In this document: one piece after another, positions 1 to 23,065 of the stretch
Layout: the number at the start of each line of letters is the position of its first letter
Position numbering within the stretch: the stretch's first letter is position 1
From: Promethearchaeota archaeon
GTDB lineage: Archaea > Asgardarchaeota > Thorarchaeia > Thorarchaeales > Thorarchaeaceae
Reading direction: 5' to 3'
NCBI GenBank assembly: GCA_027031765.1
Contig: JALVPN010000216.1
Location: forward strand, 1-23,065
Length of the DNA: 23,065 bases
Notes under the pieces: generated by a model
Database searches by the model: none
The model's input: only the letters and a program-made list of their open reading frames with translations
What the model was told of the DNA's origin: nothing
Program-made: the position numbers and the translations under genes

Positions 1-2901
1 GTCCGTACCGTAGGTCTTTGTCTGCCCGAGAGGGTTGGCCACAGAGACCGGTCTCCAGTCGGTCACAGGGTAGTCCACCGTGACCGCCACCTGCTGCGAG
101 CCTGCGGGCGGTGACACCAGCACCTTGGCTGTCCAGTCCACAGTTGAGCTGCCGTTCGTGACGTAGAAAGTGGTGCCCTCTGCGAGGTCCTCATCGAGTG
201 TCGTACCAGACCCCCGGAAGTCCAGACCGGCACCAGCAACAATGTCCACCTGGCCCGAAGACGTCGTGGAGAAGAACAGCCGGACAGTGTCGGAGTCCCG
301 TGGTGTCTTCTCAGGACCGACAGAGTAGAATGATGACGGGTCCTCCTGGTTTGCAAACTCGGTGGCTATCCAGCCCGATGTCGTCTCAGTGTCGGCCACA
401 TGTACCTCGTCGATTATGCCCTCAAAGGCATACGAGCTTGTATAAGCACTCGCGCCTGTACGGATTGGCACCGACACGGAGTTTGAGATTGTGTGGTCAA
501 AGCTCTGCGAGGCCAGGAGCGAGCCGTTCAGGTAGAGGTAGAGGTTGGGCTGTGAGAACACAGCCACGATGTGCTGCCAGTGGCCAGCTGCAATCCCATG
601 TTTCGACTTTGACACGTACAGTGAGTACTTGTTCGAGCCATCGTAGATACTGACCTCAAGATAGGCGTTCCAGAACCTCAATACGTAGCCTGTCCACTGT
701 GGGCCGTTGTGGTGGGACACGATATTGTACTCCCCTGATGAGAGCACGGAGGACGGTACGTTGACCCAGGCGCTGATCGTGAAGTCAGTGGTCATATCAA
801 AGTCCGGGTGGTCAGGGACAGTGACCCCTTGACTCAGCGAACTGTTGAACTGGTACGCGTTGACAATCATGCCGGACACGAGGTCGCTGGAGTCCATGTT
901 GCCAAGGGTCGTACCATCATGCGAGTGCGAGGAACTGTCGTGGACCGTGTCAGTGGGGTCTTCGTCGAGGTGCTGCACCAGGACATAGTTCGAGGTCCAC
1001 GGAGAGCTGGTATAGGTCCGACGGGCATCTGGGTTGCCGTAGTGCATCGTAATGACTGTGTCTGTTGTGCTGGAGAGTGCGGGCACACGTACCCAAGCGA
1101 TGAGGTGTGCGTGGGTCGCGTTGTAGTCCTGGTCGAACAGCTCGAGTTCCCAGTCGAGGGGTGTGCCGTCCACTGTGAAGGCAATGTCCTCACCATCGGC
1201 CTGCACATCCGTCCTCAGGTCGGTGTCATACAGGTCGATGAGTACCGGAAAATCTGTCAGGTCGGCGGACACCTTGGTGTGGTCGACTGTGATGTCCTTG
1301 CTGTACTGGAGTGCTGGGACAGTGTTGCTGTCCTGTGGCACGAGGTACTCGACATGGAGGCGTGCAAGGTCATCCTGGGCATATGTCGTGGAGGCGGAGC
1401 CCTTGATATGGTCGAGGGACTTGTATGAGGAGGCATACATGAACTGGAACATGATGCAGACATAGTTGCCAGTCGACCAGTCGGTACGTGAAACGACCTT
1501 CTGGAGGAGCGCCGCGAAGTCAGGGGAGGAGTGCCTGCTGTCAGTACTCCAAGAGCTTGGTTGCCAGTTGACACTTGTGTCAACCCACGTGTAGCGGTCT
1601 GGCAGGGTAGGCAGTCCGGAGGTGAACGACGACACATTGCTGACATATGCAACATGTATACGGATCCCGGCAATGCTGGTGTACCCCGCTGACTCCACAT
1701 CGATGTATGCGGAGGTGATGGCAGCACCCTGCGGGACCATCAGCTGGAACTGAAAGCCGGTCTGGTAGGCCTGGGCCGTGGACCAGCCACTGTTGCTCCA
1801 CACGCCTACATCAAGCACACTGTCATTGTCCTTGCCATCCAGGTCGACCCCCGACGGTGGGTACGAGGTGCAGTCGCGGTTGGAGTCGTCCGGTACATAG
1901 GGCGAGACCGAACCCGGGAGGGCGCCAATCACCTCAGTGCCGTTGGCCCTCAGGCCGACCTGTTCGGGGAAGGGGACGACAGTCAGTTCGAGCTCGATGT
2001 TGTCAACATACACGTATGCGCCGCGGTAGGAGGACTGGATGCCTGACAGGTCAGTTGCAAGTCCGATATCGAGGAGGAGCGCGTCCGGGTACGAAAAGGT
2101 GTCCAAGGCCGAGGACGGTACTGTGACGGATGCCTGCAACCATGTGTTTGTGACGTCGTCCGACTCGAACACGTGGAGCTTGGACTCGCTGCCAGCAAAC
2201 CGGACGAAAAGGTGCACCTGGTCGTCCATCGACGAGGACGAGGAAACATAGTACCGGAACCGGACCGTGGCGGCTGTGACATCACGCCATGGCGCGCTGA
2301 CCATCTGACTGAGATAGACCTCGTCAGACGCCGTCAGGTTGGTGTCACTGGACCATGCAGCATCGAACCGCCACCCATGGGTCCCACCGTACCCGCCCGA
2401 GCCATCGTTGAGCTCGAAGACACCATGGTGTGGATGTGGGTTCCGTCCCGTGCTAGAACCGTCCTCGCTCTTGACGAGGGTCCAATAGTCAGGCACTGCA
2501 ACATTCTCGGAGTTGTAGGTCGGGTCGACGAGGAACTTCTCATTGTGATAGCTGTTGAGGAACCCGTTCAACAGCGCATCAGTGACTGTCATCGTCAGCT
2601 GGTCCACCTGCGCTTCAAGACCGGTGACCGTCCAGTCTGACGGAGTGTCCACGGCCACGTAGTCCGTTGTACTGGAGTCCAGCGTCAGGCCAACAGAGTC
2701 GTTTGTGACGACCCCGCTCACTGTTGTCGGCAACCCACTACCGCGGCCCGTAATGTCGCCACCAGAGTCGGCGAGCGTCGTCTGCCGCCCGTCCTCAGGG
2801 CTATTGGAGGCCGGCGTAGCGGGGCCGGCAGGCAGCATGGGACTGCCAAGTGGTACTGTGAATGCGAGAATCAGAACAACAACATACATTCTACGATCCA
2901 A
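1..2901 (-). CDS. Large secreted/surface glycoprotein with DNRLRE/CBM96-like region, DUF2341 domain and LamG/ConA-like domain (runs off the window start; at least 967 codons)
   Basis: Absent from the ORF track because there is no stop codon in the window. I translated it by hand and it is open from 2901 to base 1. TTG start at 2901 follows GAGGAGG (alternative ATG at 2889). Signal-peptide-like N-terminus MDRRMYVVVLILAFTVPLG. VPQGAAITSAYI...SPDFAALLQKVVSRTDWSTGN (about 1350-1790). DUF2341-like YSKDITVDHTKVSADLTDFPVLIDL...ADGEDIAF...AWVRVPALSSTTDTVITMHYGNP (about 1020-1305). LamG-like FTISAWV...WQHIVAVF...LYLNG...FEGIIDEVHV (about 350-790). At least nine N-x-S/T sequons. Confidence 0.9.
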   Translation of the reverse strand, partial: MDRRMYVVVLILAFTVPLGSPMLPAGPATPASNSPEDGRQTTLADSGGDITGRGSGLPTTVSGVVTNDSVGLTLDSSTTDYVAVDTPSDWTVTGLEAQVDQLTMTVTDALLNGFLNSYHNEKFLVDPTYNSENVAVPDYWTLVKSEDGSSTGRNPHPHHGVFELNDGSGGYGGTHGWRFDAAWSSDTNLTASDEVYLSQMVSAPWRDVTAATVRFRYYVSSSSSMDDQVHLFVRFAGSESKLHVFESDDVTNTWLQASVTVPSSALDTFSYPDALLLDIGLATDLSGIQSSYRGAYVYVDNIELELTVVPFPEQVGLRANGTEVIGALPGSVSPYVPDDSNRDCTSYPPSGVDLDGKDNDSVLDVGVWSNSGWSTAQAYQTGFQFQLMVPQGAAITSAYIDVESAGYTSIAGIRIHVAYVSNVSSFTSGLPTLPDRYTWVDTSVNWQPSSWSTDSRHSSPDFAALLQKVVSRTDWSTGNYVCIMFQFMYASSYKSLDHIKGSASTTYAQDDLARLHVEYLVPQDSNTVPALQYSKDITVDHTKVSADLTDFPVLIDLYDTDLRTDVQADGEDIAFTVDGTPLDWELELFDQDYNATHAHLIAWVRVPALSSTTDTVITMHYGNPDARRTYTSSPWTSNYVLVQHLDEDPTDTVHDSSSHSHDGTTLGNMDSSDLVSGMIVNAYQFNSSLSQGVTVPDHPDFDMTTDFTISAWVNVPSSVLSSGEYNIVSHHNGPQWTGYVLRFWNAYLEVSIYDGSNKYSLYVSKSKHGIAAGHWQHIVAVFSQPNLYLYLNGSLLASQSFDHTISNSVSVPIRTGASAYTSSYAFEGIIDEVHVADTETTSGWIATEFANQEDPSSFYSVGPEKTPRDSDTVRLFFSTTSSGQVDIVAGAGLDFRGSGTTLDEDLAEGTTFYVTNGSSTVDWTAKVLVSPPAGSQQVAVTVDYPVTDWRPVSVANPLGQTKTYGTD

Positions 2902-3450
2902 TCCAGTTCGTCCTCCTCATTGGTCTCGAGACCCATCTGGTCAACTTGCCATCCGGACTTGCAAGTCATCTGCTCCTTGGAATTCCGGTGCACTCCATAA
3001 TAAGAAATGCCGTGCAGACTGATTCTGTTCCCGGTCACACCTTTCAATTTTTCGACGACCTGCTGGTATCTCACTCGTTTCTTGAAGGGCGGACTGTCTT
3101 CGCCCAGACTTCCCCGGATGACAGGACGGACACATGTGCATTGAGGTAGTGCCTGTACGACCACTCCCTGTGTCATGCTGCACGCGGGGGGTCTTTGCAG
3201 CAGATGGAGAGGAGTATTTGCAGGACCCCTAGATATACTTGCGTATCCAGGGGTCGGTACAACAACAGAGCAGTGACGACACCGGCGGGAGGGGTGTGTG
3301 CAGTACCACCTGACATGGGTCAACAGCGACGTCCAAAGGGGCCACTCAAGTGCACTGTGTGGACACCACACACCATCAGGCAAGATGGCCGGACAGATGC
3401 AGGACGGAAAAGTGGGACAGCGGACAGTGTGGAGAGCCGGCAGTGGAAAG

Positions 3451-3687
3451 TCACAATGACCGGTTCCACTGACGATATGCAAGCTCGATGTCCTTGTCGG
3501 TGATGGTCTTCCGACCACTATGTTCGGTCAGCTCAAACGCACGGCGTGCGAGGTACTCTCCGACCTCTTCGAGGATCTGTGCCAGACGTTCGGCACCCTT
3601 GTCACTTACTCTCCCGGCCCCGGCCTTCCGTATGAGACGGTCAACCGGTGCCACTGGTATAATCCGGCCCTTACGTGATCGCGGCAA
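3451..3687 (-). CDS. Archaeal histone (HMf-like), 78 aa, with short basic N-terminal extension
   Basis: IPVAPVDRLIRKAGAGRVSDKGAERLAQILEE...HSGRKTITDKDIELA matches the HMf/HTk histone fold. TTG start at 3687 is chosen because AAGGAG lies 10 nt upstream and a TATA box is at 3749-3756. The track's start at 3744 is probably too far upstream. Confidence 0.95.
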   Translation of the reverse strand: MPRSRKGRIIPVAPVDRLIRKAGAGRVSDKGAERLAQILEEVGEYLARRAFELTEHSGRKTITDKDIELAYRQWNRSL

Positions 3688-3748
3688 GAGGGCATAACTC
3701 CTTTTTCCGTGTAATGAGAACTTTGCAGTACATATAGGGAGCAAACAG

Positions 3749-3756
3749 TATTAAAA
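3749..3756 (-). promoter_or_regulatory. TATA box of histone gene (TTTTAATA)
   Basis: TTTTAATA on the minus strand, about 60 nt upstream of the TTG start and its SD-like motif. Confidence 0.65.
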
Positions 3757-3806
3757 GGTTGGTAATTGGTCCGGTGACCCCGCCACCGACTGCACGACAG
3801 GTGTCA

Positions 3807-5012
3807 CTATTGGGGGCGCTGCCGCTGTGGAGGGCTCCGGAGCATGACCACACGGGCCTGACGGATTTCCTCGTCGAGCACGGAGAGGTCCATGTCAGTC
3901 TCGGCTGCGAGGACGGCGTCCATGCGGGCCTTCACAGCAGGGAACTTTGGTGCGAGCGTGCAGCACTGTGGGGCGCCGGTGGCGAACTCGTAGGTACCGA
4001 CCCTCATTGCCATCCTCTCAATGTCGACCTTGTCATCACCGGCACAGGGCCTCAGGACCGGGAAGTCTGTGACTGCAGAGTCTATGACACGCAGGTTGGC
4101 AGTGGTCTGGGAGGCCTGCTCACCAATTATCTCCCCCGTGACTATTGCATCTGCGTGCTCCATGTGTGCAATCCTCTGTGCCAGCCGGAGCATGTTGCGC
4201 TTACAGAACACACAGACCAGGCGTGGCGGGCCATGTCTGAGGGCCTCGTCAAGGTCGGGCCCATGCGGTACGATGTACATCTTCACAGGGTAGCCGTAGA
4301 CGTACTCGGCAAGCCTCCGGGCCTGTTCTACGGCCAGGGCACTGCACGCGCTGTCGGCATGGGGGCTGTTGTCAAAGAACACGAACACTGGGATGCAGCC
4401 ACGACGCATCACCTTGTAGGCGGCAATCGGTGAGTCAAGGCCCGTAGAGACCGTACACACGACCTTGCCCTGTGAGCCCGTGGGCATCCCACCCACACCC
4501 TCGAACGTCTCCGTAAAGAGATAGGCGCGGTCGCGACGCACCTCCACGTAGAGGGTCTGGTCTGGAGAGTCAAGGTTGACATGGAGGTTGTAGTCGGAGA
4601 GGTCGGCAAGGACACATGCACCGAGCCGCTCTCTAATGTCCTGACTTGTGAAGTCGTGTGAACCGGTCCTGCGGGCACCGACCGCAAAGCTCCGGTCACG
4701 CTCAAAGGTGTCACGTGCAAGGGCAACGCCGGCGTCCAGGACCTCGTCGAGGGCAGCCGTACTGACCACTACGGGGGATGTGGACACGACACCGAAGACG
4801 CGGGACGCGACACGGGCGGCCGCGACAGGCCTCTCCGTATAGCTGAAGATACGCCCGTAGTCGTCCACGACCCTGTCATACGGCACGTCCTCCATGTCCA
4901 GTGCTTCCCGTACGTGGCTGATGAGCAGTCGGGTCATACGGCGCCGGGTCTGGTCGGACTTTATTGCAATCTCACCGAAGCGGAGCAGGACAGCACTGTA
5001 GTCAGGACTCAT
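3807..5012 (-). CDS. thiI: tRNA 4-thiouridine synthase ThiI (THUMP + PP-loop; archaeal CXXC+C type, no rhodanese domain)
   Basis: LLRFGEIAIKS N-terminus; THUMP region (SFAVGARR...VNLDSPDQTLYVEVR); PP-loop STGLDSPIAAY; CVFCKR; TGEIIGEQASQT; CCTLAPKFP. GGAGGT SD-like motif upstream. Confidence 0.95.
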   Translation of the reverse strand: MSPDYSAVLLRFGEIAIKSDQTRRRMTRLLISHVREALDMEDVPYDRVVDDYGRIFSYTERPVAAARVASRVFGVVSTSPVVVSTAALDEVLDAGVALARDTFERDRSFAVGARRTGSHDFTSQDIRERLGACVLADLSDYNLHVNLDSPDQTLYVEVRRDRAYLFTETFEGVGGMPTGSQGKVVCTVSTGLDSPIAAYKVMRRGCIPVFVFFDNSPHADSACSALAVEQARRLAEYVYGYPVKMYIVPHGPDLDEALRHGPPRLVCVFCKRNMLRLAQRIAHMEHADAIVTGEIIGEQASQTTANLRVIDSAVTDFPVLRPCAGDDKVDIERMAMRVGTYEFATGAPQCCTLAPKFPAVKARMDAVLAAETDMDLSVLDEEIRQARVVMLRSPPQRQRPQ

Positions 5013-5109
5013 GAGACCTCCCCCTCTGAGGAGAGGTTACAGCAGTTAACCGTTCCGCATTAGGCCGCCCAAAGTGTTCATATCCTGCAGGGTGCACTGA
5101 CAGGCCACG

Positions 5110-7134
5110 ATGAGAACAGTTGGTGTGGATGTCGGCGGTACGTTCACCGACATAGTGCTGGTCAAGGAGGACGGCAGCTATGTTGTCCACAAGGTGCCCT
5201 CGACGCCGGGTGCCCAAGAGCGTGCTGTGATACAGGGCATCAGCGAAGTACTGGAAACGCACAGTGTGGACGCCAAGGAGGTTGCGCTTGTTGTGCATGG
5301 CACCACTGTGGCCGCGAATGCCATGATTGAGAGGCGGGGTGCCCATGTCTGCCTCCTGACAACAGAGGGGTTCGAGGACATCCTTGAGATTGGACGTCAG
5401 GACAGGTCGGAGATATACGACCTCACAGCAACACGTCCCGCACCACTGGTGGCGGCTGACGACCGCATAGGCGTGCACGAACGGACTGGCGCAAGTGGCG
5501 AGGTAGTGGTGCCCCTGAAACAGGAGGAGGTGCAGCGGGTCGTCCGACTGGTGGGTCAGCGGAGGCCAGAGGGCGTTGCCATCTCCCTGCTCTTCTCGTT
5601 CAGAGAGCCACGGCACGAGAGGGTGCTCCTCGAAGCGCTGAGACGAGAGCTCGACGCCTACGTCGTAGCATCGTCAGAGGTACTGCCAGAGTTCAGGGAG
5701 TTCGAGAGGACATCGACAACTGTCCTCGAGGCGTACTTGGGGCCCCTGGTCGTCGGCTACGTCAGCCGCCTGGCAGAAATGCTGGCCAGCACCTGTCCGC
5801 GTGCTACGCTGACGCTCATGCAGTCAAATGGTGGCACCATGCACGCTGACAGGGTACACGGGCATGCGGTCGGACTCGCAGTCTCGGGCCTCGCAGGAGG
5901 TGTCATCGGGGGGCTGGAGATAGCCCGACAACACGGCCTGGACTCGGTCATAACCCTGGACATGGGGGGCACCAGCTGCGATGTTGCCGCCGTTCATGGT
6001 AGGGTACCCATCATACACAACAACACGATTGGGGGTCTGCCTATAAGGTTCCCGACAGTGGATGTCCGCACCATAGGTGCTGGCGGGGGGAGCATAGCAT
6101 GGGTAGATGATATGGACATCCTACATGTGGGCCCCCAGAGTGCAGGGGCCAGCCCCGGGCCCGCAGCCTACGGCCGGGGCGGTACAGATGCCACCGTCAC
6201 CGATGCGAACGTGTTACTCGGCAGGATCAACCCTGACTACTTCCTCGGTGGGCGCATGCAGCTGGAACGCGACCTCGCTGAGACCGCAGTCAGACGCATT
6301 GCTGAGAAACTGGACATGGGGGTTGAGGACACAGCACTGGGGATAGTCCGGATCTCCACGGCAAACATGGTGGAGGCAATCAGGGGCGTCACCGTTGGAC
6401 GGGGGCAGGACCCACGTGCCTTCACGCTGGTCGCATTCGGTGGCGCCGGGCCCACCCAGGCCGTGGACATAGCTCAGGCCCTGCACATCGCCTCGGTGCT
6501 CGTCCCACGACACCCCGGTACAACGTCTGCCCTTGGACTGGTCTGTGCTGAAACACGGGTCGACCTCGTACAGACCGTCCTCGTGGACGACCCCGGAGAA
6601 GTGCGTGTGACAGTGGGGGAGGTACTGCAAGACCTGACCACGAGGGCAGTGCGGAGAGTGGAGCGGCAGACAGGCGACAGTAGCGGGATCCGGGTAGAGT
6701 GGTCTGTAGACATGCGTTACGTTGGACAGTCCCACGAACTGACAGTACCGGTACCGAGAGATGAGCACGCCCTCGCAGAGGTGTCGCGGGAGAGGTTCGA
6801 GACAGAACACGAGCGCCGGTTCGGCTATCGGCTCGCAGACAGAGGGGTCGAGTGGGTTACGGCACGGGTCGTGGCCACGCAGGACAGCAGGAGGAGGGTG
6901 CACTACCGACAGCCAGGAGGGCAGGGTGAGGGGCCGGTCGGCGAGCGGGAGGTGCTGACACAGAGCGGCTGGTGCACGGCGACAGTGTACCGACGGGACG
7001 GGCTGCGCAGTGCACAGAGGGTCGATGGGCCAGCAGTCATCGAACAGCCAGACACCACAGTGTACGTGGGCCCGGGATGGTACGGTACAGTGACAGCACA
7101 CGGTGCGCTCTGGTTGAGGAGGTCGGACACATGA
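5110..7134 (+). CDS. hyuA: Hydantoinase/5-oxoprolinase family ATP-binding subunit A
   Basis: VGVDVGGTFTD, HGTTVAANAMIER, REFERTSTT, DMGGTSCDV, TIGAGGGSI, SAGASPGPAAYGRGG, FGGAGP, DMRYVGQSHEL, IEQPDTT. A TATA-like TTCATATC at 5077-5084 lies 25 nt before the ATG, consistent with a leaderless transcript. Confidence 0.95.
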   Translation: MRTVGVDVGGTFTDIVLVKEDGSYVVHKVPSTPGAQERAVIQGISEVLETHSVDAKEVALVVHGTTVAANAMIERRGAHVCLLTTEGFEDILEIGRQDRSEIYDLTATRPAPLVAADDRIGVHERTGASGEVVVPLKQEEVQRVVRLVGQRRPEGVAISLLFSFREPRHERVLLEALRRELDAYVVASSEVLPEFREFERTSTTVLEAYLGPLVVGYVSRLAEMLASTCPRATLTLMQSNGGTMHADRVHGHAVGLAVSGLAGGVIGGLEIARQHGLDSVITLDMGGTSCDVAAVHGRVPIIHNNTIGGLPIRFPTVDVRTIGAGGGSIAWVDDMDILHVGPQSAGASPGPAAYGRGGTDATVTDANVLLGRINPDYFLGGRMQLERDLAETAVRRIAEKLDMGVEDTALGIVRISTANMVEAIRGVTVGRGQDPRAFTLVAFGGAGPTQAVDIAQALHIASVLVPRHPGTTSALGLVCAETRVDLVQTVLVDDPGEVRVTVGEVLQDLTTRAVRRVERQTGDSSGIRVEWSVDMRYVGQSHELTVPVPRDEHALAEVSRERFETEHERRFGYRLADRGVEWVTARVVATQDSRRRVHYRQPGGQGEGPVGEREVLTQSGWCTATVYRRDGLRSAQRVDGPAVIEQPDTTVYVGPGWYGTVTAHGALWLRRSDT

Positions 7135-8705
7135 ACACAGACCCCATAACGTTCGAGGTCGTGAAGAACGCGCTGGTGTCCTGTGCTGCCGAGATGAGCA
7201 TCACGCTCCAGCGGACGGCGTTCAGCACGAACATCAAGGAGCGACGCGACTGCAGCTGTGCAGTCTTCGACGCCGAGGGCAGACTGGTCGCACAGTCAAA
7301 GGACATACCTGTGCACCTGGGTGCGATGCCAATGTCCGTGAGGGAGTGCATGCGTGCAGTTGGCGATGAACTGGTGGAGGGCTCGATGGCCCTTGTGAAC
7401 GACCCCTTCTCTGGTGGGTCGCACCTCCCAGACCTGACACTTGTGGCACCAGTGTTCGACAACGGCGAAATGGTCGCGGTGGTGGCCAACAGGGCGCACC
7501 ATGCGGACGTGGGCGGTGTGAGCCCGGGCTCGATGCCGGGACTGTCCATGTCCCTTGAGGAGGAGGGCGTCGTCATCCCGCCGCGCATAGTTGTGGAGAA
7601 CGGTCATCTCATCAAGGAGAGGGTAAATGACCTCCTGGAAGGGACGCGCACACCAGACGAGCGGCTCGGTGACCTTGCTGCACAGATGGCAGCAAACACT
7701 GTCGGGCAGCGACGGCTGCGTGAGGTGGCGCAGGCTGCCGGGGGCTGGGACAGACTGGCTGCGCTGTTCTCAGACCTCATGGAGTACTCTGCGGGGCTCA
7801 TGATGAAGGCCGTGGCACCACTGGACGGCACAAGGGACAGTTTCACGGACTTCATGGACAGCGACGGCGCGGGCCGGTGGCGCATCCCGATTGAGGCAAC
7901 TGTCACATTTGGCGGAGGGGGAGTCTCAGTCGACTTTGAGGGGACAGCAGGACAGGTGCCGGGAAACATAAACTGTCCGCTCGCGTCGACACTGTCGGCG
8001 GTCTACTATGTGTTCACATCACTCTTCGGACGGGACATCCCGGTGAACGAGGGGATGTGGAGCGTAATCGGTGTGCGTGCGCCTGAGGGGTCGCTCCTGA
8101 ACCCGAGGCCCCCGGCGGCGGTCTCTGCGGGGAATGTCGAGACCACACAGAGAGTGGTGGACGTGGTGCTCGGCGCGCTCGCGGGCGTGATACCCGATAG
8201 GATTCCTGCCGCAAGCCAGGGGACTATGAACAACCTGTCGGTAGGCGGTACAGACCCGACGACCGGGAGGAGCTTCTCCTTCTACGAGACCATCGGTGGT
8301 GGTGCCGGCGCCATGAAGGGGCGACATGGGACGAGTGCCGTCCAAGTGCACATGACCAACACCCTGAACACACCCATAGAGGCCATTGAGACGTCATACC
8401 CGCTCCGTGTCAGGCGTTATGCAATACGCAGGAACAGCGGCGGGCCAGGGCGATGGCGTGGTGGTGACGGCATCGTCAGGGAAATCGAGATACTTGTGGA
8501 CGGGTGCGAAGTGTCAATACAGTCCGAGAGGCGTCACACTGCACCCTGGGGGCTTGCAGGTGGCGGGCCCGGTGAGACGGGCCGCAACGTGCTCATGTTC
8601 GGGGGGCGCAAGATAGAGCTACAGGCCAAGTCCAGCGTCACCGTACTTGCGGGGACGGTGATACGTGTGGAGACCCCTGGTGGCGGTGGGTGGGGGGCAC
8701 CGTGA
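7131..8705 (+). CDS. hyuB: Hydantoinase/5-oxoprolinase family subunit B, 524 aa
   Basis: MNTDPITFEVVKNAL, FSTNIKERRDCSCA, IPVHLGAM, NDPFSGGSHLPD, AHHADVGG, GTMNNL, YETIGGGAGA, HMTNTLNTPIE, TPGGGGWG. ATG at 7131 overlaps the hyuA stop (ATGA) and has GAGGAGG upstream. The track's start at 6972 is an upstream extension. Confidence 0.95.
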   Translation: MNTDPITFEVVKNALVSCAAEMSITLQRTAFSTNIKERRDCSCAVFDAEGRLVAQSKDIPVHLGAMPMSVRECMRAVGDELVEGSMALVNDPFSGGSHLPDLTLVAPVFDNGEMVAVVANRAHHADVGGVSPGSMPGLSMSLEEEGVVIPPRIVVENGHLIKERVNDLLEGTRTPDERLGDLAAQMAANTVGQRRLREVAQAAGGWDRLAALFSDLMEYSAGLMMKAVAPLDGTRDSFTDFMDSDGAGRWRIPIEATVTFGGGGVSVDFEGTAGQVPGNINCPLASTLSAVYYVFTSLFGRDIPVNEGMWSVIGVRAPEGSLLNPRPPAAVSAGNVETTQRVVDVVLGALAGVIPDRIPAASQGTMNNLSVGGTDPTTGRSFSFYETIGGGAGAMKGRHGTSAVQVHMTNTLNTPIEAIETSYPLRVRRYAIRRNSGGPGRWRGGDGIVREIEILVDGCEVSIQSERRHTAPWGLAGGGPGETGRNVLMFGGRKIELQAKSSVTVLAGTVIRVETPGGGGWGAP

Positions 8706-8816
8706 CCCCACTGTGGCCCTGACCACACCGTCAGATGGTGGGACATGTATGGCACTGACCGGGGCCTTGCCTGCCCCGTAGGCGGGCTGTGCGTGTTGGG
8801 TGCTGAGACGTCCGTC

Positions 8817-9569
8817 CTACACTTTCAGGGCAACATCTCCGGTGACAGCGTTCACCCGCATTGTCTTGGACTCCTCACCCGCGGAGACCTTGACATAGTA
8901 GGTCGGTACGTAGAAGCCGGTGAGCTTGACTGTGAGCTCATGCTCAGCGACCCTCTTGGCCCCGGCCGGTACGACCTTCTTGGCCTCCTTCTCGAGGGCC
9001 CTGATGACCTTCTCGAAGGAGTTCAGCTTGCCAGGTGCCACCTTGACGGAATCAAGCCATTCAGGTGTCGCCTTCTTCTTCCCCGGGCCCTTCAGGAACT
9101 CCTCCATCGCCTGCGCGGCGAGGCCTGTCGTCCCGTTCAGGATCACGGACATCGGCCGCCGGGTCTCGTGGAGGTGCACCGTGTCGATGACCACGGACTT
9201 CATTGGTGCCGACTTGGTCTTGCGGGGTAGGAGGACCTTCTCGCCCACGACGAGTACGCCCACTGTCTCATCGGGTACGTAGACCTCCTCGGTCTTTACA
9301 TGTAGTGAGTGTACCATCACTTCGGCATCACACATGCAATAGAACTCGTATTTCAGGGCTGGACGGCCCACCTTGACATCGTCCTCACCGACACCGAGGG
9401 CCTCTGCCCCAGCACGCATTGCAATATCTGCGGCCTCGTCAGCGTCGACCTTGGTGCGGAAGTAGAAGGCACGCTGGTCCCGTACTACCGTTTTCAGCTT
9501 TGCTGACCCCCCTGTCAGTCTGAAGTGTGACGGGGAGAGAGCAGTCTTGCCGGACTTCTTTGGCGACAT
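8817..9569 (-). CDS. Hypothetical basic protein, 250 aa, with two PepSY-like pseudo-repeat units
   Basis: Protein-like long ORF. ATG at 9569 lies about 25 nt downstream of TATA-like CTTATAC (9594-9600). The two halves end in ILNGTTG and VNAVTG, each preceded by an aromatic strand (LKYEFY / FYVPTY). Confidence 0.8.
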   Translation of the reverse strand: MSPKKSGKTALSPSHFRLTGGSAKLKTVVRDQRAFYFRTKVDADEAADIAMRAGAEALGVGEDDVKVGRPALKYEFYCMCDAEVMVHSLHVKTEEVYVPDETVGVLVVGEKVLLPRKTKSAPMKSVVIDTVHLHETRRPMSVILNGTTGLAAQAMEEFLKGPGKKKATPEWLDSVKVAPGKLNSFEKVIRALEKEAKKVVPAGAKRVAEHELTVKLTGFYVPTYYVKVSAGEESKTMRVNAVTGDVALKV

Positions 9570-9593
9570 GGTGAAGAATATTGTAGCGGATGC

Positions 9594-9600
9594 GTATAAG
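9594..9600 (-). promoter_or_regulatory. TATA-like box for leaderless 8817-9569 gene
   Basis: CTTATAC about 25 nt upstream of ATG 9569. Confidence 0.5.
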
Positions 9601-9725
9601 TCCAGCTCAGACTGACACACGGGGGTGGCGGACCGGTCGGTTCACACTGCCGGCTGTGGGGCGGACATGCGACCCGGAGGACTCGGGCCCCGACATGAGG
9701 GCGGGTGGACTCTCCGGCGGTGGGC

Positions 9726-11462
9726 CTACTTGTGTGCAAAGGCCACACGTATGCGCGGGCGGGTCTCGAACACGCGGCCAAAGCCGACCCGTTCGAACTG
9801 CAGGAACGTACCGGTCTCAAGCTGGGCCGCACCGGGCTCGGCCAGGCCTGTCACTACGGAGCCATCGACCATGACCATGTCCACCTCCACCGCGTCCCGA
9901 CGGGGCACCCACTGGACGATGCGCCCACCGACCTCGCGGATGCGTTCAACCTCGGCACTGTGGAACTCACAGGAAGGTGGGTCACCTTTCAGGAGCCTGA
10001 AGTTCGCAAGGTCTTTCATCCTGAACAGTGAGCCGTCCTCCATCTTGTCATAGTCGCTCTGTGCTATACCGATGATGATACCGTTCTCCGACCTCAGAGG
10101 TATTGTCCGCACGCCGCGTTCCGGGAAGTCGGGGTGGACTGGTGGGTGTGCGACGTCGAGGCTGTCAGGCAGGCCGGACACCTCAAGCCATACAGGGTCG
10201 TGGACGAAGAAGAGGCGTGGGGCCTCAGCGTCCCGGATCTTGCGGTTCTCAGAGTAGACGGCCTTCATAGAGATTGCAATGTCGACGATGCTCAGGCCCA
10301 GCGACAACATCACACGGCGGAGCGCCTCAGCTGCAATCCCGCGCCTTGCAAGTGACTGCAGGCTCCAAGTGCGGGGGTCGTCCCACCCGGAGTAGATGCC
10401 TGCGTGGACCTCGCGACGCGACTTGCTCTTGCTGAGCTTGGCGTCCTGGAACTTGAGGCGGCCGTAGTACATCAGTTCTGGGTGTTGCCAGCCATAGATG
10501 TCCCAGATGTGCTGCTCAATCTTCCCCTCTTTGACGAGGTCCTTCCCCCGGATGATGTGCGAGACCCCGAGCTCGTGGTCATCGACACCCCACGAGAACT
10601 CCAGGAGCGGCCACACACGGTACCTTGTACCGACCCGGGGGTGCTCGGTCTCCGATATACGGAGGATGACGTGGTCACGCATTGCAGGGTCAGGGTCGTC
10701 CATGCCGGTCTTCAGGCGCACGGCCGCACCACGTTCAGGGTACGTACCGTCGAGCATCTTCTCCCAGCGCTCGAGGTTGTCCTCAACACCGAGCCCCCTG
10801 CATGGGCACGCCCGCTTCTTGACCTTGTACTCCTTCCGCCAGAGCTTGGCATCACAGTCGCAGACATAGGCCTCACCCCGTCTGATGAGGTCGACGGCGT
10901 ACCTGTAGAACAGGTCCAGACGGTCGGACTTGTAGACAGTGCGGTGCCACGTCACTCCGAGGTACTCCAGCCCCTCCGGTATCAGGTCGTAGGCCTCCGG
11001 TTCGACCACCTTCTCGGCAGAGCCAATCGTGTCGTCAAAGACGAGGATGAGTTCACCGTTGTAGCGTTTCGTGTAGTAGTCGTTCAGGACGACCATGCGC
11101 GCGTTCCCAATGTGGAGCGGTCCCGATGGGAATGGCGCGAGGCGCATCACAACCTTCTCCCACATGTCAACGTTGGGCAGGTCGGGGAGCTCACGCTCCT
11201 CAGTGCCGGTCTCTTCTGGCCGTTCGAGGAGTTCCGGGGCAATGCGCATCAGCTCGGCCCGCTGTTCCTCCAGGCCCATCTTCTCGACCTCGGCGACCAG
11301 CCGCTCCGTGATCTCCCTGACCTCACGGGCACGCGGTCGGAGGTCAGCCCTAGCACCGAGTAGGGCGCTCATCACCGACTTCACGTTGGGAGTGCCATCA
11401 TACCTGACGGCATTCTCAAGCACAGCCTTCCTGACTGCGAGTTCCAGCTCCGAGTCGTCCAA
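9726..11462 (-). CDS. gltX: Glutamate--tRNA ligase, archaeal type, about 578 aa
   Basis: RLAPFPSGPLHIGNAR (HIGH motif), FDDT, YVCDC...CPC zinc-type insertion, DPAMRD, HPRVG..YRVWP, HIIRGKD, LSKS (KMSKS equivalent), WDDPR, QFERVGF. TTG start at 11462 (LDDSELELAVRK) is inferred from the typical archaeal N-terminus and GGAG upstream. Confidence 0.97.
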   Translation of the reverse strand: MDDSELELAVRKAVLENAVRYDGTPNVKSVMSALLGARADLRPRAREVREITERLVAEVEKMGLEEQRAELMRIAPELLERPEETGTEERELPDLPNVDMWEKVVMRLAPFPSGPLHIGNARMVVLNDYYTKRYNGELILVFDDTIGSAEKVVEPEAYDLIPEGLEYLGVTWHRTVYKSDRLDLFYRYAVDLIRRGEAYVCDCDAKLWRKEYKVKKRACPCRGLGVEDNLERWEKMLDGTYPERGAAVRLKTGMDDPDPAMRDHVILRISETEHPRVGTRYRVWPLLEFSWGVDDHELGVSHIIRGKDLVKEGKIEQHIWDIYGWQHPELMYYGRLKFQDAKLSKSKSRREVHAGIYSGWDDPRTWSLQSLARRGIAAEALRRVMLSLGLSIVDIAISMKAVYSENRKIRDAEAPRLFFVHDPVWLEVSGLPDSLDVAHPPVHPDFPERGVRTIPLRSENGIIIGIAQSDYDKMEDGSLFRMKDLANFRLLKGDPPSCEFHSAEVERIREVGGRIVQWVPRRDAVEVDMVMVDGSVVTGLAEPGAAQLETGTFLQFERVGFGRVFETRPRIRVAFAHK

Positions 11463-11674
11463 TACGCACAGCTCCACAGACCCCTCTCGTGAAGGGGATT
11501 TAACGTTAACTGGACGACCGGAGGAGCGCCCCTGAGCAGGCCATGGAAAATGGACATGGGCAGCAAGGACTGGCGAGGACACTCACGGGATGTCACCTGA
11601 CCATGCCATTGTGTGCTGGTCGGAACGACAGTGGATGATCCAGCCGGAAGACTGACAGGGGTCGCACGGAGAAA

Positions 11675-11682
11675 CTTATTTG
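11675..11682 (+). promoter_or_regulatory. BRE/TATA (GAAA-CTTATTTG) for Cys-rich small protein
   Basis: gagaaacttatttg, about 50 nt upstream of GTG 11731, which has AGGTG 6 nt upstream. Confidence 0.55.
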
Positions 11683-11730
11683 TGCGGCCTTGGGAACAGT
11701 AGTGAACCGACAACAAAACAGGTGTATGAC

Positions 11731-12033
11731 GTGACCCAGGAGCTCAAGTGCTGTAGACTGTGCGGAGCCTTCAATACCTGCAACCACAAGGGAGAGTGCT
11801 GTCCCGAGTGTCAGTACTTCGACGAGGAAGACTACCTGTGTCTTGCACCTGAAACCCTGAAGAAGAAGAGGAAACGGAGGACGAGAGTAGTCGCGGCTAA
11901 TGCCGAGGCGGACGATGTCGACCCCGGTGTCTTCTTCTTTGAGGACGACGAGGAGGAAGAGGAAGAGGAGGAACTCGCCCCCGAAGAGATTGACGATGAG
12001 GACTTGACCATCAGCGACCTGGACTGGGACTGA
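11731..12033 (+). CDS. Small Cys-rich (8 Cys) protein with basic patch and acidic tail, 100 aa
   Basis: MTQELKCCRLCGAFNTCNHKGECCPECQYFDEEDYLC, then LKKKRKRRTR, then FFFEDDEEEEEEEE...DLDWD. GTG start has an AGGTG SD-like motif and a TATA box upstream. It fills an otherwise empty gap. Confidence 0.85.
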   Translation: MTQELKCCRLCGAFNTCNHKGECCPECQYFDEEDYLCLAPETLKKKRKRRTRVVAANAEADDVDPGVFFFEDDEEEEEEEELAPEEIDDEDLTISDLDWD

Positions 12034-12081
12034 CCTGTCAACAGCCGGCGCCGGGTCGGACATGTGTGTGCGTCTGCGTGC

Positions 12082-12140
12082 GCAACTGGGGTGAGAGGAG
12101 TGGTAGGTGCCACGGGCCTACCACTCAGTCCTTCCAGTGC
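12082..12140. terminator. Long GC-rich hairpin between convergent genes (possible bidirectional terminator or processing signal)
   Basis: Perfect 10-bp inverted repeat GAGTGGTAGG (12098-12107) / CCTACCACTC (12117-12126), extended by gca-a-ctgggg / ttccag-tgc. No adjacent oligo-T. Confidence 0.4.
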
Positions 12141-12195
12141 TAGGGGGAGTGTACACAGTCATGACAGGCGGGGTATGACAGTGGCCTAGAGCGCG

Positions 12196-12987
12196 CTATG
12201 GACTTGGCATCATCGATACGTTGTAGAAGTACAGCCCAAAGAGTGCCAGTGCGACCATCACTAGCAGGCTTGCATTCCCAACAAGCCAGGAGCGTGCGGC
12301 CTTCTTGTGTATCTCGATGGGGCCGAGGGGCTTGAGCCCTGTTGGTGCCTCTGCATGGGGGTCCATGACACGCCACAGTATTTCAAAGGCGCTCGCATTG
12401 TTCGGGAAAATATCGAGGTAGAGGTGTGACGCGTAGCCCAGCAGGAACAGTGCAGTGGCGTAGAGCTCGAGGTTCGCGTCCATTTGCAACGAGCCACTCG
12501 TGACAATCTTTGCCGTGACGTTGTAGATCACGTTACCGGTAATGAGTAGTGGCAGGACGCACGAGTGAAAGATGACGTTCCGGTGCCGCTCAATCCCCAA
12601 GAATGGGATGTCCCAGTCCGGCATGAGCGCGCCGACCTCCATGAGGAGTAGGCCAATTGACAGGGAGATGTTGCCAGCAATGACGATCCCGTTCATCCAG
12701 GCATACACCGTCATCCCAATGAGAGAACCGATACTGAAGCACACAAAAGTGAGAGCACCGAGGGCGCCCGTGTCGCTGGTCGTCCGTTCCTCATGTTTCC
12801 GGTGGGGTGCCTTGTAGAACAGTATCGGCACGACGACAACAGACAGGGCAATGCCGCCTACGCAGTAGTAGGACAGGCCTGTGAGGAGTCGACCGACTTC
12901 CGATGTCCAGACGCTGAACGCCCATACGAGAGAGTACAGCCCCACGAACAGCGAGAAGCCAAACAAGATGTGGGACAGGCGGTTCAT
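12196..12987 (-). CDS. Membrane-bound metal-dependent hydrolase, YdjM/DUF457-like, 263 aa
   Basis: Multiple hydrophobic TM segments. Family motifs N-terminal SH, GALMPDWD, HRNVIFHS and GYASHLYLD. ATG at 12987 has GAGG upstream. Confidence 0.8.
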   Translation of the reverse strand: MNRLSHILFGFSLFVGLYSLVWAFSVWTSEVGRLLTGLSYYCVGGIALSVVVVPILFYKAPHRKHEERTTSDTGALGALTFVCFSIGSLIGMTVYAWMNGIVIAGNISLSIGLLLMEVGALMPDWDIPFLGIERHRNVIFHSCVLPLLITGNVIYNVTAKIVTSGSLQMDANLELYATALFLLGYASHLYLDIFPNNASAFEILWRVMDPHAEAPTGLKPLGPIEIHKKAARSWLVGNASLLVMVALALFGLYFYNVSMMPSP

Positions 12988-13409
12988 GACTATGCCTCGC
13001 ATCCGGTGTATTGACACTGACTGGCCACAGCTGGCCTTATGTGTTTCTCAGACGGGCTGACTCACGGGGGGTGTGCAACGGCACGTGAAGGGCCCAGACC
13101 AGGCCCAACGGCAGGTGACTCGTAGTCCCAACACATCTCCCAGGACCTGACCAAGGACACAACGTGAGTGCTGTACGGCCACCACGTGGGCCTACCAGCC
13201 CAGCCCATGCCGAGGACAGGGCACGCACACACGCCGCAACCGTGCGATGTGACCAGAGGACACCGGAGACCCCCGTCCCACGTGATGGCAAGGGCCACAC
13301 ACGATGGGATGTCCAGTGCATCTCACAAAAGACTAAAATGGCTTGCAGTCCGATAGCCGACTACGAATGCATGAAAGTGTTCTGAACAACTCAACGACAG
13401 GGGCTGCCC

Positions 13410-14522
13410 ATGCCAAAAGGGGTCTTCATAGCGCACTGGGACGACTTCAGGGGACTGGTGGTGGAACACAAGTATCCGACAAGCATAATGCTTACCGAAA
13501 AGGACCTGAACATGGTCTACTACCACCACGAGAAGGGGCGCACGGGGTCACTCCAGTACGTTGAACTTGAGAACATGAGGGTCGCGTCACTCGCAAGCAG
13601 TGGCAGACCACTATGGATTGTTGTCTTCGTCCTCGACGAGGGAGAGGAGATAGAGGGGCAGGAGGACGTACTGTTGGGTATGGGCCGTTATGTCCTGGCA
13701 ATGCTTGCGCAGCACCCCGAAGGTGTCGATGTCAAGGATGTGCTGGAGAACCAGCGCATGCTACACCGTCCCACACCCGAGCAGGAGTATGCAGACATAT
13801 TTCTCACGCCCTCATCGGCGCTGCTCCTCGAACGCATGGAACAGGAAGGCATTGACCGTGCTACGCGGCTGGCCGTGTGGCTGAATACCCAGGTACAGAG
13901 CGAGGAGATAGACATCAGAGCCGTGGCTGCCCCCCTGATGAAGTCAGGAGTGGTCAGGGTGGAGAAGGTCCAAGGTGCAGGCGAAACAGTCTTCCTCGTA
14001 CGTGATGTGTTCGCCTACAGGGCCCCCCCAGTCCAAGCACTGCAGTACGCACTAGAAACGATGGTACACATTGCGGAAGTATACCAGGACAGGGTCACCG
14101 AGTTCTTCTCTCCGCCGCCACCGGAGAAGGGCTACAACCCGACTGCTGCCACCGACGACCCGAACTCACCGCTCCTCGAGGACCGCCAGAGGATAGCCGA
14201 GATCCTGCGGAATGGCATCCATTATGAAGTGGTGAGGTGCCTCCGGGAACGACCGATGACCTTGGCGGAGATAAGTCAGGCCACCACCTTCCCGGTGGAG
14301 TTAGTGCAAAAGGTGCTCTGGGCCCTAGAGGCTGAGAAGGTCACGACGCACGTGGATGGTGGCAGTCTATGGGTACTGCTCACTGACCCCACTATTGAAG
14401 CGTTCATGCCCGAGTTCGTATTGCCAGATGTTTTCAGGAAAATGAAGGACAGAGAGCTGGATGCCAAGGTCGTGATGAGATACCTTGAGCTACTCGATGA
14501 AGAATGGGGGAGAGCTGAGTGA
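13410..14522 (+). CDS. Longin (uDENN/NPRL2-like) domain protein with two winged-helix-like domains, 370 aa
   Basis: N-terminal VFIAHWDDFRGLVVEHKYP fits the uDENN/NPRL2 start pattern and the beta-beta-alpha-beta-beta-beta-alpha-alpha longin layout. wHTH-like segments: LLLERMEQEG...APLMKSGVVRVEK...VFLV and HYEVVRCLRERPMTLAEISQAT...VQKVLWALEAEKV...WVL. Confidence 0.8.
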   Translation: MPKGVFIAHWDDFRGLVVEHKYPTSIMLTEKDLNMVYYHHEKGRTGSLQYVELENMRVASLASSGRPLWIVVFVLDEGEEIEGQEDVLLGMGRYVLAMLAQHPEGVDVKDVLENQRMLHRPTPEQEYADIFLTPSSALLLERMEQEGIDRATRLAVWLNTQVQSEEIDIRAVAAPLMKSGVVRVEKVQGAGETVFLVRDVFAYRAPPVQALQYALETMVHIAEVYQDRVTEFFSPPPPEKGYNPTAATDDPNSPLLEDRQRIAEILRNGIHYEVVRCLRERPMTLAEISQATTFPVELVQKVLWALEAEKVTTHVDGGSLWVLLTDPTIEAFMPEFVLPDVFRKMKDRELDAKVVMRYLELLDEEWGRAE

Positions 14523-15376
14523 TACGGAACGTCTGCATCCTTGGAGAGCTCGGCAATGTCGTCTATATGAAGGAGTACGCCGAGAGCCAGACAAAGGACA
14601 GGCTCCTTGATTTTCTCGTGAACCTGTCGCAGTTCATCAGTAATGAGGAGTTTGATGGCAAGACCGAACACATGAACCTGCCGAGCACAAGGATATACTA
14701 TACCAAGCGGGACTCGTTCACCTTTGTATTCGTCGCCGACAGGGCCGACGACCCCGCACAGATCGAAGAGAAGACCGAGCAGCTCGTGGAGAGGTTCATG
14801 AAGGACTATGCCAACCTCGCACTTGCATCCCAGCCGCTGGACGGGTTCGACGAGGTCGTCGACGAGATTGCAGTGACAATGGTGAAGGTCGCCATCCTGG
14901 GTTTCGCTGGTGTTGGCAAGACCACAACACTGCACCTCCTCCGTGGCGAGACCCTCCCACTTGTCCATGACCCCACGATTGGTGTCAGCATCAAGAAACT
15001 ACCCACCGAGGTCGAGAACGCGAACATCGTGCTGTGGGACCTTGCCGGCCAGTCGAGGTTCTCAATCCTGTGGGCCAAGATGATAGCCAACGCCCAGGTC
15101 GTGATAATCGTCACGGACAGCACCCTTGAGAACGTGCTGAGGAGCAAGAAGCTCGTGACACTGGTCAGAGAGGAGGTGCCGGATGCCAAGATAATCGGCA
15201 TCGCCAACAAGCAGGACCTCGCAACAGCACTCACGCCCGAGCGGGTGGGCCAGATCCTCGGGATACCCACCTACGAGCTCGTAGCAATCGACATCTCATA
15301 CAGGGACAGGCTCATCCAGATAATAAGACGGGCAATCCTTGAAGGGAAGAGCGAGTCCAAGGACAGGGTGTCATAG
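14519..15376 (+). CDS. Longin domain fused to Arf-related small GTPase, 285 aa
   Basis: N-terminal longin (IRNVCIL..GNVVYMKEY...RIYYTKRDSFTFVFVAD..D...ERFMKDY). G1 GFAGVGKTT, switch I DPTIG, G3 WDLAGQ, F..LW, G4 ANKQDL. GTG start overlaps the upstream stop (GTGA) and has GGGGGAG upstream. Confidence 0.93.
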   Translation: MIRNVCILGELGNVVYMKEYAESQTKDRLLDFLVNLSQFISNEEFDGKTEHMNLPSTRIYYTKRDSFTFVFVADRADDPAQIEEKTEQLVERFMKDYANLALASQPLDGFDEVVDEIAVTMVKVAILGFAGVGKTTTLHLLRGETLPLVHDPTIGVSIKKLPTEVENANIVLWDLAGQSRFSILWAKMIANAQVVIIVTDSTLENVLRSKKLVTLVREEVPDAKIIGIANKQDLATALTPERVGQILGIPTYELVAIDISYRDRLIQIIRRAILEGKSESKDRVS

Positions 15377-15519
15377 CGGGCCCACACCCCACTCACTCCA
15401 CAGAACATGTCGTGTCAGATGGGGCGGCAGGGTGGCTGGGGACACACATCGTCTCGGGAGTGGCACGGGGCCCCACCGTGCGACCTCCAAGCACCGAGAA
15501 ACACTCAGGATGTCACGGC

Positions 15520-15531
15520 AAAGGTTAAGAA
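15520..15531 (+). promoter_or_regulatory. BRE/TATA (AAAGG-TTAAGAA) for 15588 gene
   Basis: Purine-rich element plus TTAAGAA about 57 nt upstream of ATG 15588, which has AAGGTGTGA 6 nt upstream. Confidence 0.55.
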
Positions 15532-15587
15532 CGACTCGCAGGATGTATCAGTGCCAGAACGGGACACTTGACAAGGTGTGACAAGAC

Positions 15588-16178
15588 ATGTCCTTTGATA
15601 TTAACGAAATCCTCCAGAAACTGCAAGAGATCCAGAGTTTTGCGAACAAGGTTGCTGAAACAAAGAGACTTGCAGACCAGCTTGCTGAGAACTTTGCGAA
15701 GATGAAAGTGGCGATCAATGAGACCATCAACAGGAGCTTCGCCGAGATAGCAGACCAGATAGACACGCTGCGCAAGAACATGGAGTTGATGGAGAGCGTA
15801 CAGTCATCGTCATCATCGCCCTCGAGCAGTACCACGCCGCCGCCAGCACCACCCGAACCAGAACCAAAACCGGAGGCCCCAGCGCCGCCAACGCCACCAC
15901 CAGCGCCGCCAACGCCACCACCAGCGCCGCCACCAGCACCACCCGAACCAGAGGTGTCAGCCCCGCCGACGGTGAGTGAGAGCGCCCCGGTGGCCGAGGA
16001 AGCAGGTGACGAGCTCGAGTTCCTCAACCAGCAGAAGGACCGGCTGAAGGCGGAGCTCACAGACCTGAGGTTCGACTACATGCGTGGGTACATCCCGGAG
16101 GAGCAGTACAAGGCCAGAGAGGCCGAGCTCGACGCAAAGCTGAAGGAGATTGAGAAGAAGATCAGTGCACTGCGTTGA
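15588..16178 (+). CDS. Coiled-coil / Ser-Pro-rich linker / C-terminal SHOCT- or steadiness-box-like helical protein, 196 aa
   Basis: Heptad-like N-terminal 70 aa; a linker of PPPAPPEPEPKPEAPAPPTPPPAPPTPPPAPPPAPP; C-terminal LKAELTDLRFDYMRGYIPEEQYKAREAELDAKL. SD-like motif and TATA box present. Confidence 0.88.
   Translation: MSFDINEILQKLQEIQSFANKVAETKRLADQLAENFAKMKVAINETINRSFAEIADQIDTLRKNMELMESVQSSSSSPSSSTTPPPAPPEPEPKPEAPAPPTPPPAPPTPPPAPPPAPPEPEVSAPPTVSESAPVAEEAGDELEFLNQQKDRLKAELTDLRFDYMRGYIPEEQYKAREAELDAKLKEIEKKISALR
15843..15952 (+). repeat. Intragenic coding repeats
   Basis: 21-bp unit CCAGCGCCGCCAACGCCACCA at 15879-15899 and 15900-15920, with a partial third copy at 15921-15932. It is flanked by a 20-bp direct repeat CCAGCACCACCCGAACCAGA at 15843-15862 and 15933-15952. 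Confidence 0.9.
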
Positions 16179-16631
16179 CAACAGATGGTGTCAACACCCC
16201 TTGCCAGGCCCACCAGACACAAAGGGTGAGCGCTCCAAGCGATGGGGTGACCATCGTACACAGTCAGGGCTAGCGCTGGCATCCCGGTAACAGGACAGAA
16301 TGGCAGTCGTAGACATGGACACGGCACGCGCACTGCCACTATGTGAGTCTACAGGTTGTCCATCAAGCTGCACACACTACATTGGAGGGCAGAGGACGGT
16401 ACGGCCATGGGGCGGTGAGGGGGTAGCACAGGTGGTCAGGAGGGCGGCATGTTGCCGCAGGCCCGCCTGACAGGCCCCAAGAAATGAGCAGGGCCACATT
16501 CAGGGCGGGAAAAAGGACATGGAGTGGACATGCACAGGTCGACTCCGGTCTGTCTGCACCTATCAGGCCCGGGTCCTGCTGAGGACTGCAGTCTGTTGGC
16601 AGGCACCAGGTATGCCCATCTACGGTTAGGG

Positions 16632-17498
16632 TCAGCTCCTCTGTTCAAGGAGTTCCTGTGCAAGTGCCACCAGCCGCCTGGCACGTTCCTCGGAGACCCC
16701 GGACACCTTCTCTGCAACTGTTTCGGGCTTGGCACGTGCGAGCTTTGCAACGGTAGCGTACCCTGCGTCAGAGAGCTTCTTCTTGAGTGCGGGGCCCACA
16801 CCCGCAATCTCGCTGACATCAATCCTCGGGGCCCTCTTCTTGGTCGTCTTCTTGGCCTGAGCAGGGGGTGCTGATGGCGCCTCTGCCGGAGGAGCACTCT
16901 TCTTGGCGGGACGCGCAGGCCGTGCTGGTGCCTTCCTGGCCCCGGCCTTCGGCGCCCCTCTCTTCTTTTTCTCCTCCTTGGGTTCTTCCTCTTCTTCTCC
17001 TTCAATAGGTTCGACAACGACCTGTGGCCTGCGGTCGCGGCTCCGCTCTTTCCGGGCCCCCAGCTCACGCCTGTGACGGACAATCCTGCTGGGCTTCATG
17101 GCCGTCATGCTCGCGGCTTCCATCAGTGCCGCATCAATCTCGTCCGTTATCACGGGCCGTTCTGGGACGGACGACGCAATCTCTTTGAGGACATCAGAAA
17201 TCATGACGGGGCGGTCGGTCTGGCGTCGCTCCAGCTCAGCCGGGGTCGTGTACGCGACAAACTTGGCCTCCCGGATGTAGGGTACGACAACACCCTCAGA
17301 CTCCTTCTCACGCAGATAGCGCCGTGCCACGCTCAGCCTGATGTTGAACCGCTTGGCGAGGTCATAGTGTGTGACTGAGCGTGCCCGCTTCAGGTACGCG
17401 TCGACCTCCCCTTGGACATCCGGCCTGAGGACTGCGTCACGTACTATTTTCTCTCTTTTCGCCGCAGACTTGCCCCATTTCTTCCGGCTGATTGTCAT
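16632..17498 (-). CDS. rps25e: 30S ribosomal protein eS25 with long K/A/P/E-rich extension and C-terminal helix-hairpin-helix domain, 288 aa
   Basis: RKKWGK motif and winged helix VTHYDLAKRFNIRLSVARRYLREKESEGVV...VAYT match eS25. The last 62 aa (DVSEIAGVGPALKKKLSDAGYATVAKLARA...VSGVSEERARRLVALA) form a tandem HhH. ATG at 17498 has AGGAG upstream. Confidence 0.9.
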   Translation of the reverse strand: MTISRKKWGKSAAKREKIVRDAVLRPDVQGEVDAYLKRARSVTHYDLAKRFNIRLSVARRYLREKESEGVVVPYIREAKFVAYTTPAELERRQTDRPVMISDVLKEIASSVPERPVITDEIDAALMEAASMTAMKPSRIVRHRRELGARKERSRDRRPQVVVEPIEGEEEEEPKEEKKKRGAPKAGARKAPARPARPAKKSAPPAEAPSAPPAQAKKTTKKRAPRIDVSEIAGVGPALKKKLSDAGYATVAKLARAKPETVAEKVSGVSEERARRLVALAQELLEQRS

Positions 17499-17547
17499 TA
17501 CTCTCCTGTAAATGGGTTGGAGTCTTCGAGAATGCACCGGGTTCCGC

Positions 17548-17555
17548 TTTTAAAG
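17548..17555 (-). promoter_or_regulatory. TATA box of rps25e (CTTTAAAA)
   Basis: Near-consensus archaeal TATA box about 50 nt upstream of the ATG. Confidence 0.65.
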
Positions 17556-17660
17556 GTGCTTGTCTGGTGCCGGCCTGTCGTCTGCGTGCTGCCGGCCGGT
17601 CAGGACTAGTTATTTGGCCCCAAAGGGCCCCTGTCCGGTCAGATGACCCCGAGCGTGAGG

Positions 17661-18950
17661 TCAGGAAGAGGCTGTGCCCTTCGGCTCGACGATGAGCTTC
17701 TGACTGGCCCGGACGGAGCTATGAGGTGGGATGTCATGCTCTACAATGCAGCCGGCAGAAATTGTGGAGTCCTCGCCAATCCGGACTCCCGGGAACACCG
17801 AGACATTCACACCAATCACGACGTTGTCACCAATTACTGCACCGAACTTTCGCAGGGGAATCCTCACGCGCTCTTCCCCGTAGTGGATGTAGAACGGGCT
17901 ACCATCGGGCCGCCAGTTCCAGAGCTGGGCACCGGCCTCGATGCAGGTATTGGCACCGACAATGGAGTCTGCAATAAAGGTCATCCGACCGATGTTGACG
18001 TTCTGGAACACCATGCTGTCCCTGACCTCAACAGCGTAGCCTATGTGGACGCCCTCGCTCAGGCTGGTGTACTGACGGATCAGGGAGTTGTTGCCGACAT
18101 AGACGTCCTTGCCGACGTACACAGGGCCACTGAGGGTCACACCAGGGCGGATGACAGCCCCGTCCTCGATGTAGACGGGCCCCTCAAGGACGACGTTCTT
18201 GGACAGTTCCGCCGACTCTGCAATGAACGAGCCACGGCCCCTGAGCAGCCGGTCAAGGATGATGCGGTTGGCGTGCAGGACGTCCCATGGCCATGTGAAC
18301 TCTGCCCATTCCTTCTCCCAGACAGTAGCAGACACTTTCAGGCCCGCAGAGATCGCGGCCTCGACCGCGGCCTCCATCGTCCTGTGCTCCTCAAGCACAT
18401 CCAGCATGGAAGTGTTGAAGACCGACACACCTGCAACGGCATAGTTGCTGACGTAGCGGTCAGGGCCACCCTTTTCCACGAGGCGCTCAACAGTACCATC
18501 AGGTTTCATACGGACGGTCCCGAACTGCTCGGGGTTTGACACCAGTGTAACAAGCATCGTCACATGCGAGTCCATGGTAGCATGGTTGGTGAGGGTGCGT
18601 GCGACCATCTCGGGCTCCACGAGGACATCGCCGTTCACGAGGAGGAACTCCTCTTCCCCCTCGAGCTCCTCGCGGGCTGTCAGGATTGCATGTTCTACAC
18701 CCTTCTGTTCATGCTGGATGACATAACGTATCCGGACACCCATTTCGCCACCGTGTTCAAAGTAGTCCATGATCTCCTCGCGGCCGTGCCCTGCCACGAC
18801 CACTATGTCACGCACGTTGTTCTCACGCAGGCTCTCGATTATGTACTCGAGTACAGGACGACCAGCAATCATGAGCATGGACTTGGAACGGTCTGCAGTG
18901 AGCGGCCGGAGCCGCTTCCCAACACCGGCAGTAAGTACGAGGGCTCTCAT
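17661..18950 (-). CDS. Sugar-1-phosphate nucleotidylyltransferase with left-handed beta-helix domain (archaeal GlmU-like), 429 aa
   Basis: LTAGVGKRLRPLT..SKSML.IAGRP, LVNGD, WPWDVL, hexapeptide repeats, KFGAVIGDNV. The acetyltransferase-site residues appear substituted (see findings). Confidence 0.9.
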   Translation of the reverse strand: MRALVLTAGVGKRLRPLTADRSKSMLMIAGRPVLEYIIESLRENNVRDIVVVAGHGREEIMDYFEHGGEMGVRIRYVIQHEQKGVEHAILTAREELEGEEEFLLVNGDVLVEPEMVARTLTNHATMDSHVTMLVTLVSNPEQFGTVRMKPDGTVERLVEKGGPDRYVSNYAVAGVSVFNTSMLDVLEEHRTMEAAVEAAISAGLKVSATVWEKEWAEFTWPWDVLHANRIILDRLLRGRGSFIAESAELSKNVVLEGPVYIEDGAVIRPGVTLSGPVYVGKDVYVGNNSLIRQYTSLSEGVHIGYAVEVRDSMVFQNVNIGRMTFIADSIVGANTCIEAGAQLWNWRPDGSPFYIHYGEERVRIPLRKFGAVIGDNVVIGVNVSVFPGVRIGEDSTISAGCIVEHDIPPHSSVRASQKLIVEPKGTASS

Positions 18951-19017
18951 CAGGACTCACAGTCAGTGGGGACAGGTTGCTGATAAAGGTGTGTCTAATG
19001 GCGCCCACGCCCCGGGA

Positions 19018-19752
19018 CTAGCGTGGTGGGTCGAGAGTGAAGTAAATCCTCCGCTTGCCAGCACCGACGTTCTTGGTCTTGCCAATCCGTATCGTGCCAA
19101 TCTCGCGCGTGTTGCGCACATGTGTGCCAGCACATGACGCGGCATCGTAGTCCCCGATGAGTACGACACGGAACTCAGACACAGACTTGGGCACCATCTC
19201 AAGGTAACGCGTCTGATACCCCTTCTCTTTGAGGAATGCAATCGCCTCTTCACGGGGCATGAAACGGATCTCCACATCGAGGCCCCGGAGGAGTATCTCG
19301 TTGACGCCCTCCTCGACCGAGCGCTTCATGTCCTCGTCAAAGTGTTCCAGTGGCGAGTAGTCGGCACGGCTGCGGTCGGGCTTAATCATGTTGCCCACGG
19401 TCTCGAGGCCGTAGTTCAGCTGCAGGTACCGGGACAGGACGTGCTGAGCAGTGTGGAACCGCATACAGGGGTAGCGCCACTCCCAGTCAACGGCCCCACG
19501 TACAGATGCGCCGGTCGTGAATGGGACACCACCTTCAATGACATGGACGGCCGTGCCCTTCTCCTTCCGGGTCGTCGTGACCGTCGCTCTGTGTACGCCA
19601 TCTGTCAGGGTGCCACGGTCCCCACTCTGACCACCACCTTCAGGGTAGAATGCGGTCTGGTCGAGGACCACACCGTCATCCCGCACCTCGATGACAGTGG
19701 CATCGAACTCCCGGACATAGTTGTCATGCATGTGGAGCAACCGCGTCGTCAT
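19018..19752 (-). CDS. alaXM: Alanyl-tRNA editing protein AlaX (AlaXp-M type), 244 aa
   Basis: LDQTAFYPEGGGQSGDRG; zinc-binding HTAQH (HxxxH) and CAGTH (CxxxH); AGGAGGT SD-like motif. Confidence 0.95.
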   Translation of the reverse strand: MTTRLLHMHDNYVREFDATVIEVRDDGVVLDQTAFYPEGGGQSGDRGTLTDGVHRATVTTTRKEKGTAVHVIEGGVPFTTGASVRGAVDWEWRYPCMRFHTAQHVLSRYLQLNYGLETVGNMIKPDRSRADYSPLEHFDEDMKRSVEEGVNEILLRGLDVEIRFMPREEAIAFLKEKGYQTRYLEMVPKSVSEFRVVLIGDYDAASCAGTHVRNTREIGTIRIGKTKNVGAGKRRIYFTLDPPR

Positions 19753-19801
19753 GGATAGGACCTCCTAGTGACCGTGTATGACCTGTCCTCCAGTTACCGC
19801 G

Positions 19802-20332
19802 TCACACGGGCATTCCTCTTGTCCTCCGCCACTCCTCAACAGCGAGCTGCTTGGCCCGTTCCAGGTCCTGACCACGGAGTGTGGAGCCCGGCGACTCTGC
19901 AGCGGCCTCGACAATGGCCATGACATCTTCTTCGGTCGCCTCGTCCCGGATCCCCTGTGTTATGGCGTCCACCACATCGTCGGAGAGCCCATGCTGACGG
20001 AGGATCTGTGCCAGTGGTGTCCGTGACACGGGGATGTGACCTGTGGCGGATGCGGGGAGTAGGCCGATGGTCAGGAGCTTGCTTGCAAAGAGGTCTGTGA
20101 CTATCTCCTGTCGTGACCGGACGGACGGGGGCTCAAAGTCCCGGCCACGCTCGATGGCAGACCGTACGTCACGCAGCTCTCGGAGGAGCACGGGCCCGAC
20201 AGTGGTGCGTCCGCGTGTCCTAAGCCCGACAGCGACGACAACAACAAGGGTCACGACGAGCATCAGCACCCACAGCAGGGGTGTCGCAAAGAGGTCGGTA
20301 AAGATGTCAAGGACGACAGGTCTTGTCAACAC
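19802..20332 (-). CDS. Hypothetical protein with single N-terminal transmembrane helix, about 176 aa
   Basis: LLWVLMLVVTLVVVVAVGL followed by basic RTRGR (positive-inside) and a helical soluble domain. GTG start at 20332 or TTG at 20329, with GGGAG upstream. Confidence 0.75.
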   Translation of the reverse strand: MLTRPVVLDIFTDLFATPLLWVLMLVVTLVVVVAVGLRTRGRTTVGPVLLRELRDVRSAIERGRDFEPPSVRSRQEIVTDLFASKLLTIGLLPASATGHIPVSRTPLAQILRQHGLSDDVVDAITQGIRDEATEEDVMAIVEAAAESPGSTLRGQDLERAKQLAVEEWRRTRGMPV

Positions 20333-20380
20333 AGGCCAGCTCCCACTTATGACACTGCTAACGCTGGGGTATGAACAGCA

Positions 20381-20393
20381 ACTTTAAGGTTTC
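20381..20393. promoter_or_regulatory. Shared divergent TATA element between 20332 gene and larB
   Basis: Reads CTTTAAGG on + and GAAA-CCTTAAAG on -. It is the only AT-rich spot in the 118-nt divergent gap. Confidence 0.5.
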
Positions 20394-20450
20394 TTCGCTG
20401 AGGCTGAGAAACGGGCAACACCCATACATGCCCATGCGAGGGTCGTCCGG

Positions 20451-21272
20451 ATGCGGAGACGTGAGATACTGGAGAGACTGGCGAGCGGTGAGATAGACAT
20501 CGAGACGGCAGAAACCCTGCTGGCCGAGACCGCCCTCACGGAGCTCAAGGGGATTGCGGTCGTTGACGTGTCACGTGAGGACAGGTCGGGGGTGCCAGAA
20601 GTCATCATGGCGGGACACAAGAGCACTGACGACCTGATAGAGATCATCAGTGCGATGGTGGGACGCACCGGTGTCGCCCTCGCGACAAGGGTCAACAGGA
20701 CTGCGCTGTCCGCCATCCGCTCGGCCTTTGGGGAGGGTCACCATATTGAGGTGTCTGGACGCAATGACCACAACACCGTGTTGGTCCACACCACCACCTG
20801 GAGACCACCGCTCTGTGACGGTAGAATAGCGGTGATGACAGCGGGCACGTCAGACATCCCGTATGCCAAGGAGGCGGAGGGCATTGCGAAGGTCATGGGA
20901 GTCCAGGTCATCTCGTTCTACGACGTGGGTGTGGCCGGGCTCCACAGACTGATAGGCCCGGTCAGGACAATCAGGCGCGAGGGGGTCGATGCGGTCGTGG
21001 TCTTTGCCGGGATGGAGGGGGCACTGCCCACCCTTGTGGCCTCGCTGGTAGACATCCCGGTGGTGGGAGTGCCAGTGCCGGTCGGGTACGGGTATGGTGG
21101 CCAGGGGGAGATTGCGCTAGGCTCGATGCTCCAGTCCTGTGCACCCGGGCTGGCAGTGGTCAACATTGGGAACGGGCTCGGGGCAGGGGCCTTTGCGTGT
21201 CTCATTGCAAGGCGGTGCAGTGCACGGCGAGGACAGCAGTCAGGCCAGACAGCACCAGTGCGGCATGAGTAG
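20451..21272 (+). CDS. larB: Nickel pincer cofactor biosynthesis protein LarB (AIR carboxylase family), 273 aa
   Basis: D..REDRSGVPEVI...K, AGTSDIP, DVGVAGLHRL, AGMEGALP, VGYG, MLQSCAPG..VVNI.NG.GA. Confidence 0.93.
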   Translation: MRRREILERLASGEIDIETAETLLAETALTELKGIAVVDVSREDRSGVPEVIMAGHKSTDDLIEIISAMVGRTGVALATRVNRTALSAIRSAFGEGHHIEVSGRNDHNTVLVHTTTWRPPLCDGRIAVMTAGTSDIPYAKEAEGIAKVMGVQVISFYDVGVAGLHRLIGPVRTIRREGVDAVVVFAGMEGALPTLVASLVDIPVVGVPVPVGYGYGGQGEIALGSMLQSCAPGLAVVNIGNGLGAGAFACLIARRCSARRGQQSGQTAPVRHE

Positions 21273-21281
21273 CACAACCGA

Positions 21282-22430
21282 CTAGTGGCCCGACTGCACG
21301 CTGGCAGCAATGGCGCGTGCAGCCCTGAGGTAGACGTCAACGGACTGCATGAGCTGTCGGATGCTGATGTACTCGTCTGGCCGGTGCGCCTGTTCAATCG
21401 ACCCCGGCCCACAGATCACGTTCAGTATCCCCCCTTTTGGCTGGAGGACGCTGCAGTCAGTGCCGTAGGGCGCAGCCTGGAGGGGCGGGCACTCACCAGT
21501 GACCGAACGGACGGCCTCCGTGGTCACACGCACAATCTCAGTGTCTGGGGGAGTCTGCACCGCCCGCTTGCCATGTACGTACTCGACACGCACCCGGTCA
21601 GAGAAACCAGCGTCTGCAATGCGCTCACGCATCATCCTGAGGACCGACTCTGCGGACTGACCGGGCACCAGACGCATGTCGATGTATGCCTCGCACTGGT
21701 CTGGTACGACATTTACCTTCACACCGCCTCTGATTAGGCCGATGGACACCGTGGGCAGGCCAAAGCTGGGTACGGGCTCGTAGGGGTACTGTTCCCCAGT
21801 GAGGACACGGAGGGCCTCCATGCACAGTCCGATTGCGTTGACCCCGTCTTCGGGTCGGGACGCGTGAGCAGCCTTGCCGCTGGCAACGACACGCGACCAC
21901 AGCATCCCCTTCTCGCCCAGGAGGACCGCAAGACCCGTGGGCTCCGCACAGATGCCGTAGCGCACCCCTGAGAGCAGGCCGCTGGCAACAACGGCCTCGG
22001 CCCCTGAACACCCGCTCTCTTCGTCAGATGTTGCGAGCATCAGGAGCGGTACCCCGTGGCCCTCAGAAGCATAGATGACCATGGCCTCGGCAAGCGCAGA
22101 CAGCGGGCCCTTCATGTCGCAGGCACCGCGCCCGTACACACGTCCCCCGACGACCTCCCCACTAAATGGGTCGTGTCCCCACTGGTCTGTAGGACCGGCT
22201 GGCACTGTGTCCATGTGCCCGTGGAGTACGAGTGGGCCTGACACCTCGTCGCCCGTTGAGAATATGAGGCTCGGTCGCTCACGGGGCCCGACCGACCAAC
22301 AGGTCATGCCGTAGTCGGCCATGTGTTCCCTGAGGATGTCCGCAACCTCGGCCTCCCTGCCTGGCGGGTTCTCAGAATTAGTGGAGACCAGTGTGCGCAG
22401 CAGGGAAAGCACCCTTGACTCGTCTACCAT
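21282..22430 (-). CDS. M20 family metallopeptidase (ArgE/DapE-like deacylase), about 382 aa
   Basis: SENPPG.E, HGHMDTVP, GRGACDMKG, DEESG, EPT, HASRP..GVNA, GG.KVNVVPD, TD, GPGSIEQAHRPDEY. Start is ATG 22430 or GTG 22439. Confidence 0.93.
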   Translation of the reverse strand: MVDESRVLSLLRTLVSTNSENPPGREAEVADILREHMADYGMTCWSVGPRERPSLIFSTGDEVSGPLVLHGHMDTVPAGPTDQWGHDPFSGEVVGGRVYGRGACDMKGPLSALAEAMVIYASEGHGVPLLMLATSDEESGCSGAEAVVASGLLSGVRYGICAEPTGLAVLLGEKGMLWSRVVASGKAAHASRPEDGVNAIGLCMEALRVLTGEQYPYEPVPSFGLPTVSIGLIRGGVKVNVVPDQCEAYIDMRLVPGQSAESVLRMMRERIADAGFSDRVRVEYVHGKRAVQTPPDTEIVRVTTEAVRSVTGECPPLQAAPYGTDCSVLQPKGGILNVICGPGSIEQAHRPDEYISIRQLMQSVDVYLRAARAIAASVQSGH

Positions 22431-22530
22431 GTATGCCACGACCCGACGGGTCTGGGGCGTCCGGTGTTCTAAAGTGTTGTCACTATGTTGTTAGTCGTCC
22501 AAGCACGCGACACGACCGCTACCGTGCGCA

Positions 22531-22538
22531 CTTATTAG
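22531..22538 (+). promoter_or_regulatory. TATA-like box (CTTATTAG) of putative C/D sRNA
   Basis: Ends 22-23 nt before the first base of the terminal stem (22561), the expected archaeal spacing. No plus-strand CDS follows. Confidence 0.5.
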
Positions 22539-22560
22539 GACTGCAGCACCACTCACTCAT

Positions 22561-22629
22561 GCAGACCGATGAGGCAGTTACCCCTGACTGAGCACTGCGA
22601 TGACGAGCCAAGAGCAGGCTGAGGTCTGC
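22561..22629 (+). ncRNA. Candidate box C/D 2'-O-methylation guide sRNA
   Basis: Terminal stem GCAGACC (22561-67) / GGTCTGC (22623-29). Box C-like CCGATGA (22566-72). Box D' CTGA (22584-87, or 22588-91). Box C' GCGATGA (22597-603). Box D CTGA (22619-22). Guides are 11 or 15 nt and 15 nt. Intergenic, with a TATA box upstream. Confidence 0.65.
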
Positions 22630-22737
22630 CATGGGCGGCGCCACCACTGGTGTTAGGGGCTGGCGGTGGCACCCACCATCAACTGGACTCCGAGACAACA
22701 CCGGCCCCTCAGCCCACCCGGACAGGGCCGGGGCAAT

Positions 22738-22766
22738 AGAAAAAGGGGGGCCATCCCTTCAAGGCC
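22738..22766 (-). terminator. Putative terminator of 22779-22967 gene
   Basis: On the minus strand a GGGCC..GGCCC hairpin is followed by CCTTTTTCT, 12 nt after the stop codon. Confidence 0.45.
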
Positions 22767-22778
22767 CTAGAGGACAGC

Positions 22779-22967
22779 TCAAGCACGGGCATCCCGACTG
22801 TCCGACCCCTCGTCAACGAGGACTATGCCGTTCTTGTTCAGTGTGGCCTTGAAGGAATGGCCGGACTCTAGTTCGACACGCACCTCGCCCCCCGCCAAGA
22901 AGTCCTTGACTCGTTCCTTGAGGTCCGTACAATGGATATCGTCCAAATCCAGGACACGATTGCTCAT
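22779..22967 (-). CDS. Small hypothetical protein, 62 aa
   Basis: MSNRVLDLDDIHCTDLKERVKDFLAGGEVRVELESGHSFKATLNKNGIVLVDEG reads as a folded alpha/beta protein. GAGGT lies upstream, a possible TATA box is at 23057-23064, and a terminator-like signal lies downstream. Confidence 0.6.
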   Translation of the reverse strand: MSNRVLDLDDIHCTDLKERVKDFLAGGEVRVELESGHSFKATLNKNGIVLVDEGSDSRDARA

Positions 22968-23056
22968 CTTGGTCTCGACCTCTTGTCGGATGGGGGAGGT
23001 GGCGCGGCGACTGAAAGGAGTGCACAAGACAGATGTTCTTATCTGTTGTCGTGGCG

Positions 23057-23064
23057 TTTATATA
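23057..23064. promoter_or_regulatory. TATA box (TTTATATA / TATATAAA) at window edge
   Basis: Consensus-like in both orientations. It could serve the 62-aa gene or a plus-strand gene beyond the window. Confidence 0.45.
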
Positions 23065-23065
23065 C

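Follow-up and report, generated by a model that had tools for sequence, protein, structure and literature searches.

A conserved, translationally coupled gene pair in Thorarchaeota encoding an NPRL2/NPRL3-like protein and a longin-Arf-like GTPase

Is the control of Arf- and Rag-type switches by longin domains, the principle that underlies GATOR1, folliculin and C9orf72-SMCR8, already in place in archaea, and does such control need an arginine finger? Asgard genomes encode small GTPases, along with longin or roadblock proteins, by the dozen. In Lokiarchaeon MK-D1, the genes for GTPases and for longin/roadblock proteins generally do not lie in operons (Tran et al., PMC10933270), which means that genome layout does not reveal which regulator belongs to which GTPase. 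The locus described here allows both questions to be asked of a specific pair of proteins. It lies in a 23,065-nt stretch of DNA from a Promethearchaeota archaeon (GCA_027031765.1 JALVPN010000216.1:1-23065; hereafter, the window), a contig of a Thorarchaeota genome that is 95% complete. Two genes of the window, P1 and P2, have homologues named Candidatus Thorarchaeota and are arranged as follows.

13410-14522, + strand: P1 gene, open reading frame with an ATG start, 370 aa, NPRL2/NPRL3-like
14519-15376, + strand: P2 gene, open reading frame with a GTG start, 285 aa, longin plus Arf-like small GTPase
14506-14522, + strand: coupling junction, Shine-Dalgarno (SD)-like GGGGGAG at 14506-14512, then GTGA at 14519-14522

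Are these two genes really joined? The original prediction held that they overlap by GTGA, and the open reading frames and the sequence bear this out: the four nucleotides contain both the GTG start codon of P2 and the TGA stop codon of P1, and the SD-like GGGGGAG lies 6 nt 5' of the P2 start. In alignments, the orthologues of P2 have a start site identical to that of the window P2 and begin with the residues MIR. With the GTGA overlap and its SD-like sequence, the P1 and P2 genes are translationally coupled.

The adjacency is also conserved, as a synteny survey of the kind proposed at the outset makes clear. We collected 29 Thorarchaeota loci around P1 orthologues, 27 of which extend far enough to be tested, and in all 27 a P2 orthologue lies directly downstream of P1, with the two genes overlapping or abutting (a junction of -4 nt in 18 loci, -8 nt in 4, -1 nt in 1, and +1 or +2 nt in 4); the overlap is therefore not a matter of chance. 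In the GTDB family to which the window belongs, the P1 family is present in 84 of 85 further genomes and the P2 family in 85 of 85. Homologues of P1 and P2 are adjacent on the same strand, with gaps of 12 to 40 nt, in two other Asgard families (loci L040, L048 and L055-L058), and three further families have them linked in a different order or orientation (loci L047, L072, L051 and L052). A sister-family genome (G311) carries a P2 orthologue, 60% identical, whose surroundings contain no P1-like gene out to 4 kb. Many P1-like or P2-like genes of Asgard archaea are unlinked, with no partner within the same distance. Roughly 35 to 45 nt upstream of most P1 orthologues there is a conserved element, GGTCAAACATTTATG, which is not retained upstream of the window's own P1.

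A duplicated pair adds to this picture. On contig C91 of the same genome, a second module comprises P1b (388 aa, 24% identical to P1) and P2b (32% identical to P2), along with a 2,311-aa protein that contains Ig-like domains. In 6 of 29 Thorarchaeota loci, P1b stands right next to P2b and there is no giant gene. The pairing of regulator and GTPase was thus inherited through duplication. It is old, and both genes were copied together. In total, we take P1 and P2 to be a real, conserved regulator-GTPase module, the mechanism of which we infer below.

What kind of protein is P1? Its domains, together with the codon of one arginine that is discussed later, map to the window as follows.

13410-13763, + strand: P1 longin domain, residues 1-118, from VIA-align and conservation
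13776-14024, + strand: P1 winged helix 1, residues 123-205, from the secondary structure of the AlphaFold2 (AF2) model
14172-14411, + strand: P1 winged helix 2, residues 255-334, ArsR/SmtB-like fold, acidic
13605-13607, + strand: Arg66 codon of P1, in the strand 4-5 loop; no conserved arginine finger

An AF2 model of P1 built on 44 orthologues (pLDDT 89.5, pTM 0.87) consists of a longin at residues 1-116, winged helix 1, a conserved Pro-rich linker (PPPPxKGYNP), winged helix 2, and two C-terminal helices. Residues 1-116 follow the longin order of elements (strand-strand-helix-strand-strand-strand-helix), and in VIA-align comparisons this domain superposes on the NPRL2 longin (9o5d_D) with a Z score of 11.3 and an rmsd of 2.7 over 118 aligned residues, followed by a Lokiarchaeota longin (8yqg; Z 10.8), 8fw5_C (Z 10.2) and the Lst4 longin (Z 10.0); TRAPP and SNARE longins rank below the NPRL2, Lokiarchaeota and Lst4 longins. 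The proposal that the N terminus of P1 is a longin therefore stands on both the element order and the NPRL2 match. Full-length P1 has the NPRL2/NPRL3 architecture as well, namely, an NPRL2-type N-terminal longin followed by tandem winged helices, the build described for NPRL2/3 (PMC3747258). In a Foldseek search of the PDB, NPRL2 and NPRL3 chains of GATOR1/SEAC occupy the first 13 ranks, aligning over about 400 columns with E values of 5.7e-5 to 1e-4 but with a TM score of only 0.26, and rows 5 to 7 of the ESM Atlas search are eukaryotic NPR2 clusters with about 125 aligned residues. Sequence searches of P1 gave only sub-threshold, weak winged-helix matches in Pfam and NCBIfam, no match to Pfam NPR2 (PF06218) or NPR3 (PF03666) at E values up to 1, and, when a profile of the 44 orthologues was compared with PDB sequences, no NPRL chain at E values up to 10. 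For P1, the ESM Atlas feature search returned nothing but unnamed Asgard clusters; for the P2 longin, it gave no match.

The distribution of P1 is broad within its lineage: we found 145 homologues, nearly all from Thorarchaeota, and a homologue is present in 292 of 400 genomes of the phylum, often with several per genome. Within Thorarchaeota, the mean pairwise identity of its domains ranges from 54% to 71%, lowest in the longin (54%) and highest in winged helix 1 (71%). An NPRL2-like family in Thorarchaeota is reported by Liu et al. P1 most likely belongs to that family; the P1 family is therefore probably not new.

The features of P2 are the following.

14519-14875, + strand: P2 longin domain, residues 1-119, sigma-adaptin/TRAPP/Mon1-LD1 type
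14879-15343, + strand: P2 G domain, residues 121-275, from sequence and alignments
14900-14926, + strand: P2 P-loop GFAGVGKTT, residues 128-136
14972-14983, + strand: P2 PTIG, residues 152-155
15035-15052, + strand: P2 WDLAGQ, residues 173-178
15206-15217, + strand: P2 NKQD, residues 230-233

Residues 121-271 match Pfam Arf (PF00025) at E 8.4e-20, with 71.4 bits against a cut-off of 22.3; the corresponding score for Gtr1_RagA is 14.7 bits, and SRPRB is matched weakly (E 1.9e-4). The best PDB sequence matches are Arl1 and Arf1, with E values of 1e-16 to 1e-13. Motifs G1 to G4 are intact, including the switch I threonine (T153) and the switch II glutamine (Q178), and G133, K134, T153, G177 and N230-D233 are invariant in 49 diverse family members, so that the anticipated Arf-like G domain with intact P-loop, PTIG and WDLAGQ is upheld by both the sequence and the Pfam score. 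P2 orthologues are about 80% identical. In Thorarchaeota, mean pairwise identity is 97% in the G domain and 73% in the longin; the former value marks P2 as unusually strongly constrained.

The N-terminal domain of P2 likewise proved to be a longin. In the AF2 model of P2, of which only the longin part is usable (pLDDT in the G domain is 40 to 65 because the alignment is too shallow), residues 1-122 fold as a longin with pLDDT of about 70 to 85 and an element order of two strands, a helix, three strands and two helices. A wide VIA search matched this domain to a TRAPP core subunit (Z 13.2), synbindin (Z 12.9) and Sec22 (Z 12.9) over 116 to 120 aligned residues, and further to VAMP7 and adaptin longins (Z 12 to 13); once the small chains (sigma, mu, delta and zeta) are counted in, the best matches span Z 11 to 13. 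A profile of the domain matches AP-2 sigma at E 1.3e-7, and the first residues, MIR, are those of sigma adaptins. The window P2 itself has no Pfam longin match; among 24 family members, 6 match Fuz_longin_1 and 4 match Clat_adaptor_s. P2 has no Arf-type N-terminal amphipathic helix and no myristoylated Gly2; the 119-residue longin stands in their place. Longin-Arf-like proteins form a large family in a representative search, many with additional C-terminal domains. Such Asgard longin-Arf fusions are already published (PMC10933270 and PMC11914678), and N-terminal domains of this kind are known to occur among Asgard Arfs (PMC11914678). The two longins of the pair are different subtypes and not close paralogues, since their best matches differ and hhalign of one against the other gives a probability of only 15%.

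Does P1 supply an arginine finger to P2? Longins of GTPase-activating proteins (GAPs) have been defined by two features, a GP motif preceding strand 2 and a neighboring arginine finger, with the strand 1-2 loop placed in the catalytic pocket (PMC12290439). In the P1 longin, the invariant residues (D11, G15, P23, E30, L33, N34, P67, G90 and R93) are joined by nearly invariant ones (D12, R21 and W69); the invariant residues concentrate in the strand 1-2 and strand 4-5 loops. The strand 1-2 loop carries the motif [L/W]DDxxG, and the N-terminal consensus of the superfamily is MPxGxxVx[R/K]WD[D/N]xxG. Thorarchaeota P1 retains only DDxxG[F/L] of this, with W usually L and P replaced by F or L; P1b keeps the complete WDDELGP, and at the position of the GP motif other families have G[A/L/T], GP itself occurring only in P1b. 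The strand 4-5 loop has the consensus xxx[H/Y/F]PGW: R66 of the window P1, the candidate for a finger, is rejected, as the residue is H, Y or F in orthologues, and alignments contain no conserved arginine in this loop in any P1 subfamily, P1b included. There is likewise no conserved equivalent of NPRL2 Arg78, with the loops equated by secondary structure rather than by superposition. We also considered R64 of the P2 longin as a finger acting in cis and rejected it, since it is near-invariant within Thorarchaeota only (two have K) and varies in the wider family. The suggestion of a catalytic GAP in the style of GATOR1, folliculin or SMCR8 is therefore not supported for the P1 family, which bears more resemblance to the noncatalytic half of the longin GAP complexes or to a regulator of the MglB type.

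Longin and roadblock dimers are established platforms for small GTPases (PMC3747258). We posit that P1 and P2 are cognate partners, with P1 the longin-domain regulator or adaptor of the small GTPase P2, docked through their longins; this is the reading we favor, tentatively and at somewhat less than an even chance. In this model, a single transcript would supply both proteins in matching quantities. P1 would dock on P2 through its NPRL2-type longin, most likely beside P2's own longin, so that the two longins together would form a platform carrying the P2 G domain. The strand 1-2 loop of P1 (DDxxG), which corresponds in position to the WD..GP motif found in C9orf72, SMCR8 and NPRL2, would point toward the nucleotide pocket of P2. 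Lacking a conserved arginine finger, P1 would modulate hydrolysis or exchange but contribute no catalytic residue, in the manner of MglB or of the noncatalytic half (C9orf72, NPRL3 or FNIP) of the eukaryotic longin GAPs, and its acidic winged helices would be protein-binding scaffolds that relay the state of the switch to partners.

How well does this proposal agree with what is found? Complex predictions for full-length P1 and P2 with GTP and Mg scored 0.49, 0.50 and 0.57, and one unrelated control scored 0.56, so these values do not bear on binding in either direction. A longin-longin heterodimer of P1 and P2 would be a plausible arrangement. The 54% conservation of the P1 longin, set against 97% for the P2 G domain, fits poorly with P1 as the main constraint on the G-domain surface. 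We also count against the regulator model the lack in P1 of a conserved arginine in the strand 4-5 loop and of the proline of the GP motif, along with the G311 P2 that has no P1-like neighbor, the many unlinked Asgard homologues and the absence of P1 from Pfam NPR2/NPR3. A stronger version of the model would have a true heterodimer of a GTPase longin in cis and an NPRL2/C9orf72-like longin, with the duplicated pairs as a direct prokaryotic forerunner of the eukaryotic longin GAP complexes C9orf72-SMCR8 (CSW), GATOR1 and folliculin. We consider this unlikely; if true, the forerunner pair would predate the split of GTPase and platform into separate polypeptides.

Could P1 instead read the switch without changing it? 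As an effector or adaptor, P1 would bind one nucleotide state of P2 and recruit other factors through its winged helices, altering neither hydrolysis nor exchange, much as the longin-like SRX domain of SR-alpha sits on Arf-like SR-beta-GTP. The missing arginine finger and the weak SRPRB match of P2 agree with this, as do SRX chains among the structural matches of both the P1 longin (1nrj_A and 7obq_y) and the P2 longin (1nrj, 5ck3 and 2go5), and operon linkage is accounted for equally well. However, the SRX matches are middling (Z 8.7 to 10) compared with NPRL2 or TRAPP longins, and the most conserved residues of the P1 longin include the strand 1-2 loop, which faces the catalytic pocket in GAP longins; we judge an effector role improbable, to the same degree as the forerunner just described. 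An alternative in which the partner of P1 would be its paralogue P1b draws on the two full-length paralogues in the genome, whose 24% identity parallels NPRL2/NPRL3 and whose full (P1b) and degenerate (P1) motifs recall a division into catalytic and noncatalytic halves: P1 and P1b would form an NPRL2:NPRL3-like heterodimer acting in trans on P2 and P2b, and the P2 longin would not be a partner of P1. Yet among 58 Thorarchaeota genomes that are at least 85% complete, P1b occurs in only 35 and is missing from 23, which speaks against its being an obligate dimer partner of P1; P1 and P2, for their part, are nearly universal. Moreover, P1 and P1b are each linked to a GTPase paralogue of their own, and P1b has no conserved arginine in the strand 4-5 loop. 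This arrangement seems to us very unlikely.

Do the winged helices of P1 bind DNA? Levine et al. (PMC3747258) listed DNA, RNA or protein as possible partners of the NPRL2/3 winged helices. If P1 were a DNA-binding transcription regulator whose longin senses the nucleotide state of P2, with ArsR-like winged helices on DNA, the pair would amount to a GTPase-controlled transcription factor. Winged helix 2 does match ArsR/SmtB repressors (Z 8.2 to 8.9; in VIA-align, CzrA at 8.9 and an ArsR-like regulator at 8.8), row 4 of the ESM Atlas search aligns 170 residues of P1 to ArsR/SmtB-type proteins, and some P1 homologues are named "ArsR family" or "predicted transcriptional regulator." The charge of the protein speaks against this reading: P1 has a net charge of -23, with about -4 in each winged helix, and across the 44 orthologues the net charge of each winged helix and of its recognition helix is negative, so DNA binding is disfavored. 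The same longin and tandem winged-helix build also occurs in NPRL2/3, for which no DNA-binding role has been shown. In GATOR1 structures, the C-terminal domains of NPRL2/3 reportedly contact other subunits. We therefore regard a transcription regulator as a poor bet, less probable than an effector and a little more so than the P1:P1b dimer.

Returning to the cognate regulator-GTPase pair that we favor, how does it compare with known systems? The nearest in build is GATOR1, in which NPRL2-NPRL3 acts on RagA/B (in yeast, Npr2-Npr3 on Gtr1): P1 has the same order of longin and tandem winged helices and is genetically tied to a small GTPase. Unlike the GATOR1 subunits, P1 lacks a Pfam NPR2/NPR3 match and a conserved NPRL2 Arg78 equivalent, is encoded with a GTPase rather than with a paralogue, and has a candidate client that is Arf-like rather than Rag-like, with a longin of its own. 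A search of the window's own genome for IML1/DEPDC5 gave no match, nor did its controls. In C9orf72-SMCR8 (CSW), a longin-heterodimer GAP for Arf GTPases, a longin pair acts on an Arf-family G domain, as is proposed for P1-P2. The WD[D/N]xxG of the P1 family (WDDELGP in P1b) has the spacing of C9orf72 W33-D34...G38-P39 (PMC12290439); in contrast to C9orf72, Thorarchaeota P1 usually has L for W and has F or L for P, and, unlike C9orf72-SMCR8, the P1-P2 pair lacks a DENN module, and an SMCR8-type arginine finger was not found in it.

SR-alpha and SR-beta, like P1 and P2, pair a longin-like domain (SRX) with an Arf-like GTPase. However, SR-beta is anchored in the membrane and lacks a fused longin, the matches to SRX fall short of those to NPRL2/TRAPP longins, and the window shows no SRP link. 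Among prokaryotes, MglB-MglA is also an operon in which a roadblock/longin-superfamily regulator accompanies a Ras-like GTPase, and MglB is among the matches of the P2 longin (Z 11.0). According to structural work on MglA-MglB, the MglB regulator reportedly acts without an arginine finger. MglB differs in being a single-domain homodimer, without the two winged helices that P1 adds, and MglA, unlike P2, is not fused to a platform domain. A fused platform is a feature that P2 shares with Rag/Gtr and the Asgard fused GTPases, in which the G domain is covalently joined to a longin or roadblock platform; the platform of P2 differs from that of Rag/Gtr in being N-terminal and longin-type, and its G domain scores as Arf and not as Gtr1_RagA.

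What, then, is new here? Longin- or roadblock-fused GTPases of Asgard archaea have been described (PMC10933270, PMC11914678 and Liu et al.), and the P1 and P2 families are both already known. An operon of such a GTPase with an NPRL2-like gene is not reported in the published accounts of Asgard fused GTPases that we found, and neither the coupled P1-P2 pairing nor the duplication of the pair was found in the literature searched. P1-P2 is a rare case in which an Asgard genome itself matches a GTPase to its probable partner, and it offers biochemistry a ready-matched pair, tied by a conserved stop/start overlap and duplicated as a unit.

Finally, is the module confined to these two genes? The idea of a minimal two-gene unit does not strictly hold, as a third gene commonly follows.

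15588-16178, + strand: probable third member, 196-aa protein, conserved 3' of P2

In 22 of the 27 Thorarchaeota loci, this coiled-coil gene comes immediately after the P2 orthologue, its products being 44% to 68% identical, and hence the module is not strictly one of two genes; the 196-aa protein is probably its third member. We speculate that it may be the partner to which the winged helices of P1 would relay the state of the switch. The protein has a match to Pfam GvpG at E 4e-4, which is below the cut-off, and it combines a coiled coil at the N terminus with a Ser/Pro-rich linker and, at the C terminus, a SHOCT/GvpG-like hairpin.

The G domain of P2, the longin plus Arf-like GTPase (window 14879-15343), is strongly conserved across 21 Thorarchaeota orthologues, with a mean identity of 97% and a minimum of 93%, whereas the NPRL2/NPRL3-like protein P1, encoded beside it, shares only about 45% identity with its own orthologues. 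Judged from these alignments, the constraint on the G domain is unusually strong for a prokaryotic small GTPase. The four sizeable phylum families f8, f10, f11 and f13 together comprise 77 genomes; among these the genome search recovered a P1 homologue in just 3 and, at E 1e-30, a P2 homologue in none.

In loci L005-L033 the element GGTCAAACATTTATG, which resembles an archaeal BRE/TATA promoter, is highly conserved about 35-45 nt 5' of the P1 orthologue start; it cannot be recognised 5' of the window's own P1 (13300-13409).

The paralogues P1b and P2b form a module elsewhere in the window's own genome:

G000 contig C91, 28146-37420 (fetched locus L004, 4147-13421): P1b, giant gene and P2b

Here the NPRL2-like P1b, in which the WDDELGP motif is complete, is followed by the ORF of a 2311-aa protein that carries SpaA, CarboxypepD_reg and bMG3 Ig-like domains, with an 8-nt overlap between this ORF and the stop of P1b; the longin-Arf-like P2b comes last. 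The giant gene is missing, and P1b adjoins P2b, in 6 of 29 Thorarchaeota loci. One Thorarchaeota genome (G313, contig C1) holds P1b in two copies (1224438-1225580 and 1232504-1233646), 8 kb apart and each 77-78% identical to P1b of the window's genome.

Downstream of P2, the conserved 196-aa coiled-coil protein (15588-16178), not found beside non-Thorarchaeota P1-P2 pairs, has a C-terminal segment, LTDLRFDYMRGYIPEEQYKAREAEL, similar to SHOCT/GvpG-type hairpins; its Pfam matches, GvpG (E 4e-4) and CdvA-like (5e-3), are both below cut-off. Two other ORFs of the window are as follows:

11680-12033, + strand: 117-aa Cys-rich protein
16632-17537, - strand: 301-aa ORF, ribosomal protein S25 domain and HHH_5

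The Cys-rich protein, without a Pfam match, bears a KKKRKRR patch; its long acidic tail ends in DLDWD. The 301-aa ORF has a long charged linker in addition to its S25 domain (Pfam E 2.5e-9) and C-terminal helix-hairpin-helix domain (E 2.4e-10).

What the first reader, a model, noticed from the sequence alone, without database searches (positions are those of the whole stretch)
16632..17498. Ribosomal protein eS25 fused to a histone-H1-like linker and a tandem HhH domain
Seen: about 85 aa of eS25, about 140 aa of linker (helical part, EEEEE, then K/A/P-rich KKRGAPKAGARKAPARPARPAKK), and a 62-aa HhH domain (16635-16820), all in one frame. Established: eS25 is normally about 100-125 aa, sits on the small-subunit head near the E site, and is needed for some IRES and shunting events. 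HhH-type appendages occur on a few other ribosomal proteins, such as haloarchaeal eL32 and some bacterial bL21. Inference: a tethered nucleic-acid-binding domain near the mRNA exit could couple the ribosome to mRNA, RNA polymerase or the nucleoid.
Basis: partly seen in the sequence, partly recalled or inferred. Interest (0 to 1): 0.65.

Follow-up and report, generated by a model that had tools for sequence, protein, structure and literature searches.

The report
Thorarchaeal eS25 with modular C-terminal arm
In one family of Asgard archaea (Thorarchaeota), the small ribosomal protein eS25 has a new conserved 73-residue extension and a floppy, positively charged tail, and in about a third of species it ends in a nucleic-acid-binding module that these cells also attach to other ribosomal and DNA-handling proteins; it probably acts as a loose tether, and I found no paper that describes it.

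Summary
The fusion is real: one open frame (16632-17498, minus strand) with eS25 (Pfam E 2.5e-9) and a RadA-NTD-like (HhH)2 module (E 2.2e-10). A re-assembled contig from the probable source sample spans it without differences, and orthologues are syntenic. It is the genome's only eS25.

The 'linker' is two things. Residues 93-165 are a conserved helical extension, found in 49 of 59 family genomes and 0 of 191 other Asgard genomes, always on eS25. Residues 166-224 are a variable Lys/Ala/Pro tail.

The HhH is optional (15 of 41 complete family genes, 1-2 copies) and is not of single origin (AU p 0.0007). The same module sits on eL32, eL13, Top6A, Rpo6, a HEAT protein and a transporter. Species without it have longer, more basic tails.

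Best reading (0.5): a ribosome-anchored, non-specific nucleic-acid tether, with HhH and long tail interchangeable. Specific coupling to RNA polymerase is unsupported. The true start is probably a non-AUG codon (ATC 17492); 36 of 49 orthologous loci have ATC/ATT there.

No paper found. This scan noted the Lys tail and odd start on other genomes, and HhH on Top6A, eL13 and the transporter here. New variant of a known kind.

The parts
17548..17554 (-). TATA-like box (TTTAAAA), probable own promoter of the eS25 gene
   Evidence: Seen in the sequence; by eye only, conservation not tested
17501..17507 (-). Shine-Dalgarno-like AGGAGAG
   Evidence: A GGAG motif stands at this place in nearly all 49 orthologous loci
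17490..17492 (-). Probable true start codon ATC (giving M-S-R-K-K-W-G); the ATG at 17498-17496 is the alternative
   Evidence: This position is ATC/ATT in 36 and ATG/GTG/TTG in 11 of 49 loci, three of them just after an in-frame stop; 27 loci have no canonical start within 14 codons. Control: uS13 22/22 and eL32 11/11 canonical; SD spacing of eL32 (about 13 nt) fits ATC (14), not ATG (8)
17223..17498 (-). eS25 core, aa 1-92 (KKWG motif plus winged helix), net charge +11
   Evidence: PF03297 aa 5-84; PDB eS25 matches by sequence and fold; only eS25 in the genome
17004..17222 (-). Family-specific conserved extension, aa 93-165: two acidic amphipathic helices (100-110, 119-130), a basic helix (136-153, KPS...RR motif) and a PE-V-x-VEP strand-like motif
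   Evidence: Mean modal residue frequency 0.73 against 0.79 for the core; 49/59 family genomes, 0/191 others; among 1.84 billion representatives only this family's eS25 and one chance hit; helices
16827..17003 (-). Acidic run plus disordered Lys/Ala/Pro-rich (histone-H1-like) tail, aa 166-224
   Evidence: aa 176-224: 71% K+A+P, net +14; pLDDT under 50; 23-163 aa in orthologues
16635..16826 (-). RadA/Rad51-NTD-like (HhH)2 module, aa 225-288, first hairpin AGVGP, second SGVSE, net +3
   Evidence: PF14520; profile matches RadA/Rad51 NTD (E 1e-15), Topo V, haloarchaeal eL32 NTD (E 1e-11), NusA C-terminal repeat (E 5e-5)
16632..16634 (-). Stop codon TGA

Best explanation
This is the genuine ribosomal eS25 of a Thorarchaeota family, carrying a three-tier arm. 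(1) The core binds the 30S head as eS25 does elsewhere (inferred from homology and single copy). (2) The conserved extension, acquired by the family's ancestor, probably folds onto the ribosome, its basic helix on rRNA and its acidic helices on a protein, and fixes where the arm leaves the head (inferred; partner unknown). (3) A disordered basic tail, optionally capped by one or two (HhH)2 modules, gives weak, sequence-independent binding to nearby nucleic acid (mRNA, rRNA of neighbouring ribosomes or chromosomal DNA). The HhH cap and a longer Lys tail are interchangeable ways to do this, and the cap is drawn repeatedly from a pool of modules that the lineage also puts on eL32, eL13, Top6A and Rpo6. 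Shown: the anatomy, distribution, several origins, and the trade-off with tail length. Not shown: ribosome incorporation, any binding, the target.
For: Single copy and syntenic: nucleotidyltransferase neighbour in 44, coiled-coil gene in 42 and Arf-like GTPase in 40 of about 49 loci. Extension nearly as conserved as the core, always fused to eS25, with a conserved acidic (median -7) then basic (median +7) layout. The Gly-hydrophobic-Gly hairpin is kept in all 21 eS25 modules; this loop mediates nucleic-acid binding in (HhH)2 proteins (10.1101/2020.01.18.911073). Tails without HhH are longer and more basic: median 118 aa, net +31 against 63 aa, net +8; genus-level p 0.007 and 0.03. eL32 shows the same alternation, HhH in 20 of 25 examined and Lys tail only in 5. 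Most other carriers act on nucleic acids.
Against: The modules are not clearly basic: net charge -5 to +4 on eS25, mean -3.7 on Rpo6. The second hairpin is degenerate in many. The module also sits on a transporter and a HEAT protein with no obvious need for nucleic acid. The tail comparison uses related genera and overstates significance. No RNA or protein data show expression of the full length. G004 has lost much of the extension.
Confidence: 0.5

Rival explanations
1. The HhH module is a protein-protein tag, like the NusA C-terminal acidic repeats. Shared modules on eS25, eL32, eL13, Rpo6 and Top6A would let ribosomes, RNA polymerase and topoisomerase VI bind each other or a common partner, giving a lineage-specific transcription-translation hub.
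For: The profile matches the NusA C-terminal repeat (E 5e-5). Modules on eS25 and eL32 are neutral on average and those on Rpo6 acidic. Both ribosomal subunits, RNA polymerase and Topo VI carry it.
Against: RadA-NTD matches are ten orders of magnitude stronger. The eS25 copy is absent from 26 of 41 genes and is replaced by a featureless Lys tail. Modules are exchanged between host proteins, which fits a generic role. From my own knowledge, coupled RNA polymerase sits at the mRNA entry side, while eS25 is on the E-site side.
Confidence: 0.2
2. The HhH cap (and much of the tail) is nearly neutral: a small stable module that spreads by in-frame duplication and gene conversion onto tolerant, solvent-exposed protein ends in lineages with a genome-wide HhH expansion. 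Only the conserved extension has a function.
For: Genomes with eS25-HhH hold 13-27 HHH_5 matches (median 18.5) against 9-13 (median 11) in those without, own copies included. Copy numbers rise together: G012 has 2 on eS25, 3 on eL32 and 7 on Top6A. One clade of eS25 modules is rejected (p-AU 0.0007); in genus g7 the eS25 pair groups with the same genus's eL32 pair (97/91). G206 lacks it inside an HhH-bearing genus.
Against: The hairpin glycines and hydrophobic core are kept in every copy. The cap persists across whole genera. The inverse relation with tail length suggests a conserved need.
Confidence: 0.22
3. The protein works mainly off the ribosome, as a chromatin or transcription protein: a winged helix, an H1-like tail and an HhH are all DNA-binding parts.
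For: The winged helix also matches transcription regulators at Z 8-9. A source names relatives 'histone H1/5'. Extra-ribosomal roles are known for ribosomal proteins in general (own knowledge).
Against: It is the only eS25 in the genome, keeps the KKWG motif, and its top fold matches are eS25 chains. TACK and Asgard eS25 is a ribosomal component in Saccharolobus (PMC11698992).
Confidence: 0.07
4. Misassembly or a missed stop joined eS25 to an unrelated HhH gene.
For: None beyond the low-complexity tail, which is gap-prone in some relatives.
Against: One contig with no differences spans the gene; the same in-frame architecture stands in 14 other genomes of 7 other genera and in NCBI and JGI proteins.
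Confidence: 0.01

Closest known systems
Archaeal/eukaryotic eS25 (PF03297; S. solfataricus 9fhl_c, P. calidifontis 9e7f_BW, human, yeast)
   Same: KKW motif and winged-helix core, single copy, rmsd 1.1-1.7 A to solved eS25 chains.
   Different: About 200 extra C-terminal residues; most other Asgard eS25 frames are 85-140 aa. It lacks the long N-terminal tail with two glycines that contacts uS13 in S. solfataricus (PMC11698992). Mostly non-AUG start.
Haloarchaeal eL32 with N-terminal HhH (Haloarcula 1jj2_X, 1s72_Y; 9l94_Q) and bacterial bL21/uS2 with C-terminal linker plus HhH (PRK12278, PRK12311)
   Same: Ribosomal protein, flexible charged linker and the same RadA-NTD-like module.
   Different: Other host protein and subunit position; here the module is optional, in 1-2 copies, and is preceded by a conserved new extension. 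I found no functional study of these precedents.
RadA/Rad51 N-terminal (HhH)2 domain (1pzn, 1t4g) and Topo V HhH repeats
   Same: Best sequence matches of the module (E 1e-15 to 1e-12), Gly-hydrophobic-Gly hairpin.
   Different: RadA modules form their own clade (99/95) apart from the eS25 ones; no ATPase; nearer relatives are on eL32, Top6A and HEAT proteins.
Histone-H1-like tails on insect ribosomal proteins (mosquito RPS6, RpL23a; PMC548281, PMC11764897)
   Same: Lys/Ala/Pro low-complexity tail on a ribosomal protein, arisen by convergence.
   Different: Archaeal, on eS25, and alternating with a folded HhH cap.

Membership tests
Ribosomal protein eS25 | Winged-helix core matching PF03297 above the curated cut-off | tested here: met
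   37.7 bits against 28.8; below the NCBIfam equivalog cut-offs built on Crenarchaeota, 40.3 against 83
Ribosomal protein eS25 | Fold closest to solved eS25 chains | tested here: met
   Top 25 Foldseek rows and top 7 VIA-align rows are ribosomal eS25 chains
Ribosomal protein eS25 | Sole, orthologous copy in the genome | tested here: met
   One match in G000 (95% complete) and conserved neighbours
Ribosomal protein eS25 | N-terminal Gly-Gly tail that contacts uS13 (TACK type) | tested here: not met
   The protein begins at S-R-K-K-W-G; other Asgard eS25 also lack it, so this marks the TACK subtype, not the family
Ribosomal protein eS25 | Incorporation into the 30S head | not testable with these tools
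   Needs ribosome proteomics or cryo-EM
RadA-NTD-like (HhH)2 module (HHH_5) | PF14520 match and helical (HhH)2 fold | tested here: met
   41.3 bits against 27; pLDDT 74-93, helices 236-287; profile to RadA NTD E 1e-15
RadA-NTD-like (HhH)2 module (HHH_5) | Gly-hydrophobic-Gly hairpin in both motifs | tested here: inconclusive
   First hairpin complete in 21/21; second complete in some, G-V-S here
RadA-NTD-like (HhH)2 module (HHH_5) | Sequence-independent DNA/RNA binding | not testable with these tools
   Charge is near neutral; needs a binding assay
Linker histone H1 | H1 globular domain homology | tested here: not met
   No linker-histone family in the Pfam scan of this protein; the likeness is composition only

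The most novel reading that the evidence does not exclude
Thorarchaeota use a shuffled (HhH)2 module as a common address tag on both ribosomal subunits (eS25, eL32, eL13), RNA polymerase (Rpo6), topoisomerase VI and a membrane transporter, gathering the expression machinery on the nucleoid or in a condensate. The eS25 gene, with its conserved new extension and its AUC/AUU start, would be a regulated part of that hub. This would bear on how Asgard cells arrange DNA and ribosomes.
Probability: 0.15. Interest if true: 0.8.

Novelty: new variant of a known kind. Interest (0 to 1): 0.45.

Why it matters
It gives a clean family-level change in an Asgard ribosome: a conserved extension on eS25, a protein tied to non-standard initiation in eukaryotes. 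It also makes a testable prediction of extra density on the 30S head. These genes are often annotated as hypothetical, HhH or histone H1 proteins, and the published archaeal eS25 alignment of PMC11698992 holds no row named Thorarchaeota although its eS26 and eS30 alignments do. More broadly, HhH caps on eL13, eL32 and eS25 show a recurring Asgard habit of arming the ribosome surface. That bears on the open question of DNA-ribosome separation seen in Loki- and Heimdallarchaeota cells (PMC8776820). The HhH fusion by itself is less surprising than first thought, because the module is common and optional.

Tried and rejected
Complex prediction of the extension (aa 90-168) with uS7, uS13 and uS9: no answer, score 0.00, no evidence either way.

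Relatives of the extension: no Pfam family, no PDB sequence match under E 0.4, no usable ESM Atlas hit, no longer fusion form found (weak). The extension was not folded and searched alone, so a structural relative is not excluded.

Idea that the extension is the TACK N-terminal tail moved to the C-terminus: hhalign probability 0.1%, rejected as unsupported.

Single origin of the eS25 HhH: rejected on the module tree (p-AU 0.0007; only 62 columns, LG+G4) and weakly on the host tree (5 changes, p-AU 0.027). Gain and loss cannot be told apart without a root.

Expression: no RNA holder listed. The sigma-70 promoter scan does not apply to archaea. Rpo6 was not found in this assembly, so its HhH is known only from relatives, and those 16 loci were picked through their HhH hit.

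Literature: nine searches found no description. Melnikov et al. 2018 was not held, and most subscription papers are not searched.

Full report
Observation. The minus strand holds one open frame from ATG 17498 to TGA 16632, 288 aa. Pfam finds Ribosomal_S25 at aa 5-84 and HHH_5 at aa 227-278, both above their cut-offs. The structure model shows the eS25 winged helix, three further helices (100-110, 119-130, 136-154; pLDDT about 70-86), a disordered stretch (165-222) and a folded C-terminal domain. The best fold matches of the N-terminal part are eS25 chains. A 1944-nt contig from the probable source run covers the gene with no differences. The organism is a Thorarchaeota member, judged from the source names of all close homologues; the DNA is held by a hydrothermal vent metagenome.

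Distribution. It is the only eS25 in a 95% complete genome, and its neighbours are conserved. In the genome's family, listed eS25 frames are 212-414 aa unless cut by a contig end. In other Asgard families most are 85-140 aa, the few longer ones from upstream sequence. The one genome of the sister family has core plus Lys tail, 179 aa, without the conserved segment. So a basic tail may predate the extension (inference from one genome).

The 'linker'. Residues 93-165 are nearly as conserved as the core (mean modal frequency 0.73 against 0.79; 0.80 for aa 135-165). A profile of this segment hits 49 of 59 family genomes and none of 191 other Asgard genomes. Most family misses also lack an eS25 match; G004 has a decayed version. 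Among 1.84 billion representatives it finds 18 proteins that are eS25 of this type or fragments of it, and one chance hit. It has an acidic half and a basic helix. Short helices with moderate confidence and low pTM (0.55) look like a ribosomal extension that folds on its partner; this is inference.

The HhH cap. It is present in 15 of 41 complete family genes (8 genera; 1 or 2 copies) and absent in 26. One of the 15 is read across an assembly gap, and four of the 26 contain N runs. It is closest to the RadA/Rad51 N-terminal domain, Topo V repeats and haloarchaeal eL32. In this genome the same module sits on Top6A (two copies), eL32, eL13 (degenerate), RadA, a transporter and DUF4332-like proteins. 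In relatives it is also on Rpo6 and a HEAT-repeat protein. eL13 with linker and HhH was found in 26 of 30 Asgard loci fetched. On a tree of modules, Rpo6 and RadA copies each form one group, but eS25 copies scatter, and holding them together is rejected (p-AU 0.0007). In genus g7 the two eS25 modules group with the two eL32 modules of the same genus. The module here is closest to this genome's own Top6A modules (50-52%). Repeated copying or gene conversion between genes is the simplest account, with the caveat of a 62-column alignment. Genomes with the cap have more HhH modules overall.

Tail and cap trade off. Tails are 63 aa with net +8 (medians) when capped, and 118 aa with net +31 when not (genera are related, so the p-values overstate). 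eL32 alternates in the same way. This is the main support for a generic nucleic-acid tether. Against it, the modules are near neutral.

Start codon. Earlier scan notes flagged missing start codons in other genomes, so I tested this. At the codon before S-R-K-K-W-G, 36 of 49 loci have ATC or ATT and 11 have ATG, GTG or TTG; 27 have no canonical in-frame start within 14 codons. uS13 (22/22) and eL32 (11/11) use canonical starts, and eL32's Shine-Dalgarno spacing fits ATC 17492 rather than ATG 17498. A gene-specific weak start suggests translational control, as known for bacterial infC (own knowledge); this is not shown here.

Mechanism. Most likely (0.5): the core and extension anchor on the 30S head, and tail or tail plus HhH binds nearby nucleic acid weakly and without sequence preference. 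Rivals: near-neutral spread of the module (0.22), protein-interaction tag (0.2), off-ribosome role (0.07), artefact (0.01). The eS25 core sits on top of the head near the E site, and the exit channel is held by eS26 (PMC11698992; PMC9932298), which this genome encodes. Nothing here singles out RNA polymerase.

Comparison and novelty. Ribosomal proteins with an HhH appendage exist in solved-structure sequences (haloarchaeal eL32) and in NCBIfam models (bL21, uS2). H1-like tails are described for insect ribosomal proteins (PMC548281, PMC11764897). The eS25 form stands in public annotations under other names, but I found no paper on it. Verdict: real, new variant of a known kind, interest 0.45. 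The value lies more in the conserved extension, the module shuffling and the non-AUG start than in the HhH fusion itself.

Noticed in passing
L166-L195; G000:C41:22602-23129: eL13 carries a Lys-rich linker and one or two C-terminal HhH modules in 26 of 30 Asgard loci from many families; degenerate in this genome.
   Followed up: partly
L095, L146-L165: RNA polymerase subunit Rpo6 (RpoK) of this family has an N-terminal, acidic HhH module; the 16 copies form one clade (100/98), so one old gain.
   Followed up: partly
L103:870-3731; L126-L140: Topoisomerase VI subunit A has 2 to 7 N-terminal HhH modules; eL32 has 0 to 4 (L096). Copy numbers rise together in some genera.
   Followed up: partly
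L123:59-808: In another Asgard family (f19) eL32 has an acidic HhH module at the C-terminus instead of the N-terminus.
   Followed up: no
L093, L094, L097, L150, L155, L162, L163: A small HhH plus HEAT-repeat protein of about 210-250 aa occurs in genomes with many HhH modules; its module is often nearest to eL32 or eS25 modules of the same genome.
   Followed up: no
window 13410-16178: Conserved convergent neighbours: a 370-aa winged-helix protein, an Arf/Roc-like GTPase and a coiled-coil/Pro-rich protein with weak GvpG and CdvA hits; linked to eS25 in about 40 loci.
   Followed up: partly
window 17661-19752: Upstream on the same strand: sugar-phosphate nucleotidyltransferase with hexapeptide repeats (beside eS25 in 44 loci) and an AlaX-like tRNA editing protein.
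   Followed up: no
L022:2-637 (G004): One 97% complete genome has an eS25 in which the second half of the conserved extension is replaced by Lys repeats.
   Followed up: no
window 1-2901: Large open frame (over 960 aa) with a weak TafC fimbrial-protein match at aa 673-847.
   Followed up: no

Follow-up and report, generated by a model that had tools for sequence, protein, structure and literature searches.

Does the intergenic gap next to the M20-family peptidase gene of this contig hold a gene for a guide RNA and, if so, which nucleotides would that RNA modify? In the window, that is the whole stretch of 23,065 nucleotides that was analysed, the gap covers 22440-22778 and measures 339 nt, in line with the original prediction of about 340 nt devoid of a credible ORF. 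No Pfam match was found for the three ORFs that overlap it, nor for the 82-aa ORF that follows it. Within the gap lies a 69-nt element (22561-22629, plus strand) closed by a 7-bp terminal stem, GCAGACC/GGTCTGC, which is extendable as had been described, and in which GAUGA- and CUGA-type boxes succeed one another in the order C, D', C', D. Its fold has an energy of -25.7 kcal/mol (z = -2.3). The element is very probably a stand-alone box C/D sRNA gene of Thorarchaeota, with its own TATA-type promoter, whose product is predicted to guide methylation of G2446 and C2510 in 23S rRNA. The gene is unannotated and is a new, class-wide example of a well-known kind of RNA. The features of the locus, with the box registers retained here, are the following.

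21282-22439, minus strand: M20-family peptidase gene, left flank of the gap
22531-22538, plus strand: TATA-like box CTTATTAG, which precedes the first base of the terminal stem by about 24-27 nt
22561-22567, plus strand: GCAGACC, 5' strand of the terminal stem; one bulge allows its extension to 22558
22569-22575, plus strand: box C, AUGAGGC, register chosen by conservation
22576-22587, plus strand: D' guide of 12 nt, AGUUACCCCUGA, with C22583 at position 5, predicted to lie opposite G2446
22588-22591, plus strand: box D', CUGA, with an invariant GA
22592-22598, plus strand: short internal hairpin made of GC, a loop and GC, by which the C'/D' k-turn is closed
22600-22606, plus strand: box C', AUGACGA, preceded by the bulge base G22599, with A-U-G-A invariant
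22607-22618, plus strand: D guide of 12 nt, GCCAAGAGCAGG, with G22614 at position 5, predicted to lie opposite C2510
22619-22622, plus strand: box D, CUGA, in homologues mostly CUGA and rarely CCGA, CAGA or CGGA
22623-22629, plus strand: GGUCUGC, 3' strand of the terminal stem, which can be lengthened to 22633
22779-23027, minus strand: small ORF, right flank of the gap, 82 aa long if it starts at TTG, about 61 aa if at an internal ATG

Some of these registers differ from those first read from the single sequence. Box D' had been placed at 22584, with a methylated A in the target. In 42 aligned homologues, the CTGA at this position is not conserved and reads CTGT, CTAT, CTGG or CTAA, whereas the GA of 22588-22591 is invariant behind two variable bases (CU, CC, CA, CG, AU). 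Variable first two bases are usual for box D'. Since the invariant GA belongs to 22588 and not to 22584, box D' was moved to 22588; both spacers are then exactly 12 nt, against 11 and 15 nt in the earlier register, and the methylation predicted for the D' guide falls on a G rather than on the A. The first register of box C (CCGAUGA) had to be abandoned as well, only its final UGA (22570-22572) being invariant in the 42 homologues, while the preceding GA (22568-22569) varies between GA, UA, UG and AA. The register of the D guide and its position-5 C were upheld.

In the corrected registers, a terminal C/D kink-turn is predicted from the stem, a 3-nt bulge (G22568-A-U22570) and tandem sheared G-A/A-G pairs that start from G22571-A22572 and face the GA of 22621-22622. 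Box C reads AUGAGGC and differs from the consensus RUGAUGA in two places, positions 5 and 7. Its GGC is matched at box D by U, C and G; of these pairs, G74-C19 is preserved in 22/22 sequences and C75-G18 in 19/22. The internal C'/D' motif comes in the right order with spacers of about 12 nt, and its mini-stem (G-C / C-G of 22592-22598) is invariant in 22/22 sequences, with homologue loops of 3-8 nt. In archaeal C/D RNAs, spacers are limited to about 12 nt with a recognition window of 10 nt (PMC7229835). It was comparative alignment that corrected the C/D box registers; registers taken from one sequence can err by 3-4 nt and this alters the predicted target.

A strict C/D descriptor, which required a stem of at least 5 bp, an N-R-U bulge, GA and two spacers of 11-13 nt, gave a single match (22561-22629) across both strands of the 2.95-Mb genome and none in the reversed genome, which argues that the element is real and not due to chance. 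With a relaxed descriptor, 17 genome matches were obtained versus 3 decoy matches. Two other C/D sRNA candidates with GAUGA / CUGA-type boxes were seen in the same genome, one at C40:159736-159809 (plus strand, 7-bp stem), about 90 nt after a tRNA-Gly(CCC) gene, and one at C124:8105-8180 (plus strand, 6-bp stem).

The element is widely conserved. BLAST recovered the core (22567-22631) in about 20 family genomes, with 77-91% identity, and a covariance model (R1), built from 22 copies of the element, found it in 71 of the 87 genomes of the class, in 23/24 high-quality genomes and in 16/17 genera. Box conservation in relatives had been put forward as a check, and the kink-turn GA dinucleotides proved invariant in 42 homologues. 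Terminal stems differ in sequence while their pairing stays, four out of four counted pairs changing on both sides in alignment A1. This covariation was assessed by per-sequence duplex energies and manual pair counts: 91.5% of the stem cells are paired versus 22-41% with the partner column slid, and the mean energy of the arm duplex is -9.2 within the same genome, -6.8 between different genomes and -4.4 after shuffling. RNAalifold on a MAFFT alignment recovered only the 2-bp internal stem, because indels shift the terminal stems out of register. Descriptor, conservation and stem covariation agree with the proposal of an archaeal dual-guide box C/D sRNA gene. The Asgard origin of the host was borne out too: when public genomes were scanned with an exact pattern, 40 records matched, most of them titled Thorarchaeota, the other titles being a few Promethearchaeota, 'uncultured archaeon' and 'archaeon', and one Hermodarchaeota.

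The sRNA was found in none of the seven genomes of genus g4 (G003, G018, G028, G106-G109; completeness 52-96%), in which the 16S and 23S target sequences equal those elsewhere in the family. In many relatives, a small minus-strand gene resembling the ORF at 22779-23027 adjoins the sRNA, which suggests that the synteny of the two is conserved. A small conserved ORF beside the sRNA in relatives is flanked by the 10-mer GGCTGARACC, as an inverted pair 190-240 nt apart; examples lie downstream of the sRNA at L048:1601 and 1788 and at L044:1286 and 1473, and the 10-mer is absent from the window. It has 42 matches in 90 kb of loci versus 0.7 expected, some of which are the box D and stem of the sRNA itself.

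In Rfam, no family reaches its gathering threshold on the element. A scan of 400 nt gave 12 sub-threshold matches, nine of them to C/D-type families; all those overlapping the element and all those of at least 16.7 bits are C/D families, and the three weak matches of other types sit downstream (22656-22777). The element scores 29 bits with RF00213 (snoR38), 23 with RF01149 (sR10) and 21.4 with RF00095 (snoPyro_CD), for a threshold of 45. It would work like the RNAs of these three families, yet it belongs to no curated Rfam family.

A stand-alone gene with its own TATA-like promoter had also been proposed, and the position of the box is kept in relatives, an A/T-rich box being observed at a fixed upstream distance in homologues (for instance TTTCATAAGG, CTGATAAGAGG and ACTTTTAGGAG). 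By its location, which is that of an archaeal TATA box, CTTATTAG at 22531-22538 is a putative promoter from which the sRNA would be transcribed. No oligo-T run follows the 3' stem of the element in this GC-rich genome; a T-run occurs there in many AT-rich relatives. Among sequencing runs, the locus turned up in a single DNA one, probably the source sample (a hydrothermal vent metagenome), and in no RNA run.

The genome encodes the protein partners of such RNAs. Nop5 (PF01798) and fibrillarin (PF01269) genes stand side by side on contig C217, and two genes of the L7Ae family (PF01248) are located on C40. The RNA would fold into two kink-turns, a terminal C/D one on the 7-bp stem and an internal C'/D' one on the 2-bp hairpin, each of which would bind L7Ae and then Nop5 and fibrillarin. 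Both 12-nt spacers would pair in antisense with their targets, and the target nucleotide opposite the fifth guide base, counted upstream from D' or D, would receive the ribose 2'-O-methyl group. In E. coli numbering, the D' guide is expected to direct this modification to 23S G2446 and the D guide to C2510, two nucleotides of domain V that would be separated by 64 nt within its peptidyl-transferase region.

The D' guide pairs through positions 2-11 with 10/10 nucleotides of CAGGGGUAAC in the 23S rRNA of relatives. Its target, CAGGGGUAACAGAGU, is identical in 24/24 family genomes with a contiguous site, and shuffled D' guides reached 10/10 in 48 of 5000 trials (about 1%). The nucleotides opposite position 5 of both guides were numbered by aligning the 23S with that of E. 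coli, known landmark positions serving as a check. For the D guide, no target had been recognised in the original prediction. It fits 23S C2510: nine of the ten bases at positions 2-11 are complementary to CGGCUCUUGG, the exception being an A-G mismatch at position 3, and guide and target covary. In the complete 23S of four relatives, the target stretch UCGGCUCUUGGU occurs 64 nt downstream of the D' target. Positions 4-11 pair in all 31 genomes for which both guide and 23S are available, and the match ranges from 8 to 10 of 10 in relatives. Given that 13% of shuffled D guides reach 9/10 somewhere in rRNA, the assignment to C2510 rests on location and covariation. Compensatory changes were observed in genus g10 (G009, G023), where guide position 11 went from C to U and 23S G2516 to A, and in the sister family f2 (G037), where guide position 10 went from C to G and G2515 to C. 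The D guide of G004 matches its own 23S at 10/10. In another Asgard class (G179, G188), GAGCCG is present at D-guide positions 7-2 and matches the universally conserved CGGCUC; the 23S D-target site itself was not found in these two assemblies. The mismatched A of position 3 is kept in nearly all Thorarchaeota, and positions 1-2 vary freely. Another site for the D guide, at 23S position ~1978 (CCUGCUCUGUGC), is matched in G019 and in the 23S of this genome, and was rejected because G014, G030 and G033 have no match there.

Complementarity between guides and rRNA was thus found on the 23S of relatives. The 23S of the genome itself is split between C103:1-2164 and C143:31282-31686, and the part around 2160-2673, with both predicted targets, is missing from the assembly; it presumably carries the same target sequences as in relatives. 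The 16S is split too, between the end of C48 and the start of C110. Whole-genome pairing scans with 15-nt guides yielded only coding-DNA matches resembling chance, and contained no rRNA target because of the missing 23S segment. Among the tRNAs (24 genes, ARAGORN), no guide target of at least 10 nt was found. When vent-metagenome contigs were compared with the 23S target region of a relative, many short ones of mixed organisms were obtained, none assignable to this genome.

In 10 of 34 family genomes, 23S similarity breaks 1-3 nt from A2451, inside the D' target (loci L212-L221; G001, G004, G007, G011, G012, G023, G036, G066, G068, G092). Upstream of the breaks, two kinds of unrelated sequence of at least 100 nt were seen, and the breaks are probably due to an intervening sequence (intron) in the peptidyl-transferase loop. 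In these genomes, such an intron would leave the full D' target visible to the guide only after splicing.

The sRNA also has paralogues. Tandem second copies are present at L007:1614-1695 and L035:1378-1459, with about 125 nt between copies in some genomes, and paralogous sRNAs, including those at L114-L117, mix guide modules. Type b combines the G2446 guide with a D guide, CGGUGAGCAG, that matches GUGCUCACCG in the A-loop region of 23S, with position 5 at about U2555. Type c joins the D guide of type b to a different D' guide.

Three other readings of the locus were weighed against a dual-guide sRNA. According to one of them, boxes and stem would have come together by chance in a non-coding spacer, or would belong to an adjacent gene, as a piece of its promoter or 5' leader. 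The lack of RNA runs carrying the locus and the scores below every Rfam gathering threshold are compatible with it. Against it, both neighbouring genes lie on the opposite strand, the descriptor found one match versus none in the decoy, and the element recurs in 71 of the 87 genomes of the class, with kink-turn bases that do not vary, stems that covary and a fixed spacer length of 12 nt. This reading is scarcely credible and is already contradicted by the conservation data. According to another, the C/D RNP forms and the D' guide alone methylates, the D guide being mainly a second anchor or a folding chaperone that holds strands of the peptidyl-transferase loop together during 50S assembly. 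Such a role would suit the almost invariant though unpaired A at D-guide position 3, two bases away from the target nucleotide and next to the freely varying positions 1-2, and two target sites merely 64 nt apart. Moreover, closely linked double targets are known in archaeal sRNAs (PMC7994747), and extra pairing is described as aiding methylation by eukaryotic snoRNAs (PMC3116282). Nevertheless, an unbroken run of eight Watson-Crick pairs (D-guide positions 4-11) surrounds the position-5 nucleotide, the C2510 site has fully matched guides in G004 and in another Asgard class, sR7 of Methanopyrus kandleri is predicted to methylate the same C2510 and, judged by spacing, eukaryotes methylate its equivalent under the guidance of U49. 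It is hence doubtful that the D' guide acts alone, even if the D guide may be weakened or may be mainly an anchor.

The last reading concerns 16S rRNA. The original prediction had likened the D' target to a helix-11 sequence, and the D' target could be, or could also include, the loop of helix 11 (GGGGUAAYUGCC, positions 257-268 in E. coli), in which a D' box at 22588 would direct the modification to the second G (E. coli G258). The complementarity itself is real. Nucleotides 22573-22584 are complementary at 12/12 to 16S GGGGUAACUGCC in G014, G019 and several other relatives, and the 16S of this genome reads GGGGUAAUUGCC, which leaves one G-U pair. The variable guide position 12 pairs with the 16S of the same genome in 21 of 31 genomes, above chance, and matched changes of guide and 16S were seen in three genomes (guide A and 16S U in G032 and G031, guide G and 16S C in G093). 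Box C positions 5-7, UGA in G037 and G179, have become GGC or AGC in family f1, which lengthens the complementarity to helix 11. The match is, however, not a canonical one. The three pairing bases GGC are these same box C positions and are engaged in the kink-turn, guide positions 2 and 3 are mismatched to helix 11 in every genome, and the invariant U of guide position 3 is explained by 23S A2444 and not by 16S. Uncompensated mismatches to helix 11 occur in G026, G035, G009, G013, G033, G064 and G065. The D' box at 22584, which the earlier version of this reading needs, is not conserved, and to our knowledge no methylation is known at this helix-11 site. In the 10-nt window (PMC7229835), helix 11 pairs only at positions 4-11, that is 8/10. 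Helix 11 is therefore held to be an unlikely target, and the corresponding reading is kept as a minor rival with helix 11 as a possible second substrate.

With the dual-guide reading, a well-supported, class-wide C/D sRNA family and its covariance model are added to the guide RNAs of Asgard archaea, for which no paper cataloguing C/D sRNAs was found in the literature searched. The ribose methylations of G2446 and C2510 (human Gm4362 and Cm4426) would be specified in Thorarchaeota as well. The target pair is not new, as it was already predicted for a distant archaeon, M. kandleri; the fact that sR7 specifies the same pair makes the two sites look ancient and not specific to eukaryotes. A bolder view, in which this RNA is by descent the archaeal forerunner of snR38/SNORD1 and U49/SNORD49, with both guides on one RNA, and in which the D' guide of Thorarchaeaceae is bifunctional towards 23S and 16S helix 11, is quite improbable. 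If the bifunctional part of it were true, the change of box C from UGA to GGC would give up to 12 nt of helix-11 complementarity and one guide would serve both ribosomal subunits.

Among the closest known archaeal guide RNAs is sR7 of M. kandleri (PMC4644070, supplementary files 1 and 2), a dual guide with the same target pair in the same guide order. As parsed here, its published sequence has a D' guide, GGUAAUCCCCGG (followed by CCGA), with position 5 opposite G2446, and a D guide, CGGAGAGCCGG (followed by CGGA), with position 5 opposite C2510. In the alignment of Dennis et al. 2015 (PMC4644070), the block of E. coli 2430-2520 bears the label K7 twice; the main text of that article mentions neither G2446 nor C2510. 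sR7 differs from the present RNA in that it comes from a euryarchaeal hyperthermophile of a different phylum and has other boxes and another stem, an 11-nt D spacer and no position-3 mismatch in its D guide. Ignicoccus hospitalis sR414 (PMC4644070) carries almost the same guide for G2446, AGUUAUCCCCGG, and has its second target in the same 100-nt block; its G2446 guide nevertheless stands before box D and not D', and the partner guide is directed near 2498-2501 and not to C2510. More generally, the element resembles archaeal C/D sRNAs (PMC7994747, PMC7229835) in its size (69-76 nt), its two kink-turn motifs, its 12-nt spacers and the position-5 rule, as well as in targets that cluster around the peptidyl-transferase centre. 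It departs from them by its box C, AUGAGGC where RUGAUGA is usual, and by a C'/D' motif whose own 2-bp stem makes it a kink-turn and not a bare k-loop.

In eukaryotes, snR38, SNORD1A-C and plant snoR38 (RF00213) have the same target nucleotide as the D' guide, yeast 25S Gm2815 (snR38) being human Gm4362 and Arabidopsis Gm2805 (PMC8817022). When aligned to the element, the snoR38 consensus of Rfam covers the D' guide, and its position 5 falls on the same G. These RNAs are, however, longer and bound by Nop56/Nop58, and use this one guide for the site. Human Cm4426 is located 64 nt from Gm4362, and Plasmodium falciparum 3240 is 64 nt from 3176 (PMC2656528, PMC8817022). The same spacing in an indel-free region points to C2510 as the Cm4426 site of human U49/SNORD49, the human 28S having been compared by spacing alone. 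While U49 is a separate snoRNA in eukaryotes, its counterpart here would be the second guide on the same RNA.
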